64,000 nt of DNA from NCBI GenBank assembly GCA_020631905.1, contig JACKGQ010000001.1, forward strand, positions 549,854 to 613,853. Direction: 5' to 3'. This stretch comes from Candidatus Nomurabacteria bacterium (GTDB lineage Bacteria > Patescibacteriota > Saccharimonadia > Saccharimonadales > VXPC01). This document shows, piece by piece, positions 1 to 64,000 of this stretch. Numbering within the stretch: the stretch's first letter is position 1; every line of letters begins with the position of its first letter. The position numbers and the translations under genes were made by a program. The notes beneath the pieces were generated by a model. That model did not search any database. It was given only the letters and a program-made list of their open reading frames with translations, and had not been told where the DNA came from.

Positions 1-343
1 AACCGATTAAGGAGTCGAACGTATCTGTTAGGGCGGTCAAATTAAGCACATCGACTGCAGCCCCAACAAAGATTAGTAAAATCGACCAACGCACAAAAAA
101 AGCGGCTATCCCGCTTAAACTTATTATGCTTACCCCTAGTTTTTTCATGGCCATTTTTGTTAGTTTGTGTGTTTCTACGTAATTTACTAGTTTGTCGATG
201 ACCGTGCTGACTGCTTTGGCGACTACCAGCCCCACCAGTAACAGTAGCAGGGCTACTAATAATTTCGGCAGAAAATCAATCGCTTGATCCGCCAAGTCGT
301 AAAACGACTCTCGTATCGTACTCACGAAATTCACATCGTTCAT
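1..343 (-). CDS. Membrane protein, partial (3' end runs off the window start); TM-helix-rich, small mechanosensitive-channel-associated type N-terminus
   Basis: Not in the ORF track because there is no stop in the window. ATG at 343-341 is preceded by an AAGGAGGTGA-type SD (345-355, minus sense). Hand translation MNDVNFVSTIRESFYDLADQAIDFLPKLLVALLLLLVGLVVAKAVSTVIDKLVNY... stays open to position 1 and contains hydrophobic helices. Confidence 0.5.
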   Translation of the reverse strand, partial: MNDVNFVSTIRESFYDLADQAIDFLPKLLVALLLLLVGLVVAKAVSTVIDKLVNYVETHKLTKMAMKKLGVSIISLSGIAAFFVRWSILLIFVGAAVDVLNLTALTDTFDSLIG

Positions 344-447
344 ACTCACCTCCTTTTTGTAATATCAATAATAGCATATAAACTTTTATGCTTAGCAACT
401 ACCAATTGTTATAGATTCTATAACTGTGCAAAAATGGCTTACAGACT

Positions 448-476
448 TTGGTGGTTACAGTGGTCGGTGCTATACT
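448..476 (+). promoter_or_regulatory. Putative sigma70-type promoter for xfp-ackA
   Basis: TTGGTG (448-453), 17-nt spacer, TATACT (471-476), about 30 nt upstream of the xfp TTG start. Confidence 0.35.
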
Positions 477-505
477 AAATTTAATAATTAAGAAGGTGGG
501 AATCA

Positions 506-2863
506 TTGAGCACTATTAATCAAGAAACTCTAAATCGTCTAGATGGCTATTGGCGAGCAGCAAATTATCTAGCAGTCGGCCAGATATATTTACGCGACAA
601 TCCCCTACTTCGCCAGCCATTGCTAGCGGAGCATGTCAAGCAAGTATTGCTCGGGCATTGGGGTACAACCCCAGGCCAAAACTTTATCTACACGCACCTT
701 AACCGGATAATCAATGATCGCGATCTCGATATCTTGTATATTTCGGGGCCTGGTCATGGTGGACCTGCGCTTGTAGGCAATACGTACCTAGAGGGTACTT
801 TTAGCGAGAACTACCCAGAAGTTAGCCAAGATGAGGCTGGTATGCGACAGTTATTTAAGATGTTTTCGTTTCCAGGCGGGCTACCAAGCCATGTGTCGCC
901 GCATATTCCTGGGTCGATGCACGAAGGTGGCGAGCTAGGTTATTCGCTAAGTCACGCTTATGGGGCTGTTCTTGATAATCCAGACCTGGTAGTTGCCTGT
1001 GTTGTTGGTGACGGCGAAGCCGAGACAGGCCCGCTAGCTACATCTTGGCACTCAAACAAATTTATCAACCCAGTTACCGACGGAGCCGTTCTACCGATTT
1101 TGCATCTGAATGGCTACAAGATTAGCAACCCTACCCTACTAGCTAGAATCGAACACGATGAACTCGAGGAACTTTTGCGAGGCTATGGCTATACGCCACT
1201 GTTCGTGGAAGGCGATGATCCGATGGCGATGCATCAACTAATGGCTAGCCAGCTCGATCGAGCTTTCGATATGATTGCCGAGGCTCAGAATAACGCTCGT
1301 GAACATAACGACACGACTCGTCCGCGTTGGCCAATGATTGTACTTAATTCACCAAAAGGTTGGACTGGCCCAAAGATAGTCGATGGCCAACATATCGAGG
1401 GGAACTTCTTGTCGCACCAAGTGCCAATCTTGGTCGATCAAGATCACCCTCATAATCTCAAACTACTGGAAGACTGGCTGCGGAGTTATCGCCCAGAGGA
1501 ACTGTTTGATGCAGATGGTAAGTTGATTGCCGACTTGCAGTCTATGGCTCCTGTTGGCGTAAAGCGGATGGGTGCCAACAAGCATAGCAACGGCGGCAGC
1601 CTACTGCGGGAATTGCATATGCCAGATTTTAGAAATTATGCCGTCAGCGTAGAATCTCCTGGGTCTACAATCACTAGCAACACACATATTACCGGCAACT
1701 TCTTGCGTGATATTATCGATCTAAACCGCGCTCAGCGTAATTTTCGGCTATTTGGCCCCGACGAGACGATATCTAATAAGCTTAACCCCGTGTTTGAGGT
1801 GACTAATCGTCAATGGGATGCGCGTATCTACCCGACCGACGACTTTTTATCGAATGATGGCTTTGTACTCGACTCGATGTTAAGTGAGCATCAGGTCCAG
1901 GGTTGGCTAGAAGGTTATCTACTCACAGGCCGACACGGCTTACTCCATAGCTACGAAGCGTTCATACGAATTGTCGACTCGATGGTTAATCAACATGCTA
2001 AGTGGATGAAAATGTCATCCGAAATATCTTGGCGCGATCCAATCGCTTCGCTTAACTATCTGCTAACATCGCATGTTTGGCGCCAAGATCATAATGGTTT
2101 TACTCATCAGGATCCTGGGTTTATAGATCACATTGTTAACAAAAAGGCCTCGATGGCTCGAGTTTACTTGCCGCCAGACGCGAACTGCCTACTGTCGGTT
2201 ACCGATCATTGTTTACGCAGCCGTAACTACATAAATCTGATTATTTGCGATAAGCATGATAGTCGTCAATGGCTGTCAATCGAAAGTGCCATTACCCATT
2301 GTACTGCAGGAGTTGGTAAATGGGATTGGGCTTCCAATGATCTTACGGGTGAGCCAGACATTGTTTTAGTGAGTGCAGGTGACATACCAGCGCTAGAAAC
2401 TTTAGCAGCTGTATCGATTTTGCGTGAGCGCCTACCTCAGCTAAAAGTTCGCTATATAAATGTGGTCGACCTTATGCGGCTCCAAGACGACAAAGACCAC
2501 CCACATGGGCTTAGTCAGATGGAATATGATGAGCTGTTCACAAAAGATAGGCCAATCATATTCGCTTTCCACGGCTACCCTTGGCTTATTCACCGGCTAA
2601 CCTACAAACGCACTAACCAGAACCTACATGTACGTGGCTATGTAGAAGAAGGCACGATTACAACCGCTTTTGACATGACAGTTTTAAATCGAATGGATCG
2701 CTTTAATCTGGTGATAGATATATTGCAGCGAGCACCCGATCAGGGCGAAGCCGGTCTCATCCTAAAAGCCGACATGGAAAAGAAACTGGTCGAACACCGT
2801 AACTATATTTATGAATACGGGATCGACATGCCCGAAGTCGAAAACTGGCAATGGACAAGTTAA
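506..2863 (+). CDS. xfp: Xylulose-5-phosphate/fructose-6-phosphate phosphoketolase
   Basis: 785 aa. N-terminus ...[32 protein letters not shown] and EGGELGYS motifs are hallmarks of XFP phosphoketolases. TTG start with GAAGGTGG SD upstream. Confidence 0.95.
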
Positions 2864-4032
2864 TTTTAGCCATAAACCCTGGCTCAACGTCTTACAAATA
2901 TAGCTTTGGTTTGCCCGATCAAAACCTACTGCAATTACATTACGAAAGCCTTACCGACGGTAGCTATGTATGTACGACAAGAACACCGAGTGGGCAGACA
3001 GAACAATCAATCGATGCCGAAATATTTTCGAATAGCTTGAAGGATTGCCTAGACAGAGCCAAGCAGGCAGAAATTCCTCTTGATAACTTGGTAGTTGGTC
3101 TGAGATTGGTTGCCCCGGGGAGTTACTTTGCTCAGAATAAACTTATCGACTCAGAGTTTGAGCTGCAGCTCAAACAAAAAACAGATATGGCGCCACTACA
3201 CATAACGGCGGCTCGGCATATGATAACTGACCTACGCCAGATACTTCCTGATACACCAATATACGCGGTTAGTGACAGTGCCATACACGCTAACTTACCG
3301 GCTGTTGCCCGTAGTTACGCCATCAACGCCCAAGATGCTGCCAATCAAGACATTTTTCGGTTTGGGTATCATGGTATTTCGGTTGGTTCGGCCTTACGTA
3401 AGCTGCAGGCGATCACCACAACTGCGCCTGAAAAAGTGATAGTTTGTCACCTTGGTGGAGGTTCGAGTGTTACGGCTATTAGGAATAATCAGAGCATTGA
3501 TACGAGCATGGGTTTCTCGCCTCTTGAAGGCTTACCGATGACCACTCGAAGCGGTACGATTGATATCGGAGCGGCGCTTTACCTAGCTAAACGTAAGTAT
3601 CTGACAGACGAACAGTTACTCGAATACCTCAATAAGCAGTCTGGCTTACTTGGCATAAGCGGAACTAGTGATGATATTAGAACTTTAATCGATCAAGCAG
3701 CTGCTGGTCAACAATCGGCTCAAGCTGCGCTTGACTATTTTGTTTATCATATAAAACACTACATAGGAGCTTATGTTGGACTTCTGAATGGATTAGACAC
3801 GTTGGTGTTTACAGGTACGGTTGGTTATCGATCGGCGGTTATCCGCAACATGGTATGTAACCAACTCGATTATCTGGGCATTTCTCTCGACGAGCAAAAG
3901 AACAATAGTTTGAGCTCCGATGGCTACATCAACACACATGGCAAGTTAGGCGTAGCGGTGATTAAGACCGACGAGCAATCAGAAATAATTCTTAAGGTTC
4001 ATGAACTTTTGTCTAGAATGGGAGCAAATTAG
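2851..4032 (+). CDS. ackA: Acetate kinase
   Basis: 393 aa. N-terminal [13 protein letters not shown] acetate/propionate kinase signature. Overlaps the xfp stop by 13 nt, giving a phosphoketolase-acetate kinase operon. Confidence 0.9.
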
Positions 4033-4104
4033 ACACGCAGATCAATCTGCCATTGTGTTATTGCTTGGAGTTGTTTATGCTTAAAAAACAAAGGGAGAGT
4101 AATT

Positions 4105-4587
4105 ATGAAAGAAACGTTTAGAAAGTTTTCGGCCCGTATTGCCGCAGCAGTTGGCTCACCTTTAGCGTTTTTGACTGCCCTAATTGTAGTGGTTATCTGG
4201 GCTTCGACTGGCTCGTTCTTTAATTATTCTGACACCTGGCAACTTGTGATTAATACCGGCACAACGATAATCACCTTCTTAATGGTTTTCGTGATTCAGA
4301 ATACCCAAAATCGAGAAGGTAAAGCTATGCAACTCAAACTGGACGAACTGATTCGATCGCAGAAAGGTGCGCGCCATGCCTTTGTTGAGCTAGAAGACCT
4401 AAAAGACGAAGAACTAGCAGCTCTGGGTGAGGAGTTCAAACACATTCACACCCGTTATTCATCTAAGCTAACCAGCTTGTTGCAAGAGCAAATACAGGCC
4501 GAGAAAGAGCGTCGACATCACCGTTCTTTATTAGATAATTTTGGCGACGCAATCAACCGCGCAACTCACCCAGGTAAAAAAGATTAA
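4105..4587 (+). CDS. Low-affinity iron permease family membrane protein
   Basis: 160 aa. Two TM helices followed by NTQNREGKAMQLKLDELIR, typical of the Fet4-like low-affinity iron permease family. GGGAGAG SD upstream. Confidence 0.6.
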   Translation: MKETFRKFSARIAAAVGSPLAFLTALIVVVIWASTGSFFNYSDTWQLVINTGTTIITFLMVFVIQNTQNREGKAMQLKLDELIRSQKGARHAFVELEDLKDEELAALGEEFKHIHTRYSSKLTSLLQEQIQAEKERRHHRSLLDNFGDAINRATHPGKKD

Positions 4588-5001
4588 CTATTTGACTAGT
4601 TCGGCGCCGAGGTTTTGAATATCGCTTAGCCCACCTAAGTCGGTAATGTTAGTAAAGCCGGCTTGCTTTAATAGCGATGCAGCTTGAGCCGAACGATTGC
4701 CGCTCCGACAATACACATATATCTTCGTATTCTTGTCGATGTTTGGTAGCTGCCCAGCTTGCATTAATTGTAGGTCAAAATTGACCGCATCTGCAGCGTG
4801 GCCTTCAGCAAACTCCGCGGCAGTTCGGACATCATATAAGACAGCTTGATCCATTTTTACCTCCTCGGAAATTTGACTGTAGCTAAGTTTATCGACTGAG
4901 TCTGTTTGGGGATTCTCGGTCTCTTTTGTGCTAGAGTTGTAAATTACCGAGGCCACCACTAACAGAATTAAACCACCAAAAATATACATGATTACTTTCA
5001 T
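4588..5001 (-). CDS. Membrane-anchored rhodanese-domain sulfurtransferase
   Basis: 137 aa. N-terminal hydrophobic anchor and a rhodanese active-site loop YCRSGNRS. Confidence 0.75.
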   Translation of the reverse strand: MKVIMYIFGGLILLVVASVIYNSSTKETENPQTDSVDKLSYSQISEEVKMDQAVLYDVRTAAEFAEGHAADAVNFDLQLMQAGQLPNIDKNTKIYVYCRSGNRSAQAASLLKQAGFTNITDLGGLSDIQNLGAELVK

Positions 5002-5111
5002 GAGTCTAGTTTAACACGCGCTTAATGTTGGTGGTAGTGACTGAAATCAAGATTTTGCTACATGACATGTCCAAGACTCGAAATGCGTTGCCCAACGATT
5101 TGCTGATATAA

Positions 5112-5624
5112 TTGCAAATTATGGCAAACTATCGAGGGCATGCTGCTGGTGGAGTTATGGCCGGTGGTCTAGTTTTGGCTGGGCACTATTTATCGACTTT
5201 TAAGGCAGTACCTGACGGTGGTGTTATAGTTGACGATTGGCAACTAATAATCGGTGTAATTGTGTTGGCAGTATTGTTTGGTCTTTGGCCCGATGTAGAT
5301 ACCAATTCGAAAGCCCAAGATTTGTTTGTTGGTATAGCCTTTATTGTTGATTTATTGTTGATTGCCAGTGCTCAGTATGTCGCTGCTTCACTACTGGGGC
5401 TGCTTGCGATGACACCGATTATCGGTCACCATCGTGGCTGGACTCACTCTAAGTTAGCTGTATTCATCGTACCGTTACCAATTATGATAATCCCCTATTT
5501 GGCTACCAATCAGGTTGGCGATACAGCAATACTGCTTTATATTGCTTCTGTTGCTGGCTACATGAGCCACTTACTCTTAGACGGCTTAATATTTAAATGG
5601 TTCCGAATAAAGGGTGGCTGGTAG
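5112..5624 (+). CDS. YdjM/DUF457-type membrane-bound metal-dependent hydrolase
   Basis: 170 aa polytopic protein with the HHRGWTHS motif typical of DUF457. The start could be TTG 5112 or ATG 5121. Confidence 0.5.
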   Translation: MQIMANYRGHAAGGVMAGGLVLAGHYLSTFKAVPDGGVIVDDWQLIIGVIVLAVLFGLWPDVDTNSKAQDLFVGIAFIVDLLLIASAQYVAASLLGLLAMTPIIGHHRGWTHSKLAVFIVPLPIMIIPYLATNQVGDTAILLYIASVAGYMSHLLLDGLIFKWFRIKGGW

Positions 5625-5661
5625 AAATCCTAAGCTCGCTAGCGAGATTATTTAAGAAAAA

Positions 5662-5691
5662 TTTACATGTTTTCGAAAAATGTTGTATAAT
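5662..5691 (+). promoter_or_regulatory. Putative promoter for typA
   Basis: TTTACA (5662-5667), 18-nt spacer, TATAAT (5686-5691). The -10 box overlaps the TTG proposed by the ORF track, so the ATG at 5706 is the likelier start, with a very short leader. Confidence 0.5.
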
Positions 5692-5705
5692 TGACCTCTG
5701 TATTT

Positions 5706-7526
5706 ATGGAAAGCACAATTCGAAACATTGCGATTATCGCACACGTCGACCATGGTAAGACTACACTTGTCGATGGCTTGTTAAAGCAATCGAATACTTT
5801 TCGCGACAATCAAGCCGAAATGAGCCAAGAGCTGATTATGGACAGTGGCGACCAAGAAAAAGAGCGCGGGATTACAATCACGGCCAAAATAACTGCTGTC
5901 GATTGGCAAGGACATCGAATTAACATCATTGACACTCCAGGGCACGCTGATTTTTCTGGCGAGGTTGAGCGGACGCTTCGGATGGCCGATGGTGTAATTT
6001 TGGTCGTCGACGCTCAGGAAGGTCCGATGCCTCAGACAAAATTTGTGCTTAGCAAAGCACTACAGCTCGAACTCAAGCCAATCGTTGTTATCAATAAAAT
6101 CGATAAACCCGCCCGTCGCATAAAAGAAGTCGAAGACGAGCTTGCCGATCTATTCTTAGAGTTAGCGGTGCACGAAGATCAACTCCACTACCCTGTTTTT
6201 TATGCAGTTGGCCGGACAGCCAAAGCCTGGTTGCAAGTTCCAACAGACCCCGAATCAGAAGCCGATCTAGGTGTGATATTTCATGCGATAGTCGATCATG
6301 TGCCAGCTCCGCAAGTGTCTGCTCAAGGCTCGTTACAACTCTTGGTATCGTCACTCCGCTCAGACAATTATAATGGTAAGTATGCTGTTGGCCGTGTTGA
6401 ACGTGGTCAAGTTAAGCGAGGCCAAACTGTTAGTTTGTGTCATGACGACAAAGTTACACCTGCAAAAATTGATCGAGTCTTCCGTTCGGTGGGGATTACT
6501 AATATCGAAATCGAGTCTGCCGAAGCTGGTGATATTGTGGCAGTAACTGGTGTGGCTGCCGCGAAAATTGGCGATACAATTGCCGATGCGGCTAACCCAG
6601 AAGCACTGCCACCAATTGAGGTCGAGTCGCCAACTCTGCAAGTTTACCTCGGGCCAAACACGAGTCCGCTCAAAGGTAAAGAAGGTCAGTTCACGACTAG
6701 TCGGCAAATTGGGGATCGTTTGCAAGCCGAGCTCGAGACCAATGTCGGCCTGAGGGTCGAAGATAATGGCATCGGCTTTCTAGTGGCTGGCCGTGGTGAG
6801 CTGCATTTAAGTGTGCTCATCGAAACCATGCGCCGCGAAGGCTACGAGTTTGAAGTTGGACGGCCTCAAGTTGTGACACATGTCGAAAACGGTGTCGAGG
6901 TTGAACCGATCGAAGAAGTGATTATCGAGGTTCCACTCGAGCATGTTGGAGCTGTCCAAATGGAACTTGGCAAACGCAAAGCACAGTTGATCGATCAGTT
7001 TAATAATCAAAGTGGTGTTAGTAAGTTGGTCTATAAACTACCGACGCGAAATTTACTTGGTGCGCGCAATATCTTGCTTACGGCCACCAAAGGCACGCTA
7101 ATTATGAATAGCCTTCTAGATGGTTTTGCGCCCCTTGGCGCCGCGATTAATCAAATTCGGAATGGTGTTTTGGTGGCCTGGGAGGCCGGTACTAGCACTC
7201 CTTACGCCCTGCAAAATGCCGAAGACCGCGGCGAGCTGTTTGTCGGTCCGGCTGAGATTATCTACGCTGGCCAGATTGTTGGCCTCCATGTCCGCAGTGG
7301 AGATTTAGAGGTTAATGTATGTAAAGAAAAACACCTAACTAATATGCGGAGCAAGAGTTCCGACGGTGTAGTTCAGCTCACACCCCATACAAAGATGAGC
7401 CTCGAGGAATCACTCGATTTTATCGAAAACGACGAATTACTCGAAGTTACTCCAAAAAGTTTGCGCTTGCGCAAACGCGAGCTCGATCACAATGCTCGCA
7501 AGCGCGCCGCTAAACATGCTTCATAA
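5706..7526 (+). CDS. typA: Translational GTPase TypA/BipA
   Basis: GTPase motifs [17 protein letters not shown] and NKID, with a BipA-like domain order over about 600 aa. Start trimmed from 5691 to ATG 5706 (see promoter). Confidence 0.93.
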
Positions 7527-7553
7527 CAGGGGCGATATTATCACTATAACGAT

Positions 7554-9005
7554 TTAGGTATTCACAAAGCGGTTGTTTGTAATGTATTCGGCTACTTCTT
7601 CGATGCTTTGGAGCATAACAAATCTGCCTGCGGCTCCGGATAAGCTCTCTATATCTAGTGCGCGTCGATCGGTTCTTTCTGGTATATAGCCCAGTGCAGA
7701 TTTCATGGTTTCTTCGAACTTCATTGGGTCGGCGGTAGCTAAGCAAACCATCTTAACGCCATCGTTCTGTTCAGACAGGCATCTAGCTACAGTTACAGCG
7801 TCGGCAGTGTGTGGGTCGATCAAAAAGCCGCCTGTCTCGGCATGAACTGCACGAATTGTCGCGAGTCGGTCATCGGAGGTCGACATGGCAGCCCTAAAAC
7901 CAAGTCTTAGTAAAGCATCGGCAGCAATGCCATGCTCAGTAAACTCGAGCCTATTACCCGGCCTAACTTGGTCCATGTAAGTTTTTGTACTAGCAGGGTT
8001 TCTGTCGAATAAGTCATAGACTAGACGTTCAAAATTCGACGACACCACGATATCCATCGACGGACTAGTGGTTTGCAACGATTCTTTAGGAATATCGTAG
8101 ACACCGTTGTGCACGAGGTCTACTAAGACGTTGTTCTCGTTGGTAGCGATTACTAAGTTGCGGATTGGAATACCAATTTGCCGTGCGTAATAACCAGCGA
8201 GCACGTTACCAAAATTACCCGTAGGTACAACAAAGTCGACTGGGTCGCCGAGCCGACCACCATCGCGCACTGCCTGGAAATAGCCAGATGCATAGTAAGT
8301 AATTTGAGCTAAAATTCTAGCCCAGTTAATTGAATTTAGCGCCCCAAGATCTTCGAAACCTTCACGCTGTTTGAGTTGTTTAACAATTTCTTGGCAACCA
8401 TCAAAATCGAAAGGCAGTTGAATATGGTGTACGTTGGAGTTTGGGTAACTCTGGATTCGCATCTGGGCTTGCTGAAAGCGTGAGCCTCTATCTCGAGGAC
8501 TCAACATAAAAAGTGATAAGTATTCTCGACTTGCTAGGACAGCATCGCCCGCGGCCGAACCGGTATCACCAGAAGTTGCCCCCAAGATATCGAGTTTCTG
8601 GCCACGCAGTGCGAGAACTTTTGCCATCTGGCGGCAAACCACCTGCAAAGCTTGATCTTTAAATGCAAAAGTTGGTCCATCGGATAAGTCTTGGACGTAG
8701 ATATCATCGGCTATCTTTGTAACCGGTGTGATGGTTTCGGTAGTGCCATTTGGGAAGTTTGCTTGTGAATAAGCCTCTCGGACAATCGCAACCTGCTCGG
8801 CCAGGCTGAGGCTAGAGCCAATAAACCTCGAAGTGATGTTCAAAAATAGTTCGTGATATGGCATGGTTGAGTATGCCTGTAGATCGTGAATTACCGGCAC
8901 CTCAGTTGGCAAATACAGACCTTTGTCTGGAGCAAGACCTTGAAGTAATACATCGGCAAAAGACCACTTTTCTTCTTCGATATCGCGTGTACTCACATAT
9001 TCCAT
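7554..9005 (-). CDS. thrC: Threonine synthase (long form)
   Basis: 483 aa. PLP-lysine motif TFAFKD, GATSGDTGSAA, and overall ThrC-like order. Confidence 0.9.
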   Translation of the reverse strand: MEYVSTRDIEEEKWSFADVLLQGLAPDKGLYLPTEVPVIHDLQAYSTMPYHELFLNITSRFIGSSLSLAEQVAIVREAYSQANFPNGTTETITPVTKIADDIYVQDLSDGPTFAFKDQALQVVCRQMAKVLALRGQKLDILGATSGDTGSAAGDAVLASREYLSLFMLSPRDRGSRFQQAQMRIQSYPNSNVHHIQLPFDFDGCQEIVKQLKQREGFEDLGALNSINWARILAQITYYASGYFQAVRDGGRLGDPVDFVVPTGNFGNVLAGYYARQIGIPIRNLVIATNENNVLVDLVHNGVYDIPKESLQTTSPSMDIVVSSNFERLVYDLFDRNPASTKTYMDQVRPGNRLEFTEHGIAADALLRLGFRAAMSTSDDRLATIRAVHAETGGFLIDPHTADAVTVARCLSEQNDGVKMVCLATADPMKFEETMKSALGYIPERTDRRALDIESLSGAAGRFVMLQSIEEVAEYITNNRFVNT

Positions 9006-9149
9006 GCCCTATACCCTACTCCTCTTCTATTCGAACACCAAGTTTAAGCACGAATAAGTTCCTTTATGTGTAGTTGATACTGTAAAGATGCATTAGTTTG
9101 TATGTTAAATATTTGATAAACAAACTTCATTTGATATCTTTAATTATCT

Positions 9150-9941
9150 ATGGCATCGGAAAATTTTGTGCAGCGTCGACTAGCTTACGATAAGTGTCTA
9201 GCCGATTTAGAGTTCGTATTTTCTCATCCAGATTTTAGTGCCCCAGAACACCCCTATGTGCAGGCGTTGCGACTTATGGCCGAATATGCAGTTTTTGGTG
9301 TGATAGATCCGCACAACAGAATGCTCCATGTTCGAGGTCCGATTTATTATGATTCTGTTGTAGTTGCGCCAGTTATGAAAGGCGATCATAAAGGTGGCCC
9401 ACTAACACTTCCTTGGCGACTGACACGTGCCGATTACGCCGACGAAGAAGATGAGTTCGAGTTTGATGCTTTCGAGCATGGAGCATCGGGTGTATGCCAG
9501 GCATTCGAAAATGTTTTGTTGCCGATAATTAGTGTAGCTCCGCATATGGTCAATAGGCACCCGATAGTTGTCGGTTGTACAGTTGCCCATGAGCTCGATC
9601 ACGCCTACTGGTGGTTAAGACGTAAGAGTCGTTTTAAGCAATACGATCCCTATTCCGAGGAAAGTATTGCAGCCCAAGAGGTTTCCGCCAATCGGCTCGA
9701 GCAACAAATTCTTTTTGCACATTTACCAGTTTTATACGATGAAGAATACGGCCGTGTCTCTTTGCTCTATGCGGATAGAGACTTCGAGCGACCCTATAAT
9801 CCGCGTCTACTAGACAAACTCAAGAAAACAGTTCGCGTAGTGGCATTTATTAATTTTATGTTCGACGAGTTAAAAGCAGATATTGGGGTTATGCCTACTG
9901 CAGATCTAATTACTGCCCTAAAGGCACAAGGTTTGATGTAA
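9150..9941 (+). CDS. Hypothetical protein with HExxH motif (possible zinc metallopeptidase)
   Basis: 263-aa ORF whose only recognisable motif is VAHELDHAYWW (HExxH). No other family signature recognised. Confidence 0.4.
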   Translation: MASENFVQRRLAYDKCLADLEFVFSHPDFSAPEHPYVQALRLMAEYAVFGVIDPHNRMLHVRGPIYYDSVVVAPVMKGDHKGGPLTLPWRLTRADYADEEDEFEFDAFEHGASGVCQAFENVLLPIISVAPHMVNRHPIVVGCTVAHELDHAYWWLRRKSRFKQYDPYSEESIAAQEVSANRLEQQILFAHLPVLYDEEYGRVSLLYADRDFERPYNPRLLDKLKKTVRVVAFINFMFDELKADIGVMPTADLITALKAQGLM

Positions 9942-9945
9942 GGCC

Positions 9946-10296
9946 TTAGCCATTCAAGATTTCTTGGCGGCGGTATTCAACCATTTTTTGGATAAGTTTT
10001 AGGGGTAGATCTTGGTCGTGTGGAAATTGGATACTGCCTTTGCCTTGCTTGTATTGGGAAGTGCTCGCTACAAATTGGTGGTGTGAGTTTGGCGTGGCGT
10101 ATACACCAATGTGCTTTGGGTAGGCCGCAAAGTAAACCAGTGGCTTACCGGCTAGCTTATAGGCAGGCATGCCATAGCTCATCGACTCGATTGCCTCAGG
10201 TGAAACTTGCCGAACTAACGTGCGTAGAGCGGCTAATCTAGCCAGTGCTTCACCCGAAAAGTTGGCAAAGTAAGCATCGACAGCTGTTTTTGACAT
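9946..10296 (-). CDS. DUF1801 (YdhG-like) domain protein
   Basis: 116 aa. The pattern ...MSYGMPAYKLAGKPLVYFAAYPKHIGVY... is typical of DUF1801. Confidence 0.65.
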   Translation of the reverse strand: MSKTAVDAYFANFSGEALARLAALRTLVRQVSPEAIESMSYGMPAYKLAGKPLVYFAAYPKHIGVYATPNSHHQFVASTSQYKQGKGSIQFPHDQDLPLKLIQKMVEYRRQEILNG

Positions 10297-10407
10297 ACAT
10301 AAATTCTATCAACTCCCAGAGCTCTAAGACAATTAAGTTTTTAACTTATGCTTGCAATACTACATGTAACTAGTATTAAATAACCATACATTTAATAAGG
10401 GTTTTGT

Positions 10408-11514
10408 ATGTTTATAGACAGTATAAAGCGAGGTGGAGTATGGGTACCTCCTGAAGAGCTAGACACCCCTTTCTCGATTCCTGATCCTGAAACATTCAGA
10501 GATGATCTTACGAGTAAAGATAGATATAGGTTATGTGTGGCTGCCAACGAAGTAGTCAAGGCAGCTTTCACTCACTCACTCTTAGGGGGCGTGACTCCGG
10601 AAATACTTGCCGACCCAAGGGCGGTTGCTGTGTATCGATCTCTAAGCGATGATCTCCAGCCAAAAGAACAAGTTATTCCAACAAAATTACCGATTGCGGC
10701 TGAAGTTGACGGGTTAGTAATCTATGGGGCCGATTACCTACGCCAAATTGAGGGTTATGCTGGTATTAAAATAGAGTTTACAGATGCAGAAGGAGGCCAA
10801 AGAACTGCGCGTGTCCATACAGATTGGGCTATTGTCGACAACGAGCCGATGAGCCATGGAGAATATGATCGTTTGCTTGGGCAAATAGTCACTGAAGTCA
10901 TTGATGATATAGATGACATTAGCTACGAACTGCTTGATTCGGCTGCAAGATTCGCAGCTCTCGGACGTTCAGCCATACAGTCCCGCAACGTTGGAATTGT
11001 CTTAGATGATGGTTACAGCACAGAAGTTATGGTAGATTCTTTTTTTGACCCTAATGCCCCCAAAAGTGAACTGCCAGATAAGTTTATGCACGTTATAGTT
11101 GTCACTAGGCGCGGCCTAGAAGACTCTCGCGAGTTTTATCGGAATTTGCAGATAGATGCCCAGCCCGTTCCGAGCGATGATAGTACGATTACGGAGATTC
11201 TTTATGTATTGCCTGGCTCGATGGTAGCACTCCGAGCTCCGTTAGCTGGCAGAAAAAGTGATTTTGAGTTTGTTGGTAACGATGATCCTGAACTAGTACG
11301 GATAGCCAGATTAATCGATGACCTCAGACAAACTCAAATGATAACCAATCTGCAAGCAATTAACCCGAGACCATTAGTCATCGACAGGCGTGGATCGGGA
11401 ATTGGCATAGACTATAAATTATCGGCTAGTCTAAAGATGCTCGAGAGTCTTGCTGGTAGCGGTGTAAAGATGGTGTCTTTAAGCCCAGAAAAATATGCAA
11501 AAATACTCGGATAG
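10408..11514 (+). CDS. Hypothetical protein (orphan)
   Basis: 368-aa uninterrupted ORF with coding-like, acidic composition. No motif recognised. Confidence 0.45.
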   Translation: MFIDSIKRGGVWVPPEELDTPFSIPDPETFRDDLTSKDRYRLCVAANEVVKAAFTHSLLGGVTPEILADPRAVAVYRSLSDDLQPKEQVIPTKLPIAAEVDGLVIYGADYLRQIEGYAGIKIEFTDAEGGQRTARVHTDWAIVDNEPMSHGEYDRLLGQIVTEVIDDIDDISYELLDSAARFAALGRSAIQSRNVGIVLDDGYSTEVMVDSFFDPNAPKSELPDKFMHVIVVTRRGLEDSREFYRNLQIDAQPVPSDDSTITEILYVLPGSMVALRAPLAGRKSDFEFVGNDDPELVRIARLIDDLRQTQMITNLQAINPRPLVIDRRGSGIGIDYKLSASLKMLESLAGSGVKMVSLSPEKYAKILG

Positions 11515-11561
11515 ATAATCTCCTTATCCAAAATAACTAGTAGTCTCGCCAGCATAACAAA

Positions 11562-12269
11562 CTAGCGGTTCAGGTATTTTTTGCGTAAGCTTTGGTCTAG
11601 TCTTTCGATGGCGTAACGTAAAGCTGTACGTGGCATATCATGAGCATGGTTGTCCAAAAATGCAGTTAGGGTTGCTTGGCCATCGCGCTTGCCAACTTCT
11701 CGGAGCGTCCACCCGACGGCTTTATGAATGAGGTCGTGCTTGTCGTGCAAAAGAATCTCGGCTATCCGTAGACTATGGGCGACGTTACCCTGCCGAATAA
11801 ATGCAAAAGTCGAGATAATCGCTGTGCGTCGTTCCCAAATATTTGGCGACTCGGCTAAATTGTAAAGAATCTCGACTGGTTTATCTAGCAAGTATGCGCC
11901 GACTATATGTGGGCAAGTAACATCTACAAAATCCCAGTTATTAATTTGGCCATGCTTGAGCGCTTGTAAGTATAATTCAAAGAGTTTTGTTTGGGTTGGC
12001 TGGTCGGCTTTTTTGAACACATCGACCATGATAATTAATGCTGCCATTCGGTGCTCGTGGATTGGGCTGGCCAGAAGCTTGGCAATTTCTTGATACTCTA
12101 GTTTGCGATATATTCGACACGCTAGACGGATTTGGGGCATGGTTACGCCAATAAACTGGTCGCCTTCACCGTATCCGCCTGGGTCTGCTTTAAAAAATCG
12201 ATGCGCTCCAGCTGCCCGTTTGGCATCTCCGAGCGTTTCTAGTTCTTGTATCACTCTATCGGCTAGCAT
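11562..12269 (-). CDS. DNA alkylation repair protein (AlkD/AlkC-like HEAT-repeat glycosylase family)
   Basis: 235 aa. N-terminus ...LGDAKRAAGAHRFFKADPGGYGEGDQFIGVTMPQIR and C-terminal ...HKAVGWTLREVGKRD are typical of the DNA_alkylation family. Confidence 0.8.
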   Translation of the reverse strand: MLADRVIQELETLGDAKRAAGAHRFFKADPGGYGEGDQFIGVTMPQIRLACRIYRKLEYQEIAKLLASPIHEHRMAALIIMVDVFKKADQPTQTKLFELYLQALKHGQINNWDFVDVTCPHIVGAYLLDKPVEILYNLAESPNIWERRTAIISTFAFIRQGNVAHSLRIAEILLHDKHDLIHKAVGWTLREVGKRDGQATLTAFLDNHAHDMPRTALRYAIERLDQSLRKKYLNR

Positions 12270-12391
12270 ACCAACATTATAGCTCTAGGTATTTATTCAT
12301 CAATCCATCATATTTTTCTAGACTCGGTTACCGATGCACCTAAGCATTTATATTAGACATATGTAGCTTAAATATGGTATAGTATATTCTA

Positions 12392-13495
12392 ATGAGTAGC
12401 CCTAAAAAACCTGTCGCAGAAACAGATCGTCGTTTCGATGGATTAGATTTAGCTATGGAGGCTGCGCGCTCGGTTGTCGAAGACTGGCCAACGCAAGCAC
12501 CAGTGATAGATGGTCTTGTGGGTCAAACACTTGTTCCGGAGTACACAGATATAATTAAAATTCACGAACGTGGCCAAGATGTAGAGTGGCGTGTCTCTAA
12601 AGGTTGTTTTGTCGATGGTGATGGCCATCATCTGCACATAGCCACGAGACTACCAGATCCTAAAATGAAACGTGCCGACGACCTGGCTTACATAGTCACT
12701 GGTGTAAATCTCATCATTGGCAAGAATGTAAAACATATAACTGCTAGCATCGAAAGTGGTTTTGTTATAAATAACGACGACGAGCTAACTGCCAAACTCC
12801 CTACCAACCCACTCGGCTTTACTGCACTTTTTAGAAAAATTTATGAAGAATCAAAACGGACCGGCGAAGAACAACTTGCCAACCAGAAAGCAGACAAGAA
12901 ACGAGCACGAGAAAAGCGAGGCAAAAACTTCCGCAGGGTAATAGCAATTTTAGGGTTTAGCGCAGTCGGTGTGTTTGGCGTGCCGCCTGCAGTCGATAAA
13001 ATCACCGAATATCTGAAAGATAAAGCCGAAAAAGAACAACAAGCCCAGTTGCAAGACGAGCAGGCACGAGCCCAAGCCGAGCTGCAAGCTGAGCAAGAAC
13101 GACAATCTGCAGTAGATGCTTTCGATGCCGAGTTCCCAGCAATCGAACACGGAGCGGTTGTCGAGACTGACATTATGGTGATGGTTCCAGCTACGCGAGA
13201 ATTTACAACTATAAGCGAGATTCCAGGGCTAGATGTAAGCTCATCGCCACAAGATATTGCCAAGGTGCGCTCTTTGCCTGCCCCCGATGTTGGTGGATCG
13301 GTTAGCTACAGCATACCAGTGCCCGAGGGAGCGTCGTTTACGATAGCTCACACTGGTGATGCTAATTTATTGGTCACCGCATACATAGACAGCGCAACTC
13401 AAATGCTAATAGTTACATCAATCGAGATTGATCAATCGGATGAGGTCGTAAGCGTAGCCAATGTTGGAGAAATAGTCATCATTCTCAACAAATAA
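12392..13495 (+). CDS. Hypothetical single-pass membrane protein with Q/E-rich coiled coil
   Basis: 367 aa. Central TM segment (VIAILGFSAVGVFGVPPAV) followed by EKEQQAQLQDEQARAQAELQAEQERQ. TATAGT box (12378-12383) lies 8 nt upstream of the ATG, suggesting a leaderless mRNA. Confidence 0.5.
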   Translation: MSSPKKPVAETDRRFDGLDLAMEAARSVVEDWPTQAPVIDGLVGQTLVPEYTDIIKIHERGQDVEWRVSKGCFVDGDGHHLHIATRLPDPKMKRADDLAYIVTGVNLIIGKNVKHITASIESGFVINNDDELTAKLPTNPLGFTALFRKIYEESKRTGEEQLANQKADKKRAREKRGKNFRRVIAILGFSAVGVFGVPPAVDKITEYLKDKAEKEQQAQLQDEQARAQAELQAEQERQSAVDAFDAEFPAIEHGAVVETDIMVMVPATREFTTISEIPGLDVSSSPQDIAKVRSLPAPDVGGSVSYSIPVPEGASFTIAHTGDANLLVTAYIDSATQMLIVTSIEIDQSDEVVSVANVGEIVIILNK

Positions 13496-13590
13496 CCGTA
13501 AAACATCTCTCATGTCAGGCATTGTTAAAAGCGTTTGTTAACAAAAAAATATCTTTGTCTATAGCTAACCGCAATAAACTCACGGAAATA

Positions 13591-14127
13591 CTACTGGCCA
13601 ACTGCAAACTTGCATGCATCTAGCAATAAAAACATATCAGACACAAACAGACTATCTGGCAAGAGTAGGCCCCCTAAGTCTTGATCTTCTTCGGGGTCTT
13701 CGCTTAAGTATAGCCAATCGATGATTTCTAGCTCGACTTCGCCGATTGCGTTGATAGTTAGCTCGCCGATGCCACGCGACACATCGACTTTCCGATCATC
13801 CACGTCTATGCGATAAGATGTCATATGGCCGGCAGTACGCATCAGAATTAGACTTTCATCATCCGACTCGCTGGTAGGCATTCTATCGTCTGGCTCGAAG
13901 ATTACCAGCTCGATTGTGCTATAAACTGCACCACTCGAGCGGACTACGCTTCGCCCGAGTTTGATGTACCGGAATTTGTTGTCGCAGATTTCCAAGACAT
14001 CCCTGATCCGCTCTGTAGTTGCTATCGGACCAAACTTATCTTCTGTTAAAGCAATTGCTCGATCAATAAAATCAGACATTTCTGCCTCGGTTACTTCTCG
14101 GTCAATTGTATGGGGTAAATCAGACAC
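13591..14127 (-). CDS. Hypothetical acidic protein (orphan)
   Basis: 178-aa ORF. No motif recognised. Confidence 0.4.
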   Translation of the reverse strand: MSDLPHTIDREVTEAEMSDFIDRAIALTEDKFGPIATTERIRDVLEICDNKFRYIKLGRSVVRSSGAVYSTIELVIFEPDDRMPTSESDDESLILMRTAGHMTSYRIDVDDRKVDVSRGIGELTINAIGEVELEIIDWLYLSEDPEEDQDLGGLLLPDSLFVSDMFLLLDACKFAVGQ

Positions 14128-14259
14128 CAGATTAGTTCTTTACCAAAGTATGGTTTTTCATGGTTATTCAGATTTTATCATATAATTAATATTATAATTT
14201 TGACAAAACCTACATTTAAAATTATTTTATGTTCAGAATAACTCTAAGACAGGATTATT

Positions 14260-14616
14260 ATGGAAAAACGTAATGTTAGCAGATATTTATTGTCGATGAT
14301 TCCATTTTTATTTATGGTAGCGGCATGCGGTGACGATGAACGAAGTGTTGATACTGCGGAACAAATAACCCAAAACGATGGTGAAACGCCACAAGTAAAG
14401 GCTACTTACTATCCTAACGGAATTCGAGTTTTAAGTTTTTTTAATGACCAGGAAAACTACGCAGATATTATTGAATTTTGCGACGGTAATGATTTAGTCG
14501 AGCAAACTGCGCTTTCGACATATGGTAGTGGTGCCGCAGGCAATGCAATCGCCAGAACCATTGATCACCCTGCCTGCCTTGACGGCATGCTTACACCAAG
14601 CGACTTTGAAGTTTAG
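14260..14616 (+). CDS. Putative lipoprotein
   Basis: 118 aa. Signal peptide ending in the lipobox-like FMVAAC-G. Confidence 0.6.
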   Translation: MEKRNVSRYLLSMIPFLFMVAACGDDERSVDTAEQITQNDGETPQVKATYYPNGIRVLSFFNDQENYADIIEFCDGNDLVEQTALSTYGSGAAGNAIARTIDHPACLDGMLTPSDFEV

Positions 14617-14712
14617 TAGATATAACTCTACATCTCAAACAAAATTTTTATATTTTGAATCATAGCTGTATGCTTCTATTACGCACGCCCCCTGAGAGTT
14701 AGGAGAACAAGC

Positions 14713-14901
14713 GTGATCGCACTTAACCACAACTATTCCTTGACGGTCTTGGTCGGCAATTTAGTTCTATTGAGCATTGTCTTGGCTATGCTGGTTAGGC
14801 AGTTCAATCCAAGCAGCAGCACCCACAAACCGTATCCAGCAGGTAGCCGGGTTCGGGCAGTGTTGGCGCTGGTTGTCTTGTTGCTTCTGATCATTACATG
14901 A
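14713..14901 (+). CDS. Small hydrophobic (two-TM) protein
   Basis: 62 aa. GTG start 7 nt after an AGGAG SD, two hydrophobic segments, and a hairpin plus U-rich tract downstream (14938-14997). Confidence 0.35.
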   Translation: MIALNHNYSLTVLVGNLVLLSIVLAMLVRQFNPSSSTHKPYPAGSRVRAVLALVVLLLLIIT

Positions 14902-14937
14902 TCATCATTCTGGCAGAAATTGTTGTGGTCCTCTGGT

Positions 14938-14997
14938 CCTCGACCTGGTAGTAGCCGCCCGCAAGGCAGAGCTCTCGAATGGTCGAGGGCTTTGTCT
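14938..14997 (+). terminator. Possible intrinsic terminator after the small membrane ORF
   Basis: 8-bp stem CCTCGACC (14938-14945) / GGTCGAGG (14981-14988) with a large structured loop, followed by GCTTTGTCT. Confidence 0.35.
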
Positions 14998-15017
14998 ATA
15001 AAGAGACTATCCATGCA

Positions 15018-15046
15018 TTGACTATATATTGTGTTTATGGTAATAT
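15018..15046 (+). promoter_or_regulatory. Strong sigma70-type promoter for the ABC-F leader
   Basis: TTGACT (15018-15023), 17-nt spacer, TAATAT (15041-15046). Confidence 0.6.
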
Positions 15047-15081
15047 CTTAATTAATCATATAAAAAGGAGTTATTACACCG

Positions 15082-15105
15082 ATGATTTACCAGATCAACA
15101 GCTAA
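15082..15105 (+). CDS. Candidate regulatory leader peptide (MIYQINS)
   Basis: ATG 15082 is preceded by AAAGGAG (15064-15070). Seven codons then TAA, positioned between the promoter and the terminator hairpin upstream of an ABC-F gene. Confidence 0.45.
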   Translation: MIYQINS

Positions 15106-15162
15106 TTCACACCAACAGTGTAGCTTTGCTATTGATCTATATCATCTAACCCCTTTTTCTTT

Positions 15163-15211
15163 AACCGAGCACGGTGTGAGTCGCTGACAAACATACAAGT
15201 GCTCGGTTTTT
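15163..15211 (+). terminator. Intrinsic terminator / attenuator in the ABC-F leader
   Basis: Perfect 10-bp stem AACCGAGCAC (15163-15172) / GTGCTCGGTT (15199-15208) followed by a T-run to 15211. The alternative pairing TCACACC (15107-15113) with GGTGTGA (15173-15179) could act as an antiterminator. Confidence 0.65.
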
Positions 15212-15225
15212 GCGTTGGAGGCAGT

Positions 15226-16686
15226 ATGCTCGAACTTGCACATATCTATAAAACACTCGGAGACAAACTAATTCTTCAAGATATTAACCTCGGTATCGAC
15301 CATGAGGTTGTTGCTCTAATTGGCAAAAATGGCGCCGGTAAATCTACATTATTGCAGATTATACTTGGCCAGATTGAGGCCGACGAAGGCACCGTAAAGT
15401 ATCGTGGTGCAGTCGGCTATGTCCCCCAGCATCCACAGCTTGCCAATACTGTAGGAGGCTGTTTTGGCTCGGTCGAGTCTTGGCAAGCCGATATTGCTAT
15501 GGCAGAAGTTGGCCTAGAAAAGTCGTTAACTTTCCCCACGTCTAAGCTAAGCGGTGGTCAAAAAACCAAGCTTGCGCTAGCTATGGTTTTGGCCCAAGCA
15601 CCACGACCAAGTATTTTGTTGTTAGACGAACCAACCAACAATCTAGATGCAACCGCTTTACGATGGCTAGAAGACTATATAAAACATTTCAAAGGCCTGG
15701 TAATACTAGTGAGTCACGACCGGTCGTTTATCAACCGCACATGCACCAAAGTATTACTACTTGAGGCAACAAAGCTAACTATATATAAGGGCAATTACGA
15801 TGATTACAAATCTCAAAAAGAGCTAGAGCTACAACATCAATTGCTCGAGTATCAATCAAACCTCGACGAAAAGAAAAGGCTCAATAGCTTACTCCAAGCC
15901 AAAAGTCAGCAGATGCAAGCAACCAGTAATCAGTGCTATAACAAGCTCATGGGCATACCCAAAATAAGTTTTAATACCAACAAGAATGCTTCGCAAACTA
16001 ACACAGGCCGGCAAATCAAAGCCATAAATTCACGTATCGAGCAGCTTGCAAGTCTAGAAAAACCAGACATAGCCAAAGATTATCTGCTCGAACTAAATGG
16101 CGCCGTGCGCGGTGGTAAGTTGGTGGTTAAGCTCGACAATATTAACGTAGATTTCCTACCCAAAGTTAACAACTTTTGTCTCGAGATTCGTGGTCAGCAG
16201 CGAGTTGTAGTAGTTGGTCCAAATGGTTGTGGCAAGACAACTCTGCTGCGAATAGCCCATCGAAGCATCACTCCTAGCAGTGGTGTGGTTGTTGTCGGCG
16301 CAGGCATATCGATTGGTTATATCTCACAAGAAGTTAGCGGACTCGATTTTAGCTTATCGTCGTTCGAAAACTTGCTTCAGTCAAACTCAGACAGAACGGT
16401 TATCCATCGCCAGGCGCGTGCACTCGGTCTAGAAGCAGCTGCTCTTGGTCTAAAACCAAACGAGTTATCGCGTGGCCAGCAGAGTAAGCTTAGTTTTGCC
16501 AAACTGCTACTCGGCAACCACGATCTACTAATTCTAGACGAGCCAACTAACCACTTAGACATCGCTACTCGGGATAGCATCGAACATGCACTCGAGCTAT
16601 ATCGTGGGGCTATGCTAGTCGCCTCTCACGACGAATACTTCTTAGAGTCTATTGGTATTACTCAGACAATCAGCTTGATGTCTTAA
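15226..16686 (+). CDS. ABC-F family ATPase (ARE-like ribosome-protection type, two ABC domains with linker)
   Basis: Two Walker A sites (GKNGAGKST, GPNGCGKTT), two signatures (LSGGQ, LSRGQ), about 80-aa Q/K-rich interdomain linker, and no TM domain. Start moved to ATG 15226 (GGAGG SD 4 nt upstream), because the track start 15199 lies inside the terminator stem. Confidence 0.85.
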   Translation: MLELAHIYKTLGDKLILQDINLGIDHEVVALIGKNGAGKSTLLQIILGQIEADEGTVKYRGAVGYVPQHPQLANTVGGCFGSVESWQADIAMAEVGLEKSLTFPTSKLSGGQKTKLALAMVLAQAPRPSILLLDEPTNNLDATALRWLEDYIKHFKGLVILVSHDRSFINRTCTKVLLLEATKLTIYKGNYDDYKSQKELELQHQLLEYQSNLDEKKRLNSLLQAKSQQMQATSNQCYNKLMGIPKISFNTNKNASQTNTGRQIKAINSRIEQLASLEKPDIAKDYLLELNGAVRGGKLVVKLDNINVDFLPKVNNFCLEIRGQQRVVVVGPNGCGKTTLLRIAHRSITPSSGVVVVGAGISIGYISQEVSGLDFSLSSFENLLQSNSDRTVIHRQARALGLEAAALGLKPNELSRGQQSKLSFAKLLLGNHDLLILDEPTNHLDIATRDSIEHALELYRGAMLVASHDEYFLESIGITQTISLMS

Positions 16687-17011
16687 GCTAAATTACCGGT
16701 GTGTCTGCCGTCGCACCGTTTGTAGATTCAAAATCGTATTTCTGACTTATTCTAACAACAAAGTTGGTTAATTCTTGTTTTAGTGTAGGCTCCGAAATAG
16801 GTGGTCTAAGCGATTCTGATACCGCTTTTGCAAGATGATAAGCTAGACGTAGTTGACTGCCTGGGGTGCGTCTTTGGTGAGTATCTCCACGAAATTCTAG
16901 GTCAATCATAGTTTAATCATACCATAAACTACTATAACAGTAGTTAGCATCTGAAAATATACACAAACCAGAGCTAGCAAAACAAGCAAAGTTAGTATAT
17001 AATAAGTATAT

Positions 17012-18538
17012 ATGGATATTTATACTTCCCCATCTGTCAAACGTGACAGATTTGTCGATCCGCGTGCACTCGAGGCTATTGTAGACCCCGAAGTCGTGGC
17101 TCAATTTGGCAACGAAGCCTTAAAGGCATTTTTAAGCCAAAGTGCTGTTCATGGGCGGACTGTCGTAGACCTCGAGCATAATATCTTTACAGGAGTTACA
17201 CCAGTAGACGAGTTTGGCGGCGAATATCCCGACCTAACCATTAAGGGTGCTTGTTCTTCTTCGCCTCTTATTAGTGTTTCGCGCAACGAACCAAACGGCG
17301 TAAGAGTGCACGGCATGCTAGATGCTAGTGTATTCCCGCGTGTAATCAAAGTTAGCAAAGCTTTGCGTGGATCTGGAGTTCTGACTGAGTGGCCAATTTT
17401 GGCTGCCCGTCCAAAGCGGATTAAACACGAGCTGTACCATAAAGATATGGGCCTGCAAGCATTCAGGGAGTGCATACATGATTACTTAGCTTGTTGTGCT
17501 CGGGTGAATGGAGCAATCGCATCAGAGTTACCAATGCCCGTTGGTGTAGTTGGTGATATTGGCCAAAAGCTAACCGAAATGCAGTTTGGTGTTATGTACC
17601 GTGGGATGATTACAAATCGACGCCTTTCAGAACTCCAGCTGTTTAGGTACGAGCGTGGCGAACTAGATGTATTGGTAGAAGACATCTTAAAACAACTCGA
17701 CAAGCGTGCCGAAAACGACCCAGAGCTTGCAGAAGTTATGTCTAGGGCAAAAGGACACTACGGTACCGAGAATTATTTACTTAGTACTCTGCCAAAAATA
17801 CTTGGACTTAATCTTGGCAGGCTGAGGCGACTAGGTGGTGCGCATAAGTATCTCAATAAAGGCAACCTAACCTTAGCTGGCGAAATCGTCGATTTAGACT
17901 CGTTGCTACTGCCAAGCGTCTTCCCAGAAGACAGCGACGATGTAAAGCCGGAACTATTTTCCAACGATTTCAGAATGCTTTTGAACGGACTAACTGAATC
18001 TATCTTTATGTTTCTAAACGGGCCAAATAATTACAAAGATGCTCCCGTATATGTCCGTGCAGCAATCGAAGCTGCATGTCGTTATTTTACGTCAGCCTAT
18101 ATCGATGCAATTGCCGGCGTTGATCTTAACCCAGTAGAGACTGCGATATTTAAGTACTATCTAACACATTTCTCCACTCATGAAATAGATGATCTTTCTG
18201 TAGTACGCAAAAGAAAGCCCTTAGCGTTAAACTCAGAGCAGATCCCGGTAGTTATTGAATATGCAAGAAGAGCTTTCGAAATATGTGAAACTGGTAGCTA
18301 TAGCAGCGAAGAAGAATACTACGAACAAATCGGGCACGTGATTAGAAAAGTCTATAAATTTTCTTGTCTATTAGTTAACGTATTTTTTGAACAAAATGGG
18401 TACGATCCGGCCAGGTCAAAACAAGTCGCTGAACACATTGCTGAGCACGATGCCGAATATTGCATAAGCTTGCATTTTGCAGATAACATACCGACTTGGG
18501 CAGGCGATAATTCTAAAGCCGATATAGTTGGGCCCTAG
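17012..18538 (+). CDS. Hypothetical protein, distant kinase-fold-like
   Basis: 508 aa. GGAHKYLNKGNLTLAGEIVDLDS resembles the HxDxxxxN...DxD catalytic/metal loops of APH/protein-kinase-like folds, but with Tyr in place of the catalytic Asp. TATAAT (16998-17003) lies 8 nt upstream of the ATG (leaderless). Confidence 0.4.
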   Translation: MDIYTSPSVKRDRFVDPRALEAIVDPEVVAQFGNEALKAFLSQSAVHGRTVVDLEHNIFTGVTPVDEFGGEYPDLTIKGACSSSPLISVSRNEPNGVRVHGMLDASVFPRVIKVSKALRGSGVLTEWPILAARPKRIKHELYHKDMGLQAFRECIHDYLACCARVNGAIASELPMPVGVVGDIGQKLTEMQFGVMYRGMITNRRLSELQLFRYERGELDVLVEDILKQLDKRAENDPELAEVMSRAKGHYGTENYLLSTLPKILGLNLGRLRRLGGAHKYLNKGNLTLAGEIVDLDSLLLPSVFPEDSDDVKPELFSNDFRMLLNGLTESIFMFLNGPNNYKDAPVYVRAAIEAACRYFTSAYIDAIAGVDLNPVETAIFKYYLTHFSTHEIDDLSVVRKRKPLALNSEQIPVVIEYARRAFEICETGSYSSEEEYYEQIGHVIRKVYKFSCLLVNVFFEQNGYDPARSKQVAEHIAEHDAEYCISLHFADNIPTWAGDNSKADIVGP

Positions 18539-20582
18539 ACCCATCCATAAATACTTTGTATCTTGATTGTTTGTCTATTTGCCCGTAGTTATTGCCTTCC
18601 GGGTCGGTTATCACGAGCTTTATACCTAGAACTCCAAATAGAGTTTCTAGGTGGCCATAACCCGAAGCAAATAGGTCATTCTCAACTTTATGAGGAGGGC
18701 GCTCGATATGAACAACAAGCAACTCCCTCTGGCTCGAGTCTAAGCGGCCAATATTACCTAGCAAGTACTCATCGGCACCATGTTGTCCAAAAGAATCTCT
18801 AAATGATACCATCGCAGCTTCGCCAGTTTTTTCTATTTGTTGGACTGCTTCAAATAAGTATAGGTTGTCAAATACCCTTACGTTTAGCCCATTCGCAAAA
18901 CCCGAGGCTCGACCAATAAAGCTTGGTTTTTGGTCTGCTTCTGGGAATCCGTCGAAGCCGCGTTGTTCTAACCAATTAGTTGGCAGAGCCCTGGCTTGGA
19001 CTATGGCGATTACGTCACGGTCTTCTAGATAGTCTTCGACGGTTTCAATTTGGACTGGGCAACCCATAATCTTTTCACAAAGCACTGCCACTTGTGCTGC
19101 TTGGTGAGAGGCCAAAACAGGTATCTTGCGTATGTCTGGTGGGATATGAAAGCGCAAAGCAGCAGGATCGTGCGAATATTGGCTTGACCCAAACTCCGAC
19201 ACCATACCTTTTCGATTGAGGTCGATTAACGTAGTCTTCGTAACCCGAATGTTTTGAGCATCTGAAGAGTCGATTTCGTCTATCCTCGCCTGCGCGAGTG
19301 CTGGGTTGTGTAGTTTAACTGTGTCGATTGTCATGCGTTTTGTATAATCGGGAGGCATAACAAGATGCTGGAGTACTAAGCCCATGCGTTCTTGGGCCTG
19401 GTTAGTTTCGGTTAAAAAGGCGCTTGCACGATCAGATATTGCCGAGCTATAAACCAACTCTATCGCAGCAATGATTGCATCTCGGTTAGTGCTGCCGAGG
19501 ATTGTGCTTTCAAAGATCCCAGGCGCCATATGCTCACCGTCTTCGGTGTTTATTCCGCTGCTCCGCAAGATATAACCATCTCCACTCGGGTTATTTGCAA
19601 TCCAGTTCTCGATAGCTTCAACCAGTTCTGCAGGAACAACTCCAGTCTGTAGCCATGTATCATAGTGCTCGGCGCCAAAACCAGTAAAAATTGGCACAAA
19701 ACACTCAGCTACGTCGAGCTCGGGTAGATGTTGGTGGAAATAATCAAGCCCATCACGCAGAATCAACAAGTTGGCGTATTTTCTACCTGCAAACCTGGCG
19801 GCTGTTTCGTATTGTTCTGATCTAGACTGGCGAAGCTCCGACCATTCACTTAAGGTCCGAGATTTTCTTTTATAATCTGCAATGGTTCGATCAAATTCGG
19901 CTTCTTCAACAAACTTTACGTTAATAAACGAGCGCCTGAGTTCTCTTGGGCTGGATTGCCTGAGCTGACTAACTCGGAGTAAGCATGCCTCAGCCTGCTC
20001 AATTATCGAGTCATCTAGGTATTCACCTTGCCCAAGTGCTTTTAAAACCCCTTCAACATAATAGTCGAGGTCATCTGCCTCCAGGCTTGCAGCAACATAA
20101 TCTGGTAACTGGGCTAACTCGATTTCCCATAGTGCGTAGTCAATATAGCTGAATCCCCCACGCTCGTGAGTGATCCTTTGTTCGTAAGCGTGTGTTGTTC
20201 TCCAAATGGCACCCATAAATCTATCAAGATTATTCAACAAGCCATTGGCGTGCCTATCGTGCATGTCCGGAAAATCGATACAACCACGAAGGCTTTCAAG
20301 TAGTTGTTTGGCGTCAACCTCATATTCTCCGCCATCTACCAGAGCAAATTTGCTAGCCAGTTCTTGAGCAAGTTGTCTGGCTGCTGTATATAGTTCGTCG
20401 CCAGATAATCTGTTCAAGTTTTCAAAACTTTGGCTCAAAGTTTCGGCGTTTATGTCCATAGCCTCAACTGGCATTTTTGGGTACCCATGGCTGTATCCAT
20501 AAGCCTGTCTGGGGTCGTCCGCAGATAGACGAGCCTGAGACTCGCTTAACGACCTAGATAAACCACTACGTATATGTGACAT
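18513..20582 (-). CDS. PEP-utilizing/PPDK-type dikinase-like protein (ATP-grasp PPDK_N-like region + swivel-His-like C-terminus)
   Basis: 689 aa. YILRSSGINTEDGEHMAPGIFESTIL matches the RSSxxxED...G...S motif of the PPDK_N ATP-grasp domain. C-terminal ASGYGHLETLFGVLGIKLVI resembles the phosphohistidine mobile domain (G-x-x-H...LGIP). Confidence 0.5.
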   Translation of the reverse strand: MSHIRSGLSRSLSESQARLSADDPRQAYGYSHGYPKMPVEAMDINAETLSQSFENLNRLSGDELYTAARQLAQELASKFALVDGGEYEVDAKQLLESLRGCIDFPDMHDRHANGLLNNLDRFMGAIWRTTHAYEQRITHERGGFSYIDYALWEIELAQLPDYVAASLEADDLDYYVEGVLKALGQGEYLDDSIIEQAEACLLRVSQLRQSSPRELRRSFINVKFVEEAEFDRTIADYKRKSRTLSEWSELRQSRSEQYETAARFAGRKYANLLILRDGLDYFHQHLPELDVAECFVPIFTGFGAEHYDTWLQTGVVPAELVEAIENWIANNPSGDGYILRSSGINTEDGEHMAPGIFESTILGSTNRDAIIAAIELVYSSAISDRASAFLTETNQAQERMGLVLQHLVMPPDYTKRMTIDTVKLHNPALAQARIDEIDSSDAQNIRVTKTTLIDLNRKGMVSEFGSSQYSHDPAALRFHIPPDIRKIPVLASHQAAQVAVLCEKIMGCPVQIETVEDYLEDRDVIAIVQARALPTNWLEQRGFDGFPEADQKPSFIGRASGFANGLNVRVFDNLYLFEAVQQIEKTGEAAMVSFRDSFGQHGADEYLLGNIGRLDSSQRELLVVHIERPPHKVENDLFASGYGHLETLFGVLGIKLVITDPEGNNYGQIDKQSRYKVFMDGSRAQLYRL

Positions 20583-20640
20583 TTAGAATATATTACAATA
20601 AACGAGCATAAAAGGCAAAAGACCGGGTTGTTGGGTTCTG

Positions 20641-21228
20641 TTAGGGCTTGCCAGATTGCTTTTTGGCAAGCTGCTTATTGAGGTAAAGTCGGCGAGAGGC
20701 GCGGCGTTTTTTGCTTTGTTTGGTGCGAGCAATCATTCGGTCAATCAGTTCGACAATTTCGTCGATCTCTACACCGTGGTAAAAGCACTTTAGCTCGGGG
20801 TCGGCGTCTTTGTATAGCCAGCGCTTATAGTATGCTAGGGCATATTCGTGGGTTATCGCTTGGCCCTTGCCTTCGCATCTTAGCTTGGGCAACACAAAAG
20901 CCTCGACCTCACTTCCGTAGAGTCTCATGGCTTTATAATAGTGCCATTTTTCCATGCGGTTGGTGGGCTTGCCTTGGTGATCTTGCCAGACATGCATAAT
21001 AAATCTTAGGTCTTCTTGCTTGCGTGTTTGTATATCGTACAAGTGCCGATATTGCCAGTAGTAGTAGTGGGGCTTGTGCAGTTTAGTCAAAATCCACCTT
21101 ACGTAACGTAAAAAATCTATGTAAGTGGCAGAAACTTCGGCCGGGATGTATTCATACGCCATGGTATCGCCAACATGAAAAGCCATGTGCAACTGATCGG
21201 TATTAGTCTTTTTCTTACGAAACACCAC
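20641..21228 (-). CDS. Hypothetical W/Y/H-rich protein, downstream partner of the AbrB-like gene
   Basis: 195 aa with a basic C-terminal tail (KQSKKRRASRR). It sits 29 nt downstream of the AbrB-fold gene on the same strand. No family recognised. Confidence 0.4.
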   Translation of the reverse strand: MVFRKKKTNTDQLHMAFHVGDTMAYEYIPAEVSATYIDFLRYVRWILTKLHKPHYYYWQYRHLYDIQTRKQEDLRFIMHVWQDHQGKPTNRMEKWHYYKAMRLYGSEVEAFVLPKLRCEGKGQAITHEYALAYYKRWLYKDADPELKCFYHGVEIDEIVELIDRMIARTKQSKKRRASRRLYLNKQLAKKQSGKP

Positions 21229-21257
21229 TACACCATTATACTTTAATGGTCTAAATG

Positions 21258-21440
21258 TTATTCTACCCAGTCGGTGATCACTAGGTGGCTACCCTTGAGT
21301 TCGACAACAACTTTTTGGTGCTCTTTCCAGCCCAGCTTTTTTACAAAAGCTTTCGGCAACGTCAGCATATAGCTCTCGCCATCTTTACCAGTTTTTTGCA
21401 GTTTGCGAATGTTTACTTCACTAGATTTCTTATCGCCCAT
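21258..21440 (-). CDS. AbrB/MazE/SpoVT-family DNA-binding protein (antitoxin/regulator-like)
   Basis: 60 aa. LTLPKAFVKKLGWKEHQKVVVELKGSHLVI is a swapped-hairpin beta-barrel (AbrB/MazE) pattern. AAGGAGGGG SD upstream. Confidence 0.7.
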   Translation of the reverse strand: MGDKKSSEVNIRKLQKTGKDGESYMLTLPKAFVKKLGWKEHQKVVVELKGSHLVITDWVE

Positions 21441-21456
21441 CTTGCCCCTCCTTAAC

Positions 21457-21490
21457 GTTCAGATTATATAATCGATTATATAATCTGAAC
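21457..21490. repeat. 34-bp perfect palindrome (operator and/or dif-like site), left boundary of the cassette
   Basis: GTTCAGATTATATAATCGATTATATAATCTGAAC equals its own reverse complement (verified base by base). It contains two TATAAT boxes and lies 5 nt upstream of the AbrB-like gene's SD. Its core shares 23/28 positions with the palindrome at 28009-28036. Confidence 0.8.
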
Positions 21491-21567
21491 TACATTCAAT
21501 AAACTATTTAGCCATAAAAAATATACGTACCATTCATATTAATTATAAATACTGTTATGCTGCCTTC

Positions 21568-22272
21568 ATGAGTTTTGTAGTTAATCAGATTATTTCTTAC
21601 CGTGATCTGTGCAATGAAGAAGAGCAAGAACAGCTTCAGAGAGGTATGAATTTTGAATTGCGACCAGGCTATTCTGTAGTGTTAATGTCGGTCAAGCCGA
21701 ATGCGCCGTATGCAGACAGAATATCTGGCGATGGTCTTACTATCTACTATGAGGGCCATGATGTGCCGGGTGATAAGTTAAAAGAGTACGATCAGCCTTC
21801 AGCTAACCCTAGCGGCACACTCACTCAAAATGGTATGTTTTGCCACGCAATAGACCGGGCAAAGAAAACCGGTGACTACCCTCTCGTAAAAGTGTATGAA
21901 AAGTTACAAATGGGCATATGGACTTACCGTGGTTTGTTTGAGATACGTGATTATTCTTTCATCGAACGTGGACGCAGAAAAGTATTTGAATTTGTATTCA
22001 CCGTCACCGAGCAAAAACTCGAAGAGGCAGAAAAACATCGTGCCAAAAAAGTCATCGACCTCGAACAAACGCGTCAAATTCCTGGCAAGATCAAGCTAGC
22101 TGTATTTAAGCGTGACAAAGGAATGTGTACACAGTGTGGCGCCAAAGATAATCTGCATTTTGACCACATACTGCCCTACTCAAAAGGTGGCACTAGCCTG
22201 AAAGAAGAAAACATCCAGCTCCTCTGCGCCCGCCACAACCTCCAAAAATCCGCAAAAGTCGACACCTACTAA
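21568..22272 (+). CDS. SRA(YDG)-HNH modification-dependent (type IV-like) restriction endonuclease
   Basis: 234 aa. The N-terminal 150 aa follow the SRA pattern (GYSVVLMS..., YYEGHD, DQ...LTQNG..., PLVKVYEK...WTYRGLFEI...). The C-terminus is [22 protein letters not shown]...QLLCARHN (HNH). Confidence 0.75.
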
Positions 22273-23855
22273 TTTTTATCAAGCTCGTTGAATTTTTGCT
22301 GCATTGTAGGATTACCTCGTGTAAGCTTTTTGATTGTAAGGTCTTGTGCTTTATCGTTGGCAAGACGCAAGTTATTCTCACTAGATAACAACGCAGCTTT
22401 AGTTTTCTCCAGTTGCTTGATAGTTTTATCGATACCATCAATTGCCTCAGTAAATCTTCGTCCGGCTAGTTCGTAGTTTTTACCAAAGGCAAGTTTGAAT
22501 GCTTCCATATTTTCTTCAAAGTTAGTGATGTCGATATTTTGTTCCTGAATTGCAAGTAACTGTCGTTTTGCATCGACCGATTTGATGTTTGCGCTTTTAA
22601 GCATCGACACCAGTGGGAGGAAAAATTGTGGTCGAATAACATACATCTTTTCATATTTATACGACAGATCTACAATTCCCCTGTTGTATAGATCATTATC
22701 TGCTTCAAGCAAAGTAACAAGTACCGCGTACTCTAAGCCTTTTTTCTTGCGATCTTTGTCTAGCTTTTCTAGATGGCTATCTACTGTTCGTTTGTTTGCA
22801 GATACATCTTGTTCGTCTTTCATTTCAAACATTATTGAAATAATCTCGGTTCCATTGGGTGAATCGTAGTCGCGGTAAATATAGTCCCCTTTGGTCCCTT
22901 TGGTCTCATCTTCTTCTTTGATGGCTTCGTTATCTTTTTCGAAGTAAGCATATGGAAATTGACCGGCACGGACGGCGTTGAACTCATTTTGGCAATGTTG
23001 CTCTAGTGTTTCACCAACAAGCTTTACTGATAACTTTGCTTTCATATCTTTCAGCCGCTCGATAGTATCCTCACGATCCTTCAGCTGCGTTTCATATTTG
23101 TCTTTAAGTGATGATTCTAGTAGCTTCTGTTCAGTGTCCTTGCTTTCGAGCTTATTTGTGAGTTCATCTCGTTCTTTTTCTAGTTTATTGACCGCTTCAG
23201 TCAGTGCTAATTTGTTCTTAGTTTCGGACGATTCTATTAATGCCTTAAGGTCAGCAATCTCAGCGTCTTTTTCTACTTTGAGTTTTAGTAGCGATGCAGC
23301 CTTTTCTGCACGCAGTTCAGCAATCTCAGTTTCTTTTTTGGCAATATCTTGCTGCAGTGATATTTTTGTTTGCGATTCGACTAGCTTAACTTGATCTTCT
23401 TTTTCACGAAGTTGAGATTTTAGCTCGTCTCGCTCCTTCTCTATCTTATTTAGCGCTTCTGTGACAGCTAGTTGTTTTTCGGTATCTTTCGCTTCGAGTT
23501 TATGTTGTAAATCTGCTATTTCTGCATCTTTTTTAGCAGCTTCAGCTTGTAAGATGTTTTTTGTAGATTCTTCGGCAAGTTTTACCGCGCTGTCTTTTTC
23601 GGATTCGATCGTTTCTAGTTTTTGTAACAGTTTAGAAATCTCGGTGTTTTTGTCGGCTAGATCTTCCTGGAGCTGATTTTTAACTTTCTCTTCTGCTAAT
23701 TCGATTGCGCTTTGCTTGTCCTTTTCTGCTGCAGCTAGGCGATCATGTAATTCTTTATCAAACTCGGTGTTGCGAACCTGCTTTAAGATATCAGCATAGC
23801 CTGCTTCATCGATTTTGAAAGCTTTTTTGCAGTGCGGACAAATTATTTCATTCAT
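22269..23855 (-). CDS. DUF2130-type protein: N-terminal zinc ribbon, long repetitive coiled coil, C-terminal PD-(D/E)XK-like motif
   Basis: N-terminus [24 protein letters not shown] is typical of DUF2130, followed by about 250 aa of E/K-rich coiled coil with internal repeats. C-terminal GDYIYRD...[11 protein letters not shown] is nuclease-like. Start set to ATG 23855 (GGAGG 5 nt upstream), an 8-nt overlap (ATGAATGA) with the upstream ATPase gene. Confidence 0.7.
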
Positions 23856-25473
23856 CTGAACCTCCAAAGTACTCATCAACCTGATCCATTATCAATACAA
23901 AGTTCTTGAATTCCTCTGACGCTTCTTTCTTATTGCCGTGCTCGTCAAAGCATCCCGTCTTGAATTGTATTTTGTTTTTGCACTTTTTTACATCTATTGC
24001 GCACATTTCACAATTCCCGCACGGACGGTATTTGTCTCGGATATCATTTGCCTTTAACTGCAAGAGCTTAAATGAGCTAAAATCTTCAGAATCTTTTTCC
24101 ATACATTTTGATTCTGCCTCACCGTAATCGTAAATTGCTGCTACTTTTTCAAGGCCAGTATCTTGCGCCATTTGTAGATATGGTCTGAAATTTACATAAC
24201 CCTGAACTCCATACCCAAATACATCGTAAGGTAGTAGTTTGTCACATTCATTGGCCCATTTTCTTACTAAGCCCACGTCTTCTTGACCTTCTAGCATAAG
24301 TACGCTGTTGGAGAATAAAATTTCTTTCGTAGCTTCATCAAGTATAAAAGGTTTTTGCCATTCCTTCTCTGAATTATCGATTAACTCGCTATATTTAGAA
24401 GTTGAGTCGAGCCAGTGTAATTTTGTTCCCTCTTTTTTACTAAATGTTGCTCTCCCAATCTTTGCTCCATTTACTAAATCAGTCCAGTTTGCAAAGTAAG
24501 GTGAATGGGTGACTAATATTATTTGTTCTCTTTGGGTAATTACACGCAGAGCATTTAAAAGCTTTTTTTGTCCCTGGGCGCTTAAGGAGAGTTCTGGCTC
24601 ATCTATCGTAAGGTAAAATGGCTTTTTGTGTTCTGATTTTTCGAAAGATGCCGCATAAGCCTGTATCAATGCTATTATCACGGCGCGCTGTAAACCGGAT
24701 CCTTTTGTATTGATTTCTGAATCGTGGCTCCCGTCTTTGACGATTGTCTTAACATTTTTTGTGAGTGCATTCAGGTCTGGTCTTTCAGGTACAAAATTTA
24801 TTCCAACTTCACCATAAAATTCTTTAATATAACCCGATACTTTCTCGGATACATCCTTGCTCTTCTTCTCAAATATAGAGTTATCTTCGAAAAGATCTTT
24901 AAACGCATCCTTTAGGTCGTCATATCGCTTTTCTTCTTCTATTTCTTTAAAAATTTTTCCGAGCAAGTCACCTAAAATAGATGTGGTGCCATATTTTGTT
25001 GCTTCATCTGTTGTGTATTCAGGGTCTATAGTTCTCATTTTCATCCACGATCCGAAAGGCGCATCAATGCCTGAACTATTCTTATAGGTTCCATCAGATT
25101 GTTTTAGAAATATTTTACTAATGCTCTCTTCATCAGACCTCTTAGCATGCATAGACCCATCTAGCACTGCACTTTTGTACGCAGCCTGTTTGTTTTCTGT
25201 TACATAGGTCTCGATCGATTTTTCAAAATCAGAAGAAATAAATTCGACTTCAATTGATGTAGTGTCATCCGTCCCATGAGTTTTGTCATCCCCTGAAAAT
25301 TTATTGAATAGTGCATCTATAGCACGACATGCATTAGATTTACCCACATTATTCGGTCCGACCACTATTGTGAGCCCACTGCCATGTTGTCCATTGGGAA
25401 CTGCTAGGTCGAATTCTTCATTCTTTATAGAACGATAGTTACTAATTTTTACTTTTTTTATGTATACACTCAT
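23848..25473 (-). CDS. ABC/OLD-family-like ATPase with degenerate Toprim-like C-terminal region and Cys cluster
   Basis: 541 aa. Walker A GPNNVGKS (39-46), signature-like GSGLQR (258-263), Walker B LTIDEPE (D291 E292), H-loop VTHSP (H323). Then [11 protein letters not shown] (E395) and [10 protein letters not shown] (D448), which are Toprim-like, and C485-x2-C488-x2-C491...C498...C508. The ATG directly abuts the upstream stop (TAAATG). Confidence 0.7.
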
Positions 25474-27324
25474 TTAGGAATTGCCCTTTTTGTTAAGATA
25501 ATTCTTCAAAGAAGGACTAGTAGTGTATACATAACAACCCTTCATCCCTCTAGTCATAAGAACTTTATAGATGTTGCGAACGAGGCGATTTAGTTCTTTT
25601 GGATCGTCCTTTAGGCCTTTTTTGCCTTCACCATCTTTGTAATTTTCGTGACTAGTTACGAACGTCATAGTTTCTGGATCGTACTGCAAATCATTGCCAA
25701 TAATTACACCTACATAGTCGAATTCTAGACCTTGAGAGGTGTGTATACACCCTACCTGATGAATGCCTTCGTCATCTTCTGCCCAGGTGGTGCCAACTTT
25801 CCTTGAGTTCCAAGGCATGCTGAAATCAAATTCAGGTATTGATACGTCTTCTACTTCGGCGTCGGGGTTGCCTTCTCTAGCGCTCGTCCATTTCCAGGCA
25901 TAGCCTGCTAGCACTCGTGCTTTGAAGCCTGCATCATGCTTGGCCTTTATTGCCCTCCGCATCTCATTTGGGTCATCAAAAACTTTGAACTCAAAATCAC
26001 CATCTTCCCAGCCGTCGTAGTTAGCCGTTTCTTTGAGCTGAAAAACATGGTTGAGCCAGTTGATATAGCCTTCTGCTCCTGAGCAGCGGAACTGTGCCGT
26101 TAATTCTATCTCATGTATTTCTGCGTCATATTCATCGGCAAGTCTTTTCAGCTCTTTTACTGAGCCAATATCATCTGGTCGGATGGCTTGATCGTCGTCA
26201 ATGAAAAAGATCGATGTCTTGCCAGCCCGAATAACGTCTTCAACCTGGTTTATGCCCCTGTACATAAACGCACCTTTTCTTTTCAGTCGATGTGCCTCGT
26301 CAATAATAAGTGCATCAAACGTGTTCGGGTCGGCATCAACAAATCCAGCTGAGCCTTTAAATAGATTCTTTACCCTTACTTTTGAATGCTCTTTTGCTAA
26401 TCTTTTGACCATCACATCACGAAACGAAGCGTTTGGTGCTACAAATACCGCGTTGAGCTGGTCTATGAGCAATTGACCGAGTAAATTCACGGATATAACT
26501 GACTTACCAGTACCTGGTCCGCCTTTTATAATTACCACTGACTTAGTTGACGTATTTCTTGCTACTGAACGAGCTTTTTCAAAAGCAACTTTTTGCTCGT
26601 CTAGTAGAACAAATTCTTGGTTTCCTTCAAATAACCCAGAGACGTGATCAATTAATTTTTTGCTTGGCTTAACTTTGCCAGACTCTATTTGATATAAAAT
26701 TTCTGTGCCTTTGCCGTATTTTACAAATTTGGCTAAAAAGCTTTCTAATTTCTCCTGGTCGTCTCTGAAGTATATGGGTGATTGTTCGATTACATCTAAG
26801 TATATTTCCGCAAGAAGTGGCTCTGGATCTTTTTGCTCGTAGTTATGTAAATAAGCGCAAGAGTACGCTGAGATAGTTCCTTGAGAAATATTTTCGTTAA
26901 AATCAAACATAAACTGCCTATAAGATGTTGCCTGGTAGCTCGGATGGGTTGTTTCTCGCGTATTGCCACCAACGAACGTGCTTACGACACCTTCACCGTA
27001 TGCAACCTCAGCTTTTTGCCATTGTTTAAGTTCTACAATTATGAAGTTGTTATTACCGTGTTCATCCTGGCCGGCGACGATAAAATCTATACGATTTGAT
27101 GTAAGAGGAATCACGTATTCGATCAACACGCCGCAGTCATCAGCAATGCCTGAGCGCCTGACGACTCGCTCCATTTGTGGCAAAGAGTTGATGTATGCAC
27201 TTCGTTCTGCTGGTGGTATGTTTCTGCCAAGTTTTGTTCGAAATGTACTTTCAATTGACTGAAGAATTTTACCCGAATCTACAGTTTCACAAAATTCTTT
27301 AACTGTAGATTGGTAAAGTATCAT
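25474..27324 (-). CDS. DUF2075-type protein: N-terminal PD-(D/E)XK nuclease motif + SF1 (Schlafen-group-like) helicase/ATPase
   Basis: 616 aa. The N-terminal pattern ...ERSAYINSLPQMERVV... is typical of DUF2075. Also E69...D80...E98-L-K100 (IDFIVAG...FIIVELKQW), Walker A GGPGTGKS (268-275), Walker B LIIDEAHR (D342 E343), and C-terminal SQGLEFDYVGVIIG. The ATG overlaps the MazG-like stop (ATGA). Confidence 0.8.
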   Translation of the reverse strand: MILYQSTVKEFCETVDSGKILQSIESTFRTKLGRNIPPAERSAYINSLPQMERVVRRSGIADDCGVLIEYVIPLTSNRIDFIVAGQDEHGNNNFIIVELKQWQKAEVAYGEGVVSTFVGGNTRETTHPSYQATSYRQFMFDFNENISQGTISAYSCAYLHNYEQKDPEPLLAEIYLDVIEQSPIYFRDDQEKLESFLAKFVKYGKGTEILYQIESGKVKPSKKLIDHVSGLFEGNQEFVLLDEQKVAFEKARSVARNTSTKSVVIIKGGPGTGKSVISVNLLGQLLIDQLNAVFVAPNASFRDVMVKRLAKEHSKVRVKNLFKGSAGFVDADPNTFDALIIDEAHRLKRKGAFMYRGINQVEDVIRAGKTSIFFIDDDQAIRPDDIGSVKELKRLADEYDAEIHEIELTAQFRCSGAEGYINWLNHVFQLKETANYDGWEDGDFEFKVFDDPNEMRRAIKAKHDAGFKARVLAGYAWKWTSAREGNPDAEVEDVSIPEFDFSMPWNSRKVGTTWAEDDEGIHQVGCIHTSQGLEFDYVGVIIGNDLQYDPETMTFVTSHENYKDGEGKKGLKDDPKELNRLVRNIYKVLMTRGMKGCYVYTTSPSLKNYLNKKGNS

Positions 27325-27677
27325 TCTTCAGCTAGCTCCGTGTATTTTTTATGGTTGCCTTTGGCTTTTTCGACGGAATATTTGGCTTCGTTTTTTTGCA
27401 TCTTGGCTTCGAACACCTCGACGATGTCGATGTTTAGGTCGTGGGCCATGAGTAGTATCCAATACAAGGTGTCGGCCAGCTCTTCGCCTATGTCGGCTTT
27501 GTTATCACGCACGTGTTTTTCAATTTCTTCTGGGCTCTTCCACTGAAAGTGCTCTAGCACCTCCGCGGCTTCGAGCACTAGTGACATCGCCAGATCTTTG
27601 GGGTTATGAAATTGTTTCCAGTCGCGAGCGTCCCTGAAAGCAATCACTCTATCTTGTAGCTTTTTTAAATCACTCAC
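27321..27677 (-). CDS. MazG-like all-alpha nucleoside triphosphate pyrophosphohydrolase (DCTPP1/YpjD-type, single domain)
   Basis: 118 aa. RDWKQFHNPKDLAMSLVLEAAEVLEHFQW...IGEELADTLYWILLMAHDLNID carries the ExxE...ExxD metal-binding motif pair. GTG start, with a TAGAAT box (27687-27692) 9 nt upstream (apparently leaderless). Confidence 0.85.
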   Translation of the reverse strand: MSDLKKLQDRVIAFRDARDWKQFHNPKDLAMSLVLEAAEVLEHFQWKSPEEIEKHVRDNKADIGEELADTLYWILLMAHDLNIDIVEVFEAKMQKNEAKYSVEKAKGNHKKYTELAEE

Positions 27678-27733
27678 AATAACTCTATTCTACCCTGTTT
27701 GGGGGATTTTTCCATCTTAGGGGCCCGGGATAT

Positions 27734-27899
27734 CTCCATCGTAAACTAACATCTTTGGGAAAAGGGTAACTAAAAGAGATAAGACCGAGGACCAGTCGAA
27801 GAACAAACTGTTCAAGACCGCATCTGCGTTCCGCAGTGCTTATCTAATTTTAGTTAATTTTAACCCAAGGACCTGTTAGTTTATGGGAGCGGGTTTTTT
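27734..27899 (+). ncRNA. Candidate structured RNA: about 155-nt imperfect rod-like hairpin ending in a U6 tract (class unknown; a MITE-like inverted repeat is an alternative)
   Basis: Nested helices: 27742-27751/27874-27883 (10 bp), 27755-27759/27864-27868 (5 bp), 27767-27775/27848-27856 (9 bp), 27777-27783/27839-27845 (7 bp). Apical hairpins at 27801-27813 and 27820-27839, then GGGTTTTTTG (T-run 27894-27899) on the plus strand only. Confidence 0.4.
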
Positions 27900-27953
27900 G
27901 GTTACATTTTGACCTGTAGCAAAAAGTAACAAGAAGTCTGGCGAGCATCGCCT

Positions 27954-27977
27954 AAAACCTACCCCTGTACAGGTTTT
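27954..27977. terminator. Possible bidirectional terminator hairpin downstream of the helicase-nuclease gene
   Basis: AAAACCT (27954-27960) / AGGTTTT (27971-27977) with a 10-nt loop. The A-tract/T-tract symmetry allows function on both strands. Confidence 0.35.
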
Positions 27978-28008
27978 CTACTCTGTTTTGATCTGTTTTC
28001 CATTTAGG

Positions 28009-28036
28009 TAGTTTATATATTCGATTATATAAACTA
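28009..28036. repeat. 28-bp near-perfect palindrome with 11-6-11 architecture (dif/Xer-site-like), right boundary of the cassette
   Basis: TAGTTTATATA TTCGAT TATATAAACTA, 26/28 self-complementary. It overlaps the stop codon of the helicase gene. TTATATAAACT (28025-28035) matches 10/11 of the B. subtilis dif XerD-arm TTATGTAAACT as I recall it. Confidence 0.7.
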
Positions 28037-31000
28037 GGCCAGTAGGTCGTGGATGAATTTTTGGCTGCCGGTGGCTGATTGGTCGTAGCCCGAGATATCT
28101 GGCAGGTCTAAATTGACTATCTTTTGCCAGACGGCCTGGATGAGCTGCTTGATTTGAGCTTCTTCTTTTGGGTCGAAGGCTAGTTCGAGAGCTTGTAAGA
28201 TATTGCCATCGGCATTGCCTGCTGGCTCGACAAATTCGAGCCGAGCCGACTCGACCCTATAGCCACGCCAACTTGCACTACCTTCGATAAGCAACTTGTA
28301 CATGTACAGCTGCTGCTTGTAGGTTATAGATTTGATATCAGTCCCCCACTTTTTGAGCGGTTTGCCGGTTTTAAAATCGGCAATTCTAACCGTTTTGTTG
28401 GCTTCGTCGACTTCTAGTCGGTCGATCTTGCCGCTTAAATGGGCTTCGCCCAGGTGCACGCCTTCGGCATAAAAGTTAACCTCGGCTTTGGCCGACTTTT
28501 TGAACATGTCATGCCTGGCGCTTAGATACTTTTTGAGTGCGGCTTGGCCTTTGCCAAGAGCCCGCTGCTTGTCGGCTTGGCTTAGGTAGCGGCGATTGAG
28601 CTCGCGCTGGTAGTGATCGGCGACTTGTTGCTGACTTGGAGATTGCTTGGCCGCGACTTGGTTGGCATACCACTCGAGGGTGTTATGGATAGCTGTACCA
28701 AACTCGCCACTGGCGCTTGGCGCCTGCGGAAAGCGCAGTAAAGTTTGCACCAAAAAGGCCTCTGGGCCGGAATACTCGAGATTGATAAACGAGTTGAGAT
28801 GGGTTGGGCTCATTTGGTATTTTTTGAGCCGATCTGCCAGCAAGCTTTTAAAATCGGCTGGCAAGTGTACTTGGCCGGCTTGCCAGAGAGTTTCGATGTC
28901 GACAGCGAGCTGGTCGGCCGATACTTCTGTAGTTTGGATCTGCTGCGCACTGGCCGGCAAATAACTAGATACACCATCGGCTTCGGCCAAATACTTGAGT
29001 GGGCTGGTGGCTTTGCCGTTATCTTTGGTAGCGTGCGAAGTAATGTAAAGGCCTTGTTTGGCGCGAGTGATAGCCACAAAGAACAACCGGCGGCGCTCGT
29101 CGTCGGACGAGCCGCTGTAGCGAATTTGTTTAAGGTTGGGCGGTAAGGCTAGTTTATTGTTGCTTTGGCTGGCACTGCCCCAGACATCGTCGTGAGCCTG
29201 CAATATAAAGACATGTTCGAACTCTAAGCCTTTGGCGCTGTAAACAGTCATTAACTGCACCGAGTTGGCGGCTTGGGCGATCGGGTGGGTGTTGGTTAGG
29301 CTGGCCTCGGCGGCTTCGTACATATCAAAAAAGTCTAGAAAATCTTGCAGATTGAGTAGCTTGTCGGTGCTGACCTGGTGCTCACGCAGTTTGGCCCGAA
29401 TAACGCTAAGGTGCGCGATGGATTCGTAATATTTAAGGGCGTCGAGACTGCGCTCCTGGCTGGAAAAATAATAAGCTTTGAGTGGTGCAAAGTGTTCTTG
29501 ACCATCGATAACCACTGGGCTTGTGCCGGCTAGCTGGTCTAGAGTTAGCTCGAGTGGTGCGCTAACAGCGTAGGTGCTAAGCACCTGATAGAACATGATT
29601 GCCGACTCTAGCACAGGATTTTCGGCGGCGATTTCGGGCCAAGATCTAACCTCTTTGCGCTTGGCATACTGCCAATTGACTTGCCAAATGTCGCGGGCTG
29701 GAATCTGCCAATAAGGCAAGCTAAGCACTAGCGGCATATAGTGATTTACTAGGGTTGCATCTTGATTGATAAGCGCCTGAACCAGCTGGGCTGCCAAACG
29801 CAGACCACTGACAATCTCGGTTTGCAAGATGTTTTCGCGTTTGTCGTAGGTAATCGGCACCTCGCGCTGTTTTAAGAATGGCACCATGCCTTCGAGAATC
29901 TTGTGCTTTGGGGCAAGTACGGCGATTTGGTCGGGCCGAGTACCTTGCTTGATTAACGAATCGATCTGGTTTGCAACCCATGCGTATTCGCTGGCCGAGG
30001 CGGCAAACTCGTGGCGGCCAACTTGGGCAGTTTTTGGCAAGCCCTCTGCCCTAGCCTCGAGAACCTTGGAGATGTCTGCAAACTGACGATGCAAACGATC
30101 TTCGATCTGTTCGGATATGTTATGAGCCACATGCAAAATATCGGCATGTGAGCGATAATTTTCGGTGAGGTTGATTACCTTTACGTCTACAAAAGTTTCG
30201 AAAAAATCTTTCATGTTGCCAACATGGGCACCCTGGAATGCAAAAATAGCTTGGTCGTCGTCGCCGACAGCCATGATGTTTGGCCGGCCTTCGTGCACTG
30301 GGTGATCGGCGATGCGCTTGACTAGGTCGAATTGCGACGGGTTGGTGTCTTGGAACTCGTCGAGCAAGATAAATTGGTAGCGTTCCTGCAAGTTGTAGCG
30401 GAGCTCGGGGTTAGATTTGAGCCCTTCGATGGCGCGCAGGATCATATCGTCGAAGTCGTAGCTAGCCGATTGTTTGAGTGCCTCTTGGTAGTCTTGGTAG
30501 ATATTGGCTAGCTCGAGCATTTTTTGACTACGCAAGCGTTCGGTTAGACAGAAGTCATCTTGGTCGTCTTTGTGGAGCCAGTCGTTTTTCCAACTTGTAA
30601 GTGGCTTGCTAGAATTTGCGGCTTCGGCCTGTTGATAGGCTTGGTCGAGTTCGCTGGCGGCTAGCTCGACCAAACTGCCGCTAAGCTCCGACAAACCATC
30701 GCGGAGTTCGGCATATTGCCCGAATAGCTCGGCCTTTTTGCGTGACATGCCGCCTTTGGCATTGACTGCACTATCGATGATGTCTTGGGCTGCCTCGATC
30801 TGGGTGAGATTACTATTGGCTAGTGCACGCAGATCGTCTGGTGTGATCATATATTGTTTGAGGTCGCTGATGGTATCGACAAGGCTTTTGACATAGTAGC
30901 GGGCACCAAGCAGCAAGCTATCGAAAGGCAGCTTGGCCACGATTTTTTCGACGATTTGAATCTGGCTGAGCTCGTCGATTGGCCGCTCCATGCGAATGTC

Positions 31001-31345
31001 GTCGCTACGCTCAACAGCAATTGACTGAAAATGTTCGGCGTAGTTTTTGATAATGTCGCTACCAAAACTGTGATAAGTACTAATGGTGACGTTGTAAGCG
31101 GCGTCGCCTATTAGGCTGCGCAACCGCTGGCGCATATTGCTTGCACCGGATTCGGTAAAAGTAAGGCACAAGATGTTGCGGGCGTCGGTATCTGTTTGCT
31201 GCAAGATGTTGGCCACCCGAGCGCTGAGTAGCTGGGTTTTGCCAGTCCCTGGTCCGGCCAAAACCAATAGCGGGCCGTAAATATAATCGACCGCTTCGGC
31301 TTGAGCTTGGTTTAACTTAACCTCTGACACGACATAATTATACAT
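28034..31345 (-). CDS. UvrD/PcrA-family SF1 helicase fused to a C-terminal RecB-type PD-(D/E)XK nuclease (AddA/AdnB-like)
   Basis: 1103 aa. Walker A AGPGTGKTQ, LLDEFQDTN, the helicase motif set, and C-terminal GKIDRLEVDE...IADFKTGK nuclease motif. Confidence 0.85.
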   Translation of the reverse strand: MYNYVVSEVKLNQAQAEAVDYIYGPLLVLAGPGTGKTQLLSARVANILQQTDTDARNILCLTFTESGASNMRQRLRSLIGDAAYNVTISTYHSFGSDIIKNYAEHFQSIAVERSDDIRMERPIDELSQIQIVEKIVAKLPFDSLLLGARYYVKSLVDTISDLKQYMITPDDLRALANSNLTQIEAAQDIIDSAVNAKGGMSRKKAELFGQYAELRDGLSELSGSLVELAASELDQAYQQAEAANSSKPLTSWKNDWLHKDDQDDFCLTERLRSQKMLELANIYQDYQEALKQSASYDFDDMILRAIEGLKSNPELRYNLQERYQFILLDEFQDTNPSQFDLVKRIADHPVHEGRPNIMAVGDDDQAIFAFQGAHVGNMKDFFETFVDVKVINLTENYRSHADILHVAHNISEQIEDRLHRQFADISKVLEARAEGLPKTAQVGRHEFAASASEYAWVANQIDSLIKQGTRPDQIAVLAPKHKILEGMVPFLKQREVPITYDKRENILQTEIVSGLRLAAQLVQALINQDATLVNHYMPLVLSLPYWQIPARDIWQVNWQYAKRKEVRSWPEIAAENPVLESAIMFYQVLSTYAVSAPLELTLDQLAGTSPVVIDGQEHFAPLKAYYFSSQERSLDALKYYESIAHLSVIRAKLREHQVSTDKLLNLQDFLDFFDMYEAAEASLTNTHPIAQAANSVQLMTVYSAKGLEFEHVFILQAHDDVWGSASQSNNKLALPPNLKQIRYSGSSDDERRRLFFVAITRAKQGLYITSHATKDNGKATSPLKYLAEADGVSSYLPASAQQIQTTEVSADQLAVDIETLWQAGQVHLPADFKSLLADRLKKYQMSPTHLNSFINLEYSGPEAFLVQTLLRFPQAPSASGEFGTAIHNTLEWYANQVAAKQSPSQQQVADHYQRELNRRYLSQADKQRALGKGQAALKKYLSARHDMFKKSAKAEVNFYAEGVHLGEAHLSGKIDRLEVDEANKTVRIADFKTGKPLKKWGTDIKSITYKQQLYMYKLLIEGSASWRGYRVESARLEFVEPAGNADGNILQALELAFDPKEEAQIKQLIQAVWQKIVNLDLPDISGYDQSATGSQKFIHDLLA

Positions 31346-31408
31346 GTAATAGCTTTCGATTCTGATTAGTGGTTGCAGATATTCGATAAAACACGCTAAG
31401 CTACCATA

Positions 31409-32035
31409 ATGATAGACGCTGCCCTAGCCCATTTTGCCAAAGTCGATCCGCGCATGCACGAACTGGTGTTGATACACCGAGACACTACGCGAGAGCCAGA
31501 AGTGATTGCGCCAGATCTGTATTTTGAACGATTGTGCCGAACAATTGTTGGGCAGCAGTTGTCGGTTAAGGCAGCCGCAACCATTTGGCAGCGGACTTTG
31601 GCTAGCCTTGGTACAGATACGTCTAAACCTTTAGCTACAGAAGACTTTTCTCGAGTAGATGACGACAGTTTACGCGCAGCTGGGCTTAGCTATCAGAAAA
31701 TTGGCTATATTCGTGCTTTGATTGAAAGCTTAGATAATCGAGCTGTAGACCTAACTAGTCTTGGCAAAATGGACGACAATCTAGTGATCGCCGAGCTAAC
31801 CAAGCTCAAGGGTATTGGCACTTGGAGTGCCGAGATGTTTCTGATTTTTGCCATGGGTCGGCCAGATGTATTTAGCGCTGGCGATTTGGGATTGATGACA
31901 GCTGCTGCTCAGCTCTACCAGCTAGACCGCAAGGCAGATGCAGACAAGATAGTTGCCAATTTAGAGCGGCTCAGCCCCTACCGGACAGTTGCCAGCCTAA
32001 CGCTTTGGCACAGCCTAGACAATCAACCTAAATAA
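31409..32035 (+). CDS. alkA: DNA-3-methyladenine glycosylase II (HhH-GPD, AlkA-like)
   Basis: 208 aa. LKGIGTWSAEMFLIFAMGRPDVFSAGDLGL is the HhH-GPD motif with the catalytic Asp. Confidence 0.8.
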   Translation: MIDAALAHFAKVDPRMHELVLIHRDTTREPEVIAPDLYFERLCRTIVGQQLSVKAAATIWQRTLASLGTDTSKPLATEDFSRVDDDSLRAAGLSYQKIGYIRALIESLDNRAVDLTSLGKMDDNLVIAELTKLKGIGTWSAEMFLIFAMGRPDVFSAGDLGLMTAAAQLYQLDRKADADKIVANLERLSPYRTVASLTLWHSLDNQPK

Positions 32036-32114
32036 TTGAGCGCGATAATCTGAATAGTGTTCGTCTAACAGATATTTATATCGACTACAACGTGTTATTA
32101 TTGTTTAGTATATT

Positions 32115-32750
32115 ATGAGTCGAAAAATCAACGAAAAGCTTGCCGATAAGTTACGACAGAGAATTGTCGAGCTAGAAATAGAACTCAAAAAGTCTTATCT
32201 CGAGAACTCAAGACTTCGAGAGAACAATGCCGAATTATCGATAAAAGCGTACAGTGACCCATTAACTGGTGCCTGGAATCGTGAAGGCTGGGCTAGGCAC
32301 CTAAGTTTGATGTTCGAGATGTCCAGAGAGCTTGGGGTTGGTGGCCAAATATTCGCTGTAATGATCGATCTAGACCATTTTAAAAAAATTAATGATACAT
32401 ATGGCCATCACACAGGTGATCATGTGTTAATAAAGGTAGTAGAAATCATAAAAGCGAACATGCGAGATTATGATGTAGTTGGACGGTTCGGCGGTGAAGA
32501 GTTTATAGTGGCTATGCTTGGTGCGAGTGCAGACGATGTAGCAAACAAAGCCGAAGCAGTGCGTCAAATTATCGAATCAACTAAAATTCAGCATAATAAT
32601 AAAACTATAAAAGTAACCGTAAGTATTGGCGTAGGGACAGCGATCGAGGACAGTTTTGCAGACCCTGCGATTATTGCCGCTGATATAGCCCTTTATCAAG
32701 CTAAGCAATCGGGGCGCAATCAGGTTAGTGTGTATCCGGACGCTGCATGA
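32115..32750 (+). CDS. GGDEF-domain diguanylate cyclase with N-terminal coiled coil
   Basis: 211 aa. DLDHFKKINDTYGHHTGD and the RFGGEEF active-site motif. Confidence 0.85.
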   Translation: MSRKINEKLADKLRQRIVELEIELKKSYLENSRLRENNAELSIKAYSDPLTGAWNREGWARHLSLMFEMSRELGVGGQIFAVMIDLDHFKKINDTYGHHTGDHVLIKVVEIIKANMRDYDVVGRFGGEEFIVAMLGASADDVANKAEAVRQIIESTKIQHNNKTIKVTVSIGVGTAIEDSFADPAIIAADIALYQAKQSGRNQVSVYPDAA

Positions 32751-33919
32751 CTCATCGATATGGCATCGAGTTCGAAGTGCCTCCAGCACTGATTGCTCAG
32801 CAACCTGTTAGCCCACGCGATTCTGCCAAGTTGTTGGTTTATAGGCGTGCCGATAAAACGATAACCGACGATTACTTCTATAATTTAGATAAATATTTAG
32901 TTCCCGAAACAACTTTGGTGGTTAATAACTCTAAAGTGGAACAGTGTCGCTGGCTATTCCCCAAACAGTCTGCGCTAGTCAGCTTGCCTACGAGCAGAGC
33001 TAGTAGCACTGCTGACTTCTCGGGTATTTCCGCCTCAGGACCTTGCGAGTCACGCGGCGCCGTACCAAATGTACGGCTTACTAATAATTCGCGGTCCTTT
33101 GACGGAACTGCATCGAGCCCAAACAGTTCGGAAATAAATGATGTCGAAATATTCGTGCTCGAAAAACTCGACAACCGCCGAATTGTGGCGATGGTCAAGC
33201 CTGGGCGTAAGTTTAAACTTGGTAAAAAACTTGTTTTGGCCGACGGTATCGAGGCTACCGTTACAGCCATAAATGACGATGGCCACCGAACGCTGGAGTT
33301 TAATCTAGATCACGACAGCCCCATGCTAAAACAATACGAACATGTGCCTCTACCACCCTATATTGCCCAGAATGATTCACTTGAAGCCGAGTATCAAACG
33401 GTCTACGCTAAGCAGCTAGGTAGTAAGGCCGCACCGACTGCCGGTCTACATTTTACAGATAAACTTCTTGCCAAAATTCGCAACAGCCACGCCTATGCAG
33501 AAGTAGACCTGAAGGTGGGTTTGGGCACCTTTGCCCCATTGACAGAAGTTCAGTATAAAGCTGGGGCTTTACACGCGGAATCTTTTGAAGTTTCTGCCGA
33601 AAACAGCCACATAATTACCGGCGCAAAGCATATTACTGCGGTTGGTACGACAAGCTTGCGCACCCTAGAGTCCTTGCCCAATCGCCAGCCGGTCTCGGGC
33701 CAAGGCTTTAGCGGTAAGACAAATATATTCATTAAACCAGGTTACGAATTTATGAATGTTGATTCGCTTATTACCAACTTTCATTTGCCGGGTACCTCCC
33801 TGCTATTACTTGTCGAAGCATTTGTTGGCTCGGCAAACGAGCTCCTGCGGATATACCAACATGCCCTAAAGAAACAATATCGATTCTATTCTTTTGGTGA
33901 CGCGATGCTGATTATTTAG
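32747..33919 (+). CDS. queA: S-adenosylmethionine:tRNA ribosyltransferase-isomerase
   Basis: 390 aa. FEVPPALIAQQPVSPRDSAKLLVY, PLPPYI, TAGLHFT and AVGTTSLRTLES are QueA motifs. It carries a roughly 60-aa Ser-rich insertion (about nt 32975-33140). The ATG overlaps the GGDEF stop (ATGA). Confidence 0.85.
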   Translation: MTHRYGIEFEVPPALIAQQPVSPRDSAKLLVYRRADKTITDDYFYNLDKYLVPETTLVVNNSKVEQCRWLFPKQSALVSLPTSRASSTADFSGISASGPCESRGAVPNVRLTNNSRSFDGTASSPNSSEINDVEIFVLEKLDNRRIVAMVKPGRKFKLGKKLVLADGIEATVTAINDDGHRTLEFNLDHDSPMLKQYEHVPLPPYIAQNDSLEAEYQTVYAKQLGSKAAPTAGLHFTDKLLAKIRNSHAYAEVDLKVGLGTFAPLTEVQYKAGALHAESFEVSAENSHIITGAKHITAVGTTSLRTLESLPNRQPVSGQGFSGKTNIFIKPGYEFMNVDSLITNFHLPGTSLLLLVEAFVGSANELLRIYQHALKKQYRFYSFGDAMLII

Positions 33920-34836
33920 AGCCAGCGTTGCTTTTTGAAGAACATCACGATGAGCACAATCATTAGGAGTGTACTGATCGAGATTAGCCAGAACGCGTTG
34001 GCATGTCCAGATAATGGTAAGTGCACATTCATGCCATAAATACCACTGATGATTGTCGGCACCATAAGAAAAATTGTGATACTTGTGAGGCGTTTGAAGA
34101 TTTTGTTTAAGTTGTTTGTGGCAATCGTGGTATATGCTTCGCGAATATTTTGCATAGTTTTTAGGCGACTTTTTGAAAGCTCTATTAACTCGTTGGTTGA
34201 TAACTCGAGATCTTCGAGTAAATCGTGGTCTTCTTCGCTGAGGTTGAATAAGCGACCTGTCGCCATGGCTTTTAAGACGAGTCCGTAGGGCATTAAAGCT
34301 GCCAAGAATTCGTTCAGGTCTTCTTCTGTATCGATAAAACCCAAGACGTCGTCATTACTGATAATTTTTTTCTCTAGCCGGTTTCTGGTTGCAAATATCT
34401 GGCGAGTTACACCATTGATATAGTTGCGATAGCCGCGGTTAATGCGTGTCAGTAATTGTAGGACAAATAAAGATTTATTAGCCGTATATGTGTCGTCGCT
34501 TTTGAGCATCTCCTCGACTGCATTAACTGCTTTTCGCGCAACTGTAACTAGGTTATCTTTACTGACAATTATCAGTAATGGCTCGGTACTAGTGAGGTTG
34601 CCGCTTGGTTCGCAGTACCTAACGTACAGGTAGGTGGCACCATCGTAATGTTCAATACGTGGTGATTCATACAAGTCGATACCATCTATCAGCGCATCTT
34701 CGTCTAGCTTAAGCTGTTTGGCATAACTTTCGACTTCGTCGATTGATTGGCTAACGATTCTAACCCAACTTCCCTTTTTTACCTTAGGTAGTTTTGTGGC
34801 TGGCGAACCTGGTCGTTTGTCGTAAGCAATTAGCAT
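33916..34836 (-). CDS. corA: CorA-family magnesium/cobalt transporter
   Basis: 306 aa with two C-terminal TM helices and the GIYGMN motif. Confidence 0.85.
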   Translation of the reverse strand: MLIAYDKRPGSPATKLPKVKKGSWVRIVSQSIDEVESYAKQLKLDEDALIDGIDLYESPRIEHYDGATYLYVRYCEPSGNLTSTEPLLIIVSKDNLVTVARKAVNAVEEMLKSDDTYTANKSLFVLQLLTRINRGYRNYINGVTRQIFATRNRLEKKIISNDDVLGFIDTEEDLNEFLAALMPYGLVLKAMATGRLFNLSEEDHDLLEDLELSTNELIELSKSRLKTMQNIREAYTTIATNNLNKIFKRLTSITIFLMVPTIISGIYGMNVHLPLSGHANAFWLISISTLLMIVLIVMFFKKQRWL

Positions 34837-34868
34837 GGCTAAATTATACAGAGCTAGGGTTTGACTGA

Positions 34869-36533
34869 CTAATTTATATAAATCGTTTCGGAACTACCAG
34901 AACTAGATAGACTACTTGGAGTTAGCCGCCATACACCTACACCTAGAAACGAAGTATCCCAGCTGTATTGGTATTCGCCGGTTTCGTCGACTTTTATTGC
35001 GGAAAATGTCTTTTTGGCATTTGTATTGAGGTTGCGGGCAGTCACACTAACCTGATCGCCTGGATTTGCAGTGATTATAAAATGGGTGGTCTGGCTGCTG
35101 GCTAGAGGGCTGGCTGGATTCTCGCCTGCGACGCTGCTAATCTGTAGAGCTCGGCTACTACGCCCCAAAGTGTCGGCGAGATCGGTATTTAGCAACTCTA
35201 ATGCAGCTAAGATATCGATTTGTCCGTAGCCATAGTCGGGGCTAAAGTTGCCGGCTCGGCTAGCTGTCGAAGTCAACAAATAGCGGATGTCTTCTAGGTT
35301 TAAATTCGGTTGATAGCCTTTCAGTAAGCTTATCGCTCCTGCAGCCACTGGACTAGAAAAAGAAGTGCCACTTATCGCCCCCGAGTACAGACTGGTTTGG
35401 TTGGCTAAACTCCAGCTGGTGCTAGTAGTTATGCCCGATCCTGGCGCAACTAAATCTAGCTCTGGCCCGTAACTACTAAAAGATGCTCTAACTCCCGCAG
35501 AGTTAACTGCCCCGACGGCGATTAGATTGTCGTACTTTGCCGGGTATGTTAGATAACCCGGTGCTTCTAGTTGATTGCAAAAATCATAGGCTAGCGAAGC
35601 ACAGTTACCAGAAGCGGCGACAACGACAACGTTTTGGCTGGCTGCGAAGTCGATGGCAGCTTCGAGGGCCGGGTCATCGGCGCTGCCACCAAGACTAAGA
35701 TTAATTACGTCGGCACCGTTATCGACAGCATACTCGATCGCAGCAACAATGTCAGAGGTGTAGCCTGTGCCGTTATCGGACAATGCTTGGAGTGGCATAA
35801 TTTTTGCTTGCCAATCAACCCCTGGCAAACCCAGTCCATTATCGGCAGTCGCGGCAATTAAGCCTGCCACGTTTGTGGCGTGGGTCACGCCGCTGCCGGT
35901 GGGGTTGAGGTCGCCCGCTTGAGGGTCGTTATCGATGTCATAAAAATCCCAGCCACGCCAATCATCGACATAGCCATTGTCGTCGTCATCGCAGTTATTT
36001 GTCTGTTTGTTCACCGGACTGCCAGTCCAGCATGTATCGCCTGCCTTTGTGGTGCCTTGCTCTGCCTGATTGATATACCAACTAGCATTTAAATCTTGAT
36101 GGGCTAAGGCAAAACCGCTATCAACAACTGCAACCACAATCTGGCTATTGCCAGTAGTTATATCCCAGGCACTCGGGGCGTTGATATTGGTTAGATGCCA
36201 GAGTGGATAGTAGGTGTCGTTGGGTGTTAAGAACGCGATATATTGATGTTGCTCGAACTCCACTTGAGCCAAAATATCACTGCTATGGGTTGGCTTAAAA
36301 GGTTGCGCGTTCGAAGTTTTGGCAAGGCTTTGTACACTTGCAACTGGTGTGTCTGTAGCTGGATCGATAATTGTAGTAAAACCAAGTTTTTTTACCAATT
36401 CGGCCTGGCTTAGCTTAGGGGTTGTCGAGCTAGCTTTTTGACTAGAGTGTTGCTGCGCGTAAAGTAACCAAGACAGTAGCCCAATTACTGTCAGCGAAAT
36501 AATTTGCAAGAAATGCGGAACACGCCGCCACAT
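34869..36533 (-). CDS. Secreted subtilisin-like (S8) serine protease
   Basis: 554 aa. N-terminal anchor/signal and catalytic triad contexts VAVVDSGF (D), HATNVAG (H) and GTSFSSP (S). Confidence 0.85.
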   Translation of the reverse strand: MWRRVPHFLQIISLTVIGLLSWLLYAQQHSSQKASSTTPKLSQAELVKKLGFTTIIDPATDTPVASVQSLAKTSNAQPFKPTHSSDILAQVEFEQHQYIAFLTPNDTYYPLWHLTNINAPSAWDITTGNSQIVVAVVDSGFALAHQDLNASWYINQAEQGTTKAGDTCWTGSPVNKQTNNCDDDDNGYVDDWRGWDFYDIDNDPQAGDLNPTGSGVTHATNVAGLIAATADNGLGLPGVDWQAKIMPLQALSDNGTGYTSDIVAAIEYAVDNGADVINLSLGGSADDPALEAAIDFAASQNVVVVAASGNCASLAYDFCNQLEAPGYLTYPAKYDNLIAVGAVNSAGVRASFSSYGPELDLVAPGSGITTSTSWSLANQTSLYSGAISGTSFSSPVAAGAISLLKGYQPNLNLEDIRYLLTSTASRAGNFSPDYGYGQIDILAALELLNTDLADTLGRSSRALQISSVAGENPASPLASSQTTHFIITANPGDQVSVTARNLNTNAKKTFSAIKVDETGEYQYSWDTSFLGVGVWRLTPSSLSSSGSSETIYIN

Positions 36534-38083
36534 TAAAACAGCTCCTCGCTGTAGTAGACCAGACGTAATTGGAGTGTGACAGGTGTTTTTAAGCGGCGAG
36601 TTGCAAGTGATTTAATATCTTGAGCCAAGTCTGTGGTAACCGATTGACTGTCGGGCAATTTAATCTCGAGTAATAAATACGTATTACCACTGCGTTTTGT
36701 AACCTCAACACTGTTAACTACTGCGCCCGACACGTTGGCTTTAATCAAAGTTTGGAGTTCACTTTTCAATACGTCGACGGTTGATTGCTGATCTGTCTTG
36801 ATTTGGATTAATGGCAGGTAGCTAATGTCGAGCTTAATAGATTTTTGTAGTTCTGCGCTCAGTACATCGTTCAACTGGTTGATGGCGCTTTCGTCTGGCA
36901 AACTATCGGCCGGGCCACTTAATTGAGCGCTAATTGTCCATGTCTCGGCATGTTGACTAACATCAAGTTCGATAATATTAAGGTCCGAAGAAAGCTCGTT
37001 GAGATGTTTGCTAAAGCTGTCGCGGATTGATCTGATTGTGTCTTGAGCTTTGATGTCCTCGAGGTTAGAAAGCAGTGAGATTGGCTGGATATGTAATCTT
37101 AAATCCACCAAACGGTTGATAGAGTTACTCAATTCTGAAGTGAGTTTATCTTTATCGTCGTAGGTTAAATTGACCGAAGGTGGCAAAAATACATCGGCAT
37201 CGACCACTAAGACGTCCTGGCCCGAGCGAGACTCTAAACTTGTACTAATATTCTTGACCGAACCGTTTGGACTTATGGCGTTGATGTAGTCTTTTAGTTC
37301 GGTCTGCACGACTACATATGATGAGCTTTCGAGTGAGTAGGTTTTTAGGAGTTGATACAGCGGAATTGCCGTAATCGACAGAGACAGCAACATGATAATA
37401 AAAGCCTTTGGTGCCATTTGGAGTTTGCGTCGCCAAGAATAGTGCACAAGTATCATGGTGATCCCGGCTACTAAAGTTATCGACAAGGCGTTGGTTAATA
37501 ATAACAATGAGCTACCTTTGACGATAGCAGTTTCGCCAAGAGCTAAGCTAATGCCGATAACGCACATCGGCGGAGTTAGCGAAAGTGCCACAGCCACACC
37601 GGCAACTGTGTCGCTAATATTCTTGCGGACAATTGCCATCGCCCCAATCGCACCAGCCATTATGGCCACAGCCGCATCGAGCAGCGTTGGCGTAGAACGA
37701 GTTATAATCTCCGAATTGATAACTTTTAACGGCGAAAAAATCGTTAGAATATATGCCAACAAAACACCATAAGCAACAGAAGCGATAATTATGTATAGAT
37801 TATTTCTGATTCGTTTATGGTTACCGAGCGAAGCACCATCGGCGAGCCCAAACATTGGCCATGTCAGTGGCGAAATAATCATACTTCCAATAACAATTGC
37901 CGATGCGTTCATTAGTAAGCCTAGCGTAGCGATAACCGTCGATGCGGTTAATAGTAGATAATAAGATACGCTAAAACGTGAGTAAGAACGCATCTTCTCT
38001 TCTAGTAGTTCATCACTAATTAAGCTATCTTTGGCAAATAGCCAGTTTATTTGTCTTTCGAGCAGATTAAACTTCTTGGCCAC
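36533..38083 (-). CDS. DUF389 (TIGR00341-type) integral membrane protein with extended C-terminal domain
   Basis: 516 aa. ...NASAIVIGSMIISPLTWPMFG... is typical of DUF389. Its stop overlaps the S8 protease start (TAATG). Confidence 0.7.
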   Translation of the reverse strand: MAKKFNLLERQINWLFAKDSLISDELLEEKMRSYSRFSVSYYLLLTASTVIATLGLLMNASAIVIGSMIISPLTWPMFGLADGASLGNHKRIRNNLYIIIASVAYGVLLAYILTIFSPLKVINSEIITRSTPTLLDAAVAIMAGAIGAMAIVRKNISDTVAGVAVALSLTPPMCVIGISLALGETAIVKGSSLLLLTNALSITLVAGITMILVHYSWRRKLQMAPKAFIIMLLSLSITAIPLYQLLKTYSLESSSYVVVQTELKDYINAISPNGSVKNISTSLESRSGQDVLVVDADVFLPPSVNLTYDDKDKLTSELSNSINRLVDLRLHIQPISLLSNLEDIKAQDTIRSIRDSFSKHLNELSSDLNIIELDVSQHAETWTISAQLSGPADSLPDESAINQLNDVLSAELQKSIKLDISYLPLIQIKTDQQSTVDVLKSELQTLIKANVSGAVVNSVEVTKRSGNTYLLLEIKLPDSQSVTTDLAQDIKSLATRRLKTPVTLQLRLVYYSEELF

Positions 38084-38088
38084 TTTGC

Positions 38089-38373
38089 TTACTTTCCAGT
38101 TCGCCGCTTGATGTATGAATCACTCAACATTCCTAAGGCCGATATCGCGATAGCTACTCCGAATAAGATGAAGATTGCCGTAAACAGTCTTGTCGTATCG
38201 TTTGTTGGGTGGATATCACCGTAACCAACCGTTGTAAGCGTCACAACACTAAAGTAAAAGCACTCAATCCACGTCCACGATTCTAGCCAGTGATAGCTCA
38301 AGGTACCTATCAAAAGTAGGCCAACTAATGAGCCAATCGTAACTCTAGCGCGGACACTCCCAAACATAAGCAT
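38089..38373 (-). CDS. Minimal two-TM potassium channel
   Basis: 94 aa with the selectivity filter TTVGYGD between two TM helices. Confidence 0.8.
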   Translation of the reverse strand: MLMFGSVRARVTIGSLVGLLLIGTLSYHWLESWTWIECFYFSVVTLTTVGYGDIHPTNDTTRLFTAIFILFGVAIAISALGMLSDSYIKRRTGK

Positions 38374-38502
38374 ATTCTACCTTAAAGCAGCTATTCTTAA
38401 AAGTTTCGCACTCCAGTAAATTCTTGTCATTTTACTGAGACCGAAATGTGTATGGCTTTCTTTAATATCACCTATTCTGGCCTGACTAAAAGAAGGATTA
38501 AT

Positions 38503-39483
38503 ATGCAAAATATACCAGAAGTAGTATCACAAGGTTTTTACGAAGACGGAATTTCTAAGGTCGAAGCGCTTTCGGGCGGAATAGTTAATTTATCGCTACT
38601 GGTGACAGATAAGCTCGGACAAAGAAGCGTTCTACAGCGGCTTAGCCCAATATTTGATGAGCGGGTTGTCGGCGACACAGCAGTGGTTACGAATTATCTG
38701 AAACAGCGTGGTTGGGAGGTGCCGGTACCTTTACTGGCTTATGGCTCACAGTGCGTTGTGCAAGACGAAAGCGATAACTTATGGCGAAGTTCTAGTTACA
38801 TTAGTTGTGATCGTTCAACTCCCAAGGGTGAGCCAGAGGTGGCGATTGCTTTGGCTAGTCTTTTAGGCAAATTTCACGCCGATCTGGCTGAGTTAGACTC
38901 TACGCCCTCTTTCCATATTCCGAATTTTCATGATATCGACTACCACATCGGGCGATTATCGCTTACAGTCGAGAATCCAGAGATTGACTGGCACACACGC
39001 GAACTGGCCGAATGGGCAATTAGGGCTAGTAACGAGCTGGGTCGAGTCGAAGGCGAAGCTCAAGTGATTCATGGCGATCCCAAAACTCAAAACGCATTAT
39101 ATCGAGCTGGCCAGCCATTCACATTTATCGACTTTGATACATTGATGATTGGGTCGCCAATGGTTGATCTGGGAGATTTGCTGCGCTCATTGATTGGAAG
39201 TCGTCGAAGCGACTCTAAACCTATGAGCAACGCAGAAATAATCGAGGTCATTACGGCATACTTTATATCGGCTGGCCGCCCAATCGACATCGAAAAGGCC
39301 TTGAAAGCAGCCAGGATTATTAGCTTAGAGCTGTGTGCACGTTTTATTAACGATATTGTCGATGATATATATTTTGAGTGGGACAGCACCAGATTTAAGT
39401 CGCGCGCTGAGCACAACGCCCACCGAGCTAGGAAGCAGCTAAAAACCTACAAATCCATAAGCAAACTTGCTGGCGAGGTTTGA
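38503..39483 (+). CDS. Aminoglycoside/choline-kinase-like phosphotransferase (APH family)
   Basis: VIHGDPKTQNALY (HxDxxxxN) and FIDFDTL (DFD) motifs. Start moved to ATG 38503 (AAGAAGGA SD 5 nt upstream). Confidence 0.7.
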   Translation: MQNIPEVVSQGFYEDGISKVEALSGGIVNLSLLVTDKLGQRSVLQRLSPIFDERVVGDTAVVTNYLKQRGWEVPVPLLAYGSQCVVQDESDNLWRSSSYISCDRSTPKGEPEVAIALASLLGKFHADLAELDSTPSFHIPNFHDIDYHIGRLSLTVENPEIDWHTRELAEWAIRASNELGRVEGEAQVIHGDPKTQNALYRAGQPFTFIDFDTLMIGSPMVDLGDLLRSLIGSRRSDSKPMSNAEIIEVITAYFISAGRPIDIEKALKAARIISLELCARFINDIVDDIYFEWDSTRFKSRAEHNAHRARKQLKTYKSISKLAGEV

Positions 39484-39504
39484 AGATATGGACTTTTGGA
39501 TAGT

Positions 39505-40638
39505 TCATACAGTGGTTAAGCGCCTTAAATTGGTACGACCAACTATATCGATATATGCCTGAACTAAAGCCGCCTCGGCCTCTTTAAGTTGCAACTTGTA
39601 GAGATGCTCTGCTTCGTGGTTTCTGGCTGGCAGACGGTTGATAGCTGCCCTAGCCCGTTGGCCGTGGGTGCGATTTAAACCAGGGTCGATTTGCTCAATG
39701 TGCAGTGGATTGCAACAACGAGGGTAGTTGCATAGATGATTACGCTCTAGCTCGGGAATCAGCGTGTGCCCAGTTAACTCCCAGATTAGAATATGGGCTA
39801 GCACACTCCCCCTTCGGTAGCCCTGAGTGATTTCGCCAGTATTCAGATTTATGGATCTTGACTTTTCCCTGGCGTACATAACGCCATAGCCATTTTTAGT
39901 ATTCGCTAAACCTTGGGTGTTGGTCTCGTAAACCGCTGCTTGCCAGCAACCCGTTATCGGGTGAACTTTTATTTGCGACATAGGAGTTGAGCTTAACAGC
40001 GAATCTTCGTAATCGACAAACGGGTAATTAAGATATTGAAAATCTATAAAGTAGCGTAAAGAATCAATTACTGGCGGTAATGTATCTCCCCAGATTGTTT
40101 CGATGCTACCATCTGGCTGAAGTAGATACCAATCGGGATTGAGCTCAACAGGCTTTTGGGTGTACATCTTCTTACCGAAGTCAAAATTATAGTGCCGGGC
40201 ATTATAGCAACGATCGTTACCACAAATCCGTACAGAATCGACTTCACCAACAGGAGTCATGCATGGCAGACCAGTTTCAAGCTCGGCAGTCAAAAGTGCA
40301 TATTCGACTGGCTGTTGCTGGCCTCTTAAACCGTTTTCGATACATCCATCATTGTTTAAACTTGAGCGACCCAATACCAAAAACAGTTTGTTTAATCTGG
40401 CTTCGATATCTGGTGTATGGTTTTTGCCAAGCATAAAAGCTAAGCGTTGTATGTCTTTTTCAAGCTCTGTTTCGGCTACAAATGCGGGTAATAACCAGAG
40501 TGGACTAGCTTCGCTGACAACAAAAGAGCCTAGTACTGGTGCGACTTTCTCGACTATTAAACGTGAACCACTCGATTCGACTGATTTAGCATGATACAAA
40601 CCCTTTCGCGTATGAGCTGGCAATAGACCCGGTAACAT
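39505..40638 (-). CDS. Hypothetical protein with HNH_3-type (homing-endonuclease-like) nuclease motif(s)
   Basis: 377 aa. C-terminal HLCNYPRCCNPLHIE matches the HxCxNxxCxNPxHL HNH_3 signature. A degenerate second copy is ICGNDRCYNARHY. Confidence 0.5.
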   Translation of the reverse strand: MLPGLLPAHTRKGLYHAKSVESSGSRLIVEKVAPVLGSFVVSEASPLWLLPAFVAETELEKDIQRLAFMLGKNHTPDIEARLNKLFLVLGRSSLNNDGCIENGLRGQQQPVEYALLTAELETGLPCMTPVGEVDSVRICGNDRCYNARHYNFDFGKKMYTQKPVELNPDWYLLQPDGSIETIWGDTLPPVIDSLRYFIDFQYLNYPFVDYEDSLLSSTPMSQIKVHPITGCWQAAVYETNTQGLANTKNGYGVMYAREKSRSINLNTGEITQGYRRGSVLAHILIWELTGHTLIPELERNHLCNYPRCCNPLHIEQIDPGLNRTHGQRARAAINRLPARNHEAEHLYKLQLKEAEAALVQAYIDIVGRTNLRRLTTV

Positions 40639-40685
40639 CCCTAGAGAATATCAGAAAGGTCTGCGCATAACACAAGCTTGTTAGA

Positions 40686-41426
40686 CTATAGAACTTGCCA
40701 AAGGTTTTCGAATAATAATCGTTGCATATTGGCGACTCCCTCGTCTTCGGTAATAGTACCGTAACTGTGTTTAGTTGCGGTTAGGCCAATTATTGCTACC
40801 TTTGAGCCATAAATAATCGTGTAACTGCTTGGGCTCGAAGCTTTTGCTGGTAACCACTTTCGGTTGGCGATAACTGGGGTATCGCCACCTTCGCCAACCG
40901 CAATTACGTCTACATGGATACCCTTTTCGATTCGCTGCTTGGTAAAACTAGGAAACTTTTTATATAGATATTCGCGCATCGGCTTAGAAGATATTACTTG
41001 GTAGTTTTTATTGGATAACTTTTCGACGGTTGTAAGCACATCGCGCAGGATTACTGCTAATCCATCGGCACCTTCGTAAAAACGGACATTACTGGCGACA
41101 ATTTTACTTGTGCGTTGCTTTAGTTTTGGCAGTAGAGCTATGGTATCTTTGGCTAGCCCGTTTAGTTCGTTACGTTTATGTTGGATGATCTCGATAATTT
41201 TTTCTGGCTCTTCGGCAAAGTAACGCTTTTGTTTGCCTTTCTGGGTAAAACTTATCAGACCTTCTTTCTCGAGAAGCTTGATTGATTCGTAGACCGAACC
41301 TCGGTTAATCTTGGTGAGTTCGGCGATTTGTCGAATCGAGCTTGGTCCTGCCGCAAGTAATCCTTCGTAGACACTTGTGTCTCGCCGGCTTAAGTTTATA
41401 TCGCTTAAATCTAAAATATTTTTCAT
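40686..41426 (-). CDS. TrmB-family transcriptional regulator
   Basis: 246 aa. N-terminal winged HTH (LSRRDTSVYEGLLAAGPSSIRQIAELTKINRGSVYESIKLLEKEGLI) plus a C-terminal TrmB-like domain. Confidence 0.7.
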   Translation of the reverse strand: MKNILDLSDINLSRRDTSVYEGLLAAGPSSIRQIAELTKINRGSVYESIKLLEKEGLISFTQKGKQKRYFAEEPEKIIEIIQHKRNELNGLAKDTIALLPKLKQRTSKIVASNVRFYEGADGLAVILRDVLTTVEKLSNKNYQVISSKPMREYLYKKFPSFTKQRIEKGIHVDVIAVGEGGDTPVIANRKWLPAKASSPSSYTIIYGSKVAIIGLTATKHSYGTITEDEGVANMQRLLFENLWQVL

Positions 41427-41664
41427 GGTAGTGAATATACTGACAATTATACCACAACACTAAAAAATATTGTCAAAATATATCAGCCACCTAGAAAGTA
41501 AAGCGAACATATAAGAGTATCCGACATAAGCAGTATTGTATTGCAAAAGCATGCATGTTATAATATAGTGTTGTTTCTGATGAATCCGATAAGTAATAGA
41601 GTAATTCGATTTTCATTGTAGACAATCGATGCACAAACTTACTAAAAGAAGGATTCATTTTTTT

Positions 41665-42876
41665 ATGTCTAAAAAAATTGTTTATAGTTCAAGGCGCAAT
41701 AGCGCGCGTGGCCGAAATAATCGGTCTAACGGCTATCGCCAGCCTCAACAACGAAGCCGACAACCTAAGAAGGCTTACATTCACCCATCCAAATTTATTG
41801 CCAAAGCCAAACCTCAGGCACATTTAGAGTACAACCCAAAGCATAACTTTGCCGACTTACCTATCAAGGAGCTTGTTAAGCAGAATCTTGAGGCTATGGG
41901 CTTTATCAAACCTAGCATTATTCAAGATCAGACTATTCCGGCCGCCTTGCAAGGTAAAGACGTAATCGGCATTGCCGACACCGGTACTGGTAAAACAGCT
42001 GCCTTTGCTGTGCCAATGCTCGAACGTTTACTTTCTAATAAAATGAGTAAAGCGATCATTTTGGCTCCTACTAGAGAGCTAGCCCAGCAGATTGAACACG
42101 AGTGCTACAAGATATCAAAGGGTAGTAATCTTAAATCTGCAGTTTTGATAGGTGGAGCATCGATGGGACTGCAACTTCGCCAGCTCAAACAAAACCCAAG
42201 AATTATTATTGGTACACCAGGCAGAACCAAGGATCACCTCGAACGCGGTACTCTAGATTTGTCTGACTTCGATATTACTGTTCTCGACGAGGTCGACCGT
42301 ATGTTAGATATGGGTTTTGTGCACGATATCAGCCAGATCCTGAAGTTAACCAGCCCAAATCGGCAGAGTTTTTACTTCTCGGCAACTCTAGACGAGCGGG
42401 TGCGTTCGATTATTGAGAGTTTCTCGAAAGATCCAGTTTATGTATCTGTAAAATCAGGCGATACTAGCAGTAATGTCGAGCAAGACATTGTCAGCTATAG
42501 CTCTGACATGGAAAAGCTGGAGAAGTTGCACAACCTACTCTTACTAGAATCTGTAACTAAAACCGTCGTATTCGACGATACTAAACGGAGTGTCGATAGA
42601 CTGTCTAGAGCACTAGAAGAACGCGGGATTGCTTCGAGTGCGATTCATGGTGGCAAGACCCAGTCTCAGCGCCAGCGGATCTTAAGAAGCTTTAAAAACA
42701 ACGAAATCACCGTTCTGGTTGCGACCGATGTAGCTGCCCGTGGCTTAGACGTAGCCGACGTCTCGCACGTGATTAACTATTCAACCCCGCAGAGCTACGA
42801 AGACTACGTTCATCGGATTGGTCGTACCGGCCGAGCCAATAAAATTGGCTACGCACTGACTTTTATCGAAGCCTAG
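41665..42876 (+). CDS. DEAD-box RNA helicase
   Basis: Q-motif region, AxTGTGKT, PTRELA, DEVD (a DEAD variant), SAT and HRIGRTGR. The start is ambiguous: ATG 41665 after AAGAAGGA, or ATG 41629. Confidence 0.85.
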   Translation: MSKKIVYSSRRNSARGRNNRSNGYRQPQQRSRQPKKAYIHPSKFIAKAKPQAHLEYNPKHNFADLPIKELVKQNLEAMGFIKPSIIQDQTIPAALQGKDVIGIADTGTGKTAAFAVPMLERLLSNKMSKAIILAPTRELAQQIEHECYKISKGSNLKSAVLIGGASMGLQLRQLKQNPRIIIGTPGRTKDHLERGTLDLSDFDITVLDEVDRMLDMGFVHDISQILKLTSPNRQSFYFSATLDERVRSIIESFSKDPVYVSVKSGDTSSNVEQDIVSYSSDMEKLEKLHNLLLLESVTKTVVFDDTKRSVDRLSRALEERGIASSAIHGGKTQSQRQRILRSFKNNEITVLVATDVAARGLDVADVSHVINYSTPQSYEDYVHRIGRTGRANKIGYALTFIEA

Positions 42877-43044
42877 ATGACAAGATTCTGAACCCAGCGT
42901 CGGGGCTAGATTTTGTCTAGAACAGACTAAATCCCCCTGAAGCCACAAAAGTCTCGGGGGATCAGGCTAGTGACTGTATTTAATTGCTTTGAATATATAA
43001 CAGCCGCATAGCTACTAGATACTTAATTACATCTGTACAAGCAG

Positions 43045-43806
43045 CTAATATCCCATTCCTTCAAGTTGTTCTGGGCTCATACCGTTAGCCATAAAGTGAA
43101 CGTAACCAAAATGGCCAAGTAACTCCAAGCTGGAGTCGTCGGTAATTACATGACCTGCTGATCTGCAATAAGCCGAAGCCATTGCAGTGCGCTCTCCATC
43201 ATCAACGGCCCATTTAGTAATAATTCGTCCACATATTCTGAGAATCGCACCTTGACTTCCTTCTGTATCCAGAATACCAAGTCTGTCGGTGTATCGACGC
43301 TTTAAATACGGATCGATGTCAACAAGAACAGCTTTTGATGTCGTGGGATCAACTGCAAATGCATCAGTTAGGAATACTTGAGAGGCTGGCATGTAATCGG
43401 GATGTGATGTAAGTAATCTACCCATGCTGCCGGCAAGTTCGACTTTTGCTGCGAAAGGCAATGTCATTATATCCGTATCTATACCCAGGCTGCCCAAGTA
43501 CTTAGCCACAATGACTCGCTGCTTACCAGATCGTAGTGTTGACTCAATTAATGCACAATCAACAATCTCTAACCCAGCTGCTTCAAACATATACGCGAAT
43601 GCTTCGAAAGCTTCTTCAAATTTAACACCAACCTGTTCAATTTCTTTTACAGCATCGGGCATATATATTCGGCGCACAAATTCGACACCTTCATCTCTGA
43701 CTAATTCGACCAGCTTTCCACCCCTATTACTAAATACTTCGACTGTCTCGGCATCCATTGCTCGTTCAAGTGTAAAATCTGCGAATTCTTCAGTACCGAC
43801 TGCCAT
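43045..43806 (-). CDS. Hypothetical protein, small kinase-fold-like
   Basis: 253 aa. SHPDYMPASQVFL...VLVDIDPYL loosely resembles the HxD...DxD loops of small kinase folds. Weak. Confidence 0.35.
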   Translation of the reverse strand: MAVGTEEFADFTLERAMDAETVEVFSNRGGKLVELVRDEGVEFVRRIYMPDAVKEIEQVGVKFEEAFEAFAYMFEAAGLEIVDCALIESTLRSGKQRVIVAKYLGSLGIDTDIMTLPFAAKVELAGSMGRLLTSHPDYMPASQVFLTDAFAVDPTTSKAVLVDIDPYLKRRYTDRLGILDTEGSQGAILRICGRIITKWAVDDGERTAMASAYCRSAGHVITDDSSLELLGHFGYVHFMANGMSPEQLEGMGY

Positions 43807-44000
43807 AGTTACCTCAAATTAAATTTGATACATTATCACTATTGTTTATGGCAATAGCAAGCACAAGCAAATTACAAATAAGTTTGTAGTAAAAGAAGAT
43901 GCTAACGATTTTTTACTCGGGGACAGTATGAACGCACAATGGCATTCTAGCTAAAGCTATGATGCCATCTACTAACTTTTGTACAAATTATAAATTTGAC

Positions 44001-44026
44001 AAAAGTCGAGCTGCCTAGGGGCTCGA
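44001..44026 (-). terminator. Intrinsic terminator downstream of tRNA-Gln
   Basis: Minus sense: UCGAGC-cccuaggca-GCUCGA followed by CUUUUGUC (stem 44006-44011/44021-44026). Confidence 0.55.
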
Positions 44027-44085
44027 ATCCTCTCGCTGGGCGAGAAAACAAAAAGACCTAGGATAAACCTAGATCTTCTTGTTTC

Positions 44086-44159
44086 TGGCTCGGGGACAGG
44101 GATTCGAACCCCGGCTACTGGGACCAAAACCCAGCGTCCTACCACTAGACGATCCCCGA
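44086..44159 (-). tRNA. tRNA-Gln (anticodon UUG), CCA encoded
   Basis: Hand-folded cloverleaf: acceptor TCGGGGA/TCCCCGA, D-arm GTCT-AGTGGTA-GGAC, anticodon arm CTGGG-TTTTGGT-CCCAG (anticodon TTG), T-arm CGGGG-TTCGAAT-CCCTG, discriminator G, CCA. Confidence 0.9.
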
Positions 44160-44225
44160 CCGTCTGACTAATGTCGAATAGCGCCTGCGATTATACCATC
44201 TGTTGAACCGAATAGAAATAGTGGC

Positions 44226-45128
44226 TTAAGCTGCAAAGCCATGGTATTCGTGAAGATAGATCGAAGCAATCGTAATTCTTAGTACTATGTACTCACCTTT
44301 GTTGAGCTGAGCCACTGGTGGGATAACGCCTTCTGGCAATAGTTTTTCATTGCCAATAAATTCGCTTAGTTTTTGTTGAGCTAATGAATAGTCTGTTTCT
44401 CGATCGGCATGCCCGCGTATGTGCATTGTCGATAAGCTACTCTTTTCTGAAATCGTTATACTTACTTTGTTGTTGTTGGCCGTATTTTTCGCAGTCGGGG
44501 TTGAGTCTCTGGTTATCACATGCAAAATACTCGGGTCACCTGAATCGCAGAAGTAGAATACGGTAGCCCCATAAGGATAGCCGTCGCTCCCGAAAGATGA
44601 AATAACCGCCAAATTATTTCTATGAATAAAATTTAACTCGGGGTCGTTTGGGACTGCTGCCTCAATACTATCGGGATTACTTGGCTTAGCGACTGTTGTA
44701 GTTTTATTGTTTGTACCGCCGCGAGCTGCCAAAACTTGCCTTTCGAGTGAATTTACAAAGATTCTGGCGCATTTCTGGTTTACGTAACTAAAGTCGAATG
44801 TCTTTGGGCCAGCGAAGACTGTAACCTTGGCGTAGAGTAGACCAAAGTCGACGTGGATGTCTCCAATTAGGTGGTAAGGCATTTCGTCGGCTACGACATG
44901 AAACGGCTTGACATCTATAAACTGTAGTTTTAGATCCGTCACAAGTAACATTGCCGAGCTGCCATTATGTGTGCCGTATATTGCGCCTAAGATATGCTCG
45001 TTGTCGCCGATTATTTTTGGTAGATGATCAACCTCACTCTTTAGTCGACCGTACCTTGTTACGCCCGCCAAACGTAGTTCTGCTGATATTCTTTTGGTTT
45101 TGACTGGGTCGATTGATTTGTCGGCCAT
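44226..45128 (-). CDS. Bacterial PH-domain + pyridoxamine-5'-phosphate-oxidase-like (FMN-binding split barrel) fusion protein
   Basis: 300 aa. The N-terminal half resembles bPH_2 domains (...ILGAIYGTHNGSSAMLLVTDLKLQFID...) and the C-terminal half the PNPOx-like fold (...GATVFYFCDSGDPSILHVITRDSTPTAKN...). Pattern-level only. Confidence 0.4.
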   Translation of the reverse strand: MADKSIDPVKTKRISAELRLAGVTRYGRLKSEVDHLPKIIGDNEHILGAIYGTHNGSSAMLLVTDLKLQFIDVKPFHVVADEMPYHLIGDIHVDFGLLYAKVTVFAGPKTFDFSYVNQKCARIFVNSLERQVLAARGGTNNKTTTVAKPSNPDSIEAAVPNDPELNFIHRNNLAVISSFGSDGYPYGATVFYFCDSGDPSILHVITRDSTPTAKNTANNNKVSITISEKSSLSTMHIRGHADRETDYSLAQQKLSEFIGNEKLLPEGVIPPVAQLNKGEYIVLRITIASIYLHEYHGFAA

Positions 45129-45138
45129 AGGATACCTC

Positions 45139-46152
45139 CTATTTATATTTAAATATATCCATTAAAGTATCTGCAGAAATATTATCGGGTTCTGAATCTA
45201 TAAGCTCATCAAGTTCTTTCTTGATAGCAGACTGACTTAAATTCTTACCAATTACAACTAGTTGAGTTAAAGGGGTTTCGTGGCCTGCCCATTCATCCAG
45301 CTTGAGCTCGTAACGCGTGCCAACAGCCTGGAAAATATATTTTTGTCCAACGCCTTTCATTCCAAAGTAACATATACCTTTGGCTCTAAAAATATCATCA
45401 CCTAACTTACCGGCCCATGCTTCGAATTTGTCGGGATTGAGCGGTTTAACAGTTGTAAAACTGACCGAGCTGAATGACTCATGTAAATGTTCGTGATCGT
45501 GGTCGTTCGAGCCATTGGTAAGTTTCAGTTGTCTTGTATTGTTGAGCGGCAAATCGCTATTTAACAGCAATCTAGGATCAACCTGTCCTTGCTCAGCCCG
45601 GACAACTTTTGCTTGCGGAGACGCAAAGTTGATTGTAGAAATTATCTCGTCTAATGCTTTTTGTGTTACAAGGTCGACTTTGTTAATGATTACGATATCT
45701 GCCAGATTTAGGTTTGCTAGTGCGCTTGTGTGGACTTTATTGTTTTTGGCAAAGTTTGCTGCATCGACAACAGTAATAACGCTATCAAAGTGCGCATAAC
45801 GGTTGCGCATCAACCGTAGCATGTTTGCTAAATCTTTTGGCTCGGCTAGGCCGGAGGCCTCGATTACGATATAGTCGAGAGTACTCCCCTTGTAGGCCAG
45901 TTGGCTGATTGCATCATCCAATTCGCCGTCATCTACGCTACAACATATGCAACCGTTAGTTAGCTCGAGCTGAGTATCTGTTTGGGCACTGACTAATAGT
46001 GAGTCTATGTTTATGTCGCCGAAATCATTAACAATCACTCCGATTTTTAAGCCATGATTTTGCTTGAGTAGGTAGTTTAGGACCGATGTTTTACCTGCAC
46101 CCAAAAACCCAGTCAATAAGACGATCGGAATCGAATGGGTGCGATTTATCAT
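45139..46152 (-). CDS. COG0523 (CobW/YjiA/ZigA-type) metallochaperone GTPase
   Basis: 337 aa. Walker A GFLGAGKTS, CICCS metal-binding motif, His-rich linker (NDHDHEHLHE), and a CobW C-terminal domain. Confidence 0.85.
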   Translation of the reverse strand: MINRTHSIPIVLLTGFLGAGKTSVLNYLLKQNHGLKIGVIVNDFGDINIDSLLVSAQTDTQLELTNGCICCSVDDGELDDAISQLAYKGSTLDYIVIEASGLAEPKDLANMLRLMRNRYAHFDSVITVVDAANFAKNNKVHTSALANLNLADIVIINKVDLVTQKALDEIISTINFASPQAKVVRAEQGQVDPRLLLNSDLPLNNTRQLKLTNGSNDHDHEHLHESFSSVSFTTVKPLNPDKFEAWAGKLGDDIFRAKGICYFGMKGVGQKYIFQAVGTRYELKLDEWAGHETPLTQLVVIGKNLSQSAIKKELDELIDSEPDNISADTLMDIFKYK

Positions 46153-46200
46153 AAACCTATTGTACCCCTGTTTAGATAGGAACGAAAGTCGTCTTGGTGT

Positions 46201-47271
46201 ATGATAATGTCAATGAATAAATCGAATAATAAGATTACAATCGAATTAGATATTCGTACGGTTGCTAAAGTCACTTTGCTCGTAATTGGTTTGTTATTGT
46301 TCCTAAAACTAATTGACTCTCTTCTACCCACGCTCACTCTAATTGGTGTGGCTGTATTCTTGTCGATCGCGCTGAATCCTGCTGTCCGAAAAATTGCCCA
46401 TATGCTACCGAGCAAAAGCCGTAAAATCGCTACCGGTGTAGCCTTCTTCCTAGTAGTTGGATTTCTGAGTTTATTCTTTAGTATAACGATTCCACCAGTG
46501 GCCAAGCAAATTAGCTCGTTCGCAAGTGATTTGCCGCAGACAGTAGAGAATTTTAGGTCTCAAGATAATTTCTTGAGTAGGACTGTGGCTAGATACCAAT
46601 TGGAAGACGATATCAGCCAGGCCGCAAAAGATATTGCTTCGCGAGTATCATCAAGCAACGATGTAGTCGGTGCTGTTAACAAACTGACCACAACCGTTGT
46701 TCGAACCGTAGCCGTTTTAATAATGACATTTATGATGCTAGTTGAAGGTCCTGAGTGGGTGCGCAAAGGCTGGGCTCTAACCGATAAAAAGAAACTTGGT
46801 CGCAGGCAGAAGTTGGTCAAATCTATGGAAGAAGTCGTTACTGGCTATGTTAACGGGCAACTACTAATCTCGGCCATCGCCGCGTCAATCGCTTTAATAT
46901 TTATGTTGATAATTGGTACACCAGATGCTTTAGCCAAGGCTGGGATCGTAGCTGTTTTTGGGCTTATTCCACTAATTGGCTCGGCAATATCTGCAGCGAT
47001 TATCGTCCTGTCGACTTTGCTTGTGAACGTTAAGATCGCGTTAATACTTGCTGTTTACTTTCTGGTGTATCAACAGATCGAGAATGCAACAATCCAACCC
47101 TATATTCAAGGCAGGCGTAGTTCACTAACAGCTTTAACAGTGTTCTTGGCAGCCTTAATCGGTGCTAGCCTCGCAGGTTTGTTTGGCGCATTAGTGGCTG
47201 TACCAGTAGCAGGTTGCAGCAAAGTGCTCTTGGACGATTATCTAGAACAACGCAAAACCAGTCGCGCCTGA
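46201..47271 (+). CDS. AI-2E family transporter (PerM/UPF0118)
   Basis: 356 aa polytopic protein. The C-terminal ...VYQQIENATIQPYIQGRR... motif is typical of the family. Confidence 0.8.
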   Translation: MIMSMNKSNNKITIELDIRTVAKVTLLVIGLLLFLKLIDSLLPTLTLIGVAVFLSIALNPAVRKIAHMLPSKSRKIATGVAFFLVVGFLSLFFSITIPPVAKQISSFASDLPQTVENFRSQDNFLSRTVARYQLEDDISQAAKDIASRVSSSNDVVGAVNKLTTTVVRTVAVLIMTFMMLVEGPEWVRKGWALTDKKKLGRRQKLVKSMEEVVTGYVNGQLLISAIAASIALIFMLIIGTPDALAKAGIVAVFGLIPLIGSAISAAIIVLSTLLVNVKIALILAVYFLVYQQIENATIQPYIQGRRSSLTALTVFLAALIGASLAGLFGALVAVPVAGCSKVLLDDYLEQRKTSRA

Positions 47272-47364
47272 GTTTTGTTGGACTAAATGTGAAATGCTGC
47301 AATAACTATGGCCATTTTTGGCAGACATCGTTTAAATAGTAGCCTTATTAAATACAGCTCACTG

Positions 47365-48732
47365 CTAGACGTGCTTAAACCAGAGCTGACCCTGGGGGGT
47401 ATCTTTGATGCCGATACCCTCTTTCAACAAGTGATCACGTAGCTCGTCACTTTTTTGCCAGTCTTTGTTGTCGCGTGCTTTTCGACGTTGTTCGAGCATG
47501 AGTTTTTGAGCACTAGATATGTCTTCCGATGATAAATCTATGCCGAGCAAGTCGCTAATGCACGTTAGGCTGTCTTTTGCAGGTGCCCTACCGGCTTTTT
47601 CGACATCGTCAAAATAGACGTCGATGATAGCCAGGGCTTTTGGTGTGTCGAGGTCGTCGTCTAGGGCTGCCACAATATCTTCTGATATGTCTTTGTCGTA
47701 TCCTGGTAATTGCCAAGATCTGTCGGCGACAGCTTGCCAGTTGTTTAGCCGATTTTGAGCAGCTTCTAAGATTGTCCAAGTAAAATTGCCCTCTGTCCGA
47801 TAATGCTTGCTTAAGATGAGCAACTTGAAAGCTTGCAGACTAAAACTCTTATCTAATATGTCCTGCAAGCTGTAAACATTACCAAGCGACTTAGACATCT
47901 TAGAATCATTAACTCGTAAATGGTTGTTATGTAGCCAGATTTGAGCAAACTGCTTACCCGTTAACGATTCTGTCTGGGCAATCTCGTTGGTATGGTGAAC
48001 CGGAATATGATCGACCCCACCAGCATGGATATCGATTTGATCGCCTAGGCCTTCGCGGGCAATTACCGAGCACTCTAAGTGCCAACCCGGGAAGCCTTTA
48101 CCCCACGGGCTGTCCCACTCCATGTCGCGTTTTTGATCTTCTGGCGAAAACTTCCAGACTGCAAAATCAGTAATGTTCTTTTTGCCTTCGACCGATACCC
48201 TAGCACCTGCTTCTAGTCCCGCAATATCTAACTTGGCTAATTTGCCGTAGTCTTTAAGTTTGGCTGTGTCAAAGTACAAGCCATCGCCAGGAATTTCATA
48301 AGTAAAGCCGGCTTTTTCTAGTTGTTTTACAAATTCGATTTGCTGGTCGATTAGGTTAGTGGCACGAATAAGTTTTGGTTGTTTGAGTCCAAGCAGTTCA
48401 TAACCTTCGTGGTCGGCAATTGCAATATATTTTTCGGCAACGTCCCAGGCGGTTAGACCCTCGCTGCGAGCGCCTTTTTCCATCTTATCTTCGCCGGCGT
48501 CATCGTCGCTAGTTAAGTGTCCAACATCCGTAATGTTTTGGACTCGATTGACCTGCAAGCCATGGTGCCCGAGTAGTCTAGTAAGCACATCCCAATAGAT
48601 ATAGCCAACCCAGTTACCAATGTGTGGTTGGCTATAAACGGTAAGACCACAGTTATAAAAACTCACTTGACCAGCTTTTAGCGGCTTGAGCTCGTCTTTT
48701 TGACGAGTAAGTGTGTTATATAGCTTAATCAT
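47365..48732 (-). CDS. cysS: Cysteinyl-tRNA synthetase
   Basis: 455 aa with the HIGN (HIGH-class) and KMSKSLGN motifs and a CysRS-like order. Confidence 0.95.
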   Translation of the reverse strand: MIKLYNTLTRQKDELKPLKAGQVSFYNCGLTVYSQPHIGNWVGYIYWDVLTRLLGHHGLQVNRVQNITDVGHLTSDDDAGEDKMEKGARSEGLTAWDVAEKYIAIADHEGYELLGLKQPKLIRATNLIDQQIEFVKQLEKAGFTYEIPGDGLYFDTAKLKDYGKLAKLDIAGLEAGARVSVEGKKNITDFAVWKFSPEDQKRDMEWDSPWGKGFPGWHLECSVIAREGLGDQIDIHAGGVDHIPVHHTNEIAQTESLTGKQFAQIWLHNNHLRVNDSKMSKSLGNVYSLQDILDKSFSLQAFKLLILSKHYRTEGNFTWTILEAAQNRLNNWQAVADRSWQLPGYDKDISEDIVAALDDDLDTPKALAIIDVYFDDVEKAGRAPAKDSLTCISDLLGIDLSSEDISSAQKLMLEQRRKARDNKDWQKSDELRDHLLKEGIGIKDTPQGQLWFKHV

Positions 48733-48734
48733 TA

Positions 48735-49080
48735 CAGTAATAATACCCTACCTTTAGACTCATCTCAATTAAGTCTACGGGTAGGGTGGCAGACGGAGTC
48801 CAGCGCACCCGTTTGGTTGGTCTCTTCGGTTGTCAGTCTGCTCCAAAGACGTTACGGCACCAGTAGCTACCTCTCAGTTTCATGAGCAGCGTTCTGCCGT
48901 ATAAGACACCTTCGTATTTGAAACCCTTGGGTTTCTCCTTCCCTACGTGTGACGATGCCTCTAATATTGCACCACGTTCTGTGCTCTGGTAGTGCTTCGG
49001 GCCCTTGCGGTGGCGCCGGTAGCGATGCATTTCAGACTCCTGTCTGCCTCCGGAGCCTGCTAAAGTGCTCCAGACTAAAA
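48735..49080 (-). promoter_or_regulatory. Highly structured, unclassified 5' leader / ncRNA upstream of cysS, with terminator-antiterminator potential
   Basis: Minus sense:
- 5' hairpin 49050-49056/49067-49073;
- 13-bp closing helix with one bulged A (49035-49048 pairing with 48788-48800) enclosing about 230 nt rich in local hairpins;
- directly followed by a 13-bp interrupted hairpin (48746-48786) and UAUUAUU, 14 nt before the cysS ATG;
- GGGUG (48806-48810) can alternatively pair with CACCC (48784-48788). Confidence 0.45.
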
Positions 49081-49090
49081 GAGTATACCG

Positions 49091-50113
49091 CTAGAGGTAG
49101 TTGATTAAAAGCTCATGCGTTTTGCGGAGAACATCATTTTTAACCGTGTCGAAATCGAGTTCGGCGCCTTCGAATTTTATACCGCTGGCATAAGTATGAC
49201 CACCGCCACCAAAAGCCTCGGCCAAGTCTTGGCCAACCGGCGCGCTGCGATCGCAACGGATGCGCACCGTAACTCTGACTAACCTGCCCTCCTGCATGTA
49301 CTGCTTAAAACCTAGGGTTACTTTAACCCCCTCGACCATACGTAACTCGTCGAGAATAATCGTTGGGTTGAACTTCATACTGTGTTCTTTAATCTCGTCG
49401 TGCGGTATAACAATGCTCGCAATTGTACCTTCATTGCTAAACTCGACACGCTGTAATAACTCGCCTTTATAGGGGACAAGCGCGCGGTTATATTTGAGGC
49501 TTTCAAGTCGTTTCTGGTGTAATTCGGCAAGGTCGACACCGTAGTCTACGAGTTCTGCCAGATCGCGCAGGACTTGAGAGTTACCTTTCATGGCGTCAGT
49601 TGTAAGACCGAGCGTATCACTTAAGATACTACTTGCAAGATAACTACTACTGGCTTGATCGATCTTCCAGCCAATCTGTTTAGCCAGGCGATAGATTACC
49701 TGTCCGGTTGAAACAGCTGTTTGATCGATGACACTAGCTGCTGCGTAACTAATAGTACTTTCGGTGGCATGGTGATCAATAATTATTAGAGGACGTTTTT
49801 CTAGATTAATCTGCTCGCGGTTTCGAAGGTTCTGTAGCAACGAATCACTTGCATTGTCTACCATGATTGCCAGATCGTAGTCACTGGCAAAAACATTCAA
49901 GACTCGATCCCAACCATCAAGGTGCCTAAGGTGATTAGGCATATCAATCGAACAGTATAGATATACATCTTTGCCCAGCTCACCTAATATCTGCTCGAGT
50001 GCTAAGCTACTAGCCAAACTGTCGCCATCTGGGTTATCGGCTTGTAGTACCACGATTTTTTGGGCAGATTTGATAAGTTGGTCGATGACTTGGAGTTGTT
50101 TATCCATTGGCAA
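49091..50113 (-). CDS. nrnA: DHH/DHHA1 phosphoesterase (NrnA-like oligoribonuclease / pAp phosphatase)
   Basis: 340 aa with the DNPDGDS, IIIDHH and GGGGHTYASG motifs. Confidence 0.8.
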   Translation of the reverse strand: MPMDKQLQVIDQLIKSAQKIVVLQADNPDGDSLASSLALEQILGELGKDVYLYCSIDMPNHLRHLDGWDRVLNVFASDYDLAIMVDNASDSLLQNLRNREQINLEKRPLIIIDHHATESTISYAAASVIDQTAVSTGQVIYRLAKQIGWKIDQASSSYLASSILSDTLGLTTDAMKGNSQVLRDLAELVDYGVDLAELHQKRLESLKYNRALVPYKGELLQRVEFSNEGTIASIVIPHDEIKEHSMKFNPTIILDELRMVEGVKVTLGFKQYMQEGRLVRVTVRIRCDRSAPVGQDLAEAFGGGGHTYASGIKFEGAELDFDTVKNDVLRKTHELLINYL

Positions 50114-50717
50114 ACTCCCGCCTATTTTCTAAGGCACGACTAAGTGTAATCTGATCGGCATATTCGATATCTGTGCCAATCGGTAATCCTTGAGCTAAAC
50201 GTGTTAGCTTAATATCGAAACCTTCAAGGTTTTGCTTGATTAAATATGCAGTTGATTCGCCCTCGACACTTGCATTGGTAGCAAGAATGATTTCTTTTAT
50301 TTTATCTGATTTAACGCGTTCGATTAGTTGACCGATTCTTAAATTTTCCGGCCCTATCCCATCTATTGGACTCAAGAGCCCACCCAGAACATGATATGTA
50401 CCATTAAAGCTTCCGGTGGCTTCGAGTGAAATTACGTCTAAAGGTTCTGCAACTACTGCCACAACTGTTTTATCACGTTCAGGATCGGTATATAGTCTCG
50501 ACAGAGTCTGATCTGCTGGTACTAGTGCAAAGGTTTTCTGGCAGTAACCTACCCCAGAATGGAGTTTTTCTAAGGCGCTGGCAAGTTGGATGGTTTTAGC
50601 TGGGTCGCTTTTAAGTAAATAGTACGCATAACGCTCGGCACTTCTTGAGCCAACTCCTGGCAAGACTCGAAGTGCCTCGATTAGATCTTCTAGACTTTTC
50701 GGCAAAAGTGCAGACAA
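50100..50717 (-). CDS. recR: Recombination protein RecR (zinc-finger cysteines not conserved)
   Basis: 205 aa. N-terminal HhH (LRVLPGVGSRSAERYAYYLL), Toprim region (VVAEPLDV...ATNASVEGESTA) and a C-terminal motif. Only one Cys sits where the C4 finger normally lies. Confidence 0.9.
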   Translation of the reverse strand: MSALLPKSLEDLIEALRVLPGVGSRSAERYAYYLLKSDPAKTIQLASALEKLHSGVGYCQKTFALVPADQTLSRLYTDPERDKTVVAVVAEPLDVISLEATGSFNGTYHVLGGLLSPIDGIGPENLRIGQLIERVKSDKIKEIILATNASVEGESTAYLIKQNLEGFDIKLTRLAQGLPIGTDIEYADQITLSRALENRREFANG

Positions 50718-50725
50718 AATTACTC

Positions 50726-51019
50726 CTATAAACCTAGGTTGCCGAGCATGCCCATAAATGGTGCCATTTTTTCTGCGGCTACTTTTTGACTTTGAGCAAT
50801 AGCTTCTTGGAACGCTTCTTCAATCCAACTCTCGAGCTGACCGATGTCTTCTAGATCGACTTCGTCTGGATCAATATGAACTTTTTTAAGTTTCTGTTCG
50901 CCAGTCATTTCTACAACTACAGCTCCACCACCACCTTCTGCTTCTATAATCGTTTTCTTTAATTCTTTCTGTACTTTCTTGACTTGCATGAGCATTTTTG
51001 CCTGGTCTAGTTTACCCAT
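50726..51019 (-). CDS. ybaB: YbaB/EbfC nucleoid-associated protein
   Basis: 97 aa. ...KVQKELKKTIIEAEGGGGAVVVEMTGEQKLKKVHIDP... is a typical YbaB pattern. Confidence 0.85.
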   Translation of the reverse strand: MGKLDQAKMLMQVKKVQKELKKTIIEAEGGGGAVVVEMTGEQKLKKVHIDPDEVDLEDIGQLESWIEEAFQEAIAQSQKVAAEKMAPFMGMLGNLGL

Positions 51020-51044
51020 TTTTCCTCCAAATATCTTGAATTAA

Positions 51045-52250
51045 CTACTTTATATTAACAGAATAGATGTCCCTTGTCTGCGGAGAGTTAGACCAAGCAA
51101 TGAAATATCGGCTTAGCTGATAGTATGAGCTTACACTTACCAATATGGCCACCACCATAACCGACAAAATCTTGGCAATTGGATTAACGGGGAATACTTT
51201 TCTCCATAAATTTAAAAACTCATATAATCCGCTAATGATGAAAAGTGCCACCAGTGGTAATAGGAGACTAAAGCCCGGGCTATTAATACCGCCACTAAGA
51301 GCCGTCATAAGCAAGATTATTAAAGTACTACCAAAAAGAATTAAGCTGCGCCGGTCACTACTTGTGCGTTCATGGTGATATACACCTAGAGTTACCATCA
51401 CCACACCAAATATATCTAATAAAGGCAGGTTACCAACCCATTGGGCTGGATTCGCTGGTGCGTACCAGAAAATTGCAGCTAAACTCGAACGCAAATTAAC
51501 TAGAAGTGTATGTAAATTTGGCAAATCATCTGGAATACCTAAGATTTTAGATGTTTGGCCATAATTCTTTAGACCACCAAAAACATACAGCAAGATGATA
51601 CTTATTATGCCTATACCTATAAGTGCCCAGAGCCAGATCGGTACTACTTTCAATAAATTTCTTTCTTTGAATACGGCTAGCAGAAGACCAGCTAGAATTA
51701 ATAATGGTATAAACGGCACAAACATGCCAAAGACTAATGCAACTCCCGTGAATATAGACGGTAGTATTTTTTTGGGTCGATATATTAACCAGAGCATACC
51801 AGTAAAAATACTCAGTAAGACCGCAATTCCCATTATCTGTGGCGTACCAACTCGACCTATCTGGAGAAGCCAGCTACAAGAAACAAAAACTGTTGCGCCC
51901 ACGATCGCGAGTTCTGTCGAGAACCATCGATTAATGATAAGTAGGATGTTGAAGGTAGCCAAAAAAGCCAAACTGGCACTAATAATTCTTGCTGCTAATA
52001 TGCCATCAGTGACGACGAATCTGAGCGCGTATACGAGTAAGTAGTACGGCCAATACAGAATGTTATCAAGTAAATTCGGGAAAGAATTTGTGGCGACCTC
52101 TACTAATCTTTCTTCTTGGCTATAGCCACCAACTAGCGTTCTTAATTGTACGAAAAGTAGAAGCAAACTAACTGCTAAAAACAATGAAACACTTAGCTCA
52201 AGTGGCCAATGTGTACGTACGAACTTAACAAATTTTTTCACCCTATTCAC
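51045..52250 (-). CDS. Polytopic membrane protein (possible GT-C-type glycosyltransferase; function uncertain)
   Basis: 401 aa with about 10 predicted TM segments. No firm motif. Confidence 0.45.
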   Translation of the reverse strand: MNRVKKFVKFVRTHWPLELSVSLFLAVSLLLLFVQLRTLVGGYSQEERLVEVATNSFPNLLDNILYWPYYLLVYALRFVVTDGILAARIISASLAFLATFNILLIINRWFSTELAIVGATVFVSCSWLLQIGRVGTPQIMGIAVLLSIFTGMLWLIYRPKKILPSIFTGVALVFGMFVPFIPLLILAGLLLAVFKERNLLKVVPIWLWALIGIGIISIILLYVFGGLKNYGQTSKILGIPDDLPNLHTLLVNLRSSLAAIFWYAPANPAQWVGNLPLLDIFGVVMVTLGVYHHERTSSDRRSLILFGSTLIILLMTALSGGINSPGFSLLLPLVALFIISGLYEFLNLWRKVFPVNPIAKILSVMVVAILVSVSSYYQLSRYFIAWSNSPQTRDIYSVNIK

Positions 52251-52280
52251 GCTTAAACTTATTATCGCATATTTGTAGGT

Positions 52281-53648
52281 CTATTTAAAAGGATCTTCTG
52301 GAGGAGCTTGGCGATGGCTAATTGAACGGTAGCGCTGTTTTGCTTTGTCGAAGAATAATTCTACTGTGTCTGTTGGACCGTTTCGATGTTTCCGAATCAT
52401 TACATCCAATATTCCTGGCTTCTGCGTATTTTCTGGATTGTAGTATTCGTCGCGATACAGAAATGCTACCACGTCGGCATCTTGCTCGATTGAACCCGAT
52501 TCACGCAAGTCCGAAAGCTGCGGATGTGGCGGTGTCCGGGACTCAACACTACGACTTAGCTGACTCAGAGCAATCACCGGTACATTTAGCTCTCTTGCAA
52601 CTAGCTTTAGCCCACGACTAATTTCGGATATTTCTTGGACACGGTTAAAATCGTTGCCACGTCCACCACCACTCATTAACTGAAGATAGTCAACAATTAT
52701 TAAACCAAGTTGGCGTTGATGCTGTTCTCGCTTTGCTTTTGTACGGAGTTCACTTATGGTTAGTCCTGGTGTGTCATCGATAAAAATTGGGGCTTCGCCA
52801 AGCGTACCCATGGCTCGACCAATACGCTCGAAGTCTTGATCGCTTAAGTTACCGGTACGAATGTTCCAAGCGTCAACTCCAGATTCAACCGATAGAAGTC
52901 GATCTACCAGCTGCTCTTTACTCATTTCTAGGTTAAACATCAAGACTGGCTGGCCAGCTTTGACGGCCACATTGTGGGCAAGTTGTAGGCTGAAAGCAGT
53001 CTTACCCATAGCTGGACGGGCAGCGATGACGATCAGATCACTTTTCTGTAAACCAGCCAAAACATTGTCTAGATCTTTGAAACCGGTTGAAACACCACGT
53101 AGTTTACCTTTGTCGCGATGGAGCTCGTCTAGACGCTCGAAACTGGCTGCTAAAATATTTTCTAAGCTCTCGACATCTTGCTGGATGTGTTGCTGGCTAA
53201 CTTTAAATAACTCTGTTTCGGCGGCATCGATTACTTCGCTCACCTCTTTTGCCTCGTCGTAGCCTAGCGTTACAAGTTCTTCACTCACCTTGATTAACTT
53301 TCGGCGTGTAGACTTTGAGGCAACTATCTCAGCGTACTCTTCTGCGTGAGCAGCCGTTGGTACCATATTAGTAAGTTCCGCTAGATAGCTCGATCCACCA
53401 ACTACATCTAAGAATCCATCTTCTTTTAGTTGGTTACTGACCGTAAGAACATCGATTGGTCGATGCCCTGAATAAAGTTTATTGACAGCTTCGTAGATCA
53501 ACCCATGTCGTTGATCGTAAAAATCTTCCTTGACAACAATATCTGCAATTCGAACAATTGCATCTGCATCGACAAATAAGCTTCCGAGTAAACTACTTTC
53601 GGCGTCTAGGTTGTGTGGCGGTATTTTGGGATCCATAGAACTACTCAT
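52281..53648 (-). CDS. dnaB: Replicative DNA helicase DnaB
   Basis: 455 aa. N-terminal PPHNLDAESSLLGS, Walker A ARPAMGKTAF, and the RecA-like C-terminal domain motifs. Confidence 0.95.
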   Translation of the reverse strand: MSSSMDPKIPPHNLDAESSLLGSLFVDADAIVRIADIVVKEDFYDQRHGLIYEAVNKLYSGHRPIDVLTVSNQLKEDGFLDVVGGSSYLAELTNMVPTAAHAEEYAEIVASKSTRRKLIKVSEELVTLGYDEAKEVSEVIDAAETELFKVSQQHIQQDVESLENILAASFERLDELHRDKGKLRGVSTGFKDLDNVLAGLQKSDLIVIAARPAMGKTAFSLQLAHNVAVKAGQPVLMFNLEMSKEQLVDRLLSVESGVDAWNIRTGNLSDQDFERIGRAMGTLGEAPIFIDDTPGLTISELRTKAKREQHQRQLGLIIVDYLQLMSGGGRGNDFNRVQEISEISRGLKLVARELNVPVIALSQLSRSVESRTPPHPQLSDLRESGSIEQDADVVAFLYRDEYYNPENTQKPGILDVMIRKHRNGPTDTVELFFDKAKQRYRSISHRQAPPEDPFK

Positions 53649-55080
53649 TGACTAACTCCGCGCCTTTAAAAATTTTCATAACATTCTCTGGTACTTTGGG
53701 TTCTTCGGCAGGTGTTTTGGCTTCTTCTGGGGCACTGAATTCAGTGCTAGGCGGTTCTACGTTACGATCATGGACTATATGTAAGTCTCCGAAACTAATT
53801 CCTAGATCATGAATTAAGTTTTCTAAAAAGCTTTTGTTGTTTGCATCCTCGATCCGTTTAACATGAAACGGAAACGCAAAGCTTAAGGTTAGCTCGCCTG
53901 CCTCGACTTTAGTTTTGGCCATTCTTAAAATACCATACAGTGTGTTGCGCTTAAGCTTAACTTGGTCTAATATTTTCTGCCAATCAGTAACTTCTATAAC
54001 TTTATTGACTAAACTTGTATCAGGCTCGACCGTTATCTCAGATTTTTTGTCGGATTTTTCAATAATGGGTTTCTTGGTCTTTTTTTGTCCGGCTTTGTCT
54101 GACGTTTGAGGTGCTTGTGTGTAGGTATCATCTGACTTCGGTTGTGAGAGTAATATTATTTCTAACTCTGCTTCTGGATGACGTGAGTTTGGCAAGTCCA
54201 GTAACTGTTTGAGCAGTTTCAGATCGTTTTCTGTGTCTGGGCTTTTGTTTAAATTCGCACGTAGTTGTTTGGCTATCTGCAAGCCTAAGACAGTCGGATC
54301 GTTGCCTCGATTAATAGCATCACGGTAATTGTTGATTATTGTTAATATGTCGCCCTGACGCATAACTTCGATCAGTGAAGATACGGTATGGGCACTGGCA
54401 ACGCCTAGAACTGATCTGGTATCAGTTTCAGTAACCTTGTCAGACAAGCTAGCTAGCTGATCGAGTAAACTCAGAGCATCCCGAAAACTACCTCCGGAGT
54501 GTTCGGCAATTAACTCTAACGACTTATCGTCAATCTGGATATTCTCGAGTTTGGCAATCTTACGAAGCTGAATGATGGCAGTCTCTGGACTAATTGGGCG
54601 AAAGGCATAGCGTTGACAGCGGCTAATTATGGTTTCTGGTACCTTGTGTAGTTCGGTGGTAGCCAGAATGAAAACTGCATGAGCAGGTGGTTCCTCGAGT
54701 GTTTTTAGTAAGGCATTGAATGCCTCGCGCGTTAGCATATGTACTTCGTCTATGATATAGACTTTGTATTTTAACAAAGAAGGAACTATGTTGATCTTGT
54801 CGCGTAGTTCACGTATCTCGTCGATACGCCGGTTGCTGGCTGCATCGATTTCGATAATATCTACATAAGTTTTCGATTCGTCGTATTCAATATTATTGAT
54901 CTCGTGAGCCAAGATACGAGCAATACTCGTCTTACCAACTCCCCGCGGTCCGGTAAATAAGTAGGCGTGCGATATCTGATTTTTTTTCAAGGCAGCTTCG
55001 AGCACCTCAGTAATGTGCTGCTGGCCGATTACTTCGCTCAACGTTTTTGAACGATATTTTCTGTATAGTACCTGTCCCAT
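53641..55080 (-). CDS. dnaX: DNA polymerase III subunit gamma/tau
   Basis: 479 aa. GPRGVGKTS, IIDEVHML and SRCQ motifs, with a K-rich linker containing an A-AAA-AAG slippery heptamer (54079-54085). Confidence 0.92.
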   Translation of the reverse strand: MGQVLYRKYRSKTLSEVIGQQHITEVLEAALKKNQISHAYLFTGPRGVGKTSIARILAHEINNIEYDESKTYVDIIEIDAASNRRIDEIRELRDKINIVPSLLKYKVYIIDEVHMLTREAFNALLKTLEEPPAHAVFILATTELHKVPETIISRCQRYAFRPISPETAIIQLRKIAKLENIQIDDKSLELIAEHSGGSFRDALSLLDQLASLSDKVTETDTRSVLGVASAHTVSSLIEVMRQGDILTIINNYRDAINRGNDPTVLGLQIAKQLRANLNKSPDTENDLKLLKQLLDLPNSRHPEAELEIILLSQPKSDDTYTQAPQTSDKAGQKKTKKPIIEKSDKKSEITVEPDTSLVNKVIEVTDWQKILDQVKLKRNTLYGILRMAKTKVEAGELTLSFAFPFHVKRIEDANNKSFLENLIHDLGISFGDLHIVHDRNVEPPSTEFSAPEEAKTPAEEPKVPENVMKIFKGAELVNE

Positions 55081-55165
55081 AAATCAACACTAGTATACCC
55101 GAACATCAATCAGTCGTCTGATGTAATTTCTATACTCTCCACATTATAGATTGCGGAGATGTGGA

Positions 55166-55642
55166 CTAGATGTGGAACATATCTGCTTTTCCAACAATAA
55201 TCTGTTCGAGCTTATATTTTTTATGGTTTAGAGAAAATTCTTCATCATGTCTACGACCTTGAGCTGCTAAATACATAGGTGCTTGAGGTCCAATATGAAT
55301 CATGTCGGTTAATTCGATATTAATGTTTCCCAAATATACCTTAATTTGCGTATGATTATTGACCCTTAGAACTCCGATGTGGCCTGCCGATAATACACGG
55401 CCGTTTGTTTTCGGGTACGCATGTAATTTGCGTGCAGTCAATGACAAGAGCCAACTTCGACGATCCCACAGTCCGCCGACTTCATTCATAACCACATCTG
55501 CAGGTCCGTTATCGTGCCATGTTTCAGATGATTGATCATAAATTTGGCCGAGCTCAAGGCCAAGTTCTTTAATTCGTCGTTCGACGTTAAACAGTTGTTT
55601 TTCAGCCCATGCTTTTTCATGGGCATATAAATATTCCATCAT
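55166..55642 (-). CDS. GreA/GreB-family (Rnk-like) transcription factor homolog
   Basis: 158 aa. N-terminal coiled-coil-like region and a C-terminal pattern ...IGPQAPMYLAAQGRRHDEEF... resembling the GreA C-terminal domain (IS..SP.g.AL.G...Gd). Confidence 0.5.
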   Translation of the reverse strand: MMEYLYAHEKAWAEKQLFNVERRIKELGLELGQIYDQSSETWHDNGPADVVMNEVGGLWDRRSWLLSLTARKLHAYPKTNGRVLSAGHIGVLRVNNHTQIKVYLGNINIELTDMIHIGPQAPMYLAAQGRRHDEEFSLNHKKYKLEQIIVGKADMFHI

Positions 55643-55730
55643 AGTTTCCTTCCTATGTGTTAATTGCTTTAATAGACTCTTTTTTGGAGAGTATATAAAT
55701 CAGACTTGACGTGTATAGAGGTAGCTCAAC

Positions 55731-56243
55731 TTAGAGTGCGGCTTCGATGGCTGCCCATTCGGCATCGGTATCTTCTTCGGGTATATTTACACTTATTTGG
55801 TCGCCTGGTTTAGCCTTAAAGTAGGTAACGCTAGCTAAGAGAACGCGATATTTTTTACCAGAAGTCGTTTCCACGAAATAATGACCGTCTTGCTGAACAA
55901 GGGTTCCAACAACCTGTAAACGTGGTATTGGCCCGATCTGCTTATACATAAATGCGCCGTCATCGGCTATGGTCAGTTTTAGTATGTCGCCCTGGACGAG
56001 CTTTGATTTACTGGCATAATTGGCTGGGACTGGGTATGTTTTACCATCACTACCAACCATATTTTGGCCGTCAAATACACCTTCTATTACTTTACCGATA
56101 TTTTCGTCAACCGCAGATACGCTTACTCGTGCATCATCGCCGACTAAGCTTACTAATAATTCTTTGGCGGCAGCTAAAGATGTCTCTGCTTCGACTATCA
56201 GTGCTCGCAATCTTTTCACTTGTTTATCTGGTATATCAGACAT
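55731..56243 (-). CDS. Hypothetical protein (orphan)
   Basis: 170 aa with two internally similar segments (KTYPVPANYASKSKLVQGDIL / KKYRVLLASVTYFKAKPGDQI). No family recognised. Confidence 0.4.
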   Translation of the reverse strand: MSDIPDKQVKRLRALIVEAETSLAAAKELLVSLVGDDARVSVSAVDENIGKVIEGVFDGQNMVGSDGKTYPVPANYASKSKLVQGDILKLTIADDGAFMYKQIGPIPRLQVVGTLVQQDGHYFVETTSGKKYRVLLASVTYFKAKPGDQISVNIPEEDTDAEWAAIEAAL

Positions 56244-56360
56244 TTTATTTTTCTCGCATTTCTCTGTGCCCTCAAAGCCTCACACTTTTGTTTTTAGGTA
56301 CAGTTCATGCATACGCTAACAGAAATATTTTTATAAATCAACTTTTTGTTCGAAAACTGT

Positions 56361-56393
56361 GGATAAACAAATCAGACCCCTATAAGGGATCTG
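56361..56393 (-). terminator. Intrinsic terminator after rplL
   Basis: Minus sense: CAGAUCCC-uuaua-GGGGUCUG followed by AUUUGUUUAU. Confidence 0.5.
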
Positions 56394-56420
56394 AAATATT
56401 GTTGGCTATAGCTTCGCTTT

Positions 56421-56810
56421 TTAGGCTAGTTCGACTGTAGCGCCAGCTTCTTCAAGCTTAGCTTTAAGCTCCTCGGCTTCTTCTTTTGCTACTTTTTCTT
56501 TAACAGCTTTTGGAGCTTCGTCTACGATGGCTTTAGCTTCGCCTAGCCCTAAACCAGTGATGTCTTTAACTGCTTTGATGACGGCAACTTTTTGTGCGCC
56601 AGCATCTTTCAGAATTACATCAAACTCGCTCTTACCAGCTTCTTCTGCGCCGGCTTCACCTGCAGCTGCAGGGGCGGTCATAACTGCAGCTGCTGCTGCA
56701 GGTTCGATACCATACTCTTCTTTTAAGATTGTGCTGAGTTCGTTCACCTCAAGCACACTTAAGCCAACTAATTGTTCGGCAAACTTTTTTAAATCAACTT
56801 TTTCTGCCAT
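56421..56810 (-). CDS. rplL: 50S ribosomal protein L7/L12
   Basis: 129 aa. Ala-rich hinge and C-terminal ...[28 protein letters not shown].... Confidence 0.95.
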
Positions 56811-56825
56811 TTTTTGAATCCTTTC

Positions 56826-57350
56826 TTAACTTGCTTTGGCGGCAACTGCATCTAGCAGGCCGAGTAAATTGCCTTTGAGGGCCGAAACCACGTTAGTGGC
56901 AGGGCTTTTAAGAGTGTTTATAACACCGGCAATCAACTGTTCTTTACTTGGTAATTCAGCTAGAGTTTTCACTTCTTCAGCACTTAAAAAAGCACCTTCT
57001 GCAGAAATTGCACCCACAAACTCCAATGGAGCTTTAGAGTTTTTCACAAAAGATTTAATCGTTTGTGCTCCAGCAACTTCATCATCTGCATTAAAAACGT
57101 ACAGTAGCATGCTTGTCAGGGCGCTCGTATCAGCGTCTTTTAAGCTAGGATTAGCTTCGATAGCTTTTCTGACTAAGCGATTCTTAACAACCTTAACTAC
57201 ACTGTGATTGGTTTCTGCATCACGACGAAGTTCTTGAATTTGTTTAACGGTGATACCTTCGTATTTGGCTATCACAGTCATTTTTGAGTTTGCTAGCAGT
57301 TCTGTTAGCTCACTAACAATCTGTTGTTTTTTATCTCTCGAAAGAGCCAT
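56826..57350 (-). CDS. rplJ: 50S ribosomal protein L10
   Basis: 174 aa with an L10-like pattern, immediately upstream of rplL. AAAGGAGA SD upstream. Confidence 0.92.
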   Translation of the reverse strand: MALSRDKKQQIVSELTELLANSKMTVIAKYEGITVKQIQELRRDAETNHSVVKVVKNRLVRKAIEANPSLKDADTSALTSMLLYVFNADDEVAGAQTIKSFVKNSKAPLEFVGAISAEGAFLSAEEVKTLAELPSKEQLIAGVINTLKSPATNVVSALKGNLLGLLDAVAAKAS

Positions 57351-57504
57351 AATGTCTCCTTTATAGATATATTAAGAATCACGCTCGACTTTCACTTATA
57401 AAATAAGTGGCCTGATTCCAACGTGCTTTACACCAAAAAACTAAGTGGTGCTTAGGCGACAAATTAAGTGTTACCACAGTCGCTGTCTTTAGCTACGTGA
57501 CCGA

Positions 57505-57533
57505 ATTATAACAGAAATTCTATATCTAAACAA
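57505..57533 (-). promoter_or_regulatory. Putative promoter for rplJ-rplL, followed by a roughly 150-nt hairpin-rich leader
   Basis: Minus sense: TTGTTT (57533-57528), 17-nt spacer, TATAAT (57510-57505). The leader contains hairpins CACCA/TGGTG and CACTTAT/ATAAGTG. Confidence 0.45.
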
Positions 57534-57544
57534 GCAGCTAATTG

Positions 57545-59812
57545 CTAGTGTTTTGTGTCTTGAAGTTTTGCTAGCTTGCTCTGAGTGTATTTCTCGGCTG
57601 CAAGTCGAGTCAGTTCTGGATCTTCGTCTTTATTAACAAAAATCATCGCGCCTGCAGTTAGTGGATGGACGTCAGAAATTAATTGGTGCATCTTTTGGGC
57701 GATCCGCCGATAGTTTCTATGGCCTTGCGGCGAAGAACGTAGCTCGATAAAATGAAAAGCTTCCCGGGCATTTACAGTAAGCTTCCAACGCATTCTATGA
57801 CCTAGTAGTGTTACATATTGAGCCACAACGCTTCCATATTCTTCGAAAAGTTTTGAATAGATCATTGCAGAATCGTCGAAACAGCTCTCATAAATATCCG
57901 ACAATCCAGCTTTTTCAACCAACTCCGGTATATCGAAACCATATTTTGGAGTGAGTTCTTGCCATTCGAGGTCGCTCACAATCCGGTGTCGTTGTAGATC
58001 TCTGAATGCTCCGTAATCGCTAACTATGTCGAAACTATAGCTAATTCTTTCAAATGCCCGGCCAGGTTTCATACGTCGATTCAAGCGCTCACCGATGTAG
58101 TCCTCGAAAATACGAGTTTTCTCGTCGTAACTCCTTTGGCTAATCTCTGATACAATCGCACTTTCTGACAGGTCGCTAAAGCTATACAGCATGTGAGGCA
58201 CGATCTCGAGCTCATTATGTGGCCAGTAGCTTGTGAGTTGGATATCTTCTGGGAGTTCTGTTGGTAGTGGTAGCTCTTGTGCGTGTTGACGCATTTTAAG
58301 CGAGTTAGTGTATTGGTAATTACTCCTGGAGGCACCTTTGCCAGGTTGGTCGGTGCGTTCAAAAAATGCTGGTGCAAGCTTACGAACTTCTTCGAGTATT
58401 TTTTGACCTGTATGTCGGGCTTCGGCGGTAGGGTCGGCTAGTAAGCGCATTATCATATTGTCGTAACTTTGGGCGCTCGCATAGATACCTACAGTACTAG
58501 TTGTGGCGACCGGCAGTAAGCCTCGGGCTGCATCGCATGCTTGAGCGCGACAGGCCGATTTCCAAGCTGCATCTTGCTCTTTCTTAGGTACTTGTGAATT
58601 ATTCTGGACATATTCGTATAATTCCCGAACTATCTGACTATAGCGATCAAATATACTATCGAGAGTCGTAATATAAAGTTCTCTAAAACCATCGGTTATC
58701 TCTTGAGGCGTAAAATATTTATACTTTCCATCTGCATCTTTTTGATCGTAAAAGATATACCGGGTTGATTGCTCTAAGTAAGCCGCTAATCTGCCCCATT
58801 CAATTTTTTTAGTTAGCAAATTACTGGCGCGTTCTACGACTACATGTAGACCATTCAACTGCTGGACTGAGTCGTCGCCGTAAGCTGTAATAACTCGCCT
58901 CAGTAAATCACTATCACTACCTTTTTGGTCTAGAAATTCATCTACTAATATTGTTCTCATATCATCACCACGTCGGCTTAACCGTGCCATTGCTGCAGCG
59001 GCGGTTGTGGGACTAAGGTTTTCTGTTATTGCGTAAATGTTCGATTTTGTATCTGTAACGACATCTGATAGGTTATGTTTGTGATCTGTTTTAGGATTGG
59101 AAATTGTGCCTATAGAAATTTCCGACTCGTTTCTTAACGTAGCAGCGACCGGTACAGATTGTTTTACTTGCTTATCGCCTACAAGATTAATTGCATACTG
59201 AACATGTGTTACGATCTCTTGGTGCACATCGTGCGTAGGGCGGGAAGCGTCGATTACCGGTATGTTGCGATTTTTTGCCTCTTGGAGATAACCGCTACGA
59301 GCATTTTCTAAAAGAGATGATGACAAGTTGTCGAATCGCTCACCTTTATCAGCACTTTGCTTACGTTGTACCAACATCTCTACGGGTGCGTCTAAAATTA
59401 GCAGTACGTCTGGGTTAATTACTTCTGTTGCAAAAGAATTGATTAAGTCGATCTGCGAGTAATCTAGAGGTTTATCAGCGTCTAGATAATATTGATTAAT
59501 TAAAGTCGATATATAGTTTCTGTCAACTATACAGACAATTCCATTGTCGACATACATTTTGATTTTATCTAAGCTCTGACTGCGAGCCGCGTTGTATAAA
59601 AGAACCTCAGTACGCTTACTTAGGTCGTACTCCGGGTTTTGAGTTAAGCGTCGCAGCTGACGAGCTACTGCATCTGTCTGGCTATCGGGTTCACGCATTA
59701 TCTTGACACTCATACCACTTGCAGTTAGGGCTTGAGCCAACATGCTTGCCTGGGTAGTTTTGCCGACTCCCTGTCCACCTTCGATAACTATGTAGAGTCC
59801 ACGCTCAGTCAT
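57545..59812 (-). CDS. Fusion protein: thymidylate kinase (N-terminal) + extended ThyX-like FAD-dependent thymidylate synthase region (C-terminal)
   Basis: N-terminal about 215 aa: P-loop IEGGQGVGKTT, VDRNYIST (DRY-type) and lid RKQSADKGERFD. C-terminal about 490 aa carries the ThyX signature RHRIVS and ELRSSPQGHRNYR. Start set to ATG 59812 (GAAGGG 7 nt upstream), an 8-nt overlap (ATGACTGA) with dcd. Confidence 0.7.
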   Translation of the reverse strand: MTERGLYIVIEGGQGVGKTTQASMLAQALTASGMSVKIMREPDSQTDAVARQLRRLTQNPEYDLSKRTEVLLYNAARSQSLDKIKMYVDNGIVCIVDRNYISTLINQYYLDADKPLDYSQIDLINSFATEVINPDVLLILDAPVEMLVQRKQSADKGERFDNLSSSLLENARSGYLQEAKNRNIPVIDASRPTHDVHQEIVTHVQYAINLVGDKQVKQSVPVAATLRNESEISIGTISNPKTDHKHNLSDVVTDTKSNIYAITENLSPTTAAAAMARLSRRGDDMRTILVDEFLDQKGSDSDLLRRVITAYGDDSVQQLNGLHVVVERASNLLTKKIEWGRLAAYLEQSTRYIFYDQKDADGKYKYFTPQEITDGFRELYITTLDSIFDRYSQIVRELYEYVQNNSQVPKKEQDAAWKSACRAQACDAARGLLPVATTSTVGIYASAQSYDNMIMRLLADPTAEARHTGQKILEEVRKLAPAFFERTDQPGKGASRSNYQYTNSLKMRQHAQELPLPTELPEDIQLTSYWPHNELEIVPHMLYSFSDLSESAIVSEISQRSYDEKTRIFEDYIGERLNRRMKPGRAFERISYSFDIVSDYGAFRDLQRHRIVSDLEWQELTPKYGFDIPELVEKAGLSDIYESCFDDSAMIYSKLFEEYGSVVAQYVTLLGHRMRWKLTVNAREAFHFIELRSSPQGHRNYRRIAQKMHQLISDVHPLTAGAMIFVNKDEDPELTRLAAEKYTQSKLAKLQDTKH

Positions 59813-60545
59813 ACATGCACCCTTCAATAGGCAATGGTAAACGTCTAGTGTCTAGATAAGATCTTGGCAGCATCATATCTGGTGTCCATGTCTTAATTAG
59901 ATTCTCTAGATCAGTACCTTGTTGGTACTTTCCGGATGCAACAGCTTTGCGCCCAAGACCATAGTCGCCATCAACTTTGCCGGTGTGGTGAAATACTGCT
60001 TGGGCAATTCGTTCGCCTACAGGAATCAAAACAGTCTCGTGCTCGTTTAGGTTATATATTTCTAGAGTTAAACGATTTATGTAACCTGGATCTACCCAGC
60101 CGGCATCGAAACAAACAGCCACTCCGTTGCGTGCCCAAGAACTACGGGCGTGTAAAGTAAATGCTCCTGGGGGCTTAATACCAAAAAACTCATGTGTATG
60201 GGCAAGGATTCTTTCATTTGGACCTACGGCGATAACTGGATGATCGTCTGGAATGTTTAACAATGGCTTAAACCCATGTAGCTCGATCCATTTCTTATGC
60301 GGCATCGCCTTGTATGGGCCATCAAAATATCGTTCAACGTCTTCACGATCAAATGGGTTATATATAGTTCGTCGATTTTGTTGCTCGGCTCTAAAATAGT
60401 AGTAGCCCAAGGTAACATCAAGGCTAGCATGGGATACGTTATCGGGGTTAAATGGCTCACAAACAATATGCCCGTTTAGATGAGCGGTGAAGATCTGTGT
60501 ATTGCTATACACCCCACCCGCAGTGTGCGCTTGCGGTTCCTCCAT
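59805..60545 (-). CDS. dcd: dCTP deaminase family protein (dUTPase superfamily)
   Basis: 246 aa. ...SLDVTLG... and AGWVDPGYINRLTLEIYN match the dCTP deaminase motifs. TATAGT box (60555-60560) lies 9 nt upstream of the ATG (leaderless). Confidence 0.8.
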   Translation of the reverse strand: MEEPQAHTAGGVYSNTQIFTAHLNGHIVCEPFNPDNVSHASLDVTLGYYYFRAEQQNRRTIYNPFDREDVERYFDGPYKAMPHKKWIELHGFKPLLNIPDDHPVIAVGPNERILAHTHEFFGIKPPGAFTLHARSSWARNGVAVCFDAGWVDPGYINRLTLEIYNLNEHETVLIPVGERIAQAVFHHTGKVDGDYGLGRKAVASGKYQQGTDLENLIKTWTPDMMLPRSYLDTRRLPLPIEGCMYD

Positions 60546-60612
60546 AGTGCTTAAACTATAGCTTTTTCAAATCAAACTGTCTGTTGTAATTATTTATGAA
60601 TTAGTCTCAGTC

Positions 60613-60639
60613 AAAAAAACGAGCCCATTTATGGGCTCG
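60613..60639 (-). terminator. Intrinsic terminator after rplA
   Basis: Minus sense: CGAGCCCA-uaaa-UGGGCUCG followed by a U7 tract. Confidence 0.8.
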
Positions 60640-60669
60640 AATAGGTTGCTTAGCAGTCTCTAGATATGA

Positions 60670-61650
60670 CTACATTTCAAACTTGATAGAAGGTCCCATG
60701 GTAGTTGTGGTAAAACAACTAAGTACGTAAACACCTTTTACGCTACTTGGTTTGTTGTTTTGGACGCTTTCAATTACTGCTTTGGCATTAACATTTAGCT
60801 TGGCTGCACCAAAACTCACTTTACCTATGCCTATGTGCACAATTCCGCTTTCATCTACTCGGTATTCTACCTTACCACCTTTTGATTCTTTGACTGCTTT
60901 AGCAACATCTGTAGTTACGGTACCGCTTTTAGGATTTGGCATTAGACCTTTTGGTCCGAGTAATCTTGCGTACTTACTTAATTTGACCATCATTGGCGGA
61001 GTTGCAACAAGCACATCAAAATTAATTTCTTCTTTATCTAGCTGCTGTAAGAATTCGTCGCTTCCAGCAATATCAGCACCAGCTGTTAATGCTTTTTTTA
61101 CATCCGCTTCATCTGCAAAAACTGCTACTCGAAGTGTTTTGCCAGTTCCTTCTGGTAAAACAATTGAGTCACGGATGTTTTGGTCGGCATGCTTAGGATC
61201 GACATTTAAACGAATGTGTAGTTCGACGCTTGCATCAAACTTTACGGTCGAAGTTTTGCAAGCTAATTCTAGAGCTTGGGCTAAATTATATGTTTGATTA
61301 TTATCGATTAGTTTTACTAGCTCTCGATATTTTTTACCACGTCGCTCTAAACGAGTTCGCGTCTTTGGAGCCGGATTTTTCTTAATTGGATCAGGTAATT
61401 CGGCAGACTCGGCTTTTCGAGCTTCTTTTGCAACCTTTTCTTCTGCTTCGGCTAGAGCCTTAGCGCTGCGTTTACCTGCCTTAGCTACTACAGCTTCGTG
61501 CTCATCGGTTGGCAGAGCTTCTTTATCGTGTTTGTTGGGCTCGGCTTGAGCTATGAGTTCTCGTAGTTCAGCCATAGTATTAGAGGTATTGACATGTACA
61601 ATACCTAATTCTTTTGCTTTGATAATTAGATCGGCTTTGGTTTCAGCCAT
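60670..61650 (-). CDS. rplA: 50S ribosomal protein L1 with about 100-aa N-terminal extension (Rho_N/HeH-like + K/A/E-rich)
   Basis: The canonical L1 core starts near RGKKYRELVKLID...KFDASVELHIRLNVDPKHADQNIR. Start set to ATG 61650 (GAAGGAGA SD 5 nt upstream) rather than TTG 61671. Confidence 0.9.
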   Translation of the reverse strand: MAETKADLIIKAKELGIVHVNTSNTMAELRELIAQAEPNKHDKEALPTDEHEAVVAKAGKRSAKALAEAEEKVAKEARKAESAELPDPIKKNPAPKTRTRLERRGKKYRELVKLIDNNQTYNLAQALELACKTSTVKFDASVELHIRLNVDPKHADQNIRDSIVLPEGTGKTLRVAVFADEADVKKALTAGADIAGSDEFLQQLDKEEINFDVLVATPPMMVKLSKYARLLGPKGLMPNPKSGTVTTDVAKAVKESKGGKVEYRVDESGIVHIGIGKVSFGAAKLNVNAKAVIESVQNNKPSSVKGVYVLSCFTTTTMGPSIKFEM

Positions 61651-61729
61651 AGTTTCTCCTTCGTGGTTCAAACGTGCGTATTCTTAAGCACTCCCACAAA
61701 ATTTATTTAACAGATGTATTGTACTAAAT

Positions 61730-62083
61730 TTATTGTTTTTCTTCAACTGGCTGTTGGTCATTGTCATCACTGGTCGAATCATCAGAAACAAGTTGCAGGC
61801 CGGAACTACCCATAATGCTCGCCAAAACCTGGTTTTCGTTGCGCAGCTCATGAATAAGTTCAGCCTCTTCGAGTATTAACTTATGCCAAAACTCAACTAA
61901 CTCGTCGTGGGTCATCTCACGCATTTTTTCGAATATACTTAAAATGCGTTGTTTGCGTTCATCGAGATTTTCTTGATCGTCTAGTGCGTATTCAAAGCTA
62001 TCGATTGGATGTGGTTTTCTGATACTCACCTCCCTACCAGTGTTATTCGACTTCGACGCCCATACTGCGAGCGGTGCCGGCAA
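61730..62083 (-). CDS. Hypothetical acidic protein inserted between rplK and rplA
   Basis: 117-aa ORF from the TTG start, overlapping the rplK 3' end by 41 nt. An internal GGGAGGTGA (62022-62030) suggests a later start near 62029 or just downstream. No family recognised. Confidence 0.35.
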   Translation of the reverse strand: MPAPLAVWASKSNNTGREVSIRKPHPIDSFEYALDDQENLDERKQRILSIFEKMREMTHDELVEFWHKLILEEAELIHELRNENQVLASIMGSSGLQLVSDDSTSDDNDQQPVEEKQ

Positions 62084-62474
62084 CCATATTTTTAACAGAA
62101 TCTATACGATTTGTATTCATATCAACGGCTTTCTTTTCGGCAATTTCCTGAAGTTGTGATTGGCTTAACTTTTTGGCAAGTTTGGTTTTATTTGGTTCAC
62201 CGCTTCCTTTGTCTACTCCCAGGGCTTTGCGAATTAAATCATCAGTTGGCATGCCAACAATACGCCATTTCATAGTTCGATCTTCGAAAATAGTAATGTG
62301 TACAGTTAATTCTTCACCCTGACGGTCTTTGGTGGCGTCGTTAAACGGATTAATGAAATCCATCATGTTTACACCGTGCTGTCCAAGCGTACTACCTACA
62401 GGTGGGGCTGCACTTGCTTGTCCAGCTCGAATTTTCATTTTTAAATTAGCTTTTATAGGATTGGCATCTGCCAT
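62043..62474 (-). CDS. rplK: 50S ribosomal protein L11
   Basis: 143 aa. ...IRAGQASAAPPVGSTLGQHGVNMMDF... is the L11 N-terminal signature. Confidence 0.93.
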   Translation of the reverse strand: MADANPIKANLKMKIRAGQASAAPPVGSTLGQHGVNMMDFINPFNDATKDRQGEELTVHITIFEDRTMKWRIVGMPTDDLIRKALGVDKGSGEPNKTKLAKKLSQSQLQEIAEKKAVDMNTNRIDSVKNMVAGTARSMGVEVE

Positions 62475-62547
62475 GTATTTTCTCCAAGATTTATTGATAA
62501 AACTGCAGTTGAAGCATTCCTGCGTTCATCTTGTGCGTAACCGCAAG

Positions 62548-62577
62548 ATTATACTAAAAGATAAGAAATTTGTCCAA
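62548..62577 (-). promoter_or_regulatory. Putative promoter for rplK
   Basis: Minus sense: TTGGAC (62577-62572), 18-nt spacer, TATAAT (62553-62548), followed by a structured roughly 70-nt leader and a GGAGAA SD. Confidence 0.5.
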
Positions 62578-62593
62578 TCTTAGTCTTAATTGT

Positions 62594-63124
62594 TTAATCT
62601 GTCACAGATATCCCGGCTTCTAAGGCCAGAACCGGAGATATCATTGTTAGTTGAGACGCTGATATGATTACCTGTTTAAGTGACGATATACCCCAAATAT
62701 CACTTAAGGTCGAATCTCGAAAATCGATCTTGTCTTTAACTACCATTGCACGCATATCGAGTTTACTCAACTCGCAATCGGCGAATCTTAATAGCTTAAG
62801 TACGCTTGCTTCGCAAAATAATGTGTCGTTGATTATACAGTTGTTGAAAGTGACTGATTTAAAAGTACCTTGCAAAAATGATGCTGTATCGATTTTGCAT
62901 CCGTAGAATTCTACCTGTTTAAGGTTAACCTTGGCTAAATTCGTTCCAGTAAAATTACAATCACTAAATTTCACTCTCACATAAGAGGATTCGGTTAAAT
63001 CTACTCCGACAAAGCTACATTTTTTGTAATGAATGTTGGCTTCGATGAATTTGTGTGTTGACTTAAGGCTGTAATCTTTGGCTATGACATCTACGAGTTG
63101 ATTATCCATACTCGCAGTATACAC
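62594..63124 (-). CDS. Pentapeptide-repeat protein
   Basis: 176 aa. Consecutive A(D/N)LxF-type pentapeptides (...CSFVGVDLTESSYVRVKFSDCNFTGTNLAKVNLKQVEFYGCKI...). Confidence 0.8.
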   Translation of the reverse strand: MYTASMDNQLVDVIAKDYSLKSTHKFIEANIHYKKCSFVGVDLTESSYVRVKFSDCNFTGTNLAKVNLKQVEFYGCKIDTASFLQGTFKSVTFNNCIINDTLFCEASVLKLLRFADCELSKLDMRAMVVKDKIDFRDSTLSDIWGISSLKQVIISASQLTMISPVLALEAGISVTD

Positions 63125-63162
63125 GACAACCTAGCCTCGAATAGTCTGCAGAACAGCTTTAA

Positions 63163-63708
63163 CTATGGGCGTTTAACCTGTAGGCTATCGAGCTCTACGG
63201 GAGTTTCACGACCAAACATGTTGACCAAGACCTTAATCTTGCCTTTTTGCGCATCGACTTCGCTAACAGCACCTTCTTGATCACGGAAAGGTCCATCAAT
63301 AATCTGGACAACGTCGCCTGGCTTGTAGTCAATTTTGTGTTTAGGTTGATCAACACCCATGCGTTTCATGATTTTTTCTATTTCGTCTTTACCGATTGGG
63401 GTTGGTTCTGTGCCACTGCCAACAAAGCCTGTCACGTTTGGTGTGTTGCGTACGATAAACCAGGCTTCCTCGCTCATTTTCATCTGCACAAGTACATAAC
63501 CTTGAAAAATTCGTTTTTCGACAACTCGGCGCTTACCATTTTTAATTTCGATTTGTTTTTCTTTTGGCACTAAAACATCGATTATCTTATCCTTCATATC
63601 AAGGCTCTCGGCGCGTTGCCTAATAGCCTCGGCCACTTTCTCTTCGTAGGCACTATAGGTATGAATTGCATACCATTGTTTTGTCGAATCATAACGTTTC
63701 TTAGTCAT
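63163..63708 (-). CDS. nusG: Transcription termination/antitermination factor NusG
   Basis: 181 aa. NGN domain (WYAIHTYSAYEEKV) and KOW (GDVVQIIDGPFRDQEGAV). Confidence 0.95.
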   Translation of the reverse strand: MTKKRYDSTKQWYAIHTYSAYEEKVAEAIRQRAESLDMKDKIIDVLVPKEKQIEIKNGKRRVVEKRIFQGYVLVQMKMSEEAWFIVRNTPNVTGFVGSGTEPTPIGKDEIEKIMKRMGVDQPKHKIDYKPGDVVQIIDGPFRDQEGAVSEVDAQKGKIKVLVNMFGRETPVELDSLQVKRP

Positions 63709-63924
63709 TTAGAATATTCCTTTCAAGAATTCTTTAATATTTTGAGATTCATTGAGAATAAGTTCTTGGAAAAGTTTGTCTAGTAGCCAGTCAAGTCCAG
63801 AAATAAAGATAGCAAATATACTAGCAAATAGAATTACAGCTAGAGTTAAGCGCAATGCTTCAGGTAATTTTGGCCATGTAACATTTCTAAGTTCGGTCCA
63901 AGAATTACGAAAATATGCCGGCAC
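63709..63924 (-). CDS. secE: Preprotein translocase subunit SecE
   Basis: 71 aa. ...ELRNVTWPKLPEALRLTLAVILFASIFAIFISGLDWL... gives a single TM. GTG start, directly abutting nusG. Confidence 0.85.
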   Translation of the reverse strand: MPAYFRNSWTELRNVTWPKLPEALRLTLAVILFASIFAIFISGLDWLLDKLFQELILNESQNIKEFLKGIF

Positions 63925-63939
63925 GAAATGTCTTGATTT

Positions 63940-63969
63940 CGTTATAAAAGACCAGCGACTCTGCTCGCT
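63940..63969 (-). terminator. Possible terminator of the gene upstream of secE (beyond the window)
   Basis: Minus sense: AGCGA-gcagag-UCGCU (63954-63969) followed by GGUCUUUUAUAA. Confidence 0.4.
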
Positions 63970-64000
63970 ATGCGTATGAGTTTGTACCGATTGCCCGAGA

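Follow-up and report, generated by a model that had tools for sequence, protein, structure and literature searches.

In the Escherichia coli trp leader (pairings 1:2, 2:3 and 3:4), a ribosome at the stop codon masks segment 2 and the terminator forms, whereas an earlier stall frees the alternative helix. The vmlR leader of Bacillus subtilis combines the uORF MIN and start-codon stalling with an anti-antiterminator/antiterminator/terminator (AAT/AT/T) scheme (PMC9226507), and trapping of ribosomes at the start codon has been described for tetracycline and retapamulin, alongside the uORFs of cplR and vga(A) (PMC12121999). We propose, with moderate confidence and from sequence and folding, that the gene of an ARE-like ABC-F protein from a member of the Saccharibacteria is controlled by a ribosome-dependent transcription attenuator of this three-part kind.

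Organization of the leader

Between its promoter and the ABC-F gene, the locus carries a short uORF with its own start signal, followed by an intrinsic terminator (a GC-rich hairpin and a U-run). Coordinates refer to the window, the whole 64-kb stretch of DNA that was analysed.

15018..15046, + strand: promoter, with -35 TTGACT (15018-23), a 17-nt spacer and -10 TAATAT (15041-46)
15062..15074, + strand: uORF Shine-Dalgarno (SD) AAAGGAG (15064-70) and 5' strand of helix P0, from the minimum free energy (MFE) fold
15082..15105, + strand: leader uORF MIYQINS*, seven codons plus stop (ATG 15082, TAA 15103-05)
15092..15102, + strand: 5' strand of helix P1, AGAUCAAcAGC, over uORF codons 4-7, paired with 15128-38 in the MFE fold
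15105..15113, + strand: segment alpha, touching the uORF stop codon on its 3' side, predicted to pair with alpha' at 15173-81
15120..15138, + strand: near-invariant box GUAGCUUUGCUAUUGAU, from the alignment, with 15128-38 as the 3' strand of P1
15146..15159, + strand: linker CUAACCCCUUUUUC (P0, 3' strand), from the MFE fold and duplex comparison
15163..15172, + strand: 5' arm of the terminator lower stem, AACCGAGCAC, from sequence and folds
15173..15181, + strand: segment alpha' GGUGUGAGU, either terminator upper stem (with 15192-96) or helix with alpha
15199..15211, + strand: terminator 3' arm GTGCTCGGTT / GUGCUCGGUU (15199-208) and U-run (15207-11)
15218..15222, + strand: ABC-F Shine-Dalgarno GGAGG, read from the sequence
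15226..16686, + strand: ARE-like ABC-F gene, 486 aa, ATG at 15226

These parts largely agree with an earlier note on this DNA. The near-consensus promoter TTGACT-17-TAATAT, the SD with the mini-ORF MIYQINS (15082-15105) and the perfect 10-bp terminator stem with its T-run (15163-15211; AACCGAGCAC against GTGCTCGGTT, the T-run reaching 15211) were all recovered, as was the distance of 15 nt from the terminator end to the ABC-F start. Every element lay where that note had placed it, with the start of the gene slightly off, the ATG itself being at 15226. The -10 is of the extended type (TGg directly before TAATAT, together 15038-46), and transcription is predicted to start near 15053. As a match on its own the promoter was unremarkable, scoring 9/12 (17 such sites against 13.3 expected in 7 kb); a TTGAC(N)-17-TA(N)AAT arrangement with TG stands equally far from the uORF at six other loci (L081, L084, L088, L090, L092 and L094). 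The box GUAGCUUUGCUAUUGAU occurs once in the 64-kb window. Alpha has a second, local pairing option, between 15109-12 and GUGU at 15118-21. An equivalent of the ABC-F SD, GGAG, lies 4-7 nt 5' of the start at homologous loci.

Comparison with described attenuators

The arrangement resembles that of vmlR and the related vga(A), cplR and lmo0919, in which an Arm-less ARE-type ABC-F follows a short uORF within an AAT hairpin and an intrinsic terminator lies a few nt 5' of the SD of the gene; folds of the present leader show the corresponding three states. By analogy, trapping of ribosomes on or close to the start codon would be expected to induce the gene (PMC9226507, PMC12121999). The two differ in that there is no sequence or Rfam relation (the leader was absent from 80 non-CPR ABC-F loci), that the uORF has seven codons here and three in vmlR, and that the antiterminator here would capture the upper half of the hairpin, not the lower 5' arm. 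The leader described here also stands before non-ABC-F genes, and in some of its copies the uORF is leaderless.

Alpha lies 0-4 nt past the uORF stop and, as happens to segment 2 of the trp leader, is masked in folds by a ribosome at that codon. Unlike trp, the uORF contains no run of a single codon and the leader probably senses ribosome blockage instead of charged-tRNA supply; its counterpart of the 2:3 helix overlaps with the terminator in the upper part alone.

In streptococcal msrDL-msrD, too, an ARE ABC-F follows an intrinsic terminator and a very short peptide (six residues, against seven here) whose reading frame ends in UAA (PMC10314930). In msrD, the ribosome arrested at the stop codon physically blocks the adjacent terminator, whereas in the present leader about 60 nt lie between the two and the folds suggest that a stop-codon ribosome would favor termination. 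E. coli toiL and the actinobacterial whiB7 uORF also couple a short uORF to RNA refolding and may answer several classes of ribosome inhibitor (PMC12121999); genes as varied as those that follow the present leader would fit such a broad sensor. Whereas toiL works by RBS occlusion and Rho, the leader here has a canonical hairpin and U-run.

Conservation of the leader across genomes

About 31 distinct leaders were collected by a DNA-pattern scan and from homologue loci picked by protein identity. In these leaders, all from other genomes, the promoter, the uORF, both long-range helices and the terminator stand in register, and 88 % of the proposed pairs are standard, compared to 32-43 % when the partners are slid by 1-3 columns. 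The leader stood 5' of all seven ABC-F homologues sampled by protein identity, whose proteins are 45-53 % identical. In the 64-kb window, a covariance model matched a single site (15062-15217, 108.9 bits) and no second copy, and it found none at 80 ABC-F loci of other phyla (27-34 % identity), a negative set drawn from a contig profile scan on the ABC motifs DEPTNNLD and ILDEPTNH. The leader is not a chance arrangement, and its conservation is the decisive evidence for this. We take it to belong to a leader-RNA family spread among Saccharibacteria and their relatives.

Among 27 leaders, P1 was paired in 87 % of cells, with three pairs altered on both sides, and the lower stem of the terminator in 96 %. 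Sequence conservation of the box GUAGCUUUGCUAUUGAU is high, more than pairing requires; about 24 of the 31 leaders came from a DNA pattern that fixes the box and the terminator core, which makes those parts look over-invariant. Rfam 15, searched at 14000-16000 on both strands with E <= 10, gave only a chance miRNA match at 15428-98, inside the coding sequence, and no paper describing the element was found in the literature.

An ATG and an in-frame stop are kept in 31/31 leaders, with a length of 6-8 codons that is exactly 7 in 29. The start signal is an SD in 17 leaders, replaced by leaderless-type promoter spacing in the other 14. Retention of ATG, stop, length and start signal implies that the uORF is translated. 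Its peptides mostly read M-x-x-x-I-N-S/N/R with UAA as the usual stop, and the I-N codons are also constrained through pairing with the invariant box. So strict an ending could stem from a peptide that arrests the ribosome on the stop codon, which would mask alpha and follow a different logic. One outlier, MIRIARAK* at locus L094, has an R-x-K end, a kind of motif linked to macrolide arrest (PMC12121999).

The alpha:alpha' helix and the terminator

The complementarity that the earlier note had pointed out after the uORF stop, TCACACC (15107-13) as the exact reverse complement of GGTGTGA (15173-79), turned out to be the best-supported helix, with many compensatory changes. Across leaders, the cognate alpha:alpha' duplex averaged -16.3 kcal/mol, compared to -6.9 +/- 3.0 for shuffled and -11.4 for non-cognate partners; at this locus the cognate duplex ranked first of 29, at -13.9 kcal/mol, whereas non-cognate ones averaged -5.8. 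The helix was 81.5 % paired in an unrefined alignment, four of its seven pairs were altered on both sides, and pairing was kept by at least eight different sequence versions. Its position also follows rules: alpha begins 0-4 nt past the stop codon, and alpha' always adjoins the 5' arm of the terminator. The covariation argues that the alpha:alpha' helix is real.

The 188-nt leader as a whole is strongly structured, with an MFE of -57.6 kcal/mol where shuffled versions average -36.7 +/- 4.0 (z = -5.18, 0/200 as good). In this fold the apparent 26-nt loop of the terminator makes an additional upper stem, and because of that apparent loop a simple terminator scan with a loop limit of 8 nt did not list the terminator. 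With its upper stem the hairpin reaches -20 to -23 kcal/mol here and is followed by UUUUU; across leaders, the hairpin alone ranges from -14 to -23 kcal/mol. Helix P0 (GGAGUU:UAACYYC) averaged -7.0 kcal/mol in the 17 SD-type leaders compared to -5.0 in shuffles, which lends modest support to a model in which it sequesters the SD of the uORF.

In nascent-RNA folds, the count of leaders forming alpha:alpha' changed with ribosome position. It formed in 0/17 SD-type leaders without a ribosome, in 31/31 when codon 1 or 2 occupied the P site, and in 0/31 with the ribosome at the stop codon, where alpha was covered in 31/31. Eight of the 14 leaderless-type leaders formed the helix without a ribosome, so repression in these would come only via ribosomes reaching the stop codon. 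Capture of alpha' halves the stability of the hairpin, from a mean of -17.3 to -8.9 kcal/mol (-20.4 to -12.7 in the window).

Only the upper half of the hairpin is incompatible with the helix; for the lower stem of the terminator no competitor was seen. It adjoins the 10-bp lower stem without invading it, with an overlap of 0-3 nt across leaders, and relief of the terminator is on that account still inferred. Modeled together, alpha:alpha' and the lower stem are sterically possible as an H-type pseudoknot, in which termination might survive. A classical antiterminator acting on the terminator 5' arm was considered and rejected, as upstream duplexes were no better than shuffles and inconsistent in position. 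An equilibrium switch was likewise discarded: nested MFE folds of the full leader kept the terminator under every ribosome mask, and the switch must therefore be kinetic. A NusG-type TTNTTT pause motif (TTCTTT, 15157-62), judged by eye, was not conserved in other leaders.

Proposed mechanism

All of the following steps are deduced from sequence and folding. Transcription would start near 15053, and the seven-codon uORF (15082-15105) would then be translated. A ribosome at the stop codon, with a footprint reaching about +15 nt from the P-site codon, would cover alpha (15105-13); after its release, the P1 hairpin (15092-102 with 15128-38), closed by P0, would refold and act as the anti-antiterminator. 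In either state, alpha' (15173-81) would fold locally and complete a long terminator hairpin as its upper stem, so that RNA polymerase would halt at the U-run (15207-11).

Were the ribosome instead to stall on codons 1-2 (in most relatives, as far as about codon 4), P1 could not form and alpha would stay exposed. Drugs that trap ribosomes at the start codon, namely lincosamides, pleuromutilins, streptogramin A and tetracyclines, would have this effect. Exposed alpha would capture alpha' as soon as it is made, at the cost of the upper stem. What remains, a 6-8-bp stem with a loop of about 24-28 nt tied into another helix, should be a poor, slow-folding terminator, past which polymerase would continue into the ABC-F gene; the median loop length of natural terminators is 4 nt (PMC12207403). 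The ABC-F would then probably protect or rescue drug-blocked ribosomes. The attenuator reading of the earlier note is supported by a conserved, covarying leader with the three-state logic of known uORF-controlled ARE genes, its terminator relief being the part that we infer.

The ABC-F protein resembles ribosomal protection proteins

The protein has twin ABC domains, a helical linker and no membrane domain (Pfam ABC_tran twice and ABC_tran_Xtn). The NCBIfam model NF000355, 'ribosomal protection-like ABC-F', matched residues 2-478 in one alignment with 394.8 bits (cut-off 380). Housekeeping models matched only in pieces, with 246 bits for Uup, 238 for EttA, 229 for the YbiT type and 171 for the YheS type; this is the reverse of the clustering with housekeeping ABC-Fs that the earlier note had named as speaking against its proposal. 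Only 40 residues separate Q-loop Q68 from LSGGQ108, which leaves the Arm absent; among AREs, the Arm has been lost most drastically in ARE1/ARE2 (PMC6723617). The linker is an 85-residue helical hairpin (helices 191-234 and 246-275; AF2 model, pLDDT 87.5) that aligns end to end with that of VmlR and is slightly longer. By its profile match, missing Arm and VmlR-like linker, the protein is closer to ribosomal protection than to housekeeping ABC-Fs, as had been proposed.

No named subfamily fitted. The protein is ARE-like and belongs to none of the vml, msr, vga and lsa families that the earlier note had cited, the specific models lying far below their cut-offs (Vga 293/725, CplR 270/780, Msr 260/680 and Lsa 211/750 bits), and no model among Vga, Msr, Lsa, Sal, CplR, OptrA and the producer type reached its cut-off. 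The best PDB sequence match was VmlR2/VmlR, with an alignment over the full length of VmlR, and the twin ABC domains, missing Arm and long two-helix linker with tip loop are common to VmlR/VmlR2, Vga(A), Lsa(A), Sal(B) and PoxtA. It differs from these AREs in its low identity (24-28 %), in having no C-terminal extension, and in belonging to a CPR-specific clade of proteins of 486-511 aa. TM-scores were 0.73-0.80 to AREs (0.75-0.80 to ribosome-bound ones) and 0.75 to YbiT, overlapping ranges by which fold scores do not clearly separate the classes. No second ABC-F was found in the 64-kb window, and the gene neighborhood differs in every relative.

Other genes behind the leader

The leader also stands 5' of genes for an MFS pump, an AAA_33 P-loop kinase and an APH that is a homologue of hygromycin-B 4-O-kinase (1e-39). 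The kinase and APH families are those encoded directly 3' of ABC-F genes elsewhere, where the AAA_33 kinase is fused to or co-operonic with an ABC-F. An assignment of this kinase as chloramphenicol-phosphotransferase-like was dropped, its matches being those of generic P-loop kinases. Placement before genes of drug-resistance type is how an antibiotic-responsive control element would be expected to look.

A wider reading, which as a whole we regard as possible but doubtful, is a translation-stress regulon particular to Saccharibacteria and CPR bacteria related to them, in which a portable module, SD-led or leaderless, senses blocked ribosomes and switches on any gene that stands behind it (ABC-F, APH, MFS and kinase genes), with the AAA_33 kinase as a new class of antibiotic-modifying enzyme. 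As part of that joint reading, the module would work by an unusual form of antitermination, 'loop capture', in which the apical half of the terminator hairpin is bound by a strand from further upstream and its base is uncontested.

Discussion

The leader might instead be a termination-arrest sensor like msrDL, induced by a ribosome at the stop codon and not by one stalled early. MsrDL (MYLIFM) is a precedent (PMC10314930), the length and C-terminal residues of the uORF are strongly conserved, UAA is the usual stop, and the L094 outlier MIRIARAK* ends in an R-x-K of the macrolide-arrest type (PMC12121999). The I-N codons are constrained by box pairing as well, however, and a stop-codon ribosome masks alpha in 31/31 leaders while the terminator, about 60 nt downstream and with no other conserved competitor, is out of its reach; with a ribosome at the stop codon one would therefore expect the terminator to fold fully and the gene to be repressed, and we consider this explanation unlikely. 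To about the same degree we doubt that alpha:alpha' is no antiterminator at all and instead forms a pseudoknot that aids termination, or controls RNA stability or translation of read-through RNA, with the leader mainly reporting uORF translation. The 0-3 nt overlap with the lower stem is typical coaxial-stacking geometry, and the terminator is the thermodynamic winner under all conditions. Yet a hairpin of -14 to -23 kcal/mol on its own needs no helper, the upper stem uses alpha' so that the two pairings are mutually exclusive there, and the place of alpha right after the stop codon is that of segment 2 in trp-type attenuators.

That the RNA binds a ligand, protein or tRNA like a riboswitch, the 'uORF' being an untranslated helix strand, is more improbable still. 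It would suit the strong structure and a box GUAGCUUUGCUAUUGAU conserved more than pairing requires, but not an ATG and in-frame stop in 31/31 leaders at fixed length with SD or leaderless-type spacing, the lack of any Rfam match even at E <= 10, or downstream genes that are of diverse drug-resistance types and not of one pathway. Least probable, and very much so, is a housekeeping ABC-F behind an unregulated 5' UTR, in which the elements fall together by chance or the hairpin terminates the gene upstream. The promoter match is no better than many in the region and this is the sole ABC-F seen in the window, but conservation, covariation and the z-score contradict such a reading, HMMs group the protein with ribosomal-protection ABC-Fs, and a neighborhood that varies in every relative is unlike that of a core gene.

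We thus return to the attenuator, and regard the leader as a variant of the known uORF attenuators for which no described Rfam family or paper was found. It raises the mechanistic question of whether loop-side capture of a terminator hairpin suffices to stop termination, a simple design for natural or synthetic RNA switches. The leader also serves as a search handle, any gene behind it being a candidate resistance determinant, including the uncharacterized AAA_33 kinase family. Regulation in Patescibacteria/CPR is almost unexplored, and Saccharibacteria are ultra-small epibionts that live on Actinobacteria (PMC10633639). If the proposed control is true, it would mean that these small-genome epibionts keep an inducible defense against ribosome-targeting compounds.

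An attenuator-like leader precedes the ABC-F gene

The ABC-F gene is preceded by a compact leader in which each element proposed in the earlier note was located, namely a near-consensus promoter with a 17-nt spacer, a Shine-Dalgarno sequence (SD) with a seven-codon upstream ORF (uORF), a segment after its stop (alpha) complementary to a site (alpha') beside the terminator 5' arm, and a perfect 10-bp terminator stem with a T-run.

Features of the leader in the window (all on the + strand)
15018-23: promoter -35, TTGACT, read from sequence
15041-46: promoter -10, TAATAT, after the 17-nt spacer, with TG two bases 5' of the hexamer
15062-74 with 15146-59: P0, pairing of the SD region, predicted fold
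15064-70: uORF SD, AAAGGAG, read from sequence
15082-15105: uORF MIYQINS, ATG to TAA, read from sequence
15092-102 with 15128-38: P1, pairing of uORF codons 4-7, predicted fold
15107-13 / 15173-79: alpha TCACACC / alpha' GGTGTGA, exact complements
15163-72 with 15199-208: perfect 10-bp terminator stem, then T-run to 15211
15174-78 with 15192-96: terminator upper stem, predicted fold, formed within the apparent loop
15218-22: ABC-F SD, GGAGG, read from sequence
15226-16686: ABC-F ORF from ATG, 486 aa, ORF reading

The promoter is present at 15018-46, though the match by itself was not above chance (17 sites versus 13.3 expected). The transcript from 15053 to 15240 folded to -57.6 kcal/mol, compared to -36.7 +/- 4.0 for shuffles (z = -5.18), with two predicted domains: a long hairpin enclosing the uORF (P0 and P1), followed by the terminator hairpin. 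A simple terminator scan missed the latter because its apparent loop is 26 nt, and the leader matched no Rfam family even at E <= 10. Just 5' of the promoter lies a GC-rich 8-bp inverted repeat followed by a T-rich stretch (CCTCGACC / GGTCGAGG, 14938-14945 and 14981-14988), a possible terminator for the small genes before it.

The leader is conserved across Saccharibacteria and relatives

In seven homologue loci picked by protein identity alone (encoding P0002, P0003, P0004, P0010, P0011, P0050 and P0103), the same leader was found in the same place in 7/7, with DNA similarity well above that expected from 45-53 % protein identity. Further copies came from a metagenome scan with a leader DNA pattern, giving about 31 distinct leaders once chance matches were removed. 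Because the pattern that retrieved about 24 of the 31 fixed the terminator core and the segment at 15120-15136 (the box), these two elements look more invariant than they are, while variation in alpha, alpha' and the uORF is unaffected. A covariance model from 27 leaders, run over the window and the fetched loci L001-L099, detected every Patescibacteria (CPR) locus among those searched, with a single hit in the window (15062-15217, 108.9 bits), and no leader in the 80 ABC-F loci that a genome scan with the ABC-F protein had retrieved from other phyla. The box (GUAGCUUUGCUAUUGAU, 15120-15136) is almost invariant across the family, which is partly imposed by the retrieval pattern containing part of it for most leaders, yet P1 needs its 3' half only; AGCUUUGCU within it could make its own small hairpin or serve as a contact or pause site.

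An ATG and an in-frame stop, usually UAA, occur in each of the 31 leaders, and in 29 the uORF has exactly seven codons. Typical peptides are MIDLINS, MTDQINN, MTDHINN, MRGIINS and MATYINN, with MIVISR and MIRIARAK as outliers. MIRIARAK* (L094, 1357-1383) belongs to the leader of a 496-aa ABC-F subgroup and has a C-terminal R-x-K motif of a type linked to macrolide-dependent arrest; in this leader P1, the alpha:alpha' helix and the terminator are all retained, built from different sequences.

An SD lies 11-12 nt 5' of the uORF in 17 leaders (window 15064-15084), compared to the usual 3-5 nt for the ABC-F gene (15218-15228). The other 14 lack an SD and carry a -10 hexamer whose 3' end lies 6-8 nt from the uORF ATG, as would suit a leaderless start, so these uORFs are probably translated from leaderless transcripts. 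Inspection of the 30 nt before the ATG placed L111, L125, L130, L131, L132, L135, L143, L151, L163, L174, L178, L185 and L194 among the SD-less leaders. Position 2 of the uORF is Thr or Ala in all 12 SD-less leaders with a kinase, aminoglycoside-phosphotransferase-family (APH) or MFS gene downstream, and mostly Ile in ABC-F leaders. That the reading frame is kept while the initiation mode is exchanged provides strong sequence evidence that the uORF is translated.

Covariation supports the alpha:alpha' helix

Across P1, alpha:alpha' and the terminator stem, 88.1 % of cells in a plain MAFFT alignment were standard pairs, versus 32-43 % when partners were slid 1-3 columns, and the observed covariation score was reached by 0/500 shuffles. 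The most informative helix is alpha:alpha', the pairing first proposed in the earlier note. The uORF stop codon is always followed within 0-4 nt by alpha, and alpha' lies immediately next to the terminator 5' arm in every case; the sequences of both differ widely with pairing kept (UCACACC / GGUGUGA, CACACGG / CCGUGUG, CACACUUA / UAAGUGUG, AGUAGUCGCAC / GUGCGACUAC, UCACACGAAU / AUUCGUGUGA, GUUGUCGCAC / GUGCGGCAAC, GAUGUCACGC / GCGUGACAUU and GAUGUACcGCAA / UUGCGUACAUC). Cognate duplexes averaged -16.3 kcal/mol, whereas shuffling the partners gave -6.9 +/- 3.0 and exchanging them between leaders gave -11.4; the window duplex scored -13.9 versus -5.8, rank 1 of 29. Support for P0 was modest (-7.0 versus -5.0 kcal/mol). 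The terminator 5' arm had no conserved upstream partner, its best upstream duplexes being no better than shuffles.

Ribosome position is predicted to control antitermination

Nascent transcripts were folded up to just before the terminator 3' arm, with a ribosome footprint masked from -12 to +15 around the P-site codon, following the +16 toeprint convention (PMC9226507). Alpha:alpha' was counted as formed at >= 6 bp.

Formation of alpha:alpha' in nascent folds
No ribosome, SD-type leaders: 0/17, P1 wins
No ribosome, leaderless-type leaders: 8/14
P site on codon 1 or 2: 31/31
P site on codon 3: 28/31
P site on codon 4: 25/31
P site on codon 5: 15/31
P site on codon 6: 4/31

In the window leader, alpha:alpha' formed only with the P site on codons 1-2. 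We propose that the leader follows the logic of the trp and vmlR attenuators: P1 would act as an anti-antiterminator and alpha:alpha' as the antiterminator, and a ribosome at the uORF stop codon would mask alpha. Given this position dependence, any agent that stalls ribosomes within codons 1-4 is predicted to induce. Start-codon stalling by lincosamides, pleuromutilins and streptogramin A induces vmlR, vga(A) and cplR; tetracycline and retapamulin likewise trap ribosomes on start codons (PMC9226507, PMC12121999).

Alternatively, the inducing state could be arrest at the uORF stop codon, as in msrDL (PMC10314930). The conserved I-N-S/N/R ending of the uORF peptide keeps this model alive, although the same codons are also constrained through pairing with the box. 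We ranked it lower because, in contrast to msrDL, a ribosome at this stop codon would mask alpha and favour termination.

Under the preferred model of early-codon stalling, alpha:alpha' would take the 5' half of the terminator upper stem and leave the lower stem untouched. When alpha' was made unavailable, the CCGAGC...GCUCGG hairpin lost half its stability, going from a mean of -17.3 to -8.9 kcal/mol, and from -20.4 to -12.7 in the window. The predicted remnant is a 6-8-bp stem whose loop, about 24-28 nt long, is engaged in another helix and linked via alpha to the stalled ribosome, whereas natural intrinsic terminator loops have a median of 4 nt (PMC12207403). From the halved stability and the large tied loop, we infer that antitermination may occur by kinetic "loop capture". 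This is the weakest step of the argument, since the terminator stays thermodynamically optimal across all nested folds and a sterically possible H-type pseudoknot of alpha:alpha' with the terminator lower stem counts against it.

The ABC-F protein resembles ribosomal protection factors

The window protein, identical to a database entry from a Candidatus Saccharibacteria genome, heads a large clade of proteins (486-511 aa, 45-54 % identity) encoded by Saccharibacteria and further members of the CPR. It passed NCBIfam NF000355, "ribosomal protection-like ABC-F", in a single alignment over residues 2-478 (394.8 bits, cut-off 380). Uup, EttA, YbiT-type and YheS-type models gave 171-246 bits in fragmented alignments, and the best solved relatives by sequence were VmlR2 and VmlR, the VmlR alignment spanning residues 5 to 476. 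By profile scores and closest solved relatives, the protein therefore does not cluster with housekeeping ABC-Fs. The next best models, Vga, CplR and Msr, each scored far under their own cut-offs, so by profile scores the protein belongs to no named subfamily of antibiotic-resistance ABC-Fs (AREs).

By the AlphaFold model (pLDDT 87.5), the protein lacks both the Arm insertion, with 40 residues separating Q68 from LSGGQ108, and a C-terminal extension; the linker consists of a pair of long helices, 191-234 and 246-275, joined by a tip of 11 residues. Among AREs, the Arm is most drastically lost in ARE1/ARE2 (PMC6723617). Comparing folds gave only a slight ARE preference (VmlR2 and LsaA 0.80, YbiT 0.75, EttA and Uup 0.67-0.70).

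No second ABC-F was found within the 64-kb window. Neighbourhoods differ in every relative (serine recombinase, BREX genes, MacB-type pump, tRNA genes), so these loci look like accessory, movable cassettes rather than a core translation factor. Leader-gene cassettes lie directly 3' of tRNA genes in L088 (about 1110-1200), L092 (about 1210-1295) and L194 (just 5' of the promoter), and adjoin a serine recombinase in L081 (4979-6406) and BREX brxA/brxB in L084 (1-1062), which suggests island-like, movable contexts.

The leader is shared with other genes

Besides ABC-F genes, the window's included, a P-loop kinase of 164-166 aa (Pfam AAA_33, no specific family) was found behind ten distinct leaders (L111, L114, L125, L130-L132, L143, L174, L178, L194), an APH-family kinase behind two (L151, L185), an MFS transporter in L135 and a protein without recognisable family in L133. 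AAA_33 kinases also lie directly 3' of, and overlapping, ABC-F genes (L081 and L084, both 4466-4996; L088, 2982-3455; L092, 2967-3455), spanning 157-176 aa over both contexts, and are of the same family as the leader-driven kinases (36-51 % identity). APH genes likewise adjoin ABC-F (L094, 2988-3926; L090, 325-1242); leader-driven APH and those immediately 3' of ABC-F share 42 % identity. Homology of the APH to hygromycin-B 4-O-kinase is clear, with a 3w0m match at 1e-39 and an APH(4)-Ia model score of 140 bits, under the cut-off. ABC-F-kinase fusions also appear to exist (P0006, 650 aa; P0037, 685 aa). The AAA_33 kinase is a candidate new drug-modifying enzyme.

Discussion

As far as sequence analysis reaches, these data support the interpretation in the earlier note that this ABC-F is probably an inducible ribosome-protection factor, and the leader can be regarded as functionally a member of the known uORF-dependent attenuators of resistance genes. 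We found no paper on this leader family and no Rfam model, and a review of CPR resistance genes does not mention ABC-F (PMC8651080). Several aspects appear to be new: a family of leader RNAs restricted to Saccharibacteria and their relatives, its modular use 5' of four or more types of gene, a sensor that comes in both SD-led and leaderless forms, and an antiterminator that would capture the loop side of the terminator, an unusual competition point. With function deduced throughout from sequence and predicted folds, the leader most likely works by trp/vmlR-type attenuation.

Follow-up and report, generated by a model that had tools for sequence, protein, structure and literature searches.

A long hairpin in the control region of a MazG–DUF2075 cassette of Candidatus Saccharibacteria as a possible MITE-like palindromic insertion

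Miniature inverted-repeat elements (MITEs) are recognised by their terminal inverted repeats, a length of under about 500 bp and the absence of coding capacity. The MITEs and palindromic repeats known from bacteria include ERIC/IRU (127 bp) in Enterobacteria, Correia elements (ca. 100–155 bp) in Neisseria and RUP (107 bp) in pneumococcus. Here, we describe a rod-like hairpin located at positions 27734–27899 of a 64-kb stretch of DNA (hereafter, the window) from a Candidatus Saccharibacteria chromosome (770-kb genome). Like ERIC/IRU, Correia and RUP, the window element is an imperfect palindrome of 100–160 nt that is non-coding, intergenic beside a promoter and probably transcribed; it also folds as a long RNA hairpin on either strand and is present here but missing from the related, diverged loci. 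Unlike them, it is represented by one copy, its candidate target duplication matches at 6/8 positions and no partner transposase is known, and the likeness concerns general features and not published MITE sequences. By this analogy, the hairpin may be a palindromic, MITE-like insertion specific to this lineage, located in the control region of a defence-gene cassette between the two copies of a duplicated promoter box and transcribed only passively, a reading to which we assign a probability of roughly 45%. The hairpin itself is real, and it is most likely a fairly ordinary, orphan representative of a type of element that is already known.

The core element is a 156-nt imperfect palindrome (27734–27889) that forms a rod-like hairpin with a three-way apex, in agreement with the original prediction of a rod-like structure at 27734–27899, where the sequence was as described. 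On the plus strand, the minimum free energy of 27734–27899 as RNA was −57.0 kcal/mol, compared with −35.3 ± 4.2 kcal/mol for 200 dinucleotide shuffles (z = −5.17; 0/200 as good), and the energies for the region 27724–27893 ranged from −57 to −62 kcal/mol. From the base inwards, the stem consisted of a CCCG/CGGG helix (27724–27727/27890–27893), a CUCC/GGAG helix (27734–27737/27886–27889) and further helices of 12 bp (27740–27751/27874–27885), 8 bp (27752–27759/27864–27871), 4 bp (27762–27765/27858–27861), 9 bp (27767–27775/27848–27856) and 7 bp (27777–27783/27839–27845). The earlier description of four nested helices totalling 31 bp (10 + 5 + 9 + 7) therefore captured the core correctly and undercounted the whole, as the stem with its CCCG/CGGG extension spans 27724–27893 and comprises 65 bp in all. 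The apex contained both of the small hairpins that had been described there (27795–27818 and 27819–27828). When aligned to each other, the two arms showed 49 matches, 6 mismatches and approximately 7 indel events. Terminal inverted repeats are present: the arms are complementary from 27734/27889 inwards, including a 10-bp perfect pair, TAAACTAACA/TGTTAGTTTA. In a GC-corrected scan of 8946 170-nt windows covering this stretch and nine related loci, the hairpin ranked approximately 23rd (residual z = −2.9) and was outscored by the tRNA-Gln region and the leader of an ABC-F gene. Thus, the hairpin is clearly non-random, yet other spots in the window are more structured.

The structure is not confined to one strand. 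The minus-strand fold of 27734–27899 reached −50.9 kcal/mol (z = −4.23), and a covariance model built on the hairpin scored 207.9 bits on the plus strand of the element itself and 36.3 bits on its own reverse strand. Since both strands fold and the model matches its own reverse, the element behaves as a DNA palindrome, which supports a MITE-like insertion. The same is true of its coding capacity, which is nil (no ORF > 32 aa in the hairpin slot). The flanks provide a further, ambiguous point in favour: CGGGATAT (27726–27733) and CGGGTTTT (27890–27897) abut the element on both sides as a candidate imperfect 8-nt direct repeat. These two octamers are identical at 6/8 positions and are also part of the stem, the left flank (27724–27733) contributing the CCCG at 27724–27727 that pairs with CGGG at 27890–27893 and lengthens the stem; the repeat is accordingly weak evidence for a target duplication and could be due to chance.

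The hairpin lies in a 356-nt intergenic region, with an AddA/UvrD-like helicase gene on one side and a low-GC cassette on the other. The helicase-nuclease of the AddA/UvrD type (28034–31345, minus strand) is a core gene with a GC content of 0.50, and GC drops to 0.39–0.42 over 22–28 kb, the extent of the cassette. The cassette starts with a MazG-like pyrophosphohydrolase as gene 1 (27321–27677), followed on the same minus strand by a DUF2075/Schlafen-group-3 (SLFN) helicase (25474–27324), an OLD-family ATPase-TOPRIM protein (23848–25473) and a DUF2130 protein (22269–23879). A convergent HNH endonuclease is encoded on the plus strand (21568–22272), and a 60-aa predicted DNA-binding regulator of the MazE/AbrB/SpoVT type on the minus strand (21258–21440; Pfam PF04014, E = 2.8e-7). 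Homologues of this regulator were found in two of the related loci, L011 (53% identity) and L048 (64% identity), and a 234-aa HNH protein also ends the cassette of locus L047. In relatives whose helicase is 68% identical, the next gene is a convergent ATP-synthase operon or a MIP gene and there is no cassette; because these helicases have other neighbours, the cassette is regarded as an accessory insertion. The same locus in NCBI and Logan assemblies was 99.985%–100% identical, with 0 differences inside the hairpin. No transposase, integrase, relaxase or Rep protein was found among the 43 ORFs scanned in the window, and the lack of a transposase or integrase there counts against a MITE-like insertion.

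The MazG and DUF2075 gene pair is widespread in CPR bacteria (ca. 60%–72% identity), with variable downstream partners. In the window and loci L008, L010, L011, L046 and L047, these partners were OLD plus DUF2130, SMC-like plus DUF2130, DUF4917, PIN or OmpA-like proteins. In many homologues of DUF2075, the protein is joined to a peptidase domain of the S24/LexA type (PF00717) as a fusion. A literature search found no paper on DUF2075 together with MazG, and the DUF2075 protein gave 0 matches in viral contigs.

Read along the minus strand, the control region runs from the helicase stop codon through an operator-like palindrome, a promoter box (P1), 260 nt of non-coding DNA with the hairpin and a second promoter box (P2) to the GTG start codon of MazG. 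P2 (27688–27715, minus strand; ATGGAAAA-N7-AAACAGGGTAGAA plus T) provides a −35 element TGGAAA and a −10 element TAGAAT (27692–27687) separated by an N16 spacer, and was the sole sigma-70-like site reported by a scan of 27300–28300. P1 (27976–28003, minus strand; ATGGAAAA-N7-AAACAGNGTAGAA) is a 75%-identical duplicate of P2 whose −10 element, TAGAAA, fell below the scan threshold. The box pattern had two matches in the window versus none expected. The MazG GTG (27677), whose position is supported by N-terminal conservation in three homologues, is located 9 nt past the −10 element of P2 and lacks a Shine–Dalgarno (SD) sequence; the MazG mRNA is therefore probably leaderless, as had been proposed from the TAGAAT at 27687–27692. 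The public annotation instead gives an 88-aa MazG from an ATG at 27587, and the 118-aa form from GTG 27677 is backed by residues 1–30, which are conserved in the three homologues. Both boxes also open with ATG, giving potential mini-ORFs of 13–14 aa, MEKSPKQGRIELL and MENRSKQSRKPVQG (27674–27715 and 27959–28003, minus strand), neither with an SD sequence. The first ends with a TGA that shares nucleotides with the GTG of MazG (GTGA).

The operator-like palindrome, TAGTTTATATATTCGATTATATAAACTA (28 nt; 28009–28036), overlaps the helicase stop codon, and P1 adjoins it 5 nt downstream. Its twin is a perfect 34-bp palindrome (21457–21490) just upstream of the regulator gene, and the operator core TTATATAWTCGAWTATATAA occurs in exactly two copies in the window (0.01 expected by chance). 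The same layout, in which twin AT-rich palindromes with two TTATATAA-type half-sites are placed at the cassette start and just upstream of a 55–60-aa MazE/AbrB-type gene at its end, was found in three CPR genomes and two cassette types, namely MazG–DUF2075 (the window, and L011:4316–4341/12123–12155) and an Eco47II-type restriction–modification (R-M) system (L048:7858–7880/9967–9989). The corresponding L048 operator is immediately adjacent to the promoter of gene 1 of that cassette. This arrangement looks like a predicted controller-protein circuit consisting of a MazE/AbrB-type regulator and twin putative operators. It is similar to controller (C-protein) regulation of R-M systems in having a small DNA-binding protein gene at the cassette end and matching putative operators at its own promoter and at that of the first cassette gene; this likeness concerns the surrounding architecture and not the hairpin. 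C proteins have an HTH fold, whereas the regulator in the window has a MazE/AbrB/SpoVT fold, with DNA binding predicted from its sequence. The controller–operator architecture is probably a more informative by-product of this analysis than the hairpin.

The bounding palindromes also bear on whether the hairpin could function at the DNA level, as a site that folds as a single strand or cruciform, such as an attC-like or other recombination site, or an origin that moves the cassette. The cassette is indeed bounded by similar palindromes, and the hairpin arms AACTAAC/GTTAGTT are each one mismatch from the attC core consensus, RYYYAAC/GTTRRRY. However, the bounding palindromes are better read as operators because the motif adjoins a homologous regulator gene in three genomes, the core match is imperfect, the 156–171 nt of the element exceed the known attC length of 57–141 nt, and no integrase, relaxase or Rep protein is encoded by the scanned ORFs. 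A role as such a site is therefore extremely unlikely, and an integron attC in particular was rejected on the grounds of its wrong size, the one mismatch per core site and the lack of an integrase among the 43 ORFs.

The right flank of the hairpin (27890–27899, plus strand) has the look of an intrinsic terminator, with the CGGG stem base followed by T6 (27894–27899). As previously noted, the U-tract occurs on the plus strand only, with no T run after the stem on the minus strand, and no plus-strand gene lies upstream, all neighbours being on the minus strand. The chance that a T6 run starts 0–4 nt after a given plus-strand position was 0.47% window-wide and ca. 1.3% by our own estimate for the T-rich cassette. 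Overall, chance alone is a somewhat improbable explanation for a U6 tract precisely at the base of the stem (ca. 0.5%–1.5%), and this position to that extent speaks against a MITE-like insertion. It is one reason for considering an independent plus-strand sRNA of ca. 180–200 nt, which would start divergently near P2, end at the hairpin and U6 and act in trans or as an antisense RNA on the cassette promoter region. The plus-strand fold is also the more stable (−57 vs. −51 kcal/mol) and has more G-U pairs than the minus-strand fold (4 vs. 1), although this 4:1 asymmetry is not significant. On the other hand, no sigma-70-like plus-strand promoter was found in 27300–27733, the element is missing from homologous cassettes, a 65-bp stem is far beyond the usual terminator size, and complementarity to other window sequences was limited to 11–13-nt chance matches by BLAST. 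No Rfam family was recovered either: in the Rfam 15 search of 27600–28100 at E ≤ 10, the best scores were 10–15 bits compared with thresholds of 35–290, a result that is in line with a MITE-like insertion. The proposal of an independently terminated plus-strand sRNA was thus not borne out, given the missing Rfam match, upstream plus-strand promoter and conserved pairing, with U6 and the non-significant G-U excess in its favour, and we consider such an sRNA unlikely.

These Rfam results, at both the gathering level and E ≤ 10 without a relevant match, agree with the earlier statement that the hairpin carries no motifs of known RNA classes. The element shares its overall length and rod shape with 6S RNA and retron msd, and its position beside defence genes with retrons and type III toxin–antitoxin systems; it differs from 6S, SRP, retron and type III antitoxin RNAs in that the 27600–28100 search yielded no Rfam match at E ≤ 10. 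Individually, 6S RNA was rejected because there is no large central bubble, a retron msr-msd because the cassette proteins have no reverse transcriptase domain, and a type III antitoxin RNA because there are no tandem repeats.

The U6 tract could also belong to an immobile terminator or insulator with a long stem, evolved in place, that would mark the cassette boundary and block antisense transcription into the helicase gene. The plus strand offers a GC-rich stem base, GGGAGCGGG, followed by U6, as in intrinsic terminators. A strong A/U-flanked terminator follows tRNA-Gln in the window, and long hairpins occur in Saccharibacteria intergenic DNA at L048:19214–19309 and L048:2024–2150. Unlike the usual intrinsic terminator, whose stem measures 5–15 bp, the hairpin has a 65-bp stem over 170 nt, with no plus-strand gene or recognisable promoter upstream and hence no plus-strand transcription unit ending there. 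Moreover, its apex is not a compact GC-rich hairpin, unlike the L048 and tRNA-Gln examples, and an origin in place leaves the absence of the element from every related locus unexplained. This makes a terminator evolved in place very unlikely.

Hairpins of 100–160 nt appear to be frequent in the intergenic regions of Saccharibacteria. L048:2024–2150 is a ca. 130-nt rod-like hairpin between infA and rpmJ in a ribosomal protein operon, and L048:19214–19309 is a ca. 100-nt extended-stem terminator after rpmG. Two other candidates that seemed structured in the GC-corrected scan, L032:7788–8000 and L008:11590–11730, were discarded as rods and proved to be short-hairpin sets or an ordinary terminator.

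The distribution of the hairpin was compared across four MazG–DUF2075 cassettes with readable upstream DNA (five loci; L008/L009, L010, L011/L012 and L047). In these cassettes, protein genes end 7–70 nt upstream of MazG, and no long hairpin was present in 4/4. The hairpin was also not found at the syntenic site in four relatives, in which the helicase (41%–68% identical) is followed by convergent atpC, MIP or other genes, and a metagenome search with the helicase C-terminus returned only relatives of 41%–45% identity, without the hairpin. The covariance model matched only itself in 377 kb of loci and three later loci. Because it was not found in homologous cassettes and the model had no matches, the hairpin is, judging by sequence comparison, not a conserved RNA part of the MazG–DUF2075 system. 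The suggestion that it serves as an RNA component of the neighbouring system was therefore contradicted, as the pairing is not conserved in homologous cassettes and the element is missing from all four. Its absence from these cassettes and from the relatives' sites is what a MITE-like insertion would predict, with the reservation that cassettes and relatives at ≤ 68%–72% protein identity are too diverged to serve as true empty sites. The only other assemblies with the locus (99.985%–100% identical) offer no orthologous empty site, which weakens the case for a MITE-like insertion, and their identity likewise provides no covariation data for an RNA reading.

In related cassettes, the duplicated promoter boxes bracket a variable slot, which contains one protein gene in L047 and three in L011. 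The promoter-like boxes, of 28–34 nt, are located at L047:4524–4554/5278–5308, L011:3846–3879/5593–5626 and 27688–27715/27976–28003 in the window; of the two copies, one directly precedes MazG or the gene immediately upstream of it, and the other is found one slot further upstream. The slot genes of L047 and L011 are on the MazG strand, and the same slot in the window holds only the hairpin structure. Judged from this arrangement, the hairpin occupies a normally protein-coding slot downstream of the operator-proximal box. No remnants of the slot genes of other cassettes were detected in 27678–28036 by tblastn, which is compatible with a MITE-like insertion, although simple transposon insertion does not explain the 28-nt promoter-box duplication around the slot.

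The arrangement of the boxes raises the alternative of a minus-strand structured leader or ncRNA under operator control, which would start from P1 near 27965, contain the hairpin as its largest arm and run into P2 and MazG. Such a hairpin might act in cis as an RNase III site or in the control of stability or translation of the SD-less MazG, or the whole unit might be an RNA gene in the variable first slot of the cassette. Several features are consistent with a leader: twin operators flank the cassette, with one directly upstream of P1; the equivalent operator in L048 abuts the first cassette gene's promoter; the boxes bracket protein genes in L047 and L011 and only this structure in the window; and P1 and P2 share their spacing, with the −10 element plus 9 nt and then G. 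In addition, transcription from P1 is predicted to begin where the closing helix has its 5′ end: GGGG (27965–27962) can pair with CCCC (27723–27720) to give a closed 250-nt multibranch, three-stem fold, in which the remaining non-coding slot (27900–27975) contributes two small hairpins. There is no terminator between the helicase gene and the slot on the minus strand, and the hairpin is therefore probably transcribed on that strand in any case. In contrast, the −10 element of P1, TAGAAA, lacks the final T (8/12) and was not called by the scan, the minus strand is the weaker fold strand with 1 G-U pair versus 4, and the element is missing from all other cassettes examined. No discrete minus-strand RNA is expected, because no terminator follows the hairpin there. 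On balance, an operator-controlled leader is unlikely. The narrower proposal that the 260-nt slot is an RNA gene, in which operator-controlled P1 drives a structured ncRNA that replaces the slot protein genes as an RNA regulator or sensor, is distinctly unlikely. A dedicated ncRNA under operator control would amount to a novel RNA component of a defence-like system; none of our findings supports this.

The clearest precedents for a MITE-like insertion were found in related DNA. Locus L011 (identical in L012) contains a 157-nt rod-like hairpin (L011:12227–12383; −75 kcal/mol, z = −6.1) that lies between the two copies of a 5-bp GCTAT duplication and interrupts the MazE-like regulator gene of the homologous cassette. 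Deleting 162 nt from L011 restores a 55-aa ORF that is colinear with the regulator of the window. A second element, L034:5821–5979 (identical in L035:3541–3699), is a 159-nt Y-shaped structured element (z = −8.9) between the helicase gene and atpC and is flanked by a 6-bp CTAGCG duplication. The corresponding site in L031 (L031:11301–11323), with the same synteny and 73%–80% nucleotide identity to L034, is empty, with a single CTAGCG in a 23-nt gap; because the same site is empty in L031, the L034 element is considered to be a MITE-like insertion. Elements of the same size and shape with 5- and 6-bp target duplications thus argue for a MITE-like origin of the window hairpin. However, no significant sequence similarity links the elements of the window, L011 and L034, their arm-wise local alignments being no better than shuffles, and each is single-copy in the DNA examined. 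Given this lack of similarity among three elements of 156–159 nt, the precedents show a kind of element and not a family.

Copy number counts against this interpretation. A BLASTN count had been proposed on the expectation that many copies would favour a MITE, and it revealed no second copy in the 64-kb window; none was found in ca. 450 kb of related loci either. The intergenic region had no BLASTN match to phage genomes, and two exact hairpin sub-sequences gave 0 matches in viral contigs. The terminal-repeat pattern TAAACTAACA-N105-135-TGTTAGTTTA had 6 viral matches and 13 matches in a genome collection that did not include the host's own genome, numbers near a rough chance estimate, and none of the matches had further similarity. 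A literature search found no paper on Saccharibacteria with MITEs. The MITE interpretation of the original prediction fared better than its sRNA interpretation, by analogy only, while the many dispersed copies that it envisaged were not found in the window or the ca. 450 kb of loci.

If the hairpin is MITE-like, it would be a non-autonomous palindrome mobilised in trans by a transposase encoded elsewhere. On the minus strand, RNA produced by helicase read-through or as a leader initiated at P1 would contain it as a stable stem-loop, with no terminator after it. On the plus strand, divergent or antisense transcripts would be halted at the stem base and U6 and so kept from running antisense into the helicase gene. 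In the case of the window element, mobility, transcription and any effect as a terminator or insulator are inferred. A MITE-like origin would add to the evidence for 156–159-nt palindromic insertions in very small CPR/Saccharibacteria genomes, of which there would be three sequence-unrelated examples. It would also mean that such insertions occur within the repressor circuit of a recurrent, uncharacterised MazG–DUF2075 cassette, where they could alter expression. As a weaker possibility, hairpin elements may insert repeatedly in the circuit that represses the cassette (in L011 into the regulator gene, in the window at the operator–promoter junction) and thereby de-repress it.

Other structured or repeated sequences were observed during the analysis. 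A search of the window with Rfam at the gathering level and with ARAGORN reported tRNA-Gln (44086–44159) only. Downstream of this gene, the minus strand contains a 280-nt highly structured stretch (43807–44085; z = −6.2) that comprises the strong A/U-flanked terminator and further hairpins and has no Rfam match. At 15041–15210, in the 580-nt gap before the ABC-F gene (15199–16686), the minus strand folds into a ca. 100-nt hairpin and a second hairpin over the ABC-F ATPase start; this structure has a GC-corrected z of −4.2, stronger than that of the 27734–27899 hairpin, and could be a leader or attenuator. In L048, the region 15928–16335 was rejected as a repeat element and consists of two tRNA genes; after them comes an exact 24-nt copy of a tRNA 3′ end that resembles an att site, and two independent short-read contigs (L049 and L050) break at this point.

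Follow-up and report, generated by a model that had tools for sequence, protein, structure and literature searches.

The closest described systems are the type I toxin mRNAs, as in hok/Sok of the Escherichia coli plasmid R1 and aapA1/IsoA1 of Helicobacter pylori. In these systems a small open reading frame (ORF), usually of less than about 70 codons, is carried on a discrete and highly folded mRNA of 200-400 nt. In most families the toxin is a short hydrophobic membrane peptide; the antitoxin is a small RNA, antisense or divergent, complementary to the toxin mRNA, and the loci are distributed in patches and are sometimes found in tandem. Such mRNAs are searched for by their stem-loops, one at the 5' end and a terminator at the 3' end, together with the sequestration of the Shine-Dalgarno (SD) sequence by an anti-SD and a long-distance interaction between the two ends (PMC8594479). 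Alternative local hairpins complete the design, being the metastable hairpins of aapA1 an example (PMC6733600). Two kinds of leader also share elements with the locus described here. The riboswitch and T-box leaders of aminoacyl-tRNA synthetase genes are found 5' of the synthetase gene and contain mutually exclusive helices beside a terminator-like hairpin, and the leader-peptide attenuators of the trp, his and erm type place a short upstream ORF within alternative RNA pairings.

The window analysed here is a stretch of 64 kb from a Candidatus Saccharibacteria genome; the CysRS encoded in it is 100% identical to the NCBI protein of a Candidatus Saccharibacteria bacterium, and the next relatives reach at most 71%. 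On the minus strand Pfam gives the order ybaB-recR-DHH-element-cysS, where DHH is a DHH-family (nrnA-like) phosphoesterase and the element fills the 358-nt spacer that precedes cysS (48733-49090). For a tightly packed genome this is an unusually long piece of non-annotated DNA. A previous sequence-only reading took the spacer for a large structured RNA, either a riboswitch-like leader of cysS or an independent non-coding RNA. It is most likely a gene cassette of its own and not a leader of cysS, and its parts are collected in Table 1.

Table 1. Parts of the cassette and flanking genes in the 64-kb window, listed in the direction of the minus strand.
Feature	Position	Strand	Description
DHH-family (nrnA-like) phosphoesterase	49091-50113	-	Pfam; stop codon 49093-49091
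Cassette promoter-like site	49082-49110	-	TTTTAA (49110-49105), 17-nt spacer, TATACT (49087-49082); consensus match only
5' terminal hairpin	49049-49074	-	UCUGGAGC ... GCUCCGGA; in 8 of 8 copies
P1 5' strand	49035-49048	-	GGCAGAC-A-GGAGUC; holds the SD-like AGGAG
Shine-Dalgarno-like AGGAG	49041-49037	-	6 nt ahead of the AUG at 49030
Small ORF	48833-49030	-	65 codons + UGA (48835-48833); MHRYRRHRKGPKHYQSTERGAILEASSHVGKEKPKGFKYEGVLYGRTLLMKLRGSYWCRNVFGAD
Box 6	48801-48810	-	GGGUGCGC(UG); imperfect copy of the P1 5' strand; possible partner GUCUGCCACCC
P1 3' strand	48788-48800	-	Anti-SD GACUCC (48800-48795) + GUCUGCC (48794-48788)
3' hairpin	48745-48787	-	ACCCUACC..UAGACUUA / UGAGUCUA..GGUAGGGU, then UAUUAUU
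cysS promoter-like site	48740-48768	-	TTGAGA (48768-48763), 17-nt spacer, TATTAT (48745-48740); consensus match only
cysS	47365-48732	-	ATG at 48732

The cassette was identified in eight copies, that of the window and seven more from six other Saccharibacteria lineages: L061, L117, L204 (the same as L205), L207, L208 and L214, the last one with two cassettes in tandem between DHH and cysS. A single architecture is shared by all of them, in the order 5' hairpin, GGCAGAC, SD-like motif, ORF, box 6, anti-SD, GUCUGCC-ACCC and 3' hairpin. The SD-like motif was identified as AGGAG, GGAG, GGAA, AGGU or GGGGG and the anti-SD as CUCC, UUCC, ACCU or GACCC, while box 6 follows the consensus GGGUGNGC-N-GAC in the eight copies. 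The 3' hairpin comprises 16-18 bp with ACCCUACA/UGUAGGGU at its base, where the ACCC doubles as the partner of box 6. It is followed by a U-poor tail and is probably a terminator or a 3' stabiliser of the cassette transcript. The GC content of the cassette exceeds the genome average.

Promoter-like sites were identified on both sides of the cassette. The first one lies directly past the DHH stop codon, and in seven of the eight copies the distance from the end of a -10-like hexamer to GGCAGAC is 28-33 nt. The best matches are those of L117 (TTGACA-17-TATAGT) and L061 (TTGACT-17-TATAGT), and a good -35 is present in some copies. As for the second site in the window, the TTGAGA is inside the loop of the 3' hairpin and the TATTAT ends 7 nt before the ATG of cysS, and therefore the cysS mRNA would be leaderless or nearly so. 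A TATTAT at the equivalent position together with a TTG-type -35 is found in L207 and L208, and TATACT-type boxes further downstream in the remaining copies, promoter-like sites being present between cassette and cysS in all eight. These consensus matches suggest that cysS is transcribed, nearly leaderless, on a promoter of its own. Matches to an antisense promoter were also identified near the 3' hairpin of some copies; they are weak (8-9 of 12 positions) and fall within AT-rich palindromic sequence. Finally, L207 and L208 contain a separate candidate leader of the attenuator type, MKRCCR, downstream of the cassette.

The first homologue, L061 (MAG HKST-UBA48), was spotted by eye through its 3' hairpin in the sequence upstream of cysS; it presents GUCUGCCACCC ahead of this hairpin and, 220 nt earlier, a GGCAGAC which is itself preceded by a hairpin. 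Searches with the region by blastn and tblastx against 83 cysS loci of other Saccharibacteria gave no match. A motif scan of metagenomes identified L117 as the sole real copy among the matches listed, the rest being GC-rich chance matches, and the viral contigs scanned gave chance matches only. The DHH proteins of L061 and L117 delimit a clade, and the contigs of its members yielded L204 (L205), L207, L208 and L214; other members of the same clade (L209/210, L211/212, L213, L215 and L216) lack the element. R1, a covariance model for the 3' module, scores the eight known copies at 75-86 bits, with 76.7 bits for that of the window. With filters off it found nothing in the 64 kb beyond the one known copy, and it identified no further copies in about 1.27 Mb of other loci. 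Taking all retrieved loci together, about 1.9 Mb and including the 3-kb flanks of some 90 loci, no additional copy was seen.

All the copies lie upstream of cysS and on its strand, seven of them directly and the first copy of L214 ahead of the second. This position is kept even with a very different type of CysRS (32-36% identity). It is in part an ascertainment effect, because all loci but one were found through cysS or DHH anchoring. The distribution is patchy and most relatives are without the element, including the three closest relatives of the CysRS, where DHH directly adjoins cysS. Of the 62 loci holding both genes, 14 have DHH directly next to cysS and 44 have other genes in between. 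No transposase or integrase was seen among the neighbouring genes checked. An mRNA predicted to fold from end to end and to conceal the ribosome-binding site of its ORF is a design familiar above all from type I toxin genes, and a few Saccharibacteria repeat it with small proteins that are unrelated.

The core of the RNA structure is P1, the 13-bp helix with one bulged A formed by GGCAGAC-A-GGAGUC and GACUCC-GUCUGCC, which the sequence-only reading had drawn around an interior of about 230 nt. The helix is real: it is present in the minimum-free-energy fold of the full transcript in the window and in the seven other copies, despite their unrelated interiors, with predicted duplex energies of -18.5 to -24.8 kcal/mol. 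The 7 bp of GGCAGAC/GUCUGCC are invariant in the eight copies and hence show zero covariation, so that the support for this core comes from thermodynamic prediction and from the extension of the helix. The extension varies and yet stays complementary (GGAG:CUCC, GGAA:UUCC, AGGU:ACCU and GGGUC:GACCC), and the next position is U-A or A-U.

The alignment of the 5' and 3' modules was tested against a model in which the long-distance helix is combined with both terminal hairpins. In this structure 92.4% of the cells are paired; column shuffles reach 84.2%, and sliding the partners lowers the value to 32-41%. Changes on both sides were identified in 14 pairs, including three of the five basal pairs of the 5' hairpin and 10 of the 18 pairs of the 3' hairpin. 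The latter is the interrupted hairpin followed by UAUUAUU that had been noticed in the window, and it is a conserved part of the element. A U-G pair is retained in six of the eight 3' hairpins, which argues for a function on the sense RNA strand. Conservation and covariation upstream of cysS in relatives, proposed beforehand as a check, hold for the terminal hairpins and fail for the interior, and the close relatives lack the element altogether.

The whole region folds at -131.9 kcal/mol, with z = -4.36 against shuffles. This value is due to the terminal helices and not to the 220-nt interior, which has no extra stability (z = -0.69 against dinucleotide-preserving shuffles). The impression of an interior packed with local hairpins is thus what chance would give, and the individual hairpins named there lack conservation, since no alignment of the interiors can be made from one copy to another.

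What the interior does contain is an ORF, present in the eight copies with 54-74 codons. Counted from the first G of GGCAGAC, its start is found 16-20 nt downstream, and its stop lies 30-60 nt before GUCUGCC. The chance of an ORF of at least 50 codons in a start slot of 16 nt is 5-10% per copy, as estimated from dinucleotide shuffles, and the product over the copies is 1.8e-10. The only two related ORFs are those of L204 and L207, with 50% protein identity and an alignment score of z = 26.7 against shuffles. Their nucleotide differences are distributed as 28, 19 and 47 over codon positions 1, 2 and 3, and of the 33 residues that are conserved, 21 are encoded by different codons. Purifying selection in this pair has therefore acted on the protein and not on an RNA fold. 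The ORF of the window scores +0.13 bits per codon with the codon usage of the window itself, whereas the five remaining frames score from -0.19 to -0.42. The score of the ORF exceeds the 95th percentile for off-frame windows but falls slightly short of the 5th percentile for real genes. Its architecture together with this weak codon signal suggests that it is coding as well.

The predicted protein of the window comprises 65 residues, with a pI of 10.3 and no hydrophobic segment. All eight proteins are basic and hydrophilic, with pI 9.8-11.9, GRAVY of -0.36 to -1.22 and a maximum 19-residue hydropathy of at most 0.89, and each cassette ORF contains 0-1 Cys codons. With the exception of L204 and L207 the proteins are mutually unrelated and their multiple alignment lacks any conserved column. 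L117, L204 and L207 have DHH proteins 82-86% identical and cassette flanks that can be aligned, and the ORF of L117 cannot be aligned with the other two; the cargo therefore either has been replaced or changes at a much higher rate than the sequence around it. Pfam, NCBIfam, PADLOC and PHROGs gave no match for the eight proteins. The ORF of the window, compared with 1.84 billion representative proteins, matched only itself and, spuriously through summed repeats, a fibronectin type II entry. A resemblance of the L204/L207 protein to ribosomal protein S21 was considered and found no support in Pfam or NCBIfam. AlphaFold, given the window ORF alone, returned an unusable model (pLDDT 59, pTM 0.21).

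The second pairing proposed from the sequence, GGGUG (48810-48806) with CACCC (48788-48784), is kept in the other copies and is larger than had been described, being extended by GC:GC and GAC:GUC. Across the copies 93.7% of its cells are paired and it is almost invariant, with the exception of L208, where only GGGU:ACCC is formed. The invariance of the boxes beside a hypervariable ORF would be explained by GUCUGCC and ACCC having two partners each, which makes a compensatory change hard. Compared with the P1 fold, the alternative one is less stable by 9.5-17.4 kcal/mol, and in most copies it leaves the anti-SD in a 5-nt loop. A predicted fall in SD accessibility from the nascent to the full-length RNA is clear in only three of the eight copies (window, L204 and one cassette of L214, L214a), so that translation might escape the lock while the RNA is still being made. 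The idea of two mutually exclusive pairings is thus retained, and that of terminator and antiterminator is not: the pairing of GGGUG with CACCC makes a poor antiterminator because it removes only the four basal pairs of the 16 in the downstream hairpin. As modelled, the ribosome-binding site hidden by P1 is that of the internal ORF and not that of cysS.

A mechanism can be proposed from these elements. A promoter past the DHH stop codon would start a transcript of about 330 nt, laid out as a protective 5' hairpin, the 65-codon ORF for a very basic protein and the long 3' hairpin. In the full-length RNA the SD-bearing GGCAGAC-AGGAGUC would pair with GACUCC-GUCUGCC, about 240 nt downstream and past the stop codon, and the message would be locked. 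In the weaker fold box 6 (GGGUGCGC..GAC) would mimic the 5' strand and capture GUCUGCCACCC locally, placing the anti-SD in or beside the apical loop of the hairpin and freeing the ribosome-binding site. The balance of the two folds would set the output of protein, and the switch might occur as the RNA is transcribed, follow its processing or depend on a factor acting in trans. We hold it somewhat better than an even chance that the cassette is a small-protein gene in its own right, with a 5'-3' helix that locks the mRNA against translation in the manner of type I toxin mRNAs. The resemblance to these mRNAs, the tandem copy, the patchiness and the hypervariable cargo would fit a toxin-like protein or one that is expressed conditionally.

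The leader proposed by the sequence-only reading would sense a ligand or a tRNA and control cysS by termination and antitermination. The location on the same strand upstream of cysS speaks for it, as do the mutually exclusive pairings reaching the base of a terminator-like hairpin and the strong structure of the region as a whole. This proposal is largely refuted and now appears hardly credible. The place of a sensor is taken by an ORF in the eight copies, the interior is conserved neither in sequence nor in fold and is no more stable than shuffles, only four of 16 hairpin pairs would be opened, and the element is missing from most relatives and from the closest CysRS relatives. A conserved aptamer core was not found, since the interiors cannot be aligned even beside DHH proteins that are 82-86% identical. 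The earlier reading had seen by eye no fit to the nine RNA families it considered, and cmscan against Rfam 15 gave no family at the gathering threshold or at E <= 10, T-box (RF00230) included, with mir-10 as the only entry at E <= 10, a chance match on the 3' hairpin. The UGGA that had been compared with the 3' end of tRNA-Cys is found in the window copy only, the other seven reading AUGA, CAGA, CCGA, CCGG, CAGG, CCGA and CCGA, and nothing links the element to cysteine or tRNA-Cys as judged from UGGA, Cys codons and hairpin pairing. The independent non-coding RNA, which the same reading had offered as its second option, was right as to a separate unit and wrong as to the non-coding part, since the unit looks like an mRNA. 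RNase P RNA is a single essential and conserved copy marked by the P4 pseudoknot, CR-I (GGAAAGUCC-like) and CR-V (ACAGAA..GGCUUA-like). The element has no Rfam match to it, no CR-I box by eye and no CR-V type motif, is absent from relatives and is duplicated in L214. The features of RNase P, SRP, tmRNA, 6S, retron and group I/II intron were compared by eye, and all were rejected because the interiors are not homologous, one genome has the element in tandem and an ORF is present; ARAGORN identified no tmRNA. A diverged RNase P RNA, an SRP RNA or a new sRNA with an accidental ORF might still be imagined, as the unit has its own promoter-like site and terminal hairpin and as diverged RNase P RNAs missed by standard models are documented in bacteria of the candidate phyla radiation (CPR) (PMC8172020). 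Such an RNA is very improbable here: against it are the non-homologous interiors, the tandem pair in one genome, the absence from most relatives, the product of chances for ORF maintenance and the coding pattern of codon positions in L204 and L207.

Two further explanations accept the ORF or the boxes and give them another meaning. The ORF could be an upstream regulator of cysS in which the act of translation, and not the protein made, steers read-through of the 3' hairpin, or polarity, into cysS; the cassette would then be a cis-regulatory leader. The position of the eight copies, even ahead of the CysRS type with 32-36% identity, is in agreement with this, and so are the unrelated ORF sequences, expected if only translation matters, and the U-poor tail, which makes read-through plausible. 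On the other side, nothing in ORFs with 0-1 Cys codons senses cysteine, the amino-acid sequence is under selection in L204/L207, every copy has promoter-like sites ahead of cysS and past the cassette, the cassettes of L214 form a series of two, L207 and L208 have their Cys-Cys mini-leader apart from the cassette, and relatives of similar CysRS or DHH divergence have cysS without it. Nearly all loci were anchored on cysS or DHH and the constant position is partly a result of this, so that we give such a regulatory role only a modest chance and consider it unlikely. It is more doubtful still that the cassette acts as DNA, a mobile or recombining unit in which GGCAGAC...GTCTGCC would be terminal inverted repeats or recombination sites (MITE or integron-like) and the RNA folding incidental. 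The 7-bp inverted repeats are perfect and invariant around a variable cargo, unrelated cargo is found in lineages with 82-86% identical DHH proteins, and the tandem array of L214, the patchy presence and the elevated GC content point in the same direction. Of the features of MITE or IS elements the inverted repeats are present. No target-site duplication was seen at the flanks and no transposase or integrase nearby, the 64 kb hold a single copy, the 3-kb flanks of about 90 further loci and the viral contigs scanned gave no other, and there is no attC-like GTTRRRY core. In addition, the extension of the helix is an exact SD/anti-SD pair at the right distance from a start codon, and the U-G wobble of six 3' hairpins would be a mismatch on the opposite strand. 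The self-locking small-protein gene remains the preferred explanation.

A broader and more tentative proposal, which we regard as possible rather than probable, is that Saccharibacteria carry undescribed modular cassettes in which an invariant RNA chassis is combined with interchangeable and rapidly replaced small basic proteins. The chassis would be formed by the 5' hairpin, the 5'-3' helix hiding the ribosome-binding site, the decoy box that could undo this helix and the 3' hairpin. If true, the cassettes would be either a CPR-specific analogue of type I systems with soluble toxins or a group of effectors whose release is conditional.

Annotations of CPR genomes routinely overlook small proteins. 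Should the reading as a locked small-protein gene hold, it would remove one false riboswitch candidate, add a new family of self-locking small-protein genes to the CPR and provide a compact natural two-state translational lock. A full-text literature search turned up no type I-like modules in the CPR. The series GGCAGAC ... GGGUGNGC ... GUCUGCCACCC, with invariant boxes around a hypervariable cargo, would offer a handle to search for more such genes. For the annotation of RNA elements it would mean that an aptamer should not be called from a busy interior and the long helix closing it, and that the interior needs to be checked for an ORF.

Compared with the leaders of synthetase genes, the cassette shares the location and the exclusive helices and differs in lacking a conserved sensor domain, a specifier loop and a conserved UGGN bulge, in its coding interior and in the ribosome-binding site that would be regulated, which is not that of cysS. 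Attenuators of the trp, his and erm type share the ORF within alternative pairings, and differ from the cassette, whose ORF is as long as 54-74 codons and is free of runs of Cys codons. Type I toxin mRNAs resemble the cassette more closely. A small ORF of 54-74 codons lies in a transcript whose ends are predicted; the 5' stem-loop and the terminator-like 3' stem-loop are both present and covary (three of five and 10 of 18 pairs); an SD predicted to be hidden by an anti-SD at the 3' end through a 5'-3' interaction is found in eight of eight minimum-free-energy folds; and an alternative local hairpin, the patchy presence and a tandem pair were identified as well. The exceptions are the proteins, which are strongly basic and hydrophilic instead of hydrophobic membrane peptides and have no sequence similarity to described toxin families or PADLOC models, and the antisense RNA, for which the cassette offers weak promoter-like matches only. 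For these two reasons the cassette is not filed as type I; by analogy it would nevertheless work like a type I toxin mRNA. Taken together, the cassettes of Saccharibacteria look like a hitherto undescribed family of self-locking small-protein genes, a variant of the type I toxin-mRNA design.

The junction between the DHH (nrnA-like) gene and cysS is a variable spot among the Saccharibacteria loci (L-numbers), with ORFs other than the cassette in 44 of 62 and, in many genomes of the Nanosynbacter type, 0.9-2.6 kb occupied by them. In related Saccharibacteria, two very different CysRS types, sharing 32-36% identity across the N-terminal 221 residues, were identified in the same place after the DHH gene, one in L117, L204, L207, L208 and L211 and the other in the window and L061. 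The latter locus has the CysRS of the window type, yet its DHH protein comes from the other clade (the group defined by L061 and L117).

The cassette core of the window (48788-49048) has a GC content of 0.55, above the 0.41-0.46 of most of the surrounding genome, and 0.46-0.60 was found in the other copies. Its ORF has a lower codon score than typical genes do. Both features are compatible with either constraints of RNA structure or a foreign origin. In L214, two complete cassettes lie in tandem (1310-2010), flanked by DHH on one side and cysS on the other, each with a separate promoter-like box (the second being TGTATAAT) and with mutually unrelated ORFs of 68 and 55 codons.

Features of the window and of the compared loci
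Feature	Position	Strand	Remarks
tRNA-Gln (anticodon UUG)	window 44086-44159	minus	Rfam / ARAGORN
Promoter-like site TTGAGA-17-TATTAT	window 48740-48768	minus	inside 3' hairpin; ends 7 nt before cysS ATG
Mini-ORF MKRCCR	L207:3916-3985, L208:3926-3990		outside window; between cassette and cysS
Junctions with other ORFs	L008, L016, L024, L059, about 2200-2860		
L216 junction insert	L216:2118-2992		88-residue ORF and 2-hydroxyacid dehydrogenase-like gene

Rfam and ARAGORN gave no match across the 64-kb window besides the tRNA-Gln. Since the promoter-like site ends so close to the cysS ATG, and no Shine-Dalgarno is present at a normal distance from it, the cysS mRNA of the window may be leaderless when it is translated.

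The mini-ORF of L207 and L208 reads AUG AAA AGA/CGA UGU UGU CGC UAA, the Arg codon AGA/CGA being a synonymous difference between the two. The region of its stop codon (GCUAAUUC / GCUAACCU) can form base pairs with GGAUUAGC / AGG(C)UUAGC, a partner strand containing AGG immediately 5' of the cysS AUG, and the pairing includes a compensatory change (UUC:GGA to CCU:AGG). The predicted hairpin is weak (z about 0). The mini-ORF and its pairing are a candidate for a leader-peptide attenuator of cysS, in which the Cys codons would be the regulatory ones.
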